Part shown: positions 1 through 64,000 of the stretch, in pieces
Numbering within the stretch: the first letter of the stretch is position 1
Layout: every line of letters starts with the position of its first letter
NCBI GenBank assembly: GCA_963802945.1
Contig: CAWDKY010000025.1
Location: 108,317-172,316 of the forward strand
DNA from: an uncultured delta proteobacterium
GTDB lineage: Bacteria > Desulfobacterota > RBG-13-43-22
Reading direction: 5' to 3'
DNA length: 64,000 bases
Translations under genes and position numbers: made by a program
Notes under the pieces: model-generated
Database searches by the model: none
Told to the model about the DNA's origin: nothing
The model's input: only the letters and a program-made list of their open reading frames with translations

Positions 1-870
1 GGCGCCCCGGAAGAAATAAGGCAAAGGTTGCTACCCAGGCTGATGGAAGGCGACCTCATCGGCTGTGCGGCTATCACCGAACCGAACGCCGGATCAAATG
101 CCGCGGCCATCTTGACCAAGGCCGAACTTCATGGGGACCATTATGTCTTGAACGGCACCAAGACCTGGATTTCCAACGCGACCATATCCGATTTTTGTGT
201 CGCCCTTTGCATTACAGAAAAGGACAAGGGACCTCTGGGAATCTCTCGTATCTTTATTGAAAGGGATGTTTCGCCGTATGAGACCAGGGAATTGCATAAG
301 ATGGGCCAGTATTGTTTCCCAACCGGAGAGATATCATTTGTGAATTGCCGGGTACCTAAAATAAACCTGATGACCCCAGGCGGCCGTTCCAGCGGCCGTT
401 CCGGTTATCAAAGGCAAATGGCCGGCTTCGAGCGCGCACGAACCGGAGTGACCATTACGGCCACCGGTTTATGTCAGGCCGCTGTGGATGCCTCGATAAA
501 GTACGCCCGGGAAAGAAAGCAATTCGGACGTCCCATCGGCAGTTTTCAACTGGTCCAACAGATGATCGCCGATATGATTACTGAAACAATGGCTGTACGT
601 TTATTGGCTTATCGGTCCAATTATCTCATTAGAAAAGGGGTGAGAGCCCGGATTGAGTCCTCTGTGGCCAAGGCTTATGGATCTGAAACCGCAGTGCGGG
701 TGACCTCCAGAGCGGTGGAGATTCATGGTGCAGCAGGCCTGGTGGAGACACATCCTGTGGCCAGATTCTATCGGGATGCCCGTACGCTGACCATTCCGGA
801 CGGGACCACCCAGATTCAAAAGTTGATCATCGGACGAGAATCTCTCGGAATAAGAGCCTTTGACGGATAA
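1..870 (+). CDS. Acyl-CoA dehydrogenase (5'-truncated by window edge)
   Basis: ACAD motifs AITEPNAGSN, LNGTKTWISN, RKQFGRPIGSFQ, HGAAG...RFYRDAR, DGTTQIQK. Confidence 0.95.
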   Translation, partial: GAPEEIRQRLLPRLMEGDLIGCAAITEPNAGSNAAAILTKAELHGDHYVLNGTKTWISNATISDFCVALCITEKDKGPLGISRIFIERDVSPYETRELHKMGQYCFPTGEISFVNCRVPKINLMTPGGRSSGRSGYQRQMAGFERARTGVTITATGLCQAAVDASIKYARERKQFGRPIGSFQLVQQMIADMITETMAVRLLAYRSNYLIRKGVRARIESSVAKAYGSETAVRVTSRAVEIHGAAGLVETHPVARFYRDARTLTIPDGTTQIQKLIIGRESLGIRAFDG

Positions 871-1036
871 ACAAAAAATACTTGCGCCCAGTTCAATGTC
901 TTGATAACCATATCCGTTTAGTATTGGAGATTTCTTGGCCTGGAATGAGGTTCTTTATTTATTAAGCTTAACATATTCTTTAAACCATGACCCCGGATTT
1001 TAGGGAAGATCATGGAATAGCTTTGGGAGGATAAAA

Positions 1037-1864
1037 ATGAGCACAAAAATTGAAGAAGGTATGATGAAGGCACATGACGGCACAAACATTTTTCTGACCC
1101 GAAATCCCACAGACCGCCCCAAGGCGGCGATTATCATTGTCCATGGAATTTGTGAACACTTGGGACGCTATAACTATACCACTTCCCGTTTTAACGAATG
1201 GGGCTATTCGGTTTATCGATTTGATCTCCGAGGGCATGGACGTTCCGGCGGTCAAAGGGGATATGTGGAGAGCTATGAACTTTTTATCGAGGATACTGAC
1301 CTGATCGTTAGTGCGGCCAAGCAGGAAAACCCAGGTCTTCCGATATTCCTGCTCGGTCATAGTATGGGAGGATTTATTTCCGTGGCCTATGGAATAAAAC
1401 ACCAGGACCGTCTTTCTGGGCTTATTCATTCCGGGTCGGCCGTCATGATCCTGCCGATGGTTAAAGATCTGGGAGAGGGCTTCGATTACAACGCCATGGC
1501 TTTATCCCCTATCCCGAATGCCTTATCCAACTTGATCAGCCATGATCCGGAGGTGGTAAAGGCTTATGACGATGATCCTCTGGTGCTCAAAGAGTTTACG
1601 ATAAAGCTTATGGGAGAAGTTTTTATCAGTGGGGTGAATTGGGTTCTGAAAAATATGGGTAGCTACCGTTATCCATGTTTAATCCTTCACGGTGGCGATG
1701 ATCAGATTGTCCCATGTGAGGCTTCACAAAATCTATATGATCACATTGCCTCGACGGACAAGCAGATTAAGATCTACGATGGCCTCTATCATGAGATCTT
1801 GAATGAACCAGAAAAGGAGACCGTTCTGGCCGATATCCGTCAATGGATTAAAGCTCGGATCTGA
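1037..1864 (+). CDS. Alpha/beta hydrolase, monoacylglycerol lipase/lysophospholipase family
   Basis: VHGICEH, DLRGHGRS, GHSMGG nucleophile elbow, HGGDD and YHE catalytic residues; GGAGG RBS. Confidence 0.9.
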   Translation: MSTKIEEGMMKAHDGTNIFLTRNPTDRPKAAIIIVHGICEHLGRYNYTTSRFNEWGYSVYRFDLRGHGRSGGQRGYVESYELFIEDTDLIVSAAKQENPGLPIFLLGHSMGGFISVAYGIKHQDRLSGLIHSGSAVMILPMVKDLGEGFDYNAMALSPIPNALSNLISHDPEVVKAYDDDPLVLKEFTIKLMGEVFISGVNWVLKNMGSYRYPCLILHGGDDQIVPCEASQNLYDHIASTDKQIKIYDGLYHEILNEPEKETVLADIRQWIKARI

Positions 1865-1880
1865 TTGGTTAACACAAAAA

Positions 1881-2140
1881 AGGGATCAAGGATTTAAGGA
1901 TTCCAGGGTTCTAGTATAGTGTCTCAATAATAGGTTTATAATAGTCCAAATTTGTCATTCCTGCCCCGCATCAAGTGCGGGATAGACTCCAGCAGGAATC
2001 CAGGGTAAAAATACTGGATTCCGGATCAAGTCCGGAATGACAATCTTGTAAAATGAATATTGTTACAGTAAACTAATTAATTAACTTCAATGCCTTTCAC
2101 TCCGTACCGCGGTCCTTTGCCTCTGGAATCCTTGAATTCT
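1881..2140. repeat. Composite intergenic element: degenerate octamer-repeat arms (AGGATTCA-like / TGAATCCT-like) enclosing a REP-like palindrome
   Basis: Left arm agggatcaaggatttaaggattccagggttctagt (1881-1915); right arm ...ctggaatccttgaattct (to 2140); lies between convergent genes. Confidence 0.6.
1952..2043. repeat. REP-like GTCATTCC...GGAATGAC palindromic element
   Basis: Terminal inverted repeat ttgtcattcc / ggaatgacaa, internal ggaatccag / ctggattcc pair and small hairpins. Confidence 0.8.
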
Positions 2141-2148
2141 GTTTTTGA

Positions 2149-3414
2149 CTATTTCCTTTCAATGATCATACAGATGCCTTGACCGCCGCCGCCGCAGATG
2201 GTTTCCAGGCCATATCGGCTGTCCCTTCTGGTCATTTCATTAATCAGAGTGGTCAAACGCATGGTCCCTGTGGCCCCGATGGGGTGCCCCAGGGAAATAC
2301 CCGAACCATTCACGTTTACCTTGGCATCCATGGCTTCGTCATTGAGGCCGGATAGCTTGGCATCGGCCAGGGCCTGAACGGCAAAGGCCTCTTGAACCTC
2401 GATAAGATCAATCTGATCAATGGTGGCATTGATTTTTTGAAGGGCCTTTTGAACCGAGGCCGGCACGGCCGGATAGGTCAGGGTCGGATCGGTGGCGGCT
2501 ATGGCGCAGGAACGATAATAGACCAGGGGTTTGGCCCCGATGGCCTTGGCCTTCTTTTCCGAGGCCAGGACGACCACGGCGGCACCGTCATTCTCGGAAG
2601 AGGAATTTCCGGCCGTGCAAACACCATCCTGATATACCGGTCGGAGTTTAGCCAGTCTTTCCAAGGTCGTGTCTCTCCTCGGCCCCTCGTCGGTGTTGAA
2701 AAACAGGGGCTGCCCGTCTTTCCCTTTGCCGAGAGGAATGGTCACGATCTCCTGGGAGAATTTTCCCGCATCCTGGGCGGCAATGGCCCTTTGATGGCTG
2801 CGAAAGGCCCAGCGGTCGGCCGCTTCGCGGGTGATGTTTTCTTTTTTTGCCGCGGCCTCGGCCCAGGTCATCATAGAGCTCAACTCGCCGTAACGGGCAA
2901 TAGGTTGGGACATGACCCTGGCCCGCTGAATGCGGTCATAAAAAGGGATGCCCCACATAGCCAGGGCCCCATGGCCTCTGGGCATGAAGCCGTATTTTTC
3001 ATGGCTCTTTCCTCCCAAGCCCCATTTGATATCTCCGGGGATGTAAAGTTCGGCCTGGCTCATACTGTCCATCCCGCCGGCGATGACCAGATCCGCATCA
3101 CCAGCCTGGATCTTCAAGGCCCCATAATAGATGGATTCCAAACCAGAACAGCATCTCCGGTCCAAAACTACACCGGGGACTGAATCGGGCCAACCGGCAT
3201 CAAGAACGGCCATGCGGGCCCCGTTGGCACATTCACCGTTCTGATAAGCCGTTCCCATGATCACATCTTCAATCAGGGCAGGATCGATATTGGCCCGTTT
3301 GACCGCTTCTTTAAGGACCAGACTCCCCAGGCGGTAAACCGGGATGTCTTTTAAGGCACCGCCGTAACTCCCGATGGGAGTACGGGCACAACTGAGAATG
3401 ACGACATTTTCCAT
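2149..3414 (-). CDS. Thiolase (acetyl-CoA C-acyltransferase)
   Basis: ARTPIG, RRCCSG (catalytic Cys), TAGNSS..NDGAA, EAFA, GHPIGATG, CGGGGQG. Confidence 0.95.
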   Translation of the reverse strand: MENVVILSCARTPIGSYGGALKDIPVYRLGSLVLKEAVKRANIDPALIEDVIMGTAYQNGECANGARMAVLDAGWPDSVPGVVLDRRCCSGLESIYYGALKIQAGDADLVIAGGMDSMSQAELYIPGDIKWGLGGKSHEKYGFMPRGHGALAMWGIPFYDRIQRARVMSQPIARYGELSSMMTWAEAAAKKENITREAADRWAFRSHQRAIAAQDAGKFSQEIVTIPLGKGKDGQPLFFNTDEGPRRDTTLERLAKLRPVYQDGVCTAGNSSSENDGAAVVVLASEKKAKAIGAKPLVYYRSCAIAATDPTLTYPAVPASVQKALQKINATIDQIDLIEVQEAFAVQALADAKLSGLNDEAMDAKVNVNGSGISLGHPIGATGTMRLTTLINEMTRRDSRYGLETICGGGGQGICMIIERK

Positions 3415-3442
3415 TTTGTTTCACCTCGTTTAATATTAAAAT

Positions 3443-3525
3443 AGGGTTCGAGGATTCAAGGATTCGAGGGTTCAAGTGTTTTACTTTCCATGCCTTCCCA
3501 TTGAATCCTTGGACCCTTGAATTCT
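3443..3525. repeat. Octamer tandem-repeat hairpin element
   Basis: agggttcg-aggattca-aggattcg-agggttca followed by inverted ttgaatcc-ttggaccc-ttgaattc. Confidence 0.75.
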
Positions 3526-3533
3526 TCTCTTCT

Positions 3534-4422
3534 TTAGAAATTCATGTCTGTTCTAGGCTTCTTTTCACCGGAGGTATAATCATACCATCCCTTTCCGGTC
3601 TTTTTCCCTAGGTCTCCGCTTTGAACCAGTTTTTCCAAAATGAGGAAGGGGCGGAACTTGGGATCTTTATATCCTTCATAAAGGGTCCTAAAAACATTGA
3701 GACCAATATCCAAACCCACGGCATCATTGAGTTCGAAATGGTCCCATCGGATGATTGAGCCCGAGCTTTACGGCCTTGTCAATATCCTCAAGGCTGGCGA
3801 CCCCTTCCAGCAAGCAGTTATACACCTCGGCCCTGAAAGCGGCATTGACCCGGTTGACCAGAAATCCCGGGACATCCTTCACACGAACCGTTTCTTTTTT
3901 CATCTTGGCGGCTACGGCTTCGGTTATTTTTATGGTCTCTTCTGAAGTTTTCAAAGCACAGATTACCTCGACCAGACGCATAACCGGAACCGGGCTGAAA
4001 AAGTGCATACCGATGAATCGGTCAGGACGCCGAGTAGCTGTGGCCAGGGATGTGATTGGGATCGAAGAGGTATTCGAGGCAAAAACGGTCTCCTCCCGGC
4101 AAAGATTGTCTATTTTCTGAAAAACGGCTTGCTTGACTTCAAGATTTTCAAAGACCGCTTCAATGATAAAATCCGCATCCTTGGCGTCTTCCAGCCGAAT
4201 CGATTTTTTTATGTGTCCCAAGGTTTCATCTTTTTGCGCCGCGGTTATTCTTTCTTTTTTCACCTGATTGTCCAGGTTTTTTTGAATGGCCATGAATCCT
4301 TTTTCCACTAAGGCCTCGGCCATATCGTTCAGAATGACATCAAACCCGTTCTGGGCGGCCACCTGGGCAATACCGCCCCCCATCAGACCCGCTCCAACGA
4401 CCATAATCTTTTTCGGTTCCAT
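3534..4422 (-). CDS. hbd: 3-hydroxybutyryl-/3-hydroxyacyl-CoA dehydrogenase (one frameshift near 3735)
   Basis: GAGLMGGGIA Rossmann motif, ASNTSS, GMHFFSPV, HPMGPF then ELNDAVGLD...GKKTGKGWY in the next frame; AGGAGG RBS before ATG at 4422. Confidence 0.9.
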
Positions 4423-4556
4423 AATTAGAAATACCTCCTTTATCCGTTTTTTATTGGTTTCTTGTGATATCATTATGGGATAGAAATAAGAGCTAAAAAA
4501 AGTTTTTGATGAAAAGAATATAGAATAAACTCAGAAGTGGGGTCAAGGAGAAAAAA

Positions 4557-6014
4557 TTATAGTGGCGGGCGGCGGAGATGATGGTCTGTGGCCTGTTCAA
4601 AGGCAAAAGCGGCCTGAAGGATCTTTTCCTCTTCAAAGTGGTTTCCCAGAATTTGCAGGCCGATGGGCAGCCCCTGGCTACTGAATCCGCAGGGCAAAGA
4701 AAGGCCGGGGATACCGGCCAGGTTGGCCGAGATAGTGAAGATATCGGTCAGATACATCTGCAAAGGATCGGAGGATTTTTCCCCAAGACGGAAGGCCGGG
4801 GAGGGGGCCACAGGAGTGATAATCAGATCACAGGTCTGAAAGGCCTGTTTAAAATCTCCGTGAATCAAGGTGCGGACCTGAGAGGCCTTCTTATAGTAAG
4901 CATCATAATACCCGGCTGAAAGGACATAGGTCCCCAGCATGATTCGCCGAATGACTTCCGCCCCAAATCCATGAGTCCGGGTCTTTTTATACATTTCCAT
5001 CAGACTATGTTCCTTGGGTTCTCGAAAGCCGTACTTGATCCCATCATAGCGGGCCAGGTTGGAACTGGCCTCGGCCATGGCAATAATATAATAGACGGCA
5101 ATGGCGAATTCCGTATGGGGCAAAGTAATTTCCCGACAGGTTGCCCCAAGCGCGGTTAAAGTGGAAATGGCCTTATGAATGCTTTGGTCCACTTCAGGGT
5201 CCATTCCGGCCACAAAATATTCTTTGGGAATCCCTAGGGTCAAGCCGTCTAAACGTTTCTGCAAGTTCTTGCTATAATCCGGAACAGCCTGAGGGACGGA
5301 AGTGGAATCTTTCGGGTCATGGCCGCAAATCGCATTCATCAACCAAGCGCAATCAGAAACGGTTTTGCCTATCGGTCCGATTTGATCCAACGAAGAGGCA
5401 TAGGCCACCAATCCAAAACGAGATACCCGACCGTAGGTGGGTTTCATTCCCACGACCCCGCAATGAGAGGCCGGTTGACGTATGGACCCACCGGTATCCG
5501 ACCCGATAGCCGCCAGACATTCATCCGCGGCCACGGCCGCTGCCGATCCGCCGCTGGAGCCTCCAGGGATATAACCCAGATTCCAGGGATTATGAGTCCT
5601 TTTTATGGACGAATTTTCTGTGGAAGAGCCCATGGCAAATTCATCCATATTGGTTTTGCCGATTAAAACAATTCCTTCGGACTTAAGCCTAGTCATAACC
5701 GTGGCATCATAGGGAGGGATATAGTTTTTCAGGATTCTAGAGGCACAGGTAGTCTTGATTCCCTTGGTAGAAATCAAATCCTTGACAGCCATTGGGATGC
5801 CGGTCAATGGGCCGATCTTACCTTTGGAAATAGTTTCATCGGCCTGGCGGGCCTGTTGCAGAGCCGATTCTGGGATCAGGGTTATATAGGCCTCGACCTT
5901 GGGTTCCACCTGTTCGATTCGAGACAAAACCGACTGAGTCAATTCCAGGGAACTGATCTCTTTGTTTATTAATTTTTCGTGGGCCTGGGTTATGGTTAAT
6001 TCAAAGAGTTCCAT
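4557..6014 (-). CDS. gatA: Asp-tRNA(Asn)/Glu-tRNA(Gln) amidotransferase subunit A
   Basis: Amidase signature [43 protein letters not shown]. Confidence 0.97.
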
Positions 6015-6119
6015 GGTTTTTTTGCTTACCTAATATCCCTATTATGAGCTCTCATGACCGCTTGGGGCGGGCGTCGCGAAGCGTGAGTATTGAACTTAGA
6101 ATCAAGAAGTTAAAAGTTG

Positions 6120-6150
6120 TTATTCTGGATTCTGACTCCTGGATTCTGTA
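6120..6150. repeat. Heptamer tandem repeat (ATTCTGG/ACTCCTG-like)
   Basis: ttattctggattctgactcctggattctgta between gatC and gatA. Confidence 0.5.
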
Positions 6151-6170
6151 TACTTGTTTTTATCTTCAAA

Positions 6171-6455
6171 CTAAATAACCTTGGGCACCACAAAAGATCC
6201 TCCTCCCTGCTCGGGGGCCAGGGCCAGAACATCCTCTTGATCCAGTGAAGGAATGATCTTGTCGTTCCGAAAGGCATTGGACAGGTGCAAGGCATGGGTC
6301 GTGGGTTCAATGCCGGTAGTATCGAGTTCAGATAATTTTTCCATATAAAGCAAAATATTATTGAGTTGAGGGGTAATGGTTTCTATCTCTTTTGCCCCTA
6401 ACTGCAGCCGGGCCAGATGAGCAATATGCTCTACCTCTGATTTCGAAAGTTTCAT
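6171..6455 (-). CDS. gatC: Amidotransferase subunit C
   Basis: EVEHIAHLARL, LSELDTTGIEPT, FVVPKVI; directly upstream of gatA. Confidence 0.95.
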   Translation of the reverse strand: MKLSKSEVEHIAHLARLQLGAKEIETITPQLNNILLYMEKLSELDTTGIEPTTHALHLSNAFRNDKIIPSLDQEDVLALAPEQGGGSFVVPKVI

Positions 6456-6460
6456 TGGAA

Positions 6461-7495
6461 TTAAACCCTTTCCCAGAAATTTTTTTGAATAGCCCAAACT
6501 TTTTCAACGATCGGCAAATCAGGGCGAGTGTCGGAAAGTTGTTCCCTGGAAGAAAGAATAGTTTCTCCCAGGAGTTCTTTGAGGACGGCTAAAACAGAAA
6601 AATGCAAACCTTCCGGATGATAACCTCCCTCTAAGGCCAATAATAAACGGCCTTCACAAACTTCCCGAGCTAATTGCATGAGGATTCGAGTCATACGGGC
6701 AAATCCTTTAGGAGTGACAAGCTGTGCACCTAATGGATCTTCGTAATAAGTATCAAACCCGGCAGAGGTCAAGATCAGATCGGGCTTGAATTGCCGGGCA
6801 ACGGGTTGAAGAATTCTTTCGAAGATCTGGGCAAAATCTTCATCCTGGTAGCCGCTGGAAAGGGGGCAATTTACCGTAAACCCTTGGGCCGTTTTTCCTC
6901 CCACCTCACCCAGCCCCCCTGTACCGGGATAATAAGGATACTGATGGGTCGAGAAATACAGGACCCGGTTGTTATCCCAGAAAGAGTGCTGAGTTCCGTT
7001 ACCGTGATGGAGGTCCCAATCAACGATCAAAATTCGTTCCAATCCGTGTTGACGCCTGGCATATTCAGCAGCCAGGGCCACGTTGTTGAAGAGGCAAAAA
7101 CCCATGGCCCGATTGGCTTCGGCGTGATGACCCGGAGGCCGGATGAGGGCAAAACCGTTATCGATATGCCCGACCAGTAAGGCATCGACCAGGGCAAAGA
7201 GACCTCCGACGGCCATCAGGGCGGCTTCATAAGATTTGGCGGAAGTCTGGGTGTCAGGATCCAAAGAGGTGTAAGACTTGCTGGCCGTTGAGGCGATCTG
7301 CTGGATATAATCCGGCGTATGAATATAGGCCACTTCCGCCTGGGTTGCCGGGCGGGGCGGAACAGAGATAAGCTGACCTGAAAAATTATCTTCCACCATC
7401 TGATAAAGCACTTCGAGTCGCTGGGGACTTTCCACATGGGGAACCCCCCTGATATGTTCCAAATAAATAGGGTCCTGGATGAGAGCGGTATTCAA
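6461..7495 (-). CDS. Zn-dependent histone deacetylase family protein (class II-like lysine deacylase)
   Basis: HVESPQRL, RPPGHHA, GFCLFNN, DWDLHHGNGTQ, SAGFD, LEGGY. Confidence 0.93.
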   Translation of the reverse strand: MNTALIQDPIYLEHIRGVPHVESPQRLEVLYQMVEDNFSGQLISVPPRPATQAEVAYIHTPDYIQQIASTASKSYTSLDPDTQTSAKSYEAALMAVGGLFALVDALLVGHIDNGFALIRPPGHHAEANRAMGFCLFNNVALAAEYARRQHGLERILIVDWDLHHGNGTQHSFWDNNRVLYFSTHQYPYYPGTGGLGEVGGKTAQGFTVNCPLSSGYQDEDFAQIFERILQPVARQFKPDLILTSAGFDTYYEDPLGAQLVTPKGFARMTRILMQLAREVCEGRLLLALEGGYHPEGLHFSVLAVLKELLGETILSSREQLSDTRPDLPIVEKVWAIQKNFWERV

Positions 7496-8017
7496 TGATA
7501 GGCCTCCAAATTAAATTAAGATGAAGTTAACAACAGGTCAGGGGCGTTGTCAAGAATGAAATGGGAGATCGGGAAACGCCTTCAGCTTGTTCCAAGGGAA
7601 AAAGCTGCTGAGGCCAATTCATGCACCGCATCGTCAAATCCATCCCACCCGAGCTGAAAGACCTGAAAATGAGCGGCGAGGCTGAGCCCTGCATTTAAAT
7701 GTGTGCCCTAACGGCTTCCCGTGGCCCTATGTGGACCAGGGAGAATTGCGGGGGAGATGGTGCGTTAGATTGCTGCGGTCGGAAAGATGAGATCGGAAGA
7801 ATTGCTACCCAACAGAAAGGCCGAGCAAAAGCCTTTTTGGGTTGTGCATAATAAGTTCTATGTTTTTCTCCTTGACTCTCAATTATTCATTTTATAATCT
7901 TTCCAGCCAAAAGGAAATGACAAATTTTTCTGCCCTGGAAGAAATCTAAAAAAGGATGAAGTTCGACGATCAATGATCAAGGAACACCAAATATTTTATT
8001 ATTTTTGAAAGGTAAAA

Positions 8018-9739
8018 ATGGAAAAGAAGACCTATCCCGAATACAGCACTAACTACCCCCTGCTCCTCACTACCTTTATGAAAAGGCCGGTTAACCTCTA
8101 TCCTCACAGAATAGGTGTGGTTTACCGAAATCCGAAGAACGCCCAATATTTTCGGTTTACTTGGCGCGAGTGGTATGAACGCACCTGCCGCCTGGCCAAT
8201 GCACTGCATTCCCTCGGCATGAAACCAGGCAAGCCCGGCCAACCAGGCATCCGGGTGGCCACCATGGCCCTCAATCATCATTATCATCTGGAGCTTTATT
8301 ATGCCGTTTCCTGCCTGGGGACAGTGTTGCATCCGATTAACATCAGGCTTTCCCTGGATCATATTGTCCATACCATTCTCCATGCCGAGGACAAGATCCT
8401 TTTTTTCGATGACGAATTTCTTCCTGTGGTGGAAACGATTTATGACCGGATCAAGGAAACCGTCGAAAAATTCGTTTATATATCCGACGAATCCGGGCTG
8501 CCGAAAACAAAGATTGAGCCTTTGTTCGACTATGAGGAACTGCTCAAGAATAAATCCTCCGAATTCGAATGGCCCGAACTTCATGAGGATACGCCGGCTA
8601 CCTTGTGCTACACCACAGGTACCACCGGTCTGCCTAAAGGGGTCCTATTCACCCATAGAACCCTTTACCTGATAAACATTCATAAACTGGCCAGGGATTT
8701 TCTCAACAACGATCCGGCCATGGTCTATTTAGGTGAAAGGGAAGTGGTCCTGTTGAATACGCCCTTGTATCATATCCACGGGTGGGGGTATCCGTACCAG
8801 TTTCTCTTCGCGGCCAATAGACTGGTCTTACCTGGAAAATTTACCGCTGATGGTTTTTGCGAATTGGTCCAAACCGAAAAGGTGACTATGTCCAATCTGG
8901 TCCCTACCAGTCTGGCCATGCTGATTGAATATGAAGATTTGAAGAAATATGATCTGAGCAGCTTGAGGAATATTCAGGTAGGGGGTGCGGCCCTACCCCT
9001 GGGTCTTAAAGCCAAGGCCGAGGAATTGATTCCCGGGTTTGTCGCCACCTCTGCCTACGGCATGACTGAAACCGCACCATCGGTGGTGGCCACTTTCATT
9101 ACACAGGACATGATAGACAAATCCAAAGAAGAGCTGGATGCGATCCGGGTCAAAACAGGCCTTCCTTTGCCGGGGCTGGAGGTTGAGGTGGTGGATGATC
9201 AGGGCCGGCCGGTACCCCGCGATGATTCGACTATTGGTCAGATCGTCATCCGGGGACCCTGGGTCATGGAGCAGTATTACAAAGATCCGGTAAATACGGC
9301 CAAGGTCTGGCCCGACGGTTGGTTTCATACCGGCGACGTGGCCAAGATCGATTCAGAAGGGTATTTGACCATTGCCGACAGGGTGTCCGATATGATCCGC
9401 AGCGGGGCCGAGATGGTTCCGACCGTGCTGCTGGAAAACGTCGCCGCTTCCGCCGATTTCATTCTTGAGGCCACCTTCGTCGGGGTACCGGATGAAAAAT
9501 GGGGACAGAGGCCCATGGCCATCGTCACCCTGGTCTCCGGGGCTAATAAAACCGAGGAGGATGTGATGGAATATCTCGAAACAGAAGGGGTGGCCAAGGG
9601 CAAGATCACCAAATGGATGCTACCGGCTTATATCCTCATCACCAACGACATACCCAAAACCAGCGTCGGAAAATTCAATAAGCTTTACATCAAGGAGCAC
9701 ATGGACCAATTCTTGTCCGGAGCAAAAAAAATGAGATAA
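8018..9739 (+). CDS. AMP-forming medium/long-chain fatty acid-CoA ligase
   Basis: YTTGTTGLPKG P-loop, YGMTET, WFHTGD, PKTSVGK. Confidence 0.93.
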   Translation: MEKKTYPEYSTNYPLLLTTFMKRPVNLYPHRIGVVYRNPKNAQYFRFTWREWYERTCRLANALHSLGMKPGKPGQPGIRVATMALNHHYHLELYYAVSCLGTVLHPINIRLSLDHIVHTILHAEDKILFFDDEFLPVVETIYDRIKETVEKFVYISDESGLPKTKIEPLFDYEELLKNKSSEFEWPELHEDTPATLCYTTGTTGLPKGVLFTHRTLYLINIHKLARDFLNNDPAMVYLGEREVVLLNTPLYHIHGWGYPYQFLFAANRLVLPGKFTADGFCELVQTEKVTMSNLVPTSLAMLIEYEDLKKYDLSSLRNIQVGGAALPLGLKAKAEELIPGFVATSAYGMTETAPSVVATFITQDMIDKSKEELDAIRVKTGLPLPGLEVEVVDDQGRPVPRDDSTIGQIVIRGPWVMEQYYKDPVNTAKVWPDGWFHTGDVAKIDSEGYLTIADRVSDMIRSGAEMVPTVLLENVAASADFILEATFVGVPDEKWGQRPMAIVTLVSGANKTEEDVMEYLETEGVAKGKITKWMLPAYILITNDIPKTSVGKFNKLYIKEHMDQFLSGAKKMR

Positions 9740-9786
9740 GGGTTGACCTAGCCCAATATTTTATTGACATGTCTTTGCCTTACCGT

Positions 9787-10137
9787 TTAATTATGCTGGG
9801 TTTCCAAGGTGGCTTTTTCAAGTACGGTTTTGACATAGGCATTCAGGGTCATCCCTTTATGGGAAGCATTGATGACCAACCGTTCATGAAGATTGGGATT
9901 CAGTCGGATATTGAAAGACCCTTTGAACGGTTTTTCGGGTTCTTTCCCTTGTTCCGAGCACATAGTCAGGTAATCATCAACGGCGTTTTGAAAATCCTTT
10001 TCAATTTCTTTGACGATTGCACCTTCAAATCCGATCAATGCGGATGAAAGACCAAGGACTCGCCCATGAAAGATCTTCTCTTCTGCGTCAAAAATGACAC
10101 TGCCATTATATCCCTTATATTTTAAAATGTTTTTCAT
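9787..10137 (-). CDS. hicB: HicB-family antitoxin (orphan)
   Basis: MKNILKYKGYNGSV...FHGRV...AVDDYL..C...GKEPEKPFKGSFNIR..P.LH; AGGAG RBS before ATG at 10137. The longer ORF-track start overlaps vapC and is spurious. Confidence 0.88.
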   Translation of the reverse strand: MKNILKYKGYNGSVIFDAEEKIFHGRVLGLSSALIGFEGAIVKEIEKDFQNAVDDYLTMCSEQGKEPEKPFKGSFNIRLNPNLHERLVINASHKGMTLNAYVKTVLEKATLETQHN

Positions 10138-10246
10138 GGATTGACTCCTATTTTTACTTTTGCTCACTAATAAGCTCCCCCAAGTTTTTAATGATTTGAA
10201 ACAGATGGAAAGGTAAACAAACTGACTCGATTTACCGGCTAAAAAT

Positions 10247-10674
10247 TTATAAGAGGGGATTACGAACCTTAAGAAAAACGAATTTCCGAAAATCCATGTC
10301 CGAGGTATATATAGTTTGAACTCCGTGTTGTAGTAATAAAGCAGCCAAGTGGGCATCAGGTACAAGATTTCCCCTTACAGGAAGCCGGGAATTCACATTT
10401 TTATAGATGGCTAAGAATCCTTCCTGCTCGGTTACAATACGTACCCGGGGTAATAATAATAGTTTTTCGATATTGCCTCATCAGGAGACAAAGGATGAGC
10501 AAAAATACTGGGATGGGTGGATATTCTCAAATAAGCCATTAGGGTTGCCCAGGCGATACAAAAAAGTTCCGGATCTTTCACACGGCTTTCAAGAAATTCA
10601 ATCGATGGGAGATAATACGGATTTTGTTGGTCCGAGGCATAGAGCAGAATATTGACATCCACCGAATAGCTCAA
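10247..10674 (-). pseudogene. vapC: PIN-domain VapC toxin with two frameshifts
   Basis: SVDVNILLYA...YLRISTHPSIF..PLSPDEA, then NIEKLLLLPRVRIVTEQEGF, then VRGNLVPDAHLAALLLQHGV..IYTSDMDFRKF..LKVRNPLL* in successive frames. Confidence 0.82.
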
Positions 10675-10910
10675 GGCTCGCTCCTATCCAAAATCCGATA
10701 AATGGTGTCTTTGTCGGAAAGGTCTACCCGGGCCTTCATGGGCCGTGAGGTCCATTTCAATGAAGGGGTTTTGATGGCCGCTTTTCTGGAGCCCAAGGCC
10801 TCCGCCAGAAGCCGGGAGATGATTTGGCCTAAGGATCGTCCTTCTTTTTTTTGGAGGTCCTTAATTTCTTTTAAAATAGGAGTTTCTATATCAACAGTTG
10901 TTCGTGTCAT
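10671..10910 (-). CDS. vapB: VapB-type antitoxin (RHH/CopG-like)
   Basis: MTRTTVDIE..ILKEIK.L...EGRSLGQIISRLL; overlaps the vapC start (ATGA). Confidence 0.85.
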   Translation of the reverse strand: MTRTTVDIETPILKEIKDLQKKEGRSLGQIISRLLAEALGSRKAAIKTPSLKWTSRPMKARVDLSDKDTIYRILDRSEP

Positions 10911-11007
10911 GATGATTAGATGATATCTATTATTGCATCAGATGTCAAGAAATATTTGTGGGATTGCGGATAAATCTGATTTTGAATTTAACGGTAGGTT
11001 GTATTAT

Positions 11008-11038
11008 GTAGGGTGGATGAAACGAAGTGCAACCTACC
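11008..11038 (+). repeat. GTAG-type REP sequence
   Basis: gtagggtggatgaaacgaagtgcaacctacc: GTAG followed by an imperfect palindrome. Confidence 0.6.
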
Positions 11039-11283
11039 ATAGCACCTGGAATCATTTTGGGGCCAAAAACGAGTCTGTAGGGGTTGAAAATGCTTATTTC
11101 TGGGACATCCAGACCCTATTCAAAATAGAAAACAAAAGTTGATGTACTTTTTTCTTGACATGTCCTTAATGTTTACGATAAGGGAATGTTATTCTTCATA
11201 GTTAGGTAGTTAGTCTTTCGGCTGTATAGGTTCTTGGTTTAAAACCCACAACCCGTACCAAGCAACATTACAAAGAAGGTCTC

Positions 11284-11586
11284 ATGAGCTTTTCATTGAT
11301 GGCCCATTTGTTGCGGAGCCCGCTATCCAGCCCGCCAGCCAGTTTATTTCTTCTTAAAGATAGACAATTTTCTAATCTCAAAATCCGTTCATGTTTTAAA
11401 TACAGCCAAAGGTTAGAGTTCTCTCTTGTCCATTATCCTTTTTATTCAAAAGGAACGGATCGCCCACTCTTTTTCAAAGGGACCCAGATAGAGAAAGGGG
11501 AATAACGGATTGTGCCGGGTGATGTAGTTCATATCCAGGAAGTAAAAATTAATTTCTGTTTAATAATAACTAATTGCTATCCCTAG
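11284..11586 (+). pseudogene. Possible degraded FHA-domain gene
   Basis: Reading through the TAA at 11503 gives LFFKGTQIEKGE*RIVPGDVVHIQEVKINF, which resembles the FHA C-terminal pattern (L..GD.I.I....I.F). Confidence 0.3.
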
Positions 11587-11617
11587 TTTATTTAAATTCT
11601 ACCAAAGGAGAGAGACC

Positions 11618-12556
11618 ATGATTTTAAAACGGAAAAGTATTTTCTTTGTAGCCATTATCATAATTTTTTCCCTGGGAGGCTGTTCAGCCCTTAATTCAGA
11701 ATCAAGAAAAGACGATTTTTTTTCCAAGCCGGAAAGAACAGTGGAAGATTTTGAAAAGGCGGGAAAATGGTGGGGCGCCCGTGATTTGAGCATGGGTCTC
11801 ATGGCCAACCAGTTAGACGAACCGCTAGTACAAGCCCTCATGGATTCTGATAAACTCAGCTTCTTTTGGGTTCATTCCGATTTAAAGGTGGCTTTTGTGA
11901 AGGGATACCGGTTTGGTTATCAAGAAAGGACGGCGGACCTGGTCTTAGGCCCCAATATCACTGAAGCAGCCGCTCGCATAGGCGGCGTCATGGCCAAACA
12001 GTTTGTAGGAGTCATAAACGCTTTTGAAGCAGGTTGGGCCGAGACGCTCAACCGGGCTATTCAGGTTTTCATTACCTTAATATCCGAGGGATCTCAAGCC
12101 GACCGAGAGAAGTTTATTCAACAATTTGTCAATGAATATTCTGTTAAATATAGGGATACGCAGGAAAAGCTAAAAAGAGGCGGGTTCATAACTCAGCAAT
12201 CGGAAGGTGGCACCTTGTTGTATATAGACGCGAGCAAGACACTCTCGGTTCTTGACATACCTAAGCCTGAGACCATTAAAACCGAGATTTACCATCAAAC
12301 CTTTAAAGTCATGGGGGATGAATGGGGAAGGCGTTTCAGCCATAATCTGATTAAAAGGGATGAGCTTATAGATCTGTTAAGAAGAAGTCGGACAGCGCTT
12401 AATGAAGTTTCCCCCCATCTGCAAGGCAATCTGATCATCATCCAAGACTCCTTTATAAACGCATACGGAACGGATGCCAATTATGTATTTAACGGATTGA
12501 TTAAGGATGCAGGATTCACGGAACACCCTGCGCCAATTCCTCCTAAAAGGAGATAG
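11618..12556 (+). CDS. Hypothetical lipoprotein (312 aa, mostly helical)
   Basis: Signal peptide with lipobox LGGC; AGGAG RBS; family not recognised. Confidence 0.8.
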   Translation: MILKRKSIFFVAIIIIFSLGGCSALNSESRKDDFFSKPERTVEDFEKAGKWWGARDLSMGLMANQLDEPLVQALMDSDKLSFFWVHSDLKVAFVKGYRFGYQERTADLVLGPNITEAAARIGGVMAKQFVGVINAFEAGWAETLNRAIQVFITLISEGSQADREKFIQQFVNEYSVKYRDTQEKLKRGGFITQQSEGGTLLYIDASKTLSVLDIPKPETIKTEIYHQTFKVMGDEWGRRFSHNLIKRDELIDLLRRSRTALNEVSPHLQGNLIIIQDSFINAYGTDANYVFNGLIKDAGFTEHPAPIPPKRR

Positions 12557-12560
12557 GGTC

Positions 12561-12677
12561 ATGGCACAAGAAAAAATCAAGTGTGGAAAATGTGGAACTG
12601 ATAATTGGGTTGATCCATTTAAGACTACCTCATGTAAGAAATGTGGGGCACCAATTAAAGGTACAAAAGCGAAATAA
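12561..12677 (+). CDS. 38-aa zinc-ribbon microprotein (not in ORF track)
   Basis: MAQEKIKCGKCGTDNWVDPFKTTSCKKCGAPIKGTKAK; two CxxC pairs; AGGAG RBS overlapping the end of the upstream gene. Confidence 0.75.
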   Translation: MAQEKIKCGKCGTDNWVDPFKTTSCKKCGAPIKGTKAK

Positions 12678-13020
12678 AAATTCTTAAAAGGGTGGAAGTC
12701 AACTGCCCACAGAACTGTATACTTAAAGGCTTCTGGGAACAACCGTTGCAGTGCATTATGAGCAGGTTCTGCCTTTCTACGAATCTCAGGATCTTAAGGT
12801 GAAGTATATACTCAGGCCGAGAATATTGTGGGTGATCTATGGTTCACCACTATAGATTTTTTCCGAAATCCGAGGACAGCATACTAATTTTAAAGTAGAG
12901 ATGGGATTTCCTTTAAGTAACGACTGAAAAAAGATAGGTCGACCTTAATTGGATTTAAGATTAATATGACTGACATCGGTCGATGTGAAATTACGCACCT
13001 GAAAAACTTTGGAGGTAAAC

Positions 13021-13182
13021 ATGATTAAAGTGGTTCTTATTTCATTTGTAATTCTTTTCGTTGCTTTTTTTGTCTTAAGAGGCGTTATGTTGTGGTATTG
13101 GAAAATTAATGAAATAGTCTCAAAACTTGACCTCATGTTATCTGAATTAAAGAAACTTTCAGACAGAAACTTGATCAAATAA
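13021..13182 (+). CDS. 53-aa single-TM small membrane protein (not in ORF track)
   Basis: MIKVVLISFVILFVAFFVLRGVMLWYWKINEIVSKLD...; GGAGGT RBS. Confidence 0.7.
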   Translation: MIKVVLISFVILFVAFFVLRGVMLWYWKINEIVSKLDLMLSELKKLSDRNLIK

Positions 13183-13202
13183 CAATAGAGAGAGGTTGCA
13201 TC

Positions 13203-14318
13203 ATGGGCGTGGGAATCAAACCGGAGGCATTAAAAAAAATATTGATACCTGCTGGTATTACATTAGGGGTTATCCTTATCATCGGGTTATTAATTTACAT
13301 GCTTGCAATACCCTTTAACATCCTCATTATTGGAAAATTATATAGCAATATTGTGGCAAGAATCGTAAATCTGACGGGTATAAACCAATGGCTTGTAAAG
13401 GGTATTGTAATAATAGCCCTTATACCGCTTATTTGGGTAATCCCACATCTCTATTGGGGTAAATATAAGAAAAGTGCAAGGGCTATTGCTCTTCTATATT
13501 TTGGTGTCTTTTTTCTGTCCTTATTTTTTCTAAGCAAAGACATAAACTTTGCCCATTCGGGTTCAGATCAAATCAAGAAATGGTATGCGCTTACACCCGA
13601 AGGAGTAAAATTTTATGATTCGGCTGGGGTTGACACTGACTATGGTATTACCTTAAGACCCGTGACGCCGGAAGTTATTAGGAATTTAAAATTACTTCAG
13701 AAGGGCGATTTTAAGCCTATTAACCCTGCCAATGCGCAATTTTTCAATCCTATTACTGGAGCAGCACAAGTCTGGTTCTATAAATATCCTGATGGAAATT
13801 ATGAATTTTATGATAAGCCGGGTTATCATCCGATTACCGGGGAACCTCTACAGGCTGCAACCAAGAATGTATATTTGGAATGGAAGGAAAAACAGCATGC
13901 TCGCCTACAAAGACGTGCCATTGATAGTTGGGAGGTCAGTATAGATAAACGCTCTTGGCGGCCGGTGTCACTCCCGGATACAAACTGGGGTTGTAACTAT
14001 TGTACAAGATACTACCGTTCTAACTTTGATGGAAAGCCAAATAAAATAAAATTTCGTTGGGCTTCAGATAATAAAGCTCGCTTGATCGTTAATGATGCTA
14101 TAGCTTTTGATGAATTCTGGAGACCATATTATTGTACAGATGCGCCATGCTGCTTGAAGTGTTGCGATAACTATAATAATTGTATGAGTAGTCTATCAGT
14201 ATGGCGCGAGTTGGACACGTCACTATTTTCTGACAAGCAGAATGTGATTATCTGGGAGGTTTATCAGGAGGAGGGTGGCTCAGGGTTCTATGTGGAGATG
14301 GTTCAAGGAGAGAAATAA
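13203..14318 (+). CDS. Hypothetical membrane protein: about 3 TM helices, internal WY..FYD..G repeat, Cys-rich C-terminal domain
   Basis: Hydrophobic N-terminus; WYALTPEGVKFYDSAG / WFYKYPDGNYEFYDKPG; CNYC and YYCTDAPCCLKCCDNYNNC. Confidence 0.8.
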   Translation: MGVGIKPEALKKILIPAGITLGVILIIGLLIYMLAIPFNILIIGKLYSNIVARIVNLTGINQWLVKGIVIIALIPLIWVIPHLYWGKYKKSARAIALLYFGVFFLSLFFLSKDINFAHSGSDQIKKWYALTPEGVKFYDSAGVDTDYGITLRPVTPEVIRNLKLLQKGDFKPINPANAQFFNPITGAAQVWFYKYPDGNYEFYDKPGYHPITGEPLQAATKNVYLEWKEKQHARLQRRAIDSWEVSIDKRSWRPVSLPDTNWGCNYCTRYYRSNFDGKPNKIKFRWASDNKARLIVNDAIAFDEFWRPYYCTDAPCCLKCCDNYNNCMSSLSVWRELDTSLFSDKQNVIIWEVYQEEGGSGFYVEMVQGEK

Positions 14319-14340
14319 TTAGATATTATGCTAGATTGTC

Positions 14341-14455
14341 TGAGGTGGTCCCAAAAAACTGGACAATATGATAAGCTCTGAGTTAACCTAAAAGAAGAAG
14401 GCGGCTTTGGCTAAAAAGGAGCGATGACACCTCAATTTCAAGGCCGAGGTAGTCC
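14341..14455 (+). mobile_element. IS3-family relic (left end plus OrfA fragment)
   Basis: TG-starting end TGAGGTGGTCCCAAAAAACTGGACA followed by LAKKER*HLNFKAEVV, resembling the IS3 OrfA N-terminus. Confidence 0.6.
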
Positions 14456-14781
14456 AACCATTTCTTCCACATTTCCGTAATCATTATTTTTTAGATTCCA
14501 GCCCCCAAACAAGACTTGTAGTGAAAGAGGACGTTGTCCTCTTGATTCAGAAAACTATTTACAAGAATAGGTGCATAGATGTTTTTTTTTAAAAGAGCCC
14601 TTCCCAGACCCTTCTTTCCTGTCCAAAGGGATACTCACTGCGTTTGGTTTTACTGCCCAACACCATCATCCTTTTTTTTCAGATCGTAAGGAACCTATTT
14701 GGGAATACTTTTATGAGTGGGATCCCCGGTCCGAGCAAATGAAGTCCAGGTATCCATAATTTTCTCTTTGCTGCTTTGATG

Positions 14782-14810
14782 TTGACAATTTGGAAACAGC
14801 TTAATATATT
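14782..14810 (+). promoter_or_regulatory. Sigma70-type promoter upstream of MFS gene
   Basis: TTGACA-17 nt-TATATT. Confidence 0.55.
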
Positions 14811-15051
14811 TTAAACATTCCACAGACCAAGGGCAATCAAGGTCGGAGGAATCGGATTGCGGCTCTTCAATGGATTAAACCAAACCCGATACAATTCTTT
14901 GTAAATCCGCAGCGTTTAACTACATCCGATAAAAACAACTTGATAAACAAGATTAATCGGGATCGATTTTATTCCGATTATTTTTGTATTTGCCGATTTA
15001 AAGTGATCAGGCTGGAAGTGCTTTATCGTCATCTGAAAGGAACGGGTTGTT

Positions 15052-16371
15052 TTGACCAAGGAAAAGGAATCGTCAGGAATGTTCTTCGGCTGGTGGACGG
15101 TTTTAGCCAGTGGATTTTTGTGTCTCTGGGGTTTCGGATATAACGCTTACGGAATTTCCGCCTTATTCAAACCCATAGCTTCGGAATTAGGCTTCAACAG
15201 GGCTAATACCTCGATTGCCGCCGGTATCGGAAGATTTCAGGGGGGATTTGAGGCCCCTATCGCCGGCTGGATCACGGACCGGTTCGGTCCCAAGTGGATT
15301 GTCTTTATCGGAATACTTATAGCCGCTATCAGTCTGCTGTTGATGGCTTTTATCCATTCCCTTTGGTCCTTTCTTCTGGTCTGGGGCCTGTTGTTTGGTA
15401 CAGGCATCAACACCGCCTTGGCCATTCCACTCGATACGGCCATCACTAACTGGTTTGTTAAAAAAAGGGGTGTGGCCCTCAGTATCAAGTGGGTGTTTTC
15501 CGGAATCTCCGGAGCAATCATTCTGCCTATGATCGCCTGGCTCATCCCCCTTGTAGGATGGCGGACTACCTGCGTCATAGGCGGGGTGGTGATGTGCGTA
15601 GTCGGTTTGCCCCTGGTTTTGTTTTTCTTGAAGTCCAACCGTCCCGAATACTATGGACTCCTCCCCGATGGCGCCAAGATCAGAGAAGAAATTAAAGATC
15701 AGAACTTCATGATCAATAAGGGAATAGAATATGCCGCTGAGGTCCAGGAAGTGGAGTTTACCCTAAGGCAGGCCATGAAAACACCCGCCTTCTGGTGGTT
15801 AATAGTCGTTCAAGCCATCTATGGTTTGGTGGCGCCGGCCATTAACATTCATTGCATCCCTTTTTTAACCGACAGGGGCATCAGTCCGTTTACAGCGGCG
15901 ATCTTGATGGCCCTGATGATCGCTGTCAGCATTCCAGCCAGATATGTTGGAGGATTATTATCCGATCGTGTACAAATAGGACAAATGCGACATGTTATTG
16001 CCGGGTCCTATGTCATGCAGGCGGTGGGTATGGGCGTTTATATGCTGCATCAAACAGAAGCCATGATTTATGTCTGGTTTATTCTTTACGGATTCGGCAT
16101 GGGTGCAGCCCTAACCCTTAATACCTCCATCAGGGCACGTTACTACGGGCGTAAGGCCTTCGGCACCATCCAGGGAATTTCCTCGCTGTTCCTGACACCG
16201 GTGGGAGTGGCTGCCCCTATTTATGCCGGCTGGGTCTATGACTCCACCGGCGCCTATACCAGCGCTTTTTGGTTATTTACCATACTGTTGGTGATTTCAT
16301 CGGTCATTTTGCCCTTCGTTCGACCTCCGAAGGCGCCTGCTGTCATATCCGATATCCTCTCCATCGCTTGA
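15052..16371 (+). CDS. MFS transporter (OFA/monocarboxylate-like)
   Basis: About 12 TM segments, GWITDRFGPK motif A, WFVKKRGVA. Confidence 0.9.
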   Translation: MTKEKESSGMFFGWWTVLASGFLCLWGFGYNAYGISALFKPIASELGFNRANTSIAAGIGRFQGGFEAPIAGWITDRFGPKWIVFIGILIAAISLLLMAFIHSLWSFLLVWGLLFGTGINTALAIPLDTAITNWFVKKRGVALSIKWVFSGISGAIILPMIAWLIPLVGWRTTCVIGGVVMCVVGLPLVLFFLKSNRPEYYGLLPDGAKIREEIKDQNFMINKGIEYAAEVQEVEFTLRQAMKTPAFWWLIVVQAIYGLVAPAINIHCIPFLTDRGISPFTAAILMALMIAVSIPARYVGGLLSDRVQIGQMRHVIAGSYVMQAVGMGVYMLHQTEAMIYVWFILYGFGMGAALTLNTSIRARYYGRKAFGTIQGISSLFLTPVGVAAPIYAGWVYDSTGAYTSAFWLFTILLVISSVILPFVRPPKAPAVISDILSIA

Positions 16372-16526
16372 TTTTAACTGGTTCTCATCAGAAAAGGATT
16401 TCTTTCGGATGAGTGATCTCAGTTGATTGCATTCAACTTAAAGGGGAATCATCTAAAAGACTATGGGTTGACTGATGGATGACGGCTGTTGGCTTTTTCC
16501 GGAAAATTTCGATTTCCAGATGGATA

Positions 16527-17720
16527 CTAAATAATTTTAGATTCCCTCAGTTGTCGGATTTTTTCCTCGCTGAATCCCAGCCGGGACGAGAGGATATCAT
16601 CGGTATCAGCTCCCAATTCCGGTGCCCCTTTATCGATTTTGCAGGGTGTCCTGGAAAATTTTATAGGCGTGCCCGCAATCTTGTGTCTCCCGGCCTGGGG
16701 GTGATCCACTTCGACAATCATTTCTCTGAAATTGACCTGAGGATCCTCTACAACCTCTTCTATCGTATTGATCGGGGCATACATCACCTCATGGGCTTCA
16801 AAAAGATCCACCCATTCCTGATAGGTCCGGGTCCGCATCAACGCTGTCATTTCCGGATTAAATTGCTGGTAGTTTTTAAGACGAAGGCCTTTTGTCTTAT
16901 ATCGTTCATCGTTAATCCACTCTTTTTTTCCGGCCGCCTGGCAGAAATTCTCCCAGAGTTTTTCAGAATTGGCGACAACAATGATCGGTTTATCCAGGGT
17001 TTCGTAGGCTTGAAATGGTGTGGATAAGGGATGACGTGATCCCAGAGGTCTTGAAATTTCCCCGGTACCGAGGTATCTGGCAATAGCATTTTCACATAGC
17101 GCCACCTGGCTGTCCAACATGGACACATCCACCCATTGCCCCTCTCCACTCTTTTCCCGTTCAATCAAGGCCGCCAGGATACCTGTGGCGGCAAATATGC
17201 CTGCCGCCATGTCGCCGATGGAATAGCCCACACGAACATGGGGCGAACCGGGTTTTTCTGGTCCTGTAATACTAACGACACCCCCCATGCCCTGGGCAAT
17301 CATATCATAAGCCGGTTTGTGGGAATAAGGTCCTGTTTGGCCGAATCCGGAGATGGAGGCATAGACCAGATTAGGATTTATTTTTCGAATGGTCTCATAA
17401 TCCAAACCTAATCGTTTCATAACCCCGGGACGGAAGTTTTCCGTGACCACGTCAACCTGTTTGACCAGATCAAAAACGATCTTTTTGGCTTTTTCTTTTT
17501 TCAGATCCAGGGTGACACTTTTTTTTCCGCGGTTGACGCTTAAAAAATAAGTGCCAATGCCATTGATTTTATGGGAGCTATATCGGGTTTGGTCTCCCTC
17601 GCCAATGCTTTCAATTTTTATGATCTCAGCCCCCATGTCTCCGAGGATCATGGTACAAAAGGGGCCTGATAAAGCCGTGCAAAAACTCAATACGTTTATT
17701 CCTTCTAAAGGTCCGGCCAT
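16527..17720 (-). CDS. Class III CoA transferase (CaiB/BaiF)
   Basis: GPLEGINV, NRGKKSVTLDLK, ENFRPG, ISGFGQTGPY, GD(M)AAG. Confidence 0.93.
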   Translation of the reverse strand: MAGPLEGINVLSFCTALSGPFCTMILGDMGAEIIKIESIGEGDQTRYSSHKINGIGTYFLSVNRGKKSVTLDLKKEKAKKIVFDLVKQVDVVTENFRPGVMKRLGLDYETIRKINPNLVYASISGFGQTGPYSHKPAYDMIAQGMGGVVSITGPEKPGSPHVRVGYSIGDMAAGIFAATGILAALIEREKSGEGQWVDVSMLDSQVALCENAIARYLGTGEISRPLGSRHPLSTPFQAYETLDKPIIVVANSEKLWENFCQAAGKKEWINDERYKTKGLRLKNYQQFNPEMTALMRTRTYQEWVDLFEAHEVMYAPINTIEEVVEDPQVNFREMIVEVDHPQAGRHKIAGTPIKFSRTPCKIDKGAPELGADTDDILSSRLGFSEEKIRQLRESKII

Positions 17721-17799
17721 ACTTCGTCTCTCCTTTTCTCTATTCCTGAAAATTTTTCTCTAAGTGTTATCTTCTCGAGGTCACCAGCTCATGCTGGGC

Positions 17800-17844
17800 G
17801 ATACTAGATGCTTGATATAAATCCAGTATCCAGTATCCAGTATC
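17800..17844. repeat. Heptamer tandem-repeat hairpin (GATACTAG / ATCCAGT)
   Basis: gatactagatgcttgata then atccagt-atccagt-atccagt-atc. Confidence 0.65.
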
Positions 17845-17851
17845 GGACTGT

Positions 17852-18646
17852 TCAGGCTCCTTTAAAAACCGGCCTCCTTTTTTCTGCAAAGGCTCGTTTG
17901 GCCTCTTCATGGTCATCGCTGACGGCAGCCTGTATTCTCAGCGAGTGGAAGGTTTCAATATCTCCGGCCGAAGAAACGGGGTTTTCGGCAAGCCGGCTGA
18001 GTATATATTTAGAGCCGCACAGCGAGAGCGGAGCGCATTTGGTTATTTCATCGGCCATTCCATAGGTGTAGGCCTCCAATTGATCGTGATCCACCAAATG
18101 GTTTACCAGGCCCATAGTCAGACATTCCTGACTATCATAGGTACGGCCGGTTAGAAATATTTCCAGAGCCGTACTGTATCCCAGCACATTTAAAAAGCGC
18201 CTGAATCCCCGGTAGCTTGAAATCAAACCCATTCTAGATGTAGGGATTCCCATTTTAACGTTTTTTGAAGCGATTCGAATATCACAAGCCATGGCCAGGA
18301 CGCATCCTGCTCCCAGCGTGTAGCCATAAAGCATAGCGATAACGGGAAATGGGAACATCTGGATGGCTTCAGAAGCCATTTGGGAGTCCCCTTGGTCTTT
18401 CCTGGCCTCAACCGAATCTCCTCTTCTGGGCATGGCCGTAATATCCGCACCCGCGGAAAAGGCCTCCTCTCCGGTCCCCCGGAGTATCACCACTCGGATG
18501 TTTTTATCCTGAGATAGTTCTTTAAAGGTTTGGGTGATCGTAAAAAGACAGTCGGGGTTGAGGGCATTGTGTTTCTCCGGATTGTTGATGATCAGGGTAC
18601 ATACGGGTCCCTCTTTGACGACAATTAAATTTTTCTTCTCCTCCAT
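17852..18646 (-). CDS. Enoyl-CoA hydratase/isomerase
   Basis: NNPEKHNALN, AFSAGADI, PVIAM..G...GAG..LAMACDIR, AFAEKRRPVFKG. Confidence 0.92.
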   Translation of the reverse strand: MEEKKNLIVVKEGPVCTLIINNPEKHNALNPDCLFTITQTFKELSQDKNIRVVILRGTGEEAFSAGADITAMPRRGDSVEARKDQGDSQMASEAIQMFPFPVIAMLYGYTLGAGCVLAMACDIRIASKNVKMGIPTSRMGLISSYRGFRRFLNVLGYSTALEIFLTGRTYDSQECLTMGLVNHLVDHDQLEAYTYGMADEITKCAPLSLCGSKYILSRLAENPVSSAGDIETFHSLRIQAAVSDDHEEAKRAFAEKRRPVFKGA

Positions 18647-18800
18647 GGGCTTTCCTTTTTATGACTTTTTTATAAATTGACTTGGCGAGAAAAATGATTT
18701 CAAATATAAAAAAAGGATAGGTTATATTTAGATTTATATTTTTAAGTCTGATGTGATGTCAAGTAAAAATAAAGTGGATATGAAGGAGGAAACGGCGGCT

Positions 18801-19994
18801 ATGCAACCTTTGTCGGGAATACGGATTCTGGATTTGTCGCGTATGGTGGCCGGCGCCTATTGTTCCCTGATCCTAGGCGATCTGGGGGCCGAGGTGATTA
18901 AAATCGAACAACCTAAGATAGGAGACGATACCCGCCAATGGGGGCCACCCTACATTAACGGGGAGAGCGCTTATTTTCTTTGCATCAACCGGAACAAACA
19001 AAGCCTGACTCTTGATTTTCGGAAGGATAAGGCCAAGGAAATTTTTCTCAGTCTCGTCCGGCAATCCGACGTGGTGATCGAGAATTTTCGTGCCGGGTTC
19101 ATGGAGAAATACGGATTAGGTTATCAGGAGCTCAAGAAAATAAAACCGGATCTGATTTACTGTTCGATCACCGGCTACGGAAGATCCGGACCCTATAAAG
19201 ACCGGCCGGCAACCGACACGGCCATCCAGGCCATGGGAGGTCTCTTCGGCCTGGTCGGCGAGGCTAAGGGGAAACCCTATCGGGTCCCATTACCCATGAT
19301 AGATATGGCCTCAGGCCTCTATGCCCACGGGGCTATTTTAGCTTGCCTGATCAGGCGTGGTCAAGACAAGCAGTCCCATTTCATCGAGGTCTCTCTGATG
19401 GACAATATGCTTTCCCTTCTGCTGAACTTTGGGAGCAACTACCTCTTGACCGGTCAGGTTGAAGAGCGCCAAGGCAATGCCAGTCCCAGCATCGTTCCCT
19501 CAAACGTATTTGAGACCAAAGATCGCCATGTGTTTTTAACTGCCAGCAACGACACCCGATTTAGAAAACTCTGCCAAACCATCGGTCTGGGGCATTTGGC
19601 TGACGATTCGCGATTCACTACAACAGGAGCCCGAATGGAAAACCGTCTGGAATTAGAGAAACTGATCCAGGAAAGGCTGAAAGAGAAGACGGTTGGTGAA
19701 TGGATGGAGTTAATGTATGAAAATGGAGAAGGGATCCCCTTCGCTCCTATCAGAACCCTGGACGAGGTCTTCCAGGACCCCCAGGTCATGGCCCGGGGTA
19801 TCGTCCAGGAAATCCAACATTCGTTGATCGGGACACTGCGGATGATCGGGCCGACCGTTTTATACGACCAGATTCGGGGCCGCGTCCAAATGCCGCCCCC
19901 CAGGTTGGGTGAACACAATCGGGAAATACTGAAAAAATTTCTGGGGTATGATGAAGAACAGATCGGACGACTGGAAAAGGATGGGGTGATTTGA
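18801..19994 (+). CDS. Class III CoA transferase (CaiB/BaiF)
   Basis: PLSGIRILDLSR, GDDTRQWGPP, NRNKQSLTLD, ITGYGRSGPY; AGGAGG RBS before 18801. Confidence 0.93.
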   Translation: MQPLSGIRILDLSRMVAGAYCSLILGDLGAEVIKIEQPKIGDDTRQWGPPYINGESAYFLCINRNKQSLTLDFRKDKAKEIFLSLVRQSDVVIENFRAGFMEKYGLGYQELKKIKPDLIYCSITGYGRSGPYKDRPATDTAIQAMGGLFGLVGEAKGKPYRVPLPMIDMASGLYAHGAILACLIRRGQDKQSHFIEVSLMDNMLSLLLNFGSNYLLTGQVEERQGNASPSIVPSNVFETKDRHVFLTASNDTRFRKLCQTIGLGHLADDSRFTTTGARMENRLELEKLIQERLKEKTVGEWMELMYENGEGIPFAPIRTLDEVFQDPQVMARGIVQEIQHSLIGTLRMIGPTVLYDQIRGRVQMPPPRLGEHNREILKKFLGYDEEQIGRLEKDGVI

Positions 19995-20215
19995 ACATAA
20001 TAGGGAAGCGACTAAACTCATGAAAGAGGACATCGACATCCACATCCAGGTCAGTTTTTATTCACTCTTACGATTTATAAATTATATTTTGGGCAGCAGG
20101 CCCTAACGATTTGACCCTACTACCCCTTTTGATGGCAGGGATTGGATGTCCCTGCCTCTTGATTCTTTCGGGTTCCCAAATAATTTTTGGATCATAAATA
20201 ATTGGTTAGAATAAG

Positions 20216-20310
20216 CTGGGGATACTTCCCGGATTAAATCAGTATCAATGAAATAAGGAAGTGCCTCTGGGTTTTCCTCCCTTTGTCCTTTTTCAAGGGC
20301 TGACCCCGTT
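20216..20310. repeat. REP-like GGGGA(C/T)ACTTC...GAAGTG palindromic element plus a GGGGTCAGCCCTTG motif (left island boundary)
   Basis: ctggggatacttcc...aggaagtgcctctggg; minus-strand aacggggtcagcccttga right after the stop of the 20316 ORF. Confidence 0.5.
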
Positions 20311-20315
20311 GCCTC

Positions 20316-21008
20316 TCACGAAAGTCCAGCCTCTCGGGCACTTCTTGTGCTGAAATCAAGACGCTGATTAACTTCAGATGAAGGTATGACTTCCGAGGTA
20401 ATGTCGAGGAGACTGCCAATAAAGAGTTTTCTAGGCGTGTCGGAACCAGGCTCTACAACAATTCGAAACTCATTTTGATAAGCGAATATTGAACGCTTGC
20501 GGAAGCGCCCAGTTTCACCTGAGTACTCCTCAGCATCGTAGTATTCAACCAGCCCGGCTGTGGGGTTAAGGCCAGCATCCTTAGCAGCACCAAAAACGCG
20601 ATTTAAGAACTCGGTAGGGTTCAAGACAAGCGCGCATGAATCCCCAAACTGAAAATTCTTAGGGTTAACCAATTCCCCATCAACTGGTTTTGTCACGGCA
20701 AACATGCAATACACATTGCATGATGCAGTCCTCTGTAGCCCGATTCGAACCGGTCCGGCCAATTCCAATGGGTTTACGGTGAATTTACCGAGACCTATCT
20801 TACTCCCGTCAAGTATGATTTCGGCATGCTTGGGCTGGATAATGGTTGTCGTTCCCTCAAAGCAGTCGCCTCTTGCCGTATCCGATTCGAGTTTGGCAAA
20901 CTCGGCCAACGACTTCATATATAGCAGCCCCTCCCTACAAAACGCCTGAATGTGCTTTTTTTCCCCAAACTTCAAGAGGGCATAAATTATTTGTTTGGCT
21001 TCTAACAT
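20316..21008 (-). CDS. Hypothetical protein, putative defence-island gene
   Basis: 230 aa; G.LYM..L..F...E...RGD..EG, NVYCM, FRKRSIFAYQNEFR (weak resemblance to the DUF2971-like K...Y..E.R motif). Confidence 0.75.
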   Translation of the reverse strand: MLEAKQIIYALLKFGEKKHIQAFCREGLLYMKSLAEFAKLESDTARGDCFEGTTTIIQPKHAEIILDGSKIGLGKFTVNPLELAGPVRIGLQRTASCNVYCMFAVTKPVDGELVNPKNFQFGDSCALVLNPTEFLNRVFGAAKDAGLNPTAGLVEYYDAEEYSGETGRFRKRSIFAYQNEFRIVVEPGSDTPRKLFIGSLLDITSEVIPSSEVNQRLDFSTRSAREAGLS

Positions 21009-21041
21009 TGATCACCTCTCTGCGGAAATCTCTCGAATGCG

Positions 21042-21174
21042 GCCGGATAGATCTGTGCCTCGTTGAAGCTCACTTGCGAATCGTTCTGGGTTCGGCACAA
21101 CTGATTTGTTCGGCGAGTTTTTCGTGATTCCCATCTCGGCTTCCGCTAGGGCACCATCTGCCCGACTGTTGGGC
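21042..21174 (-). other. Truncated/degenerate attC remnants
   Basis: GCCCAAC inverse core 10 bp after the RM stop, complementary to that cassette's GTTGGGC start; second GCCGAACaaatcagttgtgcc...ggcaca half-site without a GTT core. Confidence 0.55.
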
Positions 21175-21184
21175 GGTGTCATCG

Positions 21185-24061
21185 TCAGGATTCACCTTCA
21201 ACGAGTTTGATTTCTTCTTCCGTAAGGCCGTACAGTTCGTACACCATACGGTCGATCTCCGCGTCGGTCGCCGTGAAGGCATTCTGCAATGCGGCTTTTT
21301 CGGGTTCTGATGTGGCCCCGCGCAGTTTTGGCGTCAGCGCCAGCATCTTCTCCACCAGCAGTACCAGCTTGTCGTGCCGCGCTTTGTCGGACGGCTTTTT
21401 TGAATCAATCTTGGGAAAAGGAAGCTCCCGAGTTTGTTTGATAATCGTTTTTGGAAAGTCGTCGCGACGAGCAACCATGTTAACCTGGCAAAAGAACCAT
21501 GAGATGAGCCGACTATTGAGGATGGCCAGAATACACTTTATATTAGGAAATGTGTTTCGTGGAATCAGGTTTTGAACTGATTGGTTAGTTAAAAATTCTG
21601 CCTCGGAATACACAGCTTGCAGCCGGAATTTTCGGCCGAGTAATTGTCGCAACAGAATCCGCTGTCCGCTGAAGAACTTGATTGGTTTTCTGGCCTCGAT
21701 GTCAGGCGGATAACCTTCATACGCTTCCGGCCCAAGGTCCAACTCATAGCGCAGCATCTCACCATTGAATGCGCGCTTCGGCATTCGGCAATCCTTTGCA
21801 GGACGAGGATTGTAGGTTTCGATGCCTCGCATCACTTCAACCGCCGAGTCCAACATGGCTGGACTTCCCCTGAGCTTCTTCACCAAAGCCGCCTGCTCTT
21901 TGGAAGACAACACCAAGAATTCTTTGTCGGGCGATCCAATCCAGTCAGCGTAGTTGCCTACCTTTCTGAACAAATCAAAATCCTTCGGGCCTTCGACCTT
22001 CCGCCGGATTGGAAAGACGACCAAGTCAACTGTCGTGTCTTCCAAGTCTGTCCATCGTTTATTAGAAACTAAGCGCTGCGCCGTTACAATGATAGTGTCA
22101 ATGTATGCTCCATCGAATACATCGTAAGGAAGCGAAACGAATGACGTTGGACGAAACTGTTCAGCAAATCGTTCGCGAAGCTTTTTTGATGAAGGCGTTG
22201 AAACCCAACCTGACGGAATAATCATACCGAAGTGTCCTTGGGGATTCAGCAAATCACCAGTCTGTTCTACGAACATGATGAACGAGTCGATTGAGTTTGT
22301 GACGGCGCGGAATCTATTTCGAATGTATGCTTCCCACTCTTTATCGAAGTCTGCACCATACGGTGGATTGCCGATGATGGCATCGAAGCCTCCGGTTTTC
22401 ATGGCGTCGGGGAACTGCGCGTGCCAGTCGAAGGCTCGGACGCGGACGAGGTCTTCGGGAATCATGGAGAAGTCGGAGGCGATAAGGGAGTTTCCGCATT
22501 TGATGTTTTGGGATAGATTCGGCAATGCACGTTCGTGGAAGAGGTTCATCTGACGGGAGAGGGTAGTGTCGTTTTCGCCTTCGAGGGCCTTCAGCAGCAA
22601 CGAGAGCTTGGTGGTTTCGACGGCCTGCCGGTCGATGTCAACGCCGTAGATGTGAGTGGTGAGGATGCGTTTGCGTTCGGCGATGGTGAGACGGGTTTCA
22701 CCTTTGGCGTTCTCATAAACGGCTTTGGCGTGTTTTTTGGAGAAGTTGTCCTGATACCATTTCAGGTAATGGTCGAGCAGTAACTGATAGGCGCCGAGGA
22801 GGAAGGAGCCGCTCCCGCATGCCATGTCGAGCACGCGGAAGGAGGGCGTGGTTTTGCCGCCAGCAAGATCGGCGGGGCTTTTGCCTTCAATCTGTTTGCC
22901 GATGGTGTTGAGGACGATGTAGTTCACGATATAGGCGGGGGTGTAGTACACGCCGCCGGCCTTGCGCACTTCGGGCTTTTCCTCTACTTTGGCCTGATGC
23001 CCGGCAGTCAGGCGGATGACTTTGCCGAGGAAGCGTTCGTACACCGTGCCGAGGATTTCCACGGGTAGGACGCCGAAGTTGTACGGACTGCCATGCTCAA
23101 AGTAGAGGCTTTGGAGAATGGGCTTGAGGGCATTATCGTCCACGGCTAGACGCGGCGTTAGCGTGTCCGGCGCATCAGAGACGCCGGGTTCTTTCTGGAA
23201 GTGGAACAGGCCAGAGTTGTATTTCTGATCGGCCTTACGGCACAATCCGTTAATAAAACGGTCGTAAATGGCCGGTTGCACGCAGAGTTTGAGTAGTTGC
23301 CCGTAAGACTCCAGTCCGCGATCCTCGGCCATCCGCAGAAAGATGATCCGGTCAATAATCCGCTGAACGGCGTTGTTGAGGTCCTCTACCGACAAATCGC
23401 TGTTGCGTAGGGCGAGGTTTCGTGCCAGTACATCGCGCCAGCCTTCGATATCCTTCAGAAACTCGCTGTCAACCTCGGAGGTGCCTCGCTTACGTTTGGA
23501 GGCAGCATACTGGTCGAAGTTCCCAGACCAGACGGCCTCGCGCGAGAAAACGTTCCAAATCTCCCGCCAACAGTCAGGATACTCGTTGAACAGGAAATAC
23601 TGGATACGGGCATGGCTGGCCTTATCTCCGGGTCGCGGGCGAGAGGTACAATCGTACACGCCTAGTTCCCCGAAGTCGGTCAGGATAGACAGGGCAAGCT
23701 TGGCGCTGAAGCCGTAACGGCGAAGTTGATAGGCCGGTGCGGGATCGGTGCTGATATTGACGCCGCACTTCTTGGCTTCGACGTAGAACTTCGGCAATGT
23801 GCCGACCCGGAAGGTGTAGTCGGGGGCCTTCTGTTGACCTTCCACATCCAGACTGTCTTCGGGGACGACTTCGCGATATTGGGGTGCTACCATGGTGTCG
23901 TTGCGCACGTCCCAGCCAAGGGCCTCGAAAAAAGGATCTATGAGTGATTGGCGGACGTGGGCTTCCTTGACTCCAGGAGCGAGGTAGGACTGCTGGTTAG
24001 TGGCGAAGTATTGACACAGCTTTGCAACTTCATCTTTGCCTTGATCGAATGTCTTACTCAT
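21185..24061 (-). CDS. Type IIG (fused REase-MTase-TRD) restriction-modification enzyme, Eco57I/TaqI-C-like
   Basis: N-terminal PDY...VEAKK nuclease, GVYYTP, DMACGSGSF (motif I), GNPPY (motif IV), C-terminal ILNSRL...IDRMVYELYGLTEEEI. Confidence 0.92.
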   Translation of the reverse strand: MSKTFDQGKDEVAKLCQYFATNQQSYLAPGVKEAHVRQSLIDPFFEALGWDVRNDTMVAPQYREVVPEDSLDVEGQQKAPDYTFRVGTLPKFYVEAKKCGVNISTDPAPAYQLRRYGFSAKLALSILTDFGELGVYDCTSRPRPGDKASHARIQYFLFNEYPDCWREIWNVFSREAVWSGNFDQYAASKRKRGTSEVDSEFLKDIEGWRDVLARNLALRNSDLSVEDLNNAVQRIIDRIIFLRMAEDRGLESYGQLLKLCVQPAIYDRFINGLCRKADQKYNSGLFHFQKEPGVSDAPDTLTPRLAVDDNALKPILQSLYFEHGSPYNFGVLPVEILGTVYERFLGKVIRLTAGHQAKVEEKPEVRKAGGVYYTPAYIVNYIVLNTIGKQIEGKSPADLAGGKTTPSFRVLDMACGSGSFLLGAYQLLLDHYLKWYQDNFSKKHAKAVYENAKGETRLTIAERKRILTTHIYGVDIDRQAVETTKLSLLLKALEGENDTTLSRQMNLFHERALPNLSQNIKCGNSLIASDFSMIPEDLVRVRAFDWHAQFPDAMKTGGFDAIIGNPPYGADFDKEWEAYIRNRFRAVTNSIDSFIMFVEQTGDLLNPQGHFGMIIPSGWVSTPSSKKLRERFAEQFRPTSFVSLPYDVFDGAYIDTIIVTAQRLVSNKRWTDLEDTTVDLVVFPIRRKVEGPKDFDLFRKVGNYADWIGSPDKEFLVLSSKEQAALVKKLRGSPAMLDSAVEVMRGIETYNPRPAKDCRMPKRAFNGEMLRYELDLGPEAYEGYPPDIEARKPIKFFSGQRILLRQLLGRKFRLQAVYSEAEFLTNQSVQNLIPRNTFPNIKCILAILNSRLISWFFCQVNMVARRDDFPKTIIKQTRELPFPKIDSKKPSDKARHDKLVLLVEKMLALTPKLRGATSEPEKAALQNAFTATDAEIDRMVYELYGLTEEEIKLVEGES

Positions 24062-24103
24062 AAGTGCCCAATCCTTATCCCCGGTTACCCGCAACAATCA
24101 GAC

Positions 24104-24160
24104 GCCCAACATATAAATCAGCCGACACAGAAGGAAGGAGGCTGGATTTTTTTGTTAGCC
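24104..24160 (-). other. Integron attC site (57 bp)
   Basis: GGCTAAC-aaaaa-AATCCAGC-(loop)-GCTGATT-tatat-GTTGGGC: R''/L''/L'/R' boxes, 5-nt spacers, extra base in L'', upstream gene's TAA inside R''. Confidence 0.88.
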
Positions 24161-24934
24161 ATCGGTTACTACTTCCGGCAAACCGAGTTTTCTGCGGTAC
24201 TCGTTGAAGGCCGCGCGTTGATTTGGATCTCTGTGCTTCCAGTAGAACTGGAATTCGTACGGCTTTGCTTCCGGCATCCGAAGATCCTCGGACCGTGCGG
24301 CCATGTCGTCGAACAGCAACTCTACATCGGGCTTGATGGGCTGACCACCTCGCGTCACCGTAGGGTCGTAATCCGGGTACAGGGTCATGTAGTTGGTTCC
24401 CATGCCAATGGCGTTAATGAGATCATGGGCAGCCGTCGCGAGTTCCCGAAGATCTACGAACGTGACCCGGGAATTATTGCTGTTGGACGGCTGGCTGGTG
24501 ATGGCTTCCCTGTCGAGGTGCGCAAAAATACTATGGCGTAGGCGACTGATCCTCCCTTCGATTTGGTTGATTCGGCGATCTACGTCACTGGAGCGCAGCT
24601 TGGCAGCAATCGAGTTTCGCGCAACGTCATCGCGGGCATTCGACATTACCTCGTTCCGAAGTTGACGTAGCGTGAGAGAGTCACCATTCGTATCAAGCAG
24701 AATCCGCCACAGTCCCACGACTACTGCCGTTTCGAGCGATCCACGAACGAGCTTCCAAAACGGCCCCGGATGCTCAACGAAAAGGTCGAAGGGGAACCGC
24801 GCCACATGCTCAAGCACGAACAACGTAGAACGAATTCTTGCCAACTGGTTGTGCAGAACACCGATCTGCGCCTTGTAGGTCGGTATCCAAGACTCGACGA
24901 GTAATTCCTCTGGTCTAAGGTCCATGGTTTTCAC
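24155..24934 (-). CDS. HEPN-domain protein, AbiU2-like (gene cassette)
   Basis: Helical protein with LWRILLDTNGDSLTL and RHSIFAH (Rx4-6H HEPN motif). Confidence 0.75.
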   Translation of the reverse strand: MKTMDLRPEELLVESWIPTYKAQIGVLHNQLARIRSTLFVLEHVARFPFDLFVEHPGPFWKLVRGSLETAVVVGLWRILLDTNGDSLTLRQLRNEVMSNARDDVARNSIAAKLRSSDVDRRINQIEGRISRLRHSIFAHLDREAITSQPSNSNNSRVTFVDLRELATAAHDLINAIGMGTNYMTLYPDYDPTVTRGGQPIKPDVELLFDDMAARSEDLRMPEAKPYEFQFYWKHRDPNQRAAFNEYRRKLGLPEVVTDG

Positions 24935-24938
24935 GTAT

Positions 24939-24975
24939 GGCTAACAATTAATATACGAACTTCGTTTTTTCCTAC
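24939..24975 (-). other. attI-like integration site
   Basis: aaaaaacgaagttcgtatattaattGTTAGCC; the core is the exact complement of cassette-1 R'' (GGCTAAC), with no attC-type inverted repeat upstream. Confidence 0.6.
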
Positions 24976-24987
24976 TTTATACTCTTC

Positions 24988-25028
24988 ATTATAACACCCC
25001 ATTATATTTAAGAAAAGGTAAAAGTCAC
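24988..25028 (-). promoter_or_regulatory. Cassette (Pc-like) promoter(s)
   Basis: Perfect extended -10 TGtTATAAT (24988-24996) and GTGACT-16 nt-TATAAT (25001-25028), both facing the cassettes. Confidence 0.6.
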
Positions 25029-25180
25029 ATAATAATAAATAAATAGCTATGTTCACGACTTCGTATTTTTTGTTGATAAGAAGCAAAAACGATATTCGTA
25101 ATAAATGGAAAGTTTCCCCATTACTATAAAAGGTAATTTGGGGGTGAATTAAAACACGAGGCTGTGTCAAGAAGGAGAAA

Positions 25181-25232
25181 CCGGGGACACTTCTATGATT
25201 AGATCTATTTTTAAAACGGGGGAGGCGTCTTT
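25181..25232. repeat. REP-like GGGGACACTTC element (right island boundary)
   Basis: ccggggacacttctatgatta matches ctggggatacttcccggatta at 20216 in 16 of 21 positions; degenerate partner ggaggcgtct. Confidence 0.45.
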
Positions 25233-25241
25233 AGATTTCTT

Positions 25242-25688
25242 TTAATCTGATCCGTTTCGACTATTTTTACTGTGAACATCGTCTTTTGAGCTCGATGGCT
25301 TGTAATGAGCAAGCCAGAAAAAGGCAAAAGATATTAAAGTGGTAATAAAAGCTATGGTGAAGGCCAGTGATTTCCCGTGCCATAAACCGTCCAACCAAAG
25401 CCTGAATTCAGTAACAAGTACATTGGCCTTTCCGCCATAAAGTTCTAAATCCCGTGAATATTTTTTTGAATCTTCAGGCCTAATTGGATAAACAGATCCA
25501 TTTCCTTCTTCGTAACCCAAAACGTAGTTCGGATTATTATCCGCTGTTTGATAAATCCAAGTGGCGCTAATCAAACCAACCAGGAGGATAACGATGCTGA
25601 GGGCATTGAAATAAACATGCGGATCTTTAATATTCCATATCATATCGTGCCTATTTAAAATCATGTCTTTCTTTGGCTGGACGATCAT
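25242..25688 (-). CDS. Hypothetical 2-TM membrane protein downstream of mdtABC
   Basis: TM - SKKYSRDLELYGGKAN...WLDGLWHGKSLAFTIA - TM. Confidence 0.75.
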   Translation of the reverse strand: MIVQPKKDMILNRHDMIWNIKDPHVYFNALSIVILLVGLISATWIYQTADNNPNYVLGYEEGNGSVYPIRPEDSKKYSRDLELYGGKANVLVTEFRLWLDGLWHGKSLAFTIAFITTLISFAFFWLAHYKPSSSKDDVHSKNSRNGSD

Positions 25689-25689
25689 A

Positions 25690-25790
25690 GATACTGGTTT
25701 CTTGATTCTGGATACTAGATGCTGGATTGGCTTTATCTAGAATCGAGTATCGCTTTTCGTTTTTATCCAGCTTCAAGTATCCAGCATCAT
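25690..25790. repeat. Heptamer tandem-repeat hairpin (GATACTG / ATCCAGC)
   Basis: gatactgg..gattctggatactagatgctggat ... atctagaatcgagtatc ... atccagcttcaagtatccagcatc. Confidence 0.65.
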
Positions 25791-25838
25791 TTCAAAAGAT
25801 TGAGACCACACCATCGTAATCGGGTGTTCTGAATTTTA

Positions 25839-28800
25839 TTACTGCCCTTTGTTCCCCGTTGACCTCAACCCTTTCAGCCAAAGCCTGAACCGGTCAAGAT
25901 ACAGGTACATGACCGGTGTGGTATAGAGGGTAAGTAGTCTGACTGATGACCAGTCCGCCGACGATGGAGATACCCAGGGGGCGACGAATCTCTGAGCCGA
26001 CGCCCCGTCCTAGGGCCAGGGGAACGGCACCGAGCAGAGCCGCCATGGTGGTCATCATAATCGGTCTAAACCGCAACAGACAGGCTTGGTAGATGGCCTC
26101 AACCGGACTTACCCCCCCTTTGCGTTCGGCTTCTACAGCGAAGTCAACCATCATGATGCCGTTTTTTTTGACGATCCCGATAAGCAGGATGATCCCGATA
26201 AAGGAAATGACCGTCAGTTCGGATCGGAAGATCAGGAGGGCCAGGAGCGCCCCTACACCGGCTGAGGGTAAGGTGGACAGGATGGTGAGGGGGTGGATGG
26301 TGCTTTCATAAAGGATGCCGAGTACGATATAGACCGTTATCAGTGCGGCCAGGATCAGAAGGGGTTGGTTGGCTAAAGAGGCCTGGAAAGCCTGGGCCGT
26401 TCCTTGAAAACTGCCATGGATGCCAGCCGGGAGCACCATCTGGTGTGTGGCCGCCTGTACTTCTTCCACGGCCTCACCGAGCGATTTTCCCGGCCGTAAA
26501 TTGAAAGAAGTGGTGACCGAAGGAAACTGGCCCTGGTGATTCACGGCCAACGAGGTGTTATTCCGCTCAAACCGGCTAAAGGCGCTAAGCGGCACCATGG
26601 CTCCGTTGGTGGCGCGGACATAGATATCTCGCAGTGTCTCGGGGTTTTCCCAGAAGGCCGGCTCGACCTCCATCACGACGTGGTATTGATTTAGGAAGGT
26701 ATAGGAGATCGACACCTGCCGCTGGCCGAAGGCGTCATAAAGGACGTCATCGATCATCTGGGGCGTAATGCCGAAGCGCGAGGCCGTATCACGGTCGATG
26801 ACCAAAGTGGCTTCCCGCCCTTTATCCTGCTGGTCACTGCTCACATCAACCAAGGCTGGCAAGGTTCGGAGCCGCTGTAAGATACGCGGGGCCGAGGTAA
26901 CCAAGTCCTTCAAGTTGTCTCCCTGGAGGGTATACTGATACATGGCATTACTTGACCTTCCCCCAATGCGCAGGTCCTGCACCGGTTGAAGATAGGTCGG
27001 GGCCCCCGGTACTTGGTTCAGCTTTTTGCGCAGCCGGGCCATCACCTCGCTGACACTGGCTTTCCGCTTGCCAAAGGGTTTTAAGGAAATAAACATGCTC
27101 GCCTTGTTGGCGGCAGTGCCCCCTCCTCCTCCGCCTCCGGTAAAACCTGAGGCAAAGACTACCTCCGGGTCACTTTTTATGATCTCCAGGACTTTGGTCA
27201 GCTTGGCCTTCATGGCCTGAAAAGATATATCCTGCTCGGCCTGAATGGTTCCGGCAATCCGTCCGGTATCCTGCTCCGGGAAAAAGCCCTTGGGGATAAA
27301 GACAAACAAGACCCCATTGGTCACCACAGTGACCAGCAACACGAGGAGCATCAACCGGGAGTGGCTAAGGGCCCAACGCAGGGTTATTTCATAGCGACGG
27401 TGCATCCAGTTAAAGGCCCCTTCGCTGGCTGCATAGATCCGTCCATGGGCGCCGGTCTTCCCCGGTCTTAAGAACACAGCGCACATCATGGGTGTCGTGG
27501 TCAGCGATATGACCAATGAAACCATAATAGCCGCGGATAGCGTGACGGCGAACTCTCGAAACAGACGGCCTACCATACCGCCCATGAGTAGGATGGGTAG
27601 GAACACGGCCACCAGAGAAGTACTCATGGAAAGAACAGTGAAGCCGATCTCCTGGGCCCCCAGAAAGGATGCCTCAAGGGAGGACATCCCCCCCTCAACA
27701 TGGCGGGTGATGTTTTCGAGTACCACGATGGCGTCATCCACGACAAATCCGGTGGCAATGGTCAGGGCCATCAAAGAAAGATTATCCAGGTTGTAGCCGA
27801 ACAGATACATCACCCCGAAGGTACCCACTAATGAAACCGCCACCGCGACAGCGGGGATGATGGTCGAACGGATGGTTCGCAGAAAGCCGAAGACGACCAG
27901 GATCACGAGGAAAAAAGAGACGATCAGCGATCGTTCAACGTCTCTCAAGGAACCGCGAATCGAAGGAGTTCGGTCCATAACGATGAAAAACTCCACCCCT
28001 CCGGGCATGGCGGCTTGAAGCTGAGGCAGAAGGTCCTTAACACGATCTACCGTCTCGATGATGTTGGCCCCTGGTTGTCTAAAAATAACCACCACCACCG
28101 ACGGTTTTCCATTGACCATTCCGGCAGCGCGCAGATCCTCGAGCGAATCTTCTACCTTGGCTATATCAGGGAGATGCACGGCCGCGCCGCTTCGGTAAGT
28201 GATGATTAAGGGCAGGTACTGGCTGGCGGTCCGCATTTGATCGTTGGTCTGGATCTCCCAGGTCCTGTTTTCACCGTTCAGTTGCCCCTTAGGCCGGTTT
28301 ACATTGGTCTGGCTAAGAACACTTCGGACATCATCCAGACTGATCCCGTATTTGTTGGCCGCATGGGGATTAACATCCACACGCACGGCCGGTAAGGAAC
28401 TGCCGCCGACAAAAACCTGGCCAACCCCTTCGACCTGAGACAGTTTTTGTTGCATAATACTTGAGGCTGCGTCATACATCTGGGCCGGAGTTAAAACGTC
28501 GGAGGTAAGGGCAACGAGCAGCACAGGCGCATCGGCCGGATTGACCTTTCGGTAGATCGGAAGGCTTGGAAGATTGGCCGGCAGAAAACCCCTGGCGGCG
28601 TCGATGGCTGCCTGTACGTCCCGGGCCGCTCCATTGATATTACGGTCCAGATCAAACTGCAGGACGATGGAGGTGGAGCCGCGGAAGCAGGTCGAAGTCA
28701 TTTCCGTGACCCCGGCGATGTGCCCGAACTGCCGCTCCAGCGGCGCGGCCACGGATGTGGCCATGGTTTCGGGATCCGCCCCGGCAAATTCGCCGATACA

Positions 28801-28937
28801 TAGATCGTTGGAAAATCGATCTGAGGCAGGGGTGATACGGGCAGCAGGCGAAAGGCGATTAGGCCGGTCAGCCCCAGACCTATGGTCAAAAGGGTAGTGG
28901 CTACCGGTCGGGTGATAAAGTGGGCGGAAAGATTCAT
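25839..28937 (-). CDS. mdtC: RND efflux permease MdtC-like (frameshifts near 28780 and 25937)
   Basis: [72 protein letters not shown] in shifted frame. Confidence 0.88.
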
Positions 28938-31900
28938 GGCAATTTCAAGGAAGGGTCTTCATGTCTTGATCTTTTTGCAGGACGATTCTTTATCCGTTTA
29001 GCCAACCGATCAAAACCCAGATAAATGACCGGGGTCGTATAGAGGGTTAGAATCTGGCTGATGATCAATCCCCCGACGATGGATATACCCAGTGGGTGTC
29101 GCAACTCCGAACCGACTCCGCCGCCTAAGGCCAGAGGCAGGGCCCCGAGCAGGGCGGCCAGGGTGGTCATCATGATCGGCCGAAATCGCAGGAGAGAGGC
29201 CTGATAAATGGCTTCCACCGCATCCTTACCTTCTTTACGCTCGGCATCGAGGGCGAAATCGACCATCATGATCCCGTTTTTCTTGACGATACCGATCAGC
29301 AGAACGATACCGATCAGGGCAATGACACTGAATTCCGTACCGAACATCAAAAGGGCCAGGATTGCCCCCACACCGGCTGAGGGCAAGGTGGACAGGATGG
29401 TGAGGGGGTGGATGTAGCTTTCATAGAGTATGCCCAGGACGATATAGACGGTGATCAGAGCGGCCAGGATCAGCCAAGGCTCATTGGCCAAAGAGACTTT
29501 AAAGGCCTGGGCCGTTCCTTGAAAGCTGCCCTGGATGCTGGCCGGAAGTCCCAGTTGCTGAGCGGTCGTTTCCACGGCCTCGACGGCCTTTCCCAAAGAG
29601 GCCCCCCGTTCCAGGTTGAAAGAGACGGTCACTGAGGGAAATTGTCCCTGACGGCTGATAAGCAGCGGTCCTGTGGTCTCTGAGATCCGGCTGATGGAAC
29701 TGAGCGGTACCTGACTCCCACTGCTGCCCCGGAGATAGATATCACCCAGTTTGTCGGGATTTTTTTGAAACTCGGGCTTGACCCCCAGAATCACCCGATA
29801 CTGGTTCAACTGGGTAAAGATGGTCGAGACGATCCGCTGACCATAGGCGTTGTAAAGGGTGTCGTCGATGAGCTGAGGCATGATGCCGAAGCGGGAAGCC
29901 GTGCTGCGGTCGATATCTATGGCCAGACGAAGCCCTTTGTCCTGTTGATCGCTGCTCACCTCCTTCAGCTCGGGTCGTTTGCTCAGGGCCTCAACCAGCT
30001 TGGGGGCCCAGGTGTACAACTCGTTGGCATCAGGGTCCTCCATGGTATACTGAAACTGGGTGCGACTGACCCGGGCATCCACCGTCAGATCCTGCACGGG
30101 CTGCATAAAGAGCTTTGACCCCTTCCACTTTGTCCACTTCCCCTTGAAGGCGGTGGATCACCTCGCTGGCACTGATCTTTCGTTCCTCCAAGGGTTTGAG
30201 GTTGATCAGAATACGTCCGCTGTTGAGTGTGGCATTGGTCCCATCTATACCGATGAAGGAAGACAGACTCATCACCGCCGGGTCACGGAGGATGACCTGG
30301 GTTAAGGCCTGCTGACGCCTGGACATAGCCGGAAAAGAGACCGACTGGGGCGCCTCGGAGATACCCAGAATGACCCCTGTATCTTGAACCGGGAAAAAAC
30401 CTTTAGGTACAATCAGGAACAAGACCACGGTGAGGACCAGCGTTCCTACGGCCACAAGCAGAGTGGCCTGCTGACGCAAGAGGACCCATCGCAAGGTCCG
30501 GCCGTAAAAGGCGATAATACGATCGAACATCACTCCGGACGTCCGGTAAAATCTTCCTTGTTTCTCTTTAGGGGTATGTTTAAGTATCTTGGCACACATC
30601 ATGGGGGTTAGGGTCAGCGAAACGACGGCAGAAATGAGGATGGTTACTCCCAGGGTAATGGCAAATTCCCGGAACAATCGGCCCACGACATCACCCATAA
30701 ATAAGAGAGGAATAAGAACGGCGATGAGGGAAACGGTTAAAGACAAAATGGTGAACCCGATCTGTTTTGATCCTTTGAGGGCTGCTTGGAGAGGAGATTC
30801 CCCTTCTTCGATGTACCGGGCAATATTCTCTATCATGACAATAGCGTCATCCACCACAAAGCCGGTTGAAATGGTCAGGGCCATCAGGGAAAGATTGTTC
30901 AGACTAAATCCCAAAAGATACATAACCCCAAAGGTCCCTACCAGAGAAAGCGGGACGGCTACGCTGGGGATGGTCGTGGCCGAAAAATTGCGCAGGAAAA
31001 GAAAGATGACCAGAATGACCAGGGCCACGGCCAGCATCAATTCGAACTGGACATCTCTGACCGAGGCTCGAATGGTCGTCGTCCGGTCGGTCAGTATGGA
31101 AACTTTTATGGCTGGAGGGAGAGAGCTCTGGAGATTGGGCATGAGTCTCTTGATTCGATTAACGACTTCGATGACATTGGCCCCCGGCTGTCGTTGGATA
31201 TTGAGAATCACGGCCGAACTGTTGTTCATCCAGGCCGCCTGTTGTATATTTTCCGCATCATCGATGGCCTCGGCCACGTCGGATATCCTGATCGGGGCCC
31301 CGTTTCGATAACCAACAATCAATGGCCTATACTGATTACTGGAAAAAAGCTGATCATTAGCCCCAATAATGTAAGCTTGGCGAGGGCCGTCAAAGGTGCC
31401 CTTGGCTTGATTGACGTTGGCGTTGGCAATGGAGGACTGCAGGTCTCCCAAAGTCAATCCGTAACTGGCCAGGGTCGTGGGGTTGGCCAGAATCCGGACG
31501 GCCGGTCTTTGCCCGCCGCTGATGCTTACCAGGCCCACACCGGGCAATTGGGAGATCTTTTGGGCAAACCGGGTGTCAGCCAGGTCTTCAATGTCTGGAA
31601 GAGGCAAGGTCTTGGAAGTCAGGGCCAGGGTGAGAATCGGTGCATCAGCCGGATTTACCTTGCTATACACCGGCGGATTGGGAAGATCCTTAGGGAGAAA
31701 GTCAAAGGCCGCATTGATGGAAGCCTGGACCTGTTGTTCGGCTACATCCAGACTGAGTTCTAAGGTGAATTGAAGGGTGATGACCGAACTGCCGCTTGAA
31801 CTGGTAGAGGTCATTTGAGTCAGGCCGGGCATCTGGCCGAATTGGCGTTCTAAGGGGGCGGTCACCGATGAGGCCATCACGTCGGGACTGGCCCCGGGAT

Positions 31901-32051
31901 AGAAGGTTCGAACCTGGATGGTGGGGTAATCCACCTGGGGCAGTGCGGAGACCGGTAACTGACGGTAGGCCACGGCCCCGGCCAGAAAAATAGCCACCAT
32001 CAACAGGGTCGTGGCTACCGGCCGTGTGATGAAGGGTTGAGAAATGTTCAT
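28934..32051 (-). CDS. mdtB: RND efflux permease MdtB-like (frameshift near 30110)
   Basis: [50 protein letters not shown]. Confidence 0.9.
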
Positions 32052-33268
32052 CAGCCGCTCCGTCCTCCACGGCCGTTCCCTGGCCCCTTCAATTCCACTT
32101 TTGCACCTTCCCTGAGTCTTTCGGCGCCATCCACTACAACCAGGGCCCCCGCAGGCAACCCTTGATCGATAGAGGCTTCTCCGCCTTGAATTTCACCTAC
32201 GGTGATGGGACGGAGCTCAACCGTTTGATCGGCTTTGACGGAATAGACATAAGTACCCTGTGAGCCTCGTTGGATGGCCGCTGCCGGGATGATAATGGCC
32301 TTGTGTTTTATATCAACCAGCAAGCTGGCATTGACAAACTGATTGGGGAACAGTTGCTGGTCCTTATTTTCAAACATAGCCTTGAGCTTAAAGGTCCCGG
32401 TGTTGGGATCGATTTGGTTATCGACGGTCAGAAGAAATCCGCTGGCCAATTTTTTGCTCTGCTCCCGATCATAGACATCCACTTGCGGCCGCTGTCCGGC
32501 CTTAAGCTGGGGCAGCACCCGAGCCAGGCTATCTTCGGGAAGGGAAAAGATGACGGTGATGGGTTGAAGTTGGGTGATGACCAATAGGCCGTTCGGGTCA
32601 GTGGCGTGGACGATATTACCCGGATCGACAAGACGTAACCCGATTCTTCCGCTGACCGGGGCGGTGATCTTGCTGTAAATCAGTTGTAGCTTGGCGTTAT
32701 CAATCAGACCTTGATCGGTCTTGATAGTACCTTCATACTGGCGAACCAGGGCTTCCTGAGTATCCAGCATCTGTTTCTGAATAAGATCTTGTTTCCATAA
32801 GGTACGGTAGCGTTCCAGATCGTCCCGGGCGTTTTTAAGGATCGCCTGGTCTCGGGCCATTTGCCCCTCAGCCTGGGTCAATTGAACCTCAAAAGGCCGG
32901 GGATCGATTCGGGCCAGTAGTTGACCGCTGGCGACGATTTGACCTTCCCGGAAAAGGACCTCCATGAGTTGCCCGTCAACACGGCTCTTGATGGTGACGG
33001 TATTGATAGGGGTTACGGAACCCAGACCATTGAGAAAAACCTTCATGTCGCCCTCTTTGGCCGCTACGGCCATCACTGGTATGGCCCGGACAGGGGGAGA
33101 AGTTTCTTTTTTAGCGATCCCTGGTTGTTTGTTTTCGGACTTACCCCAATAAGTAAAGGTCCAGGCTCCGGCAAGAACGACTACCACCAGAGTGATCCAC
33201 CAAAACCTGAGTAAAAAACCACGACGGCGTTTTGGTAACTCACTTATACCTTTATTTTTTTCGTCCAT
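32051..33268 (-). CDS. mdtA: RND membrane-fusion protein MdtA-like
   Basis: TM anchor, [48 protein letters not shown]. Confidence 0.9.
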
Positions 33269-33892
33269 AAGATCCTTTCCAAAAAAAATACCAATTTTTT
33301 TGTGCCCTTTGCAGTCTGAATGGGTTATTGCCAAGAAATCCGGCGCAGTATTATAAAGTAGCAGACGCAAGCCTGGCCGTCAAGTGTGTTCCGGCTGCGG
33401 CAACAAAGAAGGGCGAGCCTTGGTAGGAACAGCGGCCAGCAGCCCGTCTCAATTGCTGGCAACGACTCGGGCTCGTTTATGTTATTTTGCTGCTTAGACT
33501 TAAAGACTGATCGATCTCTTTGCTGGTGGCAAATGTTGCCCTCTCGCGCAAGCCGCTCCCTTGAGAGCAGTCAAAGATCTGAGAAATAGACCCGCCGCCT
33601 TCCATTGTACCACTCCCGAAGGTCGTTGAGTTGTCAGGGTCGTAATTCAAATCGCCGGATTGGTTCTCAACAATAATATTATATTTTCGATTTATCAAAG
33701 AAGGTTGATTTGTCGGTTCCAGAATAAATCTCAGCCTTCTCGGTAAGCACGAAATCATTAATTCTATTATTAAAACGAGGAGGTCCCATACCCCACTCTT
33801 CCTTTTCGTTTGAAAATATAAAATCTTCATAAATCACCTCTTCGTCTTCCAGAAGATGATTGCTGTTTTCCTAAGCAAAGATCGGTGCTATT

Positions 33893-34093
33893 TTATTTCT
33901 TGATAGCGGGTTGTGGAGTCAGTATGGCCATATTTTGAGGTTCCGATAAAATCAAATCAAATTGATCATTTTTGAGCATGGTCAGTGCGACTTCCAAAGA
34001 AAGGGTTGATTGAATAAGGGCTCCTTCCCTAATCAAAATATATACCACCCTGTACTCTTCATCTATGTGCAGTATTTTGATTGGCTTTTCCAT
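33893..34093 (-). CDS. Small degenerate receiver-like protein
   Basis: KILHIDEE...ALTMLKNDQFDLILSE, resembling the N-terminal half of a REC domain with Glu at the phospho-Asp position. Confidence 0.5.
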   Translation of the reverse strand: MEKPIKILHIDEEYRVVYILIREGALIQSTLSLEVALTMLKNDQFDLILSEPQNMAILTPQPAIKK

Positions 34094-34168
34094 ATTCTTT
34101 CCCCTTTAGGTTAAGGGCCATAGTGGAGAAAACCCCATTGGTCCTGACCGTTCTTCGGGAAGGCCCAT

Positions 34169-34657
34169 TCAAGGTCGGAAGCCCCGGGCAATGCCCAAAT
34201 TGAGTTCTGTATCTAACCGTAGGCCAAAGACAGGCAATTTTTCCGCCTGGTCCGGGGTTAGGAATCTTTGAGCTAAAACCCTATAATCAGTGGCCTTGAA
34301 TTGCAGCTCGGTGTATAGCTCCATAATTTCCCTTTTTTTGGTATTAATCCTATTCTTGTCCGGTTTAGGATCTATCCAGAGAGTTCTAAGTTCTGTAAGT
34401 TTTCTCGGAATCTCGCTTCGGAGAAAGACTGTTTCCGTTAAGAAGGTATCCCTTAAACTCTTTAACTGGGCCTCCTTTTCCGGCGAGAGATTTAATATTT
34501 TATTTTCACTAGGTTTACTATCCTGACTAAAACTGCTACGGTCTCGGGAGCCCGGACCAAAGGCATGTAGTGAACTTGCCATTAGAACCAAGGATACAAT
34601 AATCATTATGAAGGCCGGGCCTAAACCTATCATCTGGATATTAATTTTGTCTTTCAT
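34169..34657 (-). CDS. Spy/CpxP/ZraP-like periplasmic helical protein
   Basis: Signal peptide, LNLSPEK...LTPDQ (LTxxQ motifs). Confidence 0.75.
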   Translation of the reverse strand: MKDKINIQMIGLGPAFIMIIVSLVLMASSLHAFGPGSRDRSSFSQDSKPSENKILNLSPEKEAQLKSLRDTFLTETVFLRSEIPRKLTELRTLWIDPKPDKNRINTKKREIMELYTELQFKATDYRVLAQRFLTPDQAEKLPVFGLRLDTELNLGIARGFRP

Positions 34658-34890
34658 TTTATTAACTCCTGTTTTTTAATTTTAAGCGAACCTTACTGCC
34701 CTGGTTTTTAGTTAACAGTCCCTTTATAGGGATAGTTTCGTAAACATTCTTAAAATTGTCCTCATGCTTTTGCCTGAGTGAAGAAATGCGGAAGGTACGT
34801 CTCATTAGAAGAGACACATCAAACGTATTAGTCAATTAGACAGAGAGGGGCTCATAAAGTTAAACTTTTTATTAACCATTCAGTGAACAA

Positions 34891-35640
34891 AACGACTTAC
34901 GATAATTATTAAACCGGAAGAAAATTGTTTTTATTTTTAACTTAACAATATTTCCCCTGTCTAAAAAAACAAACCATACAAATTAGTCGGCCCTTTTAAA
35001 GAAAACCTTGGGGCCTAAAAGAAAAATCGAAAGGGGGTAGGCTATAAGCACAAGAAGATTATACGGTTTTTGGATTTCGAGACATGGGAAGCCATTAACG
35101 TTAACTTTTTTAAAAAAAACCACGAAGGGAAGAAAAAATGATCAGACCAACTAAAATTTTAGTGTTTTTGTTCGCTTTACTTTTAATAATGAGCGGCAGC
35201 GTTTATGCCATGAACCCAGGAGATGGTGGTGCAAAAGAAGGAGTTAAGGCCCATCACCCTAACCTGTTGAATCTCACCCCGCAACAAAAAACCAAGCTTC
35301 AGGCCTTGTGGAAGAATTTCCGGAAGGAAACGGTTTTTCTACGCAATGACATTAAGGTTAAACGGCTGGAACTTGAAACCTTGTGGACTGTCCCTAGCCC
35401 GGATAAAGACAAGATCATAGCCAAACAAAATGAACTTAACGATCTGAAAACCAAATTACAAATGAAAGCCATTGATTTTCGGCTGAAAGCCAGGAGTTAT
35501 CTCACCCCGGAGCAGGCTGCCCAGGTTGGAATGTGGGGGCCGGAGATATGGCACCGGGCGCATATGGCCAGGAGAATGCAGGCAGGCCATCAGAAAGACC
35601 ATGGCCATTTTCTAAATCAACCCTAAATTCGTTCCTAACC
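34891..35640 (+). repeat. ~750-bp direct repeat copy 1 (leader plus Spy-like gene)
   Basis: Near-identical to 42976-43770, including about 240 bp of upstream non-coding DNA. Confidence 0.9.
35138..35626 (+). CDS. Spy/CpxP/ZraP-like periplasmic chaperone (copy 1)
   Basis: Signal peptide, LNLTPQQ...LTPEQ, His-rich tail. Confidence 0.85.
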   Translation: MIRPTKILVFLFALLLIMSGSVYAMNPGDGGAKEGVKAHHPNLLNLTPQQKTKLQALWKNFRKETVFLRNDIKVKRLELETLWTVPSPDKDKIIAKQNELNDLKTKLQMKAIDFRLKARSYLTPEQAAQVGMWGPEIWHRAHMARRMQAGHQKDHGHFLNQP

Positions 35641-35646
35641 ATTAAA

Positions 35647-35671
35647 GAGAGGGGTCGTAATGGCCCCTCTC
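35647..35671 (+). terminator. Stem-loop downstream of Spy-like copy 1
   Basis: gagaggggtc-gtaat-ggcccctctc followed by A-rich run. Confidence 0.45.
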
Positions 35672-35990
35672 CGAGAAAAAAGAAAAAGAAGAATTGTTTC
35701 TGTTTTCATATTGTTAAATTATATGCATTCTTTAACGAAGATGAAGCCCGGAAAACTGTAGCTGATAATTAAACATGAAGAGTAACGTTATAAAAATAAT
35801 GGCTTTGGCTATGGGGAAATTAAGTCTCATTATTATTTTTCTACTTGCCTGGCTTTTTATTTTACGCTTTGCTTTTAATTTGACCTCTATGATAAAATTT
35901 TAATCAACATGTGGAACAATGAAGGAAGCCGTATACTTTGTTTTTGAAAATAGGAATTATACAGTTTTATGTTGAAGGAGGAGGTAGCTG

Positions 35991-36587
35991 ATGATACTGA
36001 AACAGAATATGAATAAACCGGTTAGGGTCGGCCTTTGGCTCTTACTTTTTTTGACCGTTTCCGGGTTGGTTGCCTGTTATCCTATGCCGGAACGGGTGGC
36101 TTCCCAACCCATGACCGAAAACACGGGAGGGATTCCTCGACCTTCACCTAACGAGGTCTATTTTTATCCCTTAAAGGGGCAGACCATCGAACAACAATCG
36201 CGGGATCATTATGAATGTTATGACTGGGCCATTAAGCAGACCGGTTTTGATCCGGGTCTTTCGACTCTCCCGCCGGAGCAACGGGTCAAGGTGGTCCCCT
36301 TACCGCCACCCGGCCATGATACGGCCGTTTATGCGATAGCCGGAGCCGTGCTGGGTGCTATTCTGGGTGGGCCAAGACACGCAGCCGGCGGGGCCTTGAT
36401 AGGCGCAGCCGGGGGAGCAATCGCAGGAGCGGCCTCGGATTCAGCCAGACAGGAAGTGGCCCAGCAACAGGAAGAGGCTTATGTCCAGCGAAATCAGGCA
36501 GGCTACGCGCAATTCGAACAAAAGGAGCTTGATTTCCGGCGGGCCATGGGTGCCTGCCTCGAAGGCCGGGGCTATAGTGTAAAATAA
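35991..36587 (+). CDS. Glycine-zipper lipoprotein with YPxxGQ...ECxxWA...ACLEGRGY domain
   Basis: Lipobox LVAC; GAVLGAILGG..GGALIGAAGGAIAG; Cys pair. Confidence 0.8.
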   Translation: MILKQNMNKPVRVGLWLLLFLTVSGLVACYPMPERVASQPMTENTGGIPRPSPNEVYFYPLKGQTIEQQSRDHYECYDWAIKQTGFDPGLSTLPPEQRVKVVPLPPPGHDTAVYAIAGAVLGAILGGPRHAAGGALIGAAGGAIAGAASDSARQEVAQQQEEAYVQRNQAGYAQFEQKELDFRRAMGACLEGRGYSVK

Positions 36588-36632
36588 AAAAAACTAAACG
36601 GACCTATATTTTTATTTATGGAGGGCATTACC

Positions 36633-37356
36633 ATGTCATATCTTTGCAACACAAAAAATAAATTTTTTATTTCAACAATATTATTGGGGATCATCTTGAC
36701 CGGGCTTTGCCAGGTGGCCGGGGCGGCTGAACGTGAATTTCGTCATCGTGAATTTATGGATTCCCGTTATCATCATGACCATTCTTATCCGGCTCGCGGT
36801 GGGTATGTTAATGTCCTGCCATCAGGACACCGGATGGTGGTTTTTGGCCGGGCAAGATACTACTTTTTTGATGGGGTCTGGTATCGTCCTATGGGGGGGC
36901 GTTTCCTCATCGTGGCCCCTCCAATCGGACTGGCCGTCACCTTTTTACCTCCCTATTACACGACCATCATGGTAGGGGGAGTGCCCTATTACTATGCCAA
37001 TGAGGTCTATTACACGGCTGCCCCCGGCGGCTATGTTGTTGTTGCGCCCCCGATGGGTGATGTAATCCCGGTACCGCCTCCGCTGGCAGTGTCTCCGCAG
37101 GCCCTCCCCCCCGGTACCGCCTGCCGGAGGGCAAACGTCGGGTGAACAGTTATTCATCTATCCCCGCCAAGGCCAGAATGAAAAGAAACAGGCCGATGAT
37201 CGATATGAGTGCCACCGCTGGGCCGTAGGCCAGACAGGGTATGACCCGACCAAACCGCCCGTCAATATGCCTGAAGGACAGACACTCCAGAAATATGCGG
37301 ACTATAAACGGGCTATGGGTGCCTGCCTTGATGCCCGAGGGTATTCCGTCAAATAG
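36633..37356 (+). CDS. Secreted Tyr/Gly-rich (DUF6515-like) protein with a second YPxxGQ...ECxxWA...ACLDARGY domain (frameshift near 37130)
   Basis: YYFFDGVWY, VVAPP repeats; shifted frame EQLFIYPRQGQNEKKQADDRYECHRWA...ACLDARGYSVK*. Confidence 0.75.
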
Positions 37357-37489
37357 CGGTCATGAAAATTTTCTATTTTTCCGCGAAAAGGAAATGGTGG
37401 ATATTCGATTTTCTAATCCTTCTGATAGAATTGATTTTTTCGTGCCTGCCCAAACAGCTGAAGCTTATTTTTGAACCGAAGGGTTTACT

Positions 37490-38861
37490 ATGCGACGAAA
37501 AATTGGAATAACGATCCTGATTGTTTTCGGGCTGGCCGTAATCAGTGGTCTTGGTTTTTGGTGGTTCTGGTCCAAAGGGAACAAGGGGCCGGGGTTCCGT
37601 ACAGCAGCAGTGAAACGGGGCGATATCGTAGCCACGATCAGCGCCACGGGCACGGTTGAACCGGAAGAAGTCGTGGATGTGGGGGCCCAGATCAGTGGAA
37701 AAATCGAGGCCTTCGGCAAGGATAAAAACGGAAAGGTCATTAACTACGCTTCAATGGTGAAGGCCGGTATGGTCTTAGTCAGAATTGAGGATTCTCTTTA
37801 TGCAGCCGCCGTAAAAACGGCCCAGGCCCAGTTACAGCAAGCCGACGCCAATGTGATTAATGCCAAGGCCAATGTACTTCAGATGAAGGCCAAGTTACTG
37901 GAGGCCCAGGCGGACTGGAATCGGGCGCAGAAGCTTGGTCCTTCAGACGCCTTATCCCAGACCCTTTATGACCAATACCAGGCCGGGTATGAGGTCGCCA
38001 AGGCCAATTTGGCCTCGGCCGTGGCCGCAGTCGAGCAAGCCGAGGCGGCAGTAGAGCAAGCCAAGGCCGGCCTTAACACAGCCCAGATCAATTTCGGTTA
38101 CTGTACCATCAAAACCCCGGTCGATGGTGTAATTATCGACCGTCGGGTTGACATCGGACAAACCGTGGTGGCCAGTCTGAGTACACCCAGTCTCTTCCTT
38201 ATTGCCAAGGATCTCAAACATATTCAGGTCTGGGTGGCGGTTAATGAGGCAGATATCGGCAGCATTTCTAAGGGTCAGTGGGTGACCTTCACGGTGGACG
38301 CCCTTCCTAATCAGGTATTTCAAGGCCAGGTGGGCAGAATTCGCCTCAATGCGACCATGTCTCAGAATGTTGTTACTTACACCGTCGAGGTCAATACCAA
38401 CAACGATGACAGTAAGCTCCTACCTTACCTAACGGCTAACGCCAAGTTCATAGTCGGCCGTCGCCAGGGCGTGTTGCTGGTCCCCAATGCGGCCCTGCGA
38501 TGGTCACCACGGCCCAACCAGATTGCACCGAACCTCCGGCAAAGATCAGGCGCCGGGGCCTCGAAACGAAAAGGTGAAGCCGGTTTCGTCCGCACGGATC
38601 AGCCGGCGACAAATGGCCTCCTTTGGGTTCCGTCAAGGGAACTTTGTTCGCTCGATCCGCGTCACCACCGGCTTGACGGATGGCATGTTTACAGAGGTCG
38701 AAGGCCGCGATTTAGCCGAGGGTCTGTCTGTGGTCGTCGGTGAACAAACCGAGGAAACCAGAAGCAAGCCGGTCACCGAGACCAGTCCGTTTACACCCCA
38801 GATAGGTCGTGGATTTCGTCAAGGCCAAGGGGGCCCGGCTGGGTCCGGTGGAAATCGCTGA
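37490..38861 (+). CDS. Efflux membrane-fusion protein (MacA/HlyD family; frameshift near 38640)
   Basis: ATGTVEP..VDVGAQISGKI, GQTVVASLSTPSLF, VNEADIG, then VTTGLTDGMFTEV in shifted frame. Confidence 0.88.
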
Positions 38862-38883
38862 GTCCGTATAAAAGTTGTCTGCT

Positions 38884-39561
38884 ATGGACTTGATAGAACT
38901 CCGAGACATACAAAAGATTTACCACCTTGGGGAAGTGGAACTGCCGGTTCTCAAGGGCATATCCCTGAACGTCGCCAGAGGCGAACTCGTGGCCTTGATG
39001 GGCGCCAGCGGCTCCGGCAAGAGCACTTTGATGAACATCATCGGCTGTTTGGACCGTCCGACTTCCGGAGAGTATTGGATCGATGGCCATCAGGTTTCCT
39101 GGACAACCGCCAAGGAACGGGCCAGACTGCGGCGCAGGATGATCGGTTTCGTTTTCCAGAACTTCAACCTGCTGGCTCGAACCACAGCCTTGGAGAACGT
39201 TTTGATGCCGCTGACTTACACCAGAGAGGATTTGACTAAGTCTCAAATAAACCAGCGGGCCATTGAATTGCTGCAAAAAGTCGGATTGGAGGATCGCATC
39301 CATCATCAATCATCTCAACTATCGGGTGGAGAACAACAGCGCGTGGCCATTGCCCGGGCCTTGATTAACCATCCGCAGGTCCTCCTGGCCGACGAGCCAA
39401 CCGGTAACCTCGATTCAAGAACCAGCAAGGATATCCTCCAGATGTTTCAGCAACTCAACAGCTCGGAAGGCCTGACCATCGTTCTGGTCACCCATGATCC
39501 CGAAGTGGCCCAACATACCCAGCGAATCATCTCCATTAAGGACGGCCTCATCAGGACATGA
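38884..39561 (+). CDS. ABC ATP-binding subunit (MacB/LolD family)
   Basis: [37 protein letters not shown]. Confidence 0.95.
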
Positions 39562-40928
39562 AATCATTCCGCACCCTGAAAACGGCTTTTGGAGCCCTTC
39601 GGCGCAATGTTATGCGGGCCGTGCTCACCACGCTGGGCATTATCATCGGCGTAGCCGCGGTGATCACCATGATGGAGATCGGTAACGGTGCTTCCATCGC
39701 CATCCAACACACCATGGCCAGTATGGGCGCCAATACCCTGGTGATCTTTCCCGCCGCCGCTTCCATTGCCGGCGTCAACCTGGGGGTCGGCACCATGATG
39801 ACCCTGACGCCAGAGGATGCCAATACCATCTCTAAAGAATGCCCGGCCGTAAGCTACGTGGCCCCGATCGTACGGGCCCGCACCCAGCTGGTCTACGGTA
39901 ATCGCAATTATGTCCCGACTTATATCTACGGCACTGCGCCGTCTTTTCTACAGGTCCGCGAATGGACCGATCTGGACGAGGGTGAAGCCTTTACCGAACA
40001 TGAGGTTCGAAATGCCAGCAAGGTGTGCCTGATCGGACAGACTATTGTGAATGAGCTTTTCGGAGGCCAGTCGCCTGTCGGCAAGGAGGTCCGCATCCGC
40101 AACGTCGCCTTCAAGGTTGTCGGCGTCTTGCAGAAGAAAGGGGCCAATGTCATGGGCATGGACCAGGATGATATTCTGTTGGCGCCGTGGACGACCATCA
40201 AATATCGGGTGGTCGCTTCCTCGTTGTCCGCCGCCAATCAAAGCAGCGCGACCACCACCACCAGCACGGTTAATACCCTTGACCAGATTTACCCCAACAT
40301 CCAGCAAAATCTTTATCCAGTCCCATCCGATACCGAAGTAGCCGACTATCCGACAACGAATCGATTCACTACTATCGACCAGATTTTGCTCTCGGCGCGA
40401 TCCGGAGCCCAGGTTCCTTCGGCCATCCAACAGATTACCGACCTGTTGCGGGAACGGCACCATCTTCGTGCTACCAATCCTAATGATTTCAATATACGCG
40501 ACATGACCGAGGTCACCAAGGCCTTGAGCTCAACATCAGAGTTGATGACCAAACTGCTGCTGTGTGTGGCCATGATCTCCTTGGTGGTGGGCGGCGTGGG
40601 GATTATGAACATCATGCTCGTTTCCGTGACCGAACGGACCAGGGAGATTGGACTTCGTATGGCCGTTGGCGCCGAGCCAAACGGTATCTTACGGCAATTT
40701 TTGGCCGAAGCCGTCGTGCTCTGTCTGCTCGGGGGCTTCGTGGGTATCCTCTTGGGGCGTGGTAGTTCCTTCCTGGTTAATACGGTACTCCATTGGCCCA
40801 CGGCCACTTCGGTCGGAGCTATCGTAGCCGCAGTAGTTGTCTCGGCCAGTGTAGGTATTATTTTCGGTTTCTATCCGGCCTGGAAGGCCTCGAGACTTGA
40901 TCCTATCGAGGCCCTACGATATGAGTGA
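39558..40928 (+). CDS. ABC permease (MacB/FtsX family)
   Basis: LTTLGIIIGVAAVI, GGVGIMNIMLVSVTERTREIG, PAWKASRLDPIEALRYE. Confidence 0.95.
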   Translation: MKSFRTLKTAFGALRRNVMRAVLTTLGIIIGVAAVITMMEIGNGASIAIQHTMASMGANTLVIFPAAASIAGVNLGVGTMMTLTPEDANTISKECPAVSYVAPIVRARTQLVYGNRNYVPTYIYGTAPSFLQVREWTDLDEGEAFTEHEVRNASKVCLIGQTIVNELFGGQSPVGKEVRIRNVAFKVVGVLQKKGANVMGMDQDDILLAPWTTIKYRVVASSLSAANQSSATTTTSTVNTLDQIYPNIQQNLYPVPSDTEVADYPTTNRFTTIDQILLSARSGAQVPSAIQQITDLLRERHHLRATNPNDFNIRDMTEVTKALSSTSELMTKLLLCVAMISLVVGGVGIMNIMLVSVTERTREIGLRMAVGAEPNGILRQFLAEAVVLCLLGGFVGILLGRGSSFLVNTVLHWPTATSVGAIVAAVVVSASVGIIFGFYPAWKASRLDPIEALRYE

Positions 40929-42369
40929 GGAAAAGATGGTGAAAGGGAAAAGATACCGACTCTCGCTCCCGGTCGTGACGGGCTCTCTTTTATTAGCTCT
41001 GTGTTTGTTAAACGGATGCCTGGTCGGCCCGAATTATCATCCGCCGCCGCCGACTGTTCCCAGCGTCTGGCTGGGTGTCACCGAGGCACCAACCAGTGAA
41101 CCATCCGTGACCACTGCCCAGCAAGCCGCCCTGACCCGATGGTGGCAACAGTTCGACGACCCGATGTTGGCCGCCCTGGTCGAAGAAGCGTTGGGAAAAA
41201 ATCTTGACTTGCAGATCGCTGAGACGCGCTTGCGCCAAGCCCGGGCTGCCCGGGGTGTGGTCGTCGGAGGATTGTGGCCGGCGGTTACCGCCTCCGGCGG
41301 GTATCAGCGAAGGAACGTCCCCGGCGTCACCCAAGGTGACCAAGATCTCTATCAGGCCGGTTTGGACGCCGTCTGGGAACTCGACCTCTTCGGCGGCCTG
41401 CGCCGCAACATTGAATCGGCCAACGCCACAATCCAGGCCGCGATTGAAAATATCCGTGACGCGCAGGTCAGCCTCATCGCCGAAGTGGCCCTCAATTACA
41501 TCCAACTCCGCGGTTACCAGCAGGAAATCGTCATCGCCCAGAACAATCTGAAGGCCCAACAACAGACTGCCGAGATCACTCATAAACAATTAAAGGTGGG
41601 CTTCGCCAGTGCCCTCGACGCGGCCAATGCCGATGCCAATGTTGCCACGACCGAATCTCAAATCCCGGTCTTTGAAACATCGGCCCGGCAATCCATCTAC
41701 GCCTTAAGCGTGCTCTTGGCTCGGACACCGGGAGATTTGGTGAAGCAACTATCACCGACGGGCAACCTGCCCAAGGTTCCGGCCCGAGTTCCCGCCGGCC
41801 TGCCTTCGGACCTCCTTCGCCGTCGGCCCGACGTTCGTTCCTCTGAGGCCCAGCTCCATGCCGCCACTGCTCAGATCGGTGTGGCTGTCTCGGCTTTCTT
41901 TCCCCAATTTTCGCTCACCGGTACAATAAACTGGCAGAGCAACCTGTTAAGCACCTGGTGGGTTAATGCCAGCAAATCGTTCTCCGTCGGTCCAGGGGTG
42001 ACCTGGCCCATTTTTCAGGGCGGTGCGATTGCCTCGAATGTGCGTTTGCAAGAGGCGCTGCGTGACCAGGCCTACATCACTTACCAGAAAACGGTCCTGG
42101 CCGCCTTTCAGGATGTGGAGAATGCCTTGATAGCCTTCGCCAAAGAACAACAACACCGCCAGGCACTCAACGACGCCGTCGTCGCCAACCGCAAGGCCGT
42201 GGGCTTGTCCTTACAGCTTTACACCGAGGGTATGGCCGATTTTCTAAACGTGCTCAATGCCCAGCGTAGCCTTTACATCTCCGAAGACGCCTTGGTCCAG
42301 AGCGAGCGCAACATCGCCACCGACCTCATCGCCCTTTATAAAGCCTTGGGCGGCGGCTGGGAAGAATGA
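40921..42369 (+). CDS. Outer-membrane efflux lipoprotein (NodT/OprM/TolC family)
   Basis: LNGCLVGPNY lipobox, WELDLFG, PSDLLRRRPDV, LYKALGGGW. Confidence 0.95.
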   Translation: MSEEKMVKGKRYRLSLPVVTGSLLLALCLLNGCLVGPNYHPPPPTVPSVWLGVTEAPTSEPSVTTAQQAALTRWWQQFDDPMLAALVEEALGKNLDLQIAETRLRQARAARGVVVGGLWPAVTASGGYQRRNVPGVTQGDQDLYQAGLDAVWELDLFGGLRRNIESANATIQAAIENIRDAQVSLIAEVALNYIQLRGYQQEIVIAQNNLKAQQQTAEITHKQLKVGFASALDAANADANVATTESQIPVFETSARQSIYALSVLLARTPGDLVKQLSPTGNLPKVPARVPAGLPSDLLRRRPDVRSSEAQLHAATAQIGVAVSAFFPQFSLTGTINWQSNLLSTWWVNASKSFSVGPGVTWPIFQGGAIASNVRLQEALRDQAYITYQKTVLAAFQDVENALIAFAKEQQHRQALNDAVVANRKAVGLSLQLYTEGMADFLNVLNAQRSLYISEDALVQSERNIATDLIALYKALGGGWEE

Positions 42370-42975
42370 TTTAATATAAGAATCTAAAAAATGAAAATGG
42401 TCTTTGGGTGAATTTGGACCGTGCGCCTCTTTTTTTTGACTTGCTATATGAATATATGAGAGAATTTCTGAGAAGGGAAGTGAAATTGATGAAGGAAATA
42501 ATCGGAGAGATGGCCGGAAGAATTTGGAAGACTCTGGTTGATAAGTTTCAAAATCATAGATACCGTGATTCACCCTAAGACGCCAATGACTATTGACTCG
42601 ATTATGACTTGTGGGTAGCTGAAGGTAGATTCAAAGTATTCAGTCACCTAACAGGTCGAGATAGCTAAAAGAAATCCTAAGCCTTCAAAAACAAGAATAC
42701 CTTTTTGTCCATAAATCTTAGATAGCCCAGCCTGAGAGCCTTTTATTATACTCATGCCGATAACTTTATTATGGTTATTATCCATAAATTATCAGATCAC
42801 TAAGGGTCCACAAAGTTAAATTATTTTTGCAGAATCGTTGGGTTTTAATTTGATTTTGCCCCAGAAAGTCAAACCACTAAAAACCAAATGGATCACCGGA
42901 ACAAACAAAGCCTTCAGATACCTATTAGCCTTTAAGGTTTCCGGCTTTGCCCTAAATCGCATTGAAATTTCAACA

Positions 42976-43770
42976 CGAACTTAGTAATTTTATTAACTCG
43001 GAAGAAAATTGTTTTTATTTTTAACTTAACAATATTTTACTTTGTCTAAAAAAACAAACCACATGAATTAGGTCGGCCTTTTTAAGAAAGACCCTGGGGT
43101 CTCCAAAGAAAAATCGAAAGGGGGTAGGCTGTAACCAGAGGAAGATTATACGGATTTTGGATTTCGAGACATGGGAAGCCGTTAACGTTAACCTTTTTTA
43201 AAAAAATTACGAAAGGAAGAAAAAATGATCAGACCAACTAAAATTTTAGTGTTTTTGTTCGCTTTACTTTTAATGAGCGGCAGTGTTTATGCCGTGAGGG
43301 GGCCAGTTGGTCCGGTAACGAGTGGCAGCGGTTGTGCCATGGGCTCAGGAGATGGTGGCGCCAAAGAAGGATTTAAGGCCCATCACCTTAACCTATTGAA
43401 TCTCACCCCGGAACAAAAAAACAAGCTCCAGGCCTTGCGGAAGAATTTCCGGAAGGAAACGGTTTTTCTACGCAATGACCTTAAGGTTAAACGGCTGGAG
43501 CTTAAAACCTTGTGGACTGTCCCTAACCCGGACAAAGACAAGATCATAGCCAAACAAAATGAACTTAACGATTTGAAAACCAAATTACAAATGAAGGTCA
43601 TCGATTTTCGGCTAGAAGCCAGGAGTTATCTCACCCCGGAGCAGGCCGCCCAGGTTGGGATGTGGGGTCCGAAGATTGGGCACCGGCGGCATATGGCCGG
43701 GAGGATGCGGGCAGGCCATCAGAAAGACCATGGCCATTTTCTAAATTAACCCCCAATTTGTTCTTAACCC
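42976..43770 (+). repeat. Direct repeat copy 2 (leader plus Spy-like gene)
   Basis: Near-identical to 34891-35640. Confidence 0.9.
43225..43749 (+). CDS. Spy/CpxP/ZraP-like periplasmic chaperone (copy 2)
   Basis: Paralog of 35138-35626 with a short in-frame insertion after the signal peptide. Confidence 0.85.
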   Translation: MIRPTKILVFLFALLLMSGSVYAVRGPVGPVTSGSGCAMGSGDGGAKEGFKAHHLNLLNLTPEQKNKLQALRKNFRKETVFLRNDLKVKRLELKTLWTVPNPDKDKIIAKQNELNDLKTKLQMKVIDFRLEARSYLTPEQAAQVGMWGPKIGHRRHMAGRMRAGHQKDHGHFLN

Positions 43771-43960
43771 TTATATAAAAATATGGGGTAGAAGGCATCA
43801 TCCTGTGTTTCGGGGAGAGGATTAGGGTTCCTAAGCGACAGAGCATCTTTTAATTGAAAGGGAGCTCTTATAAAAGAGTTCCCATAAAACAACTTGATTA
43901 AAAGGACCTTGGCCATTTTTTAAGAGAGAAGTCATTTCCGCCTCTCCCCAGGAGGAGAAA

Positions 43961-44239
43961 ATGGTCACTATTTTACATACCGAATGGTCCAGAGGATGGG
44001 ACGGCCAGGAGATAAGGATCATCCAGGATTCTCTCGAATTCGTGAAAAAAGGGTATCGGGTGATGATTCTTTGTCAGCCCGGAAACAGGATTTATAGGAC
44101 CGCTGAAGAGAAGGGCATTCCGGTAATCCCTTTAACCATGCGATCAGGGTTGGACCCTTGGGCCAACGGGATGTGCCTTCGGATCCTGAAAAGGAATTCG
44201 GTTGACTTAGTTCAAACCCAAAGTTCAGTCGACCGTTGA
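43961..44239 (+). pseudogene. Truncated GT4 glycosyltransferase N-terminal fragment
   Basis: ILHTEWSRGWDGQEIRI...DLVQTQSS then stop, with no C-terminal domain downstream. Confidence 0.65.
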
Positions 44240-44477
44240 TGTTGTTCCATAAACGTAAATGGGTTAGAGCCCGTCCTTCATGGTCCTTTTGCTTCAAATA
44301 AATTCCTTGCAAACACGGCCAAAGCCATCCATAATGTTTTTAAAGATGAAGATAATTTTATCGGCATGGTCTTTAGATAAAAAGGGAAAACCGAGGTTTG
44401 AGGGTGGTAAACTTAATTATAGAATAACTTTTGGGCAACTGGTGTTTACGACGAAATTTTAATGTTAAGGAGGATGT

Positions 44478-45101
44478 ATGAAAGGATTTTCAAGGTGGAT
44501 TGGGATTATCATTGTTTTGTGTTGTACATTGGGCCTTTCTTTTCCAGCACAAGCTGAGGATCAAAGACCGATGTATTTAGTCTTAAAAGGCGGCATGTAT
44601 TCACCGCAAACATCCAATCTTAATGACTTTAATGCAGGCGTCAACGGGGAGATCGCTTTCGGGTATTCTTTTGACAAGAACTGGGCGATAGAGGCCGGTC
44701 CAGGGTATTTTGAAACCAGTGCGAGCAAAGGGGCTAAGTTCGGTGCTGACTCAACCCAAACGTCTGTACATCTTAGAGTGGTTCCGCTTACCGTTGCCAT
44801 TAAGGGATCAATTCCTGTGAATAAATTTGAGTTCTATGGAATCGGCGGTATAGGGGCCTACGTTTTGGAGGTTGACTTTGATTCGTCGGAAGATTCTGAT
44901 CATGGGCGGCACGATTCCAACGGAGAGTCAGAGACTCTATTTGGTGGCTTTCTTGGCCTAGGTGCCAGATTTAATGTAACATCTAAAATGTTTTTGGGCT
45001 TAGAAGGCAAATATCTCTGGACTACGAAGTCCACTTTCAATGATGCAGAGACCGACCTTACCGGTATCCAGGCGACTTTTAATATAGGATTCAGATTCTA
45101 A
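44478..45101 (+). CDS. Outer-membrane beta-barrel protein (OmpA/OmpW-like)
   Basis: Signal peptide, amphipathic strands, C-terminal IGFRF. Confidence 0.85.
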   Translation: MKGFSRWIGIIIVLCCTLGLSFPAQAEDQRPMYLVLKGGMYSPQTSNLNDFNAGVNGEIAFGYSFDKNWAIEAGPGYFETSASKGAKFGADSTQTSVHLRVVPLTVAIKGSIPVNKFEFYGIGGIGAYVLEVDFDSSEDSDHGRHDSNGESETLFGGFLGLGARFNVTSKMFLGLEGKYLWTTKSTFNDAETDLTGIQATFNIGFRF

Positions 45102-45122
45102 ACAACCTTGGTCAGACATTTT

Positions 45123-45148
45123 GCAGAGAGGACATGAGTCCTCTCTGC
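45123..45148 (+). terminator. Probable terminator hairpin
   Basis: gcagagaggac-atga-gtcctctctgc. Confidence 0.55.
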
Positions 45149-45665
45149 CTATCCTCTACTTCTTTTTTCTGCACAATGAAATATGAAGGGTGTTTGTTGT
45201 GAGCCCCCCATTAATAGGCTTTTTTCAAGAAGAAAAACTTCTTCATCTGCGATAATTAGCTTATTTTATAACGCTGTTCTAGGTGTCCACAAATACTATA
45301 CCAGTTTCTACACCATTCATAGGTCCGACGTAGTTGTTCGTACTAGTCGAGCCCGCTTTACTGCTCGCATCCCTATTCCAGAGCGCTTGTGCTGGGTTGT
45401 AAGACTTCGGGGATCCAAAGGTCACGGATAGACTGAAGGTACTTCAGCAGAAGAGTTTTCATTTAGATACAACAATCATCTCCTCTTCATAACTCCTTTC
45501 ACAATGAGGATTCTTGGACTCTCCCAGGTATAATTTTGCGGCCAAAAAATAAAAACGGTGGTGTGGTCTAGGAGTGCCGGAATTGGACGAAAAGTTATAA
45601 TCCTTCATTTGCATTGAAATATCCATTGATAAATGATAATCTATCCACAATTCATTTTTCCCTTA

Positions 45666-47004
45666 TGAAATCTTTACGCTCCCTTTCCTTACAAGTATTC
45701 AAAGCAGCCTTGTTCAAGGCCGATGCTTATCAAGCAGTTAAAGAGCGGCTTTTTCTTCTATATCCTTTTCTGTTAGTGAAAGAAAATTCATCCATTCTTC
45801 AGAAATTCGATTTACGTTTGTTTAAAAGAGTTATTGTTTTGGGTGCAGGAAAGGCCGCCGTCCCGATGGCCGCCGCCTGCGAAGCCATTTTGAAGGACAG
45901 ACTACAGGATGGGTTGATCATCACCAAATACGGATATGCAGGCAAGTTAACGAAGATCCGGGTCATAGAAGCCGGACATCCCCTGCCGGATCAGGCAGGT
46001 TATAAGGGCACCCGGCAGATCGTTTCTTTGCTTGAGGCCGCACGATCAGATGACCTGATTCTGTTTTTGACCTCGGGAGGCTGTTCCGCCTTGTTTACTG
46101 CACCGGCGGCATCCATTCCTCTGAGGGAAAAACAAAGAACCACCCAGCTGTTGCTTAAAGCCGGGGCAACGATCCAGGAAATGAATACCGTGCGTAAGCA
46201 CCTTTCTTTGGTCAAAGGAGGACGTTCAGCCGCGCTTGGCCTTTCCGGCAACAGTAATCAATCTGGTCCTATCCGACGTCATAGGCAACCATCTGGACAT
46301 CATCGGTTCCGGACCGTTTGTCCCTGATCCCTCATCTTTTCAGGATGTCTGGAATATTCTGGAAAAATATAATCTGGTCAAAAAGATGCCGTCTTTTGTC
46401 GTTGCTTATTTGTCCAAAGGCACCCGGGGTCGGATCGAGGAAACCCCAAAAGTCGGTTCACCCTGTTTTACTAAGGTATTTTGTTCTATAGTTGCCTCAA
46501 AATTGTATGGCCCTTAAAGCCGCAGCCAACGCAGCCCGGGGTCTTGGATTCAAGACCTTTATTTTGAGTGCCCAGATTCAGGGGGAAGCCCGGGAACTGG
46601 CTAAATTTTATGGGGCTATGGCCAGAGAAATTTTTCAATCCAACAACCCCTCAAAAAAACCGGTTTGCCTGCTGGCTGGGGGTGAACCGACCGTGACCGT
46701 TACAGGAAGAGGGAGGGGGGGGCGCAACACCGAACTGGCCCTGGCCATGGCCTTGGAAATCAAAGGGCTACCTAGAACCCTCTTTTTAAGTGCCGGGACA
46801 GACGGGACCGACGGTCCTACCGATGCCGCTGGAGCGATCGTTTCCGGCTCCACTTACCTTAGGGCTTTAAAAAAGGGGATTTCGCCTGAAGCCCATTTAG
46901 CTCAAAACGATTCATATACCTTCTTTAAGAAGGCCGGAGGTTTGCTCATGACCGGTCCCACCAGGACCAATGTCATGGATCTACATATCCTGCTGGTTCA
47001 ATAA
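45666..47004 (+). CDS. Glycerate 2-kinase/hydroxypyruvate reductase (MOFRL family; frameshifts near 46230 and 46500)
   Basis: GAGKAA, AGHPLPD, SGGCSAL, RKHLSLVKGG, LSDVIG, GGEPTV..G.GRGGRN, GTDGTDGPTDAAGA, TGPTRTNVMD. Confidence 0.88.
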
Positions 47005-47028
47005 ATTTAAACACGGCCTAAAGGAAGT

Positions 47029-48093
47029 TTGATGCAGAAAAAAGGAGAGGCCTCATGCAACAACAAATTACCGAACGGATGTGAACTACTCGATGATAAC
47101 GGACTATTGACTAATCCCGGATATGCCACTAAGGCCTTCTGGCGATATGACCGAAAAAAAATAAAGGCTGGTTGGTATCGGATTAAGGAATGGGATTATT
47201 ATGCGGTTCTGTCGATGGAAGACGGATTTGGCATAACCTTTACTATGGCCGATTTGGGTTATATCGGGACAGCGGCCGTCTGTTGGCTTGATTTTAAGGA
47301 AAAAACCTACAATCAGCTCGGGACGATGTCGAGTTTACCCAAAGGGAAAATGGGATTTCCTTCGACTCCCGATAAAGGAGAAGTGGCCTTCGCAGATAAA
47401 AAGATCAAGCTCAAATATATCGTATCCGGTTCAGAGAGGATTATTCAGGTCGATGCGCCCGGCTATATTAATCAAAAAGGGGACAAGGGATTGAAGGGAG
47501 AGTTGGTATTATATCAGGCTCCTGATATGGACAGCATGGTTATCGCCACCTCCTGGAAGGAAAATCGAAGGGCATTTTATTACAATCAAAAAACCAATTG
47601 TATGCCGGCCAAGGGAAGCATTACCTTGGGTGACCGGATTTACGAGTTTAATCCGAAATCATGTTTCGGGGTGCTGGATTGGGGACGAGGATATTGGACC
47701 TATAAAAACAGGTGGTATTGGGGATCGGCCTCGGGTTTGCTTAATGGTCACCCCTTCGGTTGGAATATCGGCTACGGTTTCAGCGATCGTTCACCGGCCA
47801 CAGAAAATATGCTTTTTTATAAAAATAAAGCCCACAAACTGGAAGAGGTGACTTTTCATATCCATACCGACGATTACCTGGCACCTTGGAAATTTACCAG
47901 CAGTGACGGTCGATTTGAGATGGATTTCAGCCCCATCCTCGACCGACAAACTAAAACGGAACTTGTGTTTTTAAAATCAATTCAACACCAGGTCTTCGGG
48001 ACCTTTAGCGGAAAAGTGGTGCTGGGCGACGGGACCGGGCTTCAGATCGATAACTTCCTCGGGTTTGCTGAGGATGTGCTTAACTGGTGGTAA
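47029..48093 (+). CDS. DUF2804-family protein
   Basis: RIKEWDYY, LDWGRGYW, W.W.SASG, HQVFGTFSG, LGFAE. Confidence 0.75.
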   Translation: MMQKKGEASCNNKLPNGCELLDDNGLLTNPGYATKAFWRYDRKKIKAGWYRIKEWDYYAVLSMEDGFGITFTMADLGYIGTAAVCWLDFKEKTYNQLGTMSSLPKGKMGFPSTPDKGEVAFADKKIKLKYIVSGSERIIQVDAPGYINQKGDKGLKGELVLYQAPDMDSMVIATSWKENRRAFYYNQKTNCMPAKGSITLGDRIYEFNPKSCFGVLDWGRGYWTYKNRWYWGSASGLLNGHPFGWNIGYGFSDRSPATENMLFYKNKAHKLEEVTFHIHTDDYLAPWKFTSSDGRFEMDFSPILDRQTKTELVFLKSIQHQVFGTFSGKVVLGDGTGLQIDNFLGFAEDVLNWW

Positions 48094-48192
48094 TACCTTT
48101 TCTTGACTGATTTTATTATTTTTGGTTTACATTTTATCTGGCCTCGTCTATTTATAATTTTAAAGTTTTTAGAAGGGTGTTAGAAAGACCAA

Positions 48193-48983
48193 ATGATCGG
48201 CATTTTTGATTCGGGTATCGGTGGGTTGACGGTTGTAGGCGAGGTTTTGGAAAAACTTCCTCAGTATCGGATCGTCTATTTCGGCGATACGGCCCGTACC
48301 CCTTATGGGACCAAAAGCCAAAAAACTATTATTGAATATGCCATAGAGGATACGGAATTTCTTTTATCTAAAGGGGCCAAAGTCATTATCGTAGCCTGCA
48401 ACTCCGCTTCATCGGTTGCCTTTGAAACCCTGAAGGAACGATTTAAAATCCCTCATATTTGAGGTGATTCGGCCGGCGGTTGAAAAGACCCTTCGATCAA
48501 CTCAGAAACAAAGGATCGGTGTTATCGGGACTCGGGCTACGATTGGAAGCGGAATTTATGAGCGGTTGCTGAAAGAGGCCCGGCCTGAGATCCAGGTATT
48601 CTCTCGGGCCTGTCCTTTATTGGTGCCGCTGGTGGAAGAAGGATGGTTGAAAAGACCGGAGACCAAACGGATCGTCAGGAAATACTTGTCACCGCTTGAA
48701 AATGAAACAAGTAGATACGCTGGTCTTGGGATGTACCCATTATCCTTTGCTCAAAGCCGTTATTCAGGCCAAAATGGGCAAAAGGGTTCAGGTGATTGAC
48801 TCTTCACAGGAAGTGGCTTTGTGGGTGAAAGATTACCTGGAAAGGAATCCGGAAATTACCGGAAGTTTAACTCCCACTACCGGCCAGGATGGGCATCGTT
48901 TTTTTGTCTCTGACCTGACACCGAATTTTGAACATATCGCCAATCAGTTTTTAGGAAGGCCTATTAAATTAGAACTGGCCTGA
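48193..48983 (+). CDS. murI: Glutamate racemase (frameshifts near 48455 and 48697)
   Basis: IGIFDSGIGGLTV, GDTARTPYG, VACNSAS, IGTRATI, LGCTHYP. Confidence 0.93.
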
Positions 48984-49035
48984 ATTCTCTACAGTCGGTG
49001 GCGATTAGAACTCCTCGAACCCCTGAACTCTAATT

Positions 49036-49443
49036 TTAAAAGCGGATCTCCATGGCCTTGTAAGAGCAAACCGGCAGACAGGCCTCACAGATGATGCACC
49101 GCTCCCCGTGAAAAGAGACTTTCATTTCTTCCCGGTCCACTGATAAGGCATCAGTAGGACAGTGTGGTATACAGGCCGTGCAGTGGGAACAACGCTCCTT
49201 AATGTGATGAACTTCCTGGGCCAGAGGTTCCACCTGGATGCCTATCTTTTTAAGATAATCCAATCCTGCCGCCACAGATTCCCGGCTGCCGTTTAACTCG
49301 ATCACCAGTCTTCCTTCTGCCTTTGGCCGAACCGTGGCTCTCAGGATATTGATCCGGCAATCGTAGTTTTTGATCAGGTTATAGGTGATCGGTTCTTCTA
49401 TCAGAGTTGGGGGAAAGGTCAGGATGAATTTCTTCTTGGTCAT
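49036..49443 (-). CDS. NIL-domain 2x[4Fe-4S] ferredoxin (MA1822-like partner of aspartate-semialdehyde sulfurtransferase)
   Basis: NIL N-terminus (INILRA); CSHCTAC..HCP and CIICEAC..VC. Confidence 0.85.
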   Translation of the reverse strand: MTKKKFILTFPPTLIEEPITYNLIKNYDCRINILRATVRPKAEGRLVIELNGSRESVAAGLDYLKKIGIQVEPLAQEVHHIKERCSHCTACIPHCPTDALSVDREEMKVSFHGERCIICEACLPVCSYKAMEIRF

Positions 49444-49463
49444 GACAATCTCCTTCAATATTT

Positions 49464-49577
49464 AGGTGCAAGGTTCAAGGTACATGGTAAAAGGTCCAAA
49501 ACAAAATTTAAAAATAACGATAATTCAAATCGAATTTTAAGTTTTGACCTTAAACCTTAGACCTCAAACCTTGAACC
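49464..49577. repeat. Heptamer tandem-repeat hairpin (AGGTNCA / TNAACCT)
   Basis: aggtgca-aggttca-aggtaca-tggtaaa-aggtcca ... ttgacct-taaacct-tagacct-caaacct-tgaacc. Confidence 0.75.
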
Positions 49578-49582
49578 GGTTT

Positions 49583-50743
49583 TTATGCTCCCGGCAATGG
49601 GGCCACCGGTTCGGTCAGCAGAAATTTACCTTTAAGCAGCCAGCGCTTCAAGGTTTCGGCCACTTCTCTGGCCTTATGGTAACTGGAAAGCCCGCCGGTA
49701 GGAATATCTTTCCCCTTAAAAGTAATTTTGCCCGACTTTAATTCAGCATAATTGACTTCACCCAGGATTTTTCCTGTTCCTTGGGGATAGTCATAACTGT
49801 AATCAACCACTGGAGCCCAGATATCTTTATCTTCAACCGAGGTGAAGATCACCATCTCTTCATCCAGGATCGGGATGGGGACCCCGATACTGACAGCCAG
49901 GGTGGGACCATATCCGGTTATCGAAACCCCTCGCAGCCATTGGGCACTCATCTGTTTCAGGTCCCCAATGACAGCCAAGGTCCCGGCCCCTGATTTAGGC
50001 ACTTTATTTTTTCCTCTGGGGGCTGTTGGGTTATGCTGGGTCCCCGGCCAGCAGACATAGCCTATCCCCCCTCCCAGAAAGATCCTTGTGCCCAGCCCGA
50101 TGGTCCGATACATGGGATCGTTCATTAACGGGGAAAGCTGACCGGCACTGCAATAGTTGGCGTTGCCCATTCTGGGGCGCAGGACGCCCATATAGGTATA
50201 AATAACTCTGTCAGAAATATTCACTCCCACATTATAATTTTGATATCCGTTACGGGGATTAAAGAGCACGGCGTCATTGAAGTCCTTGAGGGATAATTTT
50301 ATTTCTCTTTTTTTGTTCGGATAACAATCGGTCCCGTAAGCAGTCGCCGTCAAGGTCACCATTTTCCCGGCGACCAGTTCTTCAATGACATGAGCCCCGC
50401 CGTATAAAAACTGGCCGGGATAAACGGCATTTCTAGGATCGTCATCAGGCATGGCCGTAGCCCCGAGAAGGATATCGGCGGCTGCAAAGCCGGTATAAGC
50501 AGGAACATTGTTCAAATAGGCCTTACCACCCCCCATTTTCATCTTAGGAGTGGGTTGTTTAATATTGAAATAGGCTCCCGAAGAACACATGGGGCTGAAG
50601 GTACCGGTGGTGACCACATCGACTTCCTGGGCCACCTTTTTTATTCCTTTTTTTTTGGTTAGCTCGATGATTTCTTCAGCGGTCACCACAACCGCTTTCC
50701 CTTTTTTTATTTTTTCGTTGATTTCGGCAATAGTTTTACTCAT
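49583..50743 (-). CDS. Homocysteine biosynthesis enzyme / L-aspartate semialdehyde sulfurtransferase (DUF39, MA1821-like)
   Basis: KTIAEINEKIKKGKAVVVTAEE, VDVVTTGTFSPMCSSG, YGTDCYP, NPRNGYQNY, GTRIFLGG. Confidence 0.88.
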   Translation of the reverse strand: MSKTIAEINEKIKKGKAVVVTAEEIIELTKKKGIKKVAQEVDVVTTGTFSPMCSSGAYFNIKQPTPKMKMGGGKAYLNNVPAYTGFAAADILLGATAMPDDDPRNAVYPGQFLYGGAHVIEELVAGKMVTLTATAYGTDCYPNKKREIKLSLKDFNDAVLFNPRNGYQNYNVGVNISDRVIYTYMGVLRPRMGNANYCSAGQLSPLMNDPMYRTIGLGTRIFLGGGIGYVCWPGTQHNPTAPRGKNKVPKSGAGTLAVIGDLKQMSAQWLRGVSITGYGPTLAVSIGVPIPILDEEMVIFTSVEDKDIWAPVVDYSYDYPQGTGKILGEVNYAELKSGKITFKGKDIPTGGLSSYHKAREVAETLKRWLLKGKFLLTEPVAPLPGA

Positions 50744-50843
50744 GGTCAAACCCCTCGGCACTAAATTAACCTCATTATTCTTATCCCGTTATGTAGTATA
50801 ATATATTCCGCTTTTATGGAAAGATGTCAAGAGAAGAAATTGT

Positions 50844-51407
50844 TTATTTGGGGGGTGGCGAAAGATAGGTCTTGATGAGTCTTTGCGTATCCTCCGGGTT
50901 GAGCTCTACTACCCGCCAGATGCCTTCCTGCTTCCGCAGCCCCATCCGCAACTGATCCTTGTCCTTTTTTAAGGTCACCAGGGCATAATTTTGTTTTACC
51001 TTAAAATCGGCCAGGGCCAAGAGAGCAAACACAGAGGGCAAGGTAGAATTTTTCGGATCTTCCAAGTATTTTTGTAATTGTTGAACAGCCAGCTTGCTCA
51101 AGCCTTTATTGGTTTCCGGTGTTAAATGGATTTTTATTTCCCCCAGGGAGCTGGCGATTTGGCCTATAGAGCTGGAAGCAGTCAGCGAAGAAAGCAAGGT
51201 AGAGATAGACCCTGAAACCTGTTGATTCAGGATGGATTCGACGTCGATATACGTCAGGAAGGTGTTCAGATCCCTATTTTTTAAGCCGGCCCCGATTTGA
51301 TACAGGGCGTAATATGGGGTCCCTTGGACCCATCGCCATAAAAGTCCGGCCCCAAAGGCCAGACAGATAATCAATATGGCAACGACTATGGTTCGATTCG
51401 TTTTCAT
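50844..51407 (-). CDS. Membrane-anchored hypothetical protein (DUF2939-like)
   Basis: TM then TPYYALYQI......D...F..YID, C-terminal WRVVEL. Confidence 0.65.
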   Translation of the reverse strand: MKTNRTIVVAILIICLAFGAGLLWRWVQGTPYYALYQIGAGLKNRDLNTFLTYIDVESILNQQVSGSISTLLSSLTASSSIGQIASSLGEIKIHLTPETNKGLSKLAVQQLQKYLEDPKNSTLPSVFALLALADFKVKQNYALVTLKKDKDQLRMGLRKQEGIWRVVELNPEDTQRLIKTYLSPPPK

Positions 51408-51414
51408 CGACCGG

Positions 51415-52794
51415 TCACTCCGTTTCCAACCCATGCTTCAACATCCTATACCGCAAGGAACGAAGATTGATTTTTAGAAGCGCCGCCGCCCGTTGTTTAT
51501 TTCCCTGGGTTTTTTGCAGGGCCTGAAGGACCAGATTTTTTTCCAGGGAGTCCAAGGTTTGATCCAGATCTAATCCTTCTGAAGGGAGATTCATAGCGGG
51601 AATGGTTTTTGTTGAGGAGGTCAGCCCTTTATACTGAGCCAGGACCAGGCTTTCAGGAAGGATAATGGTCGATCGTTCCATGGCCACCGACCGTTCAATA
51701 ATATTCTCTAATTCCCGCACATTTCCGGGGAAGTGATACTCAGAGAGGATTTTGAGGGCGTAAGAAGAGATTTTCCTAATCCTTTTCCCTCCAATTTTGG
51801 AATATTTTTCTAAAAAAAAGTTGGCCAGCAAGGGGATATCTTCAGGCCGGTCTCGCAAAGGGGGAAGCGAAATAGAGATAACATTGATTCGATAAAACAG
51901 ATCTTCTCGAAACTGTTTGGCCATGACTTCATCTTCCAGGTTTTTATTGGTGGCGCAAATAACCCGAACATCTACGGATTGCTCATGGGTCTCTCCCAGG
52001 GGTTGGAAGGTCTTTTCTTGCAGCAGACGAAGGATTTTAACCTGTAGACTGAGAGAAAGTTCCCCGATTTCATCTAAAAACAAGGTCCCGTTTCGGGCTG
52101 TTTCCACCAGGCCCATCTTCTGAGTAACGGCACCGGTAAAGGCCCCTTTGCGATAGCCGAACAATTCGCTTTCGATCAAGGTCTCCGGAATCCCAGCACA
52201 AGAAATGACAATAAAGGGTTGATCCTTTCGAGGACTGTTTTCGTGAATGGAACGGGCGACCAATTCTTTCCCGGTGCCGGACTCCCCAGTGATCAAAACA
52301 TTGCTGATCACTTGGGCGGCTCTTAAGATCAAGTCATAGACCTTTTTTATTTGCGGACCTTGACCGATAATCGGTCTGGAATCAGAAAAAAGTAAGGATG
52401 GTTTTTCGTCGGCTGGGGAAGGTCCCCCTTCCGTTTTGGACAAGGCATCTTTGACAACCTGTTTCAATTCCTTATTGTTAAAGGGTTTGGGGAAGAAGTC
52501 GTAAGCCCCTTCGTTCATGGCCTCCATAGCCGTTTCCTGATTGGCATAGGCGGAAATCATGATCACTTCGGTTTGAGGGCGAAGAGCCTTGATCTCCTTC
52601 AACAGGGAAAGTCCGTCCATGGGGCGCATGCGGATGTCGGTCAGGACCAGATGAAAGTCATTTTTTTTGAATAGTTCCAGCGCCTCCGGGCCGCTGGCGG
52701 CCAGGGCCACCTGATACCCTTCCCGGGTGAGAAGGATCTCCAGCATCTCACGCAGACTTTGATCGTCATCAACAACTAATATAGACTGGGTCAT
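51415..52794 (-). CDS. Sigma54-dependent response regulator (NtrC/PilR-like)
   Basis: REC domain, GESGTGKE, ESELFG..KGAFTGA, FPGNVRELEN, Fis-type HTH (LRSLRYRM). Confidence 0.93.
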   Translation of the reverse strand: MTQSILVVDDDQSLREMLEILLTREGYQVALAASGPEALELFKKNDFHLVLTDIRMRPMDGLSLLKEIKALRPQTEVIMISAYANQETAMEAMNEGAYDFFPKPFNNKELKQVVKDALSKTEGGPSPADEKPSLLFSDSRPIIGQGPQIKKVYDLILRAAQVISNVLITGESGTGKELVARSIHENSPRKDQPFIVISCAGIPETLIESELFGYRKGAFTGAVTQKMGLVETARNGTLFLDEIGELSLSLQVKILRLLQEKTFQPLGETHEQSVDVRVICATNKNLEDEVMAKQFREDLFYRINVISISLPPLRDRPEDIPLLANFFLEKYSKIGGKRIRKISSYALKILSEYHFPGNVRELENIIERSVAMERSTIILPESLVLAQYKGLTSSTKTIPAMNLPSEGLDLDQTLDSLEKNLVLQALQKTQGNKQRAAALLKINLRSLRYRMLKHGLETE

Positions 52795-54104
52795 AATTCC
52801 ACTGTCGGGGTCATTTGATTAAAAACAATCCGGCCATCGATCATGGTCAAGACGGCCTTGCCTTTCAATGTCCAACCATTGAAAGGAGAATTCTTGCTCT
52901 TGGACAAGAAGGAACGTATATCGACTTGGAATTCAAGATCGGGATCAATGATCGTCAGGTTGGCCGGTCCTGAAGTTCTAAGCTGACCAAGGCCGTTCAA
53001 TCTTAAGATCCGTGCCGGTCCCTGAGTCAACTTGGCAATAGCTTGAGGGAGGGTTAATATCCCTTTGTGAACCAGGTTGAGGGTCAGAGGCAGAGTGGTT
53101 TCCAGCCCGATGATCCCCATGGACGCCAGGTCAAACTCCACTTCTTTTTCCAGGGGACTGTGAGGGGCATGGTCAGAGGCGATGACCTCAATCGTGCCGT
53201 CTTTAAGCCCTTTTTGAATAGCCAGGAGGTCATCTTTGGTCCTTAACGGGGGGTTCATTTTAGCCAGGGTATCAAAACCGATAACGGCCTCCTCGGTTAA
53301 AGAGAAATAATGAGGGGCAGTTTCGGCCGAGACGGGAAGCCCTTTTCTCTTGGCCTCGCGGATCAACTGGACTGATCCGGCTGTACTGACATGAGCAATA
53401 TGCAGAGGGGTCTGGGTCATTTGGCAAAGCTGTATGTCCCGGTAAACCATAATTTCCTCAGCCGCGGAAGGGATACCATGAAGGCCCAATCTGGTGGAGG
53501 TTGGGCCTTCGTTCATGACCCCGGGCCGGCTGAGGGTAAGGTCTTCGCAATGGGAAATGATGGGCAGATCAAAGGCCCGGGCATATTCCATGGCCCGCCG
53601 CATCAACTGGCTGTTCATGACCGGATTTCCGTCATCCGACAGGGCCACGACCCCGGCCATCTTCAGGTCTCCGTATTCCGCTAAGGCCTCACCCTTCAGG
53701 CCGATGCTGACTGCACCGACAGGAAAAACCCTGGCCAGACGGGCTTCTTTAGCCTTGGTCAAGATAAATTCAGTAACCGATCGGTTATCGTTGACCGGAA
53801 GAGTATTGGCCATACAAGCCACGGCCGTGAATCCGCCAGCCACAGCCGCCTGGGTACCGCTTAGGATGGTCTCTTTGTATTCCCAACCCGGTTCCCTTAA
53901 ATGGGTATGGATATCGATCAGTCCCGGGGTAACCACCAGTCCTTCGGCCGGGATGACCCGAAAATCGGAGAAAGATTTTAAGGATCTCCTAGGAGGTATA
54001 GGCTGCATATCTATAATTCTCCCCTGGTGAATATAGATATCCATCATGTCATCAACTTGATTCTCCGAGTCTATTACCCGGCCACCCCTAATAAGCCATT
54101 TCAC
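52791..54104 (-). CDS. pyrC: Dihydroorotase (type I)
   Basis: [39 protein letters not shown]. Confidence 0.95.
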
Positions 54105-55026
54105 TTTTTGTCCCTCCTAAGAGCAAATAGAGCAGGGCCATACGGATGGCCACCCCGTTGGTCACCTGGTCGAGTATCACCGAAAAGGGGCCGTCAGCCA
54201 CTTCGGGATGGATTTCCACCCCCCGGTTGATCGGACCTGGATGCATAATGATTACATCACGTTTAGCCTTTTTCATCATCTCCAGGTTTAAGCCGAAAAA
54301 CTGGGAGTATTCACGAAGGCTGGGGAAGAGCATCTGCTTCTGTCTTTCCATCTGGACCCGTAGCATCATGATAACATCGGCCCAGGCGACGGCCTCTTGA
54401 AGTCGATAGGTAACGCCCACTCCCAGGGATTCGACAAATGGGGGAATCATAGTCGGAGGACCTGAAACCATAACCTGGGCCCCCATGGTCTTAAGACCGA
54501 TGATATTGGAGCGAGCCACTCGGCTGTGGGCAATATCCCCGATAATGGCCACCTGCAACCCCTCAATACGGCCTTTTTTTTCACGGATAGTCATTAGGTC
54601 CAGAAGGGCTTGGGTGGGATGTTCATGCATGCCGTCCCCGGCGTTGATAATTGAGGATTTAATCATCCGGGAAAGCAGATGGGGGGCTCCGGCCATGGAA
54701 TGACGCATAATGATGACATCCGGGTTCATGGCCTCTAAATTCCGGGCTGTATCCACCAAGGTTTCTCCTTTGACCAGGGAACTGGTACTGGCTGAAAGGC
54801 CAACCGTATCGGCACTGAGACGTTTGGCGGCTATTTCAAAGGATGTCCTTGTCCGGGTGCTGGGTTCATGAAAAAAGTTGATCACGGTTTTACCCCGGAG
54901 GGTTGGGACTTTTTTAATGTCCCGATAGGATATTTCCTTTAAGGATTCGCCCGTGGTCAGGATGGTCTCGATTTCTTCCCGGGTTAGACCCTGCATCCCT
55001 AGTAAGTGATGGCGGGAAAAGTTCAT
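54088..55026 (-). CDS. pyrB: Aspartate carbamoyltransferase catalytic subunit
   Basis: [37 protein letters not shown]. Confidence 0.97.
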
Positions 55027-55046
55027 AAATTTTCCTTTTTAAGAGC

Positions 55047-55097
55047 AAAAAAAACCCCCTCGATTCTGAGCACCGAGGGGGTCTTACAGGACCTTTC
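55047..55097 (-). promoter_or_regulatory. PyrR-type binding loop plus attenuator terminator in pyrB leader
   Basis: Minus strand AGGUCCUGUAAGACC (similar to ARUCCNGNGAGGYU) then ccccctcg..cgaggggg-U8. Confidence 0.7.
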
Positions 55098-55255
55098 ATA
55101 TGGAACCCAAGGCATAATCTCTCCTTATTTCTTGGAAAAAGCATGACCTGAAAAATTAAATTTTAATATGTTCAGGCTGTTGCTTATTTTTAACAGGATG
55201 ATCCAAAAAGTCAAGAAGGTTTTTTAAAAAAAATAGGATTTACGAAAAAAATCCC

Positions 55256-55284
55256 TTGACGACCATAGGGGAAGATGTTAACAT
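55256..55284 (+). promoter_or_regulatory. Sigma70 promoter of panCD
   Basis: TTGACG-17 nt-TAACAT with extended TG. Confidence 0.55.
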
Positions 55285-55319
55285 CACTCACGTTAATAAG
55301 CTTGGGAAAGAAATTAAAA

Positions 55320-55403
55320 GGTGGCTTGGATCCAACTGAAGTTGGACTGAGACTTCCAACAAAGACCTGTAAAGCCTCTGGGGGAAGTCCAGAGGCTTTT
55401 TTT
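55320..55403 (+). ncRNA. Probable pan RNA motif leader with intrinsic terminator
   Basis: Hairpin tccaac-tgaa-gttgga plus GACTGAGAC, then aaagcctctgg..ccagaggcttt-T run directly before the panC ATG. Confidence 0.55.
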
Positions 55404-56258
55404 ATGAGAATTATCAAAGAGATTCATGAAATGCAGTCTCTGGCCGAAAAAAGTCGGCGAGAAGGGAAAAAGATTGCCTTGGTGCCGACCATGGGGGCCC
55501 TTCACGAGGGTCATCTGACGCTGATGGACTATGGCCGTAAAAAGGCAGACCTTTTGGTGGTCAGCATTTTTGTCAATCCCATCCAATTCGGGCCTAAAGA
55601 AGATTTTGAGAAATACCCCAGAGATCTGGAAGGGGACGGCCGATTGACGGAAAAAAGAGGGGTGGACATTATCTTTTCCCCTGAAGCCAGGGCCCTTTAC
55701 CCGGAATTTTTTCAGACCTATGTGACCGTGGAAAAGGTGACTCAAAATTTGTGCGGGGTTTTCCGGCCCGGACATTTTCAAGGCGTTACAACCGTTGTTT
55801 GCAAACTGTTTCATATTGTCAAACCCCATCTGGCCATTTTCGGTCAAAAAGATTACCAACAATGGATCGCCATTCGACAAATGGTTCATGACCTGAATAT
55901 GGATGTCGAAGTGGTCGGACGACCGACGATTCGAGAGCCCGACGGGTTGGCCATGAGTTCACGCAATAGATACCTTTCCCCAAAAGAAAGGGATTCGGCC
56001 CGATCCCTTTCCCTGGCCTTGAAAGAGGCTCAAACCCTTTTTAGGAAAGGCGAGAGAAAAGCAGAAGTCTTGTTGGGCCAGGTTACAGGCTTGATTGGAC
56101 AAAAACCGGATACGCGGATCGAATATGCCAAGATCTGCCATCCCCAGACCCTTGAAGATTTAGCCGTCATCAAGGATCAGGGAGTTTTAGTCTTGGCGGT
56201 GTGGGTGGGCGCCACCCGCCTGATCGATAATTGTTTAATGGAGGATAACGGACAATGA
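55404..56258 (+). CDS. panC: Pantoate-beta-alanine ligase
   Basis: [41 protein letters not shown]. Confidence 0.97.
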
Positions 56259-56614
56259 CCAGAACCATTTTAAAGTCAAAAATTCACAGGGCAACCATTA
56301 CGGAAAGCAATCTCCACTATGAGGGCAGTATGACCATCGATCAAGACCTGATGGAGGCCGCTGATATTATTCCCTATGAACAAATCCAGGTCTATAATAT
56401 AGCCAATGGAGAACGCTTCGCTACTTATGCCCTGGAAGGTCCCCGAGGCTCGGGTGTCATTTGTTTGAATGGGGCCGCGGCCCGAAAAGGGGTAGTAGGA
56501 GACCTCGTCATTATTGCCACTTACGCTGTGATGGAGGAGAAGGAGCTTCAAAATTTTAAACCTAAGGTTGTTTCAGTGGATTCCCATAATCGGCTCCGTC
56601 TCAGGGCGGCTTAA
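56255..56614 (+). CDS. panD: Aspartate 1-decarboxylase
   Basis: [12 protein letters not shown] cleavage site, [15 protein letters not shown]. Confidence 0.97.
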
Positions 56615-56779
56615 GGGAAGAGTGACGGGTCGTTATTAGATAGAATCATTGACAACAGCAACATTCTCCGTTTCTTGCCCATTGACACTCGGCAAATTCC
56701 ACCTCTCTTTAAAAGAGGTGAAATCTGTCAAAGGATGATTAAAGACTTCTTTTATTGGCCCATTCAGGGAGTTGCTTGA

Positions 56780-57436
56780 TTGCAGTTCAAGACTTGGCTT
56801 AAAACTTATCTACTGACCGGGTTGGTCGTTGTTGTTCCGATTACCATAACTATCTATATCATTCAGGCCCTGATAGGGGTCATGGATAATTTTCTTTCTT
56901 TTCTGCCTTTAGCTTATCATCCTGATACCCTCCTCGGTTTTCATCTCCCTGGTCTGGGATTGGTTTTAGTTTTCATCCTGGTTTTTCTAATCGGCCTTTT
57001 AACCCATAATTATTTTGGCAACAAAGTGGTTCGACTATGGGACCTGCTGGTTGGACGGATCCCAGTGGTTCGTAATATTTATCAAGCAATTAAACAACTT
57101 ACCGAGGCTGTTTTCAGTAATACTGGAAGTCATTTTAAAAAGGTTGTTATGCTGGAGTTTCCCAGACCAGGCCTATATTCCATTGGGTTTTTAGCTGGTC
57201 CGGCCAAGGGAGAACTGGAAAACAAAGCCGGTCAACAAGTGATGAGTATCTTTATTCCCTGTACCCCTAACCCGACTACAGGCTATTATGTTTTGGTTCC
57301 GGAAAAAGATTTGATTGTTATGGAAATGAGCGTGGAAGATGCCTTTAAATTGATCATCTCCGGGGGACTGGTCACTCCGAACCATTCCCTTCCATTACAC
57401 TCCAAGGAAGAAGCATCTTTAAGCCTTCATCATTGA
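56780..57436 (+). CDS. DUF502-family membrane protein
   Basis: TGLVVVVPI.IT, IPVVRNIY..IKQL, EFPR, P.TPNPTTG, SVEDAFKLIISGG. Confidence 0.85.
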   Translation: MQFKTWLKTYLLTGLVVVVPITITIYIIQALIGVMDNFLSFLPLAYHPDTLLGFHLPGLGLVLVFILVFLIGLLTHNYFGNKVVRLWDLLVGRIPVVRNIYQAIKQLTEAVFSNTGSHFKKVVMLEFPRPGLYSIGFLAGPAKGELENKAGQQVMSIFIPCTPNPTTGYYVLVPEKDLIVMEMSVEDAFKLIISGGLVTPNHSLPLHSKEEASLSLHH

Positions 57437-57675
57437 ATATCCATTTTCCTTACCATGTTTTTTAAATCAGGCTTTGTGGATCTGAAAGATCCAGTTATTT
57501 TTTTAGTAAAATGAGCAGGCCATGATTTTAGTGTAGAGAAGACGAACCCAAGGAAAAGAAAGACGTCACAGGTGTCCCAAATCCTTTACTCGTTGATAAC
57601 TATTGGGCATTATTCACTTGACAAAAACTGGCGGATGACTATGATAAATCCATTTTTTAAAAGGAGGACCTTGAT

Positions 57676-58851
57676 ATGAGTTCATCGAATTATTTTTTTA
57701 CCTCGGAGTCAGTTACCGAAGGGCATCCCGACAAAGTGGCCGATCAGATTTCTGATGCTATTTTGGATGCTATTTTAGCAGAAGACACCAAAGGGCGTGT
57801 GGCCTGTGAGACCATGGTCACCACCGGATTGGCGCTGATCGCCGGAGAGATTACCACCTCATGCTATGTGGATATGCCCAAAATCGTCCGGGAGACCATC
57901 AAGGAAATAGGATATAACGATTCTTCGATGGGTTTTGATTGGGAGACCTGTGCGGTCCTGACCACCATCGATAAACAATCTCCGGATATAGCCCAAGGAG
58001 TCAACAGCCTGGGAGAGAAAAAAGAACAAGGGGCCGGGGATCAAGGCATGATGTTCGGCTTTGCTTGTAATGAGACCAAAGATTTTATGCCCATGCCCAT
58101 CTGGTATGCCCACCTTCTGGCCAAACGCCTGGCCGAGGTTCGCAAAAAGAAAATTCTTAATTTTTTACGGCCCGATGGCAAGACCCAAGTGACCGTGGAA
58201 TATCAAGACGGGAAGCCGGTTTCCATACCGGCTGTGGTTATTGCCGCTCAGCACAATCCGGATATCAGCTATAAAAAATTACAGGAAGGAATTATCGAGA
58301 CCGTCATTAAAAAGGTCATCCCGGCCAAGCTCCTGACCAAAAAAACCCAGTACTTTATCAACACCACCGGACGGTTTGTCGTAGGAGGACCCATGGGGGA
58401 TTGTGGAGTGACCGGACGAAAGATCATTGCCGACACCTATGGGGGCCGGGGAAGCCATGGTGGCGGGGCCTTTTCCGGAAAAGATCCCTCGAAGGTGGAT
58501 CGAAGTTCCTCTTATATGGCCCGCTATGTGGCCAAGAATGTAGTTGCTGCCGGACTGGCCGAAACCTGCCGACTTCAGGTCGCTTATACCATCGGTAAAG
58601 CCGAACCCCTTTCCATTTTTGTCGATACCCGAGGGTCCGGAAAAATTCCGGACTTCCAATTGAATCAAATTATTCGTCAGACCTTCAGTTTTAAACCGGC
58701 CGAGGTCATTGCCAATCTGGACTTATTACGTCCGATTTATAAAAAGACTGCGGCCTACGGCCATTTTGGTAGAAATGAGCCCGGTTTTACCTGGGAAAAG
58801 ATTGATAAGACCGAAATCCTTCGCGAACGGGCAGGACTGAAAAAAAAGTAA
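57676..58851 (+). CDS. metK: S-adenosylmethionine synthetase
   Basis: [35 protein letters not shown]. Confidence 0.98.
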
Positions 58852-58856
58852 TTGTT

Positions 58857-60355
<1,499 letters not shown>

Positions 60356-60439
60356 TAAAATGGACGATGGGAAATGGGTGAGTGACGGAATTAATCATCC
60401 TTTTTCTTGACGCCTCACAGAGACATGAGAATTTCTTAG

Positions 60440-60476
60440 AAAAACCCCGATGGCTTTCAGGCTGTCGGGGTTTTTT
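60440..60476. terminator. Bidirectional intrinsic terminator
   Basis: aaaaaccccgatggc-tttcag-gctgtcggggtttttt between convergent genes. Confidence 0.8.
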
Positions 60477-60542
60477 ATTGGAGATTTTTTTGATAATTTG
60501 GGAAGAAGTTGCTCTAGATATGTCAACAATCAGGCAGAGGCC

Positions 60543-61742
60543 TTATTTCTTTTTTAACTTGAGATAGGCTTTCGTCTGTTGGTTTACAAGGTCGATGAGA
60601 TTTCCCATCGCCAGATTCATGTCGATCAAATGCAGTCCCCAGTCGGCCAAAACCTTTCCGCCGACCATCACATCCCCCATAATGTCATCGGTTCGAGGAT
60701 CCTTAGGATCGCCCTGGACGGTGATTTCAAGATAGGATACATGGTCATTTGAAACGCACTTTGCCTTGAGCAACCCGGGGACGCTCACAAAGGGTGTGGT
60801 AATCGCTTTTGGGGGTTTGACCCAGCTAAATGGATTATCGGAGGTCAAAGGACCCCCGCGAGATGCTGCCAGGTAGGCGTGGAGGTCGCCGCTGCCGCCG
60901 CCCAGGGCCGCCGGATTTGTACAGGCGTAGGCAAGATCACCCTGATTCAGTCCGAAACGGCTGTTCTCCGGTGGGGGGACCGTTGACCGAAATGAGGAAT
61001 AGGCAACAATACATCCCGTATCGTCGACCTTTCGGCACAGAGGCATATGTTTGAACGTACCGCCGACGTCTTTATTGCGTGGAACCATAACTTTCCCACC
61101 GATCAGCAAGGCCGATATGATCTGAGACTGTATGGGCTTACCCTCAATTTCATTTTGGATGAGCTGGGTCAACATCCTCGCGCCTTGAGAGTGACCGATC
61201 AAAACGACGCCCCTTCCTTTATTTTCGTTCTTGAGGTAATAATTCCAGGCATCAAGAATATCATTATAGGCAAGATTTTCATCCGCTCCCATCGGTTTAC
61301 CAGCCATCTCGGCCCGCAGGGCCGTTAAGGTCTTCTGACGATAGAGCGGCGCAAAGATGCGGCATTGAGAGCCGAACCGGGCAAGCTGCTGAACAACGAC
61401 GCTTTTCTCTTCAGGTCCCGGATTCATATTGCTGTTTGGCGTGGGATCGTTGGATACGGTGGGGTAGACATAAAAACAGTCAACGGGAGCATCGGGATTG
61501 GCGGCCCAGTTTTCCCGGGTCAGGGTGCCGTCCGCGGAAATAATTGTGCTGGCCTGATCGACAACACAGGCATCCTGCTGTCCCGGCCGGCATAACCAGG
61601 TAGAGGGTTGGCTGTAATCATTTTTCGCCACAACCTTTACCGGAGCATCTTTGGTTTGAGCGAACGCCGGTATGACTGAAGAAAAACCGACGCCGAATCC
61701 CACAGCAAGTACAAAAACAATAACAAAACTTTTCTTGACCAT
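60543..61742 (-). CDS. Secreted alpha/beta hydrolase (DUF3089-like)
   Basis: Signal peptide, WLCRP, DCFYVYPT, APLYRQ, GHSQG, GLHLID. Confidence 0.82.
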   Translation of the reverse strand: MVKKSFVIVFVLAVGFGVGFSSVIPAFAQTKDAPVKVVAKNDYSQPSTWLCRPGQQDACVVDQASTIISADGTLTRENWAANPDAPVDCFYVYPTVSNDPTPNSNMNPGPEEKSVVVQQLARFGSQCRIFAPLYRQKTLTALRAEMAGKPMGADENLAYNDILDAWNYYLKNENKGRGVVLIGHSQGARMLTQLIQNEIEGKPIQSQIISALLIGGKVMVPRNKDVGGTFKHMPLCRKVDDTGCIVAYSSFRSTVPPPENSRFGLNQGDLAYACTNPAALGGGSGDLHAYLAASRGGPLTSDNPFSWVKPPKAITTPFVSVPGLLKAKCVSNDHVSYLEITVQGDPKDPRTDDIMGDVMVGGKVLADWGLHLIDMNLAMGNLIDLVNQQTKAYLKLKKK

Positions 61743-61864
61743 CTCGTTTATTCCTCCCTATTTGAAATTATATGTTGCACCGGCTATCAAGGCATCAGCA
61801 ACAGCTGCTTTAACATTGGCTGTCTCTTAAATCTGATTTATGACTTCCGGATTTTGGCTCCCCT

Positions 61865-62653
61865 TTATTTGTTTTTAAGAAACTTCTGTGCCTCGGTGCT
61901 GAACGACTGACCACTTCTCGCCCCAAGGCAGATGTCGGTTTCCAGACGTAAGCCCCAGTCAAGCGGTGTGGACAAGGACATATTAACCGCTCTCTTGGCT
62001 CCGGCGACATGACTCGGATTCAATTTGGCCATTTCTCCCGCCAGTTTCTTGGCCTCCGGTAATAACTGGTCTTTGGGATAGACATGGTTGACCAAGTTGA
62101 GCCGTAGGGCTTCCTGGGCGTTGATACGACGTCCGGTAATAATCATTTCTTTGGCATAACCGGGTCCGATAATACGGGGTAATCGCTGGGTGGAGCCGAG
62201 GTCGGGTATGACCCCAAGGGGCATCTCGGGCAAGCCAAACATGGCGTGTTCGGCGCAAAGACGGATGTCACAGCAAAGGCTGAATTCAAAGGCTGCCCCA
62301 AGACAATGACCGTTGATAGCGGCGATCACCGGTACTGCCAGTTCCTCATACATGGTAAAAATGGACTTCAGGCCGTAAAGACGGTCGAAGCCGTCTCGGA
62401 AATTACCCAATAAGGATGAACCGGATTTTCCTTCGGCGATCATCTTCAGGTCCATACCTACACTGAAGGCCCGCTCGCCGGCACCGGTTATGATGACCGC
62501 ACGTATTTCAGGTGTTTCCTTAATTTTTTGGGCTGTAGTCATCAGGCCTCGGTAAGAGTCTTGATTGAGGGCATTCAGGGCCTCCGGCCGGTTAAAGGTC
62601 ACCGTGGCAATAGCATCATCGATGGTTAACAGAACGCTTGATTCATCAGTCAT
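61865..62653 (-). CDS. Enoyl-CoA hydratase/isomerase
   Basis: [36 protein letters not shown]. Confidence 0.92.
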
Positions 62654-62898
62654 AGTCTATCTTCCTTCTTTTTGCTTTGTAAAAGATTTTCTGGGTGATC
62701 ATACGATTGAAGAGATCAAGAGTCAATAAACAAGAAAAACGGCGAATTGCCTTTTTATTCCCCCTGAAGCTATGATAAAAAAATAACCTTGGGTTTTTAA
62801 AGTAAGAAAAAGAGCATTCGAGAGTACGTAATAGAAGGCCAAAGGTAAATGGTCTGGCAAGGGACCTCAAGGTTCATTGGGAATAGGAGGAAAGCAGG

Positions 62899-63704
62899 TT
62901 GAAAATCATTGTATTGGTCAAACAGGTCCCGGCCACCGATAAAGTGAAGATGGATGAGGAAACCGGGACGATGATCACGGGAGGGTATAGAATCCGAGGT
63001 CAATCCCCTCGACCTTTATGCCATTGAGGAAGCCGTCAGGATCAAAGAAAGGAAAGGGAGGGGGTGGAGATCAGCGTTATCTCCATGGGCGCCCAAGAAC
63101 GCTGTCGAGGCTATAAGGAGCGCCATCGCCCTTGGCTGCGATAAAGGGTATCTTCTTTTCGGACCAAAAATTTGCAGGATCCGATACTTGGGCTACGGCC
63201 TATGCCCTTTCCATGGGGATAAAAAAGATCGTCGATGAATTTGATCTGGTCCTTTGCGGTGAGAGGGCCACAGATGGGGAGACCGGACAGGTCGGTCCGG
63301 AAGTGGGCGGCCTATCTTAGGTCTTCCGGGTCCTCACTTACGTCAGCAAGATAGAGGAGATCGGAAATGGGAAGATCATCGCCCACCGGGCCGTCGAAGG
63401 GGGACATGAGGTGGTTGAGGCGCCTCTGCCGGTGCTGGTGAGTGTAATCAAGGAGATCAATACACCCAGGATGCCCAATTTCAGCGGGAAGATGAAGGCC
63501 AAAAAGATGGAGATTCCTCTTCTCACTGCTGAGGACATCGGGGCTGATGAACAAAGGCTGGGGCTTAAGGGATCTCCGACCAGGGTGGTGAAGATTTTCC
63601 ATCCGCAGGTAGCCAGAAAAGGGAAAGTCGTTTCCACGATCGGTGATCCGGAAAGTGCCGTAGACGGGTCTGGTGGATTTCTGGCGGGGAAGGCGATTAT
63701 TTAA
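62899..63704 (+). CDS. etfB: Electron transfer flavoprotein beta subunit (several frameshifts)
   Basis: TTG start MKIIVLVKQVPATD, NPLDLYAIEEA, FAGSDTWAT, CGERATDGETGQVGP, GLKGSPTRV. Confidence 0.88.
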
Positions 63705-63716
63705 CCGAAAACAACC

Positions 63717-63782
63717 GGTATAAGGTTTGGGGTACAAGGTTTAAGGTTTTTCCTTGGACCTTACACCGTGAACCTTGTACCG
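63717..63782. repeat. Heptamer tandem-repeat hairpin (AGGTNTA / TNNACCT)
   Basis: cggtata-aggtttg-gggtaca-aggttta-aggt ... tggacct-tacaccg-tgaacct-tgtaccg. Confidence 0.7.
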
Positions 63783-63802
63783 TTTTATAAAAGGTATATC
63801 AG

Positions 63803-64000
63803 ATGAAGGAACGGGATTACAGTCAATATAAGGGCGTGTGGGTACTGGTGAAGTAAGAGAAGGGGGGAAGATTCACCCGTGTCCTATGAACTTCTGGCTT
63901 GGGGGAGAGGATTGGCGGACAAGCTTCGGTAGACCTCTCCGGTGTAATCATCGGGAACAATATCCAAGATAAGGTCAGAGAACTTATTCTCAGGGGTGCG
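63803..64000 (+). CDS. etfA: Electron transfer flavoprotein alpha subunit (partial, frameshifted)
   Basis: MKERDYSQYKGVWV..., SYELLAWGRGLADKL; follows etfB. Confidence 0.75.

Follow-up and report, generated by a model that had tools for sequence, protein, structure and literature searches.

The window, a stretch of 64,000 nucleotides from the genome of an uncultured delta proteobacterium (referred to here as G000), contains an integron head without integrase that is akin to the clusters of attC sites without an integron-integrase called CALINs (Cury et al. 2016, PMC4889954), and that has retained an attI site and a putative cassette promoter (Pc) in front of cargo of the defence type. Taking the evidence together, we consider it very probable that this island is the surviving head and the short cassette array of a chromosomal integron whose family is spread through the phylum. 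An earlier reading made from the letters alone (the sequence-only reading) had proposed an integron platform without an integrase gene, loaded with putative anti-phage genes. That interpretation turned out to be largely right, and all the elements that it named are found on the minus strand where it had placed them.

Architecture of the island

The whole island, head plus cargo, spans positions 20159-25216 (minus strand) of the window and is missing from the genome of the sister species (G005), where on contig C19 window position 20158 is joined directly to 25217-25220. It comprises the head, about 110 nt upstream of the head and all of the cargo, and its two junctions have one base in common, which is a G on the minus strand. 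The head is surrounded by an AT-rich block (GC 0.36-0.38 at 24800-25400). Read along the minus strand, the order is the extended -10 box TGTTATAAT, the attI core, a HEPN/AbiU2 gene, an attC, a type IIG restriction-modification (RM) gene and the word GCCCAAC. Among 13 further genomes of the genus, G005 alone keeps the flanking synteny, and because the two flanks stand together in no other genome of the genus, an insertion in G000 and a deletion in G005 are indistinguishable. An Rfam scan of positions 19000-26500 gave no relevant match.

The extended -10 box (24988-24996, minus strand) agrees with the promoter consensus; it is the candidate Pc and would read into the cassettes. The attI core AAAAAACGAAGTTCGTATATTAATTGTT (24943-24970, minus strand; 28 nt) begins 18 nt downstream of this box and ends in GTT, after which AGCC comes. 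The 7-mer GTTAGCC at this point (24945-24939, minus strand) is the exact complement of the R'' word GGCTAAC of the first cassette, and the crossover would fall at G|TT (24945|24944). The core holds the palindrome ACGAAnTTCGT. Two TACGAA-type repeats lie upstream of it on the minus strand (25100-25090 and 25065-25056, within 25056-25100); they occupy the same positions in the aligned copies of the module that are described below and beside the integrase genes (intI) of two other genomes (G033 and G283), and are probably accessory integrase-binding sites. The core of attI1 of class 1 integrons likewise ends at G|TT and has upstream direct repeats that bind the integrase. The layout of the two sites is the same, whereas there is no similarity in sequence, and for the island the binding roles are presumed.

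Cassette 1 carries a predicted gene of the HEPN_AbiU2 type (24155-24925, minus strand; 256 aa). The start codon is the ATG at 24925, and the stop codon, TAA at 24157-24155, lies within GGCTAAC. The assignment rests on one Pfam profile (PF18734, E 4.6e-11; score 43 bits, threshold 26.8) and on the motif RHSIFAH, an Rx5H motif that falls within the Rx4-6H pattern; PADLOC gave no match for this gene. The cassette is closed by an attC of 57 nt (24104-24160, minus strand), composed of R'' GGCTAAC (24160-24154), L'' ATCCAGCC, L' GGCTGAT and R' GTTGGGC (24110-24104), the last of which opens cassette 2. The core words of attC sites follow the consensus RYYYAAC (R'') and GTTRRRY (R'), with which this site agrees at 6/7 and 7/7 positions, respectively. 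It forms a single imperfect hairpin with one unpaired base in the L'' (inner) arm, where the 66-nt top strand has a folding energy of -9.3 kcal/mol (z -3.15; one shuffled sequence out of 200 was equally stable) and the exact 57-mer one of -7.0 kcal/mol with 17 pairs. By itself the hairpin is weak evidence, because a home-made scan for NNNNAAC...GTTNNNN hairpins of similar quality, which does recover this attC, yielded 173 matches over 2.54 Mb of strand (0.068 per kb) and matched the opposite strands of arrays about as often. Given that the hairpin sits in a spacer of 94 nt and includes the exact complement of the attI 7-mer, chance is nevertheless very unlikely. The evidence becomes strong when the hairpin is taken together with its position and the complementary words, for which the comparison of modules below provides the support.

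Cassette 2 contains the RM gene (21185-24061, minus strand; 958 aa), for which the type IIG assignment is solid. It matches PADLOC model PDLC03604 with E 2.4e-177, the protein has the Pfam domains HSDR_N, Eco57I, N6_Mtase and TaqI_C, and the fused nuclease, gamma-class methyltransferase and specificity domains that distinguish type IIG enzymes are all found in it. DNA about 92% identical to this gene occurs in a genome of a different family (G034), in a non-integron context and with no attC upstream of the gene. The R'' core GCCCAAC of the cassette (21168-21174, minus strand) starts 10 nt past the RM stop codon and is the exact complement of the GTTGGGC at the other end. Behind it no attC2 hairpin stands out (z +0.32) and the rest of attC2 is not recognisable. 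The ORF list includes a frame of 56 aa in the spacer behind the RM gene (21012-21182, minus strand), for which Pfam, PADLOC, NCBIfam and PHROGs gave no family match. The sequence-only reading had described the 57-bp attC with an R'' complementary to the attI core, the complementary words that open and close the second cassette, and the nature of the two genes; the attC is present and folds as a hairpin, both words are in place, and the gene calls agree with the PADLOC match for the RM enzyme and with a Pfam AbiU2 score above threshold.

The next gene, gene 3 (20316-21008, minus strand), encodes a conserved protein of 230 aa without known function, with 85 homologues that are all unnamed. Its AlphaFold2 model has a mean pLDDT of 89, and neither a Foldseek comparison of the model with the PDB (E <= 0.001) nor a PDB sequence profile search returned a match. 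VIA-align gave weak matches (Z at most 3.7), mostly to ADP-ribosyltransferase folds, and the family has a conserved Q178-x-E180 that would fit such a fold, which makes this an unproven lead from the model. A role in a conserved two-gene system was considered and rejected, as four homologues in Acidobacteria have no neighbours in common. The word TTCTAAC (20205-20211, minus strand) is the exact complement of GTTAGAA at the gene 3 start and may be the R'' of a decayed third attC. This third boundary is doubtful, because the GTTAGAA overlaps the start codon (ATGTTA), which is the native start in the Acidobacteria homologues outside arrays, and because no hairpin was found at the island end, either in the contiguous sequence or in a hypothetical circle joined by script (z +0.77 and -0.33). 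Of the three expected attC sites, one folds. Just after gene 3 lies GGGTCAGCCCTTGA (20293-20306, minus strand), the lone arm of a small inverted-repeat element, which may be the mark of a disruption; it has 10 matches in the genome, several of which are inverted pairs about 50 nt apart. A spacer of some 160 nt after gene 3 closes the island.

The head module in the genome and in the phylum

A BLAST comparison of the island with its own genome showed that positions 24940-25115 recur on other contigs, and a motif search recovered 10 copies in G000 of the head module consisting of the box and the 28-nt core. The copies align on a nearly invariant core, which in most of the 10 is preceded at about 24 nt by a TGnTATAAT-like box; the TACGAA-type repeats lie further upstream. 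The conservation ends exactly after GTT, and the sequence downstream is different in each copy. The exact complement of the 7-mer that begins with this GTT occurs downstream, 550-1300 nt away, in six of the ten copies and upstream in none, where the search covered 60-1400 nt from each copy. As the chance rate is about 0.08 per copy (the mean of the other 255 NNNNAAC words in the same stretches), the binomial probability of six such words is 4e-5.

Several of the heads are followed by runs of small ORFs on the same strand with attC-like sites between them. The array on contig C27 includes a four-member family of near-identical attC sites, and one attC of this array has the same inner boxes as the attC of the window, ATCCAGCC and GGCYGAT. 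A search pattern based on the two boxes has 13 matches in the genome versus 2 in the reversed genome. Among the first cassettes behind the sibling heads are genes for HNH nucleases, for a second AbiU2 protein and for an XhoI-type RM pair, besides metabolic genes.

The predicted G|TT is exactly the point at which cassette boundaries differ from genome to genome. The head on contig C15 of G000 and its orthologue on contig C105 of G005 are 93% identical up to GTTA, after which 900 nt and 2190 nt of unrelated DNA follow, respectively, before the homology resumes. The cassette that begins with GTTAGGCaatatt and encodes the second AbiU2 protein stands at attI in G005; in G000 two other cassettes come before it, and an attC immediately precedes it. 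The sequence-only reading had named beforehand, as an observation that would speak against it, a lack of variation at cassette boundaries among relatives; the heads of these two genomes do differ, at the very position predicted. Among environmental sequencing runs, in which the highest share of sampled words in any run was 0.09, the contigs that match the island cover mainly the RM gene; a part of the island left uncovered by them is no sign that it is absent. Two of the break points of these matches, each represented by one contig, coincide with cassette ends: an RM-matching contig of run X3 departs at 24110, the G of G|TTGGGC, and a contig from an RNA library (run X24) departs where the R'' core ends, at 21168. 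Contigs of runs X1 and X3 that match the head stop at 24941 or 24936.

A divergent, full-length IntI on contig C99 of G283 (a frame of 430 aa that scores 414 bits) has the same 17-mer of the core at a distance of about 180 nt, which is why the site is considered a true attI. Moreover, contig C42 of G033 has a divergent, internally deleted intI (253 aa), the start of which is about 150 nt from the same core. The view of the upstream site as an attI, put forward from the sequence as a likeness, is borne out by these two genomes. In G000 itself nothing in the assembly scores above 79.6 bits with TIGR02249, for which the cut-off is 265. This extends to the complete assembly the earlier statement that no intI is visible, and a tblastn search with eight IntI proteins returned just Xer-like genes and short relics. 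Integrases of this type are frequent in the group, as the same cut-off is passed by 13 of 41 relatives, and not by G000 or G005. The assembly of G000 comprises 72 binned contigs and has 6.7% contamination, so that an intI may exist outside the bin, on another contig or on a plasmid.

Relics of the gene are found at sibling heads of G000. The head on C28 adjoins a 64-residue N-terminal intI relic (56% identity, with stop codons), and 22 intI codons remain at the head on C14, which gives direct support to the earlier suggestion that the island was left behind by loss of intI. In the window, the ATG at 25105-25107 directly adjoins the first TACGAA repeat, as it does in G033 and G283 and in the C14 and C28 heads, and the translation from this ATG bears a weak resemblance to the intI relics. 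This is weak evidence that 25105-25216 (plus strand), an ATG at a conserved position followed by decayed codons, may be the last remnant of a divergent intI start.

A survey of 401 genomes of the phylum for the 17-mer (at most one mismatch) gave matches in 39 genomes and in 27 of 254 genera, compared to 8 matches in 7 genomes for a reversed control pattern. When 30 heads were sampled, one per genome, one had a full-length IntI (that of G283) and one a relic of 34 residues; no intI was found within about 1.5 kb of the other 28, several of these loci being cut by contig ends. Two genomes resemble G000 in the number of heads, as G378 has 11 with no intI and G195 has 13 with one intI that contains a stop codon. 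A module that stands without a nearby intI in 28 of 30 cases is not readily accounted for by a simple 'recent loss'.

Origin of the island and competing explanations

According to the reading that we favour, the head would consist of a promoter with an extended -10 box, directed towards the cassettes, and of an attI with its crossover at 24945|24944, flanked by upstream TACGAA repeats that were probably bound by the integrase. The divergent intI would have been deleted, with at most its first codons left. The HEPN/AbiU2 cassette would have been put into attI by the integron integrase with its 57-nt attC still intact, and the RM cassette would represent an older insertion, of which the 5' boundary and the R'' core of the attC were kept. 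Gene 3 would come next, with uncertain boundaries. The identity of the site, the boundaries of the cassettes, the lack of intI in this assembly and the families of the genes are established by the analysis; transcription of the array from the promoter and an anti-phage function of the cargo are predictions.

A different explanation is that the head is a working docking site, and that an integrase from elsewhere (an unbinned plasmid, a phage or the DNA of another cell) services many dispersed Pc-attI heads in trans, as a 'distributed' integron. No integrase capable of this was found in our searches. Nevertheless, the 17-mer hardly changes across 27 genera, whereas identity over the remainder of the module falls to 75-83%, which suggests selection on the site, and many heads without an intact intI are present in several genomes (G378, G195). 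The content of a head differs between G000 and G005, both of which are without intI; such differences could, however, predate the loss of intI or have arisen by homologous recombination between heads, and a shuffling driven by transformation has been described (PMC12614218). In addition, attC2 and attC3 are decayed, as expected of an idle array. Altogether we regard service in trans as rather unlikely. The same holds, with somewhat greater reserve, for its most far-reaching form, in which one integrase in the phylum, often residing on an extrachromosomal element, would service many dispersed promoter and attI heads, the near-invariant 17-mer would be kept by selection, and the island would be a live port that expresses defence cargo. 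If true, the integron would be a distributed, multi-port system instead of one platform.

It appears doubtful as well that intI stump, head and cargo entered the spacer together, for instance in the form of a large circle which an integrase recombined into a secondary site of the genome; in that case the island would not derive from an integron that had been resident there throughout. The empty site in G005 is clean, with the one G common to the junctions as after an integrase crossover, although a 1-nt overlap is expected by chance in 1 of 4 cases and a precise deletion in G005 would be equally possible, there being no outgroup with synteny. The island ends about 53 nt past the candidate R'' word, yet the reconstructed junction has no attC fold. 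GWT sites in genomes have been reported as places where integrases are able to insert cassettes (10.1101/2022.09.11.507474); the empty site reads G-A-G and thus agrees with that consensus at two of its three positions. Finally, the repeated block might be the shared promoter/operator of a regulon, with incidental GTT/AAC matches. The palindrome in the core and the recurring TACGAA half-sites upstream would suit an operator, as would the fact that most copies are without integrase. On the other hand, the conservation stops at GTT rather than at a start codon, the complementary words occur downstream of six of ten copies and upstream of none, whole cassettes are swapped exactly at GTT, and IntI genes and their relics adjoin the block, which makes a mere promoter/operator highly improbable; the attI may nonetheless overlap with the site of a repressor.

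Relation to known integrons and significance

With current tools the island would at best be recognised as a CALIN, with which it has in common that cassette DNA with an attC lies without a nearby intI. The loss of the integrase has been proposed as one origin of CALINs, and intI pseudogenes were reported near 15 of 279 of them (Cury et al. 2016, PMC4889954). The island differs in that its attI and promoter are retained and identifiable, and in that ten such heads are present in one genome. Moreover, it has one well-formed attC and two bare core words, so that the two attC sites by which a CALIN is recognised are not clearly there. The complete integron of G283 resembles the island in the 17-mer core, the TACGA-type repeats, the -10 box and the geometry relative to the intI start codon, whereas G283 has a full-length IntI and the window at most the intI start codon. 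The cassettes of sedentary and mobile integrons have been reported to often carry defence (anti-phage) systems (10.1101/2024.07.02.601686, 10.1101/2024.07.02.601719). The combination of an RM enzyme and an Abi-type HEPN protein as cassettes behind a common, here putative, promoter is in line with this, but those arrays adjoin an integrase, and a defence role of the island is a prediction from its genes.

What is new is that the head (Pc and attI) is recognisable from sequence, that it is present in multiple copies, 10 in G000 and 13 and 11 in two other genomes, mostly without integrase, and that the cargo of a head differs between sister genomes without intI. The phrases 'orphan attI' and 'multiple attI' did not occur in the papers listed by our literature search. 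According to Cury et al. (2016; PMC4889954) the attI of most integrons is not known, and a search for it is not possible. As attI is known for few integron classes, arrays without integrase are normally filed as CALINs without information on the head; for one family of environmental integrons the attI and the promoter can now be read from the sequence. The locus in the window can accordingly be annotated as a decayed integron head with genes for a HEPN protein of the AbiU2 type and for a type IIG RM enzyme behind a putative promoter. One genome can hold up to about a dozen of these orphan heads, and two questions thereby become testable, namely whether the heads work in trans and whether they are maintained as ports for the expression of defence genes.

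Repeats and a split transporter gene around the island

The island that carries the integron head and its cargo (window 20159-25216, minus strand) lies close to two repeats. A repeat of about 100 nt with many CCAGNATC-like words is situated at 25690-25808, of which some 20 partial copies occur in the genome (G000) and more in its relatives. The other, a short repeat of 60-70 nt at 20046-20118, is found just outside the island, where it adjoins a terminator-like hairpin (20134-20156), and has four other copies in the genome with 77-89% identity. An AcrB-type transporter gene (25894-28937, minus strand) is present in two pieces: a separate ORF of 79 aa (28698-28937, minus strand) matches profile positions 2-55, and the remainder of the profile match resides on the same strand at 25894-28764. 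The split is due to a frameshift or to an error in the assembly. The gene is followed by an additional AcrB C-terminal piece (28934-30106).

Second integron family of the genus

The genus harbors a second integron family, represented by one locus in each of the genomes G004 (L033), G002 (L037) and G001 (L038), the IntI frames of which are long (493-524 aa). Its head differs from that of G000, in that the promoter reads TTGTCAAG-N17-TATAAT and conservation stops at ..TATAATAG|GTTA. Within G000, a 26-residue match to the C-terminus of the second-family IntI (contig C41, 19294-19371; 77-81% identity) is probably another intI relic.

Unusual heads and possible exchange between heads

On contig C72 of G000 (L025) the attI core recurs about 1.3 kb downstream of the head as an imperfect copy in inverted orientation (..TCTAATTAATATACGCGAAAC..). 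As this copy comes after two metabolic genes, the first unit of that head is flanked by inverted core copies. Contig C32 (L023) carries a tandem pair of heads, at 104885 and 105746 (spacing 860 nt). The second ends in ATT, not GTT, and despite this the complement of its next 7-mer is found 846 nt downstream.

A comparison of the head on G000 contig C15 (L041) with contigs C16 and C105 of the sister genome G005 revealed that its upstream side matches one G005 locus (87%), whereas the sequence from the head onward matches a different one (92-93%). This switch of partner suggests that homologous recombination has led to exchange between heads.
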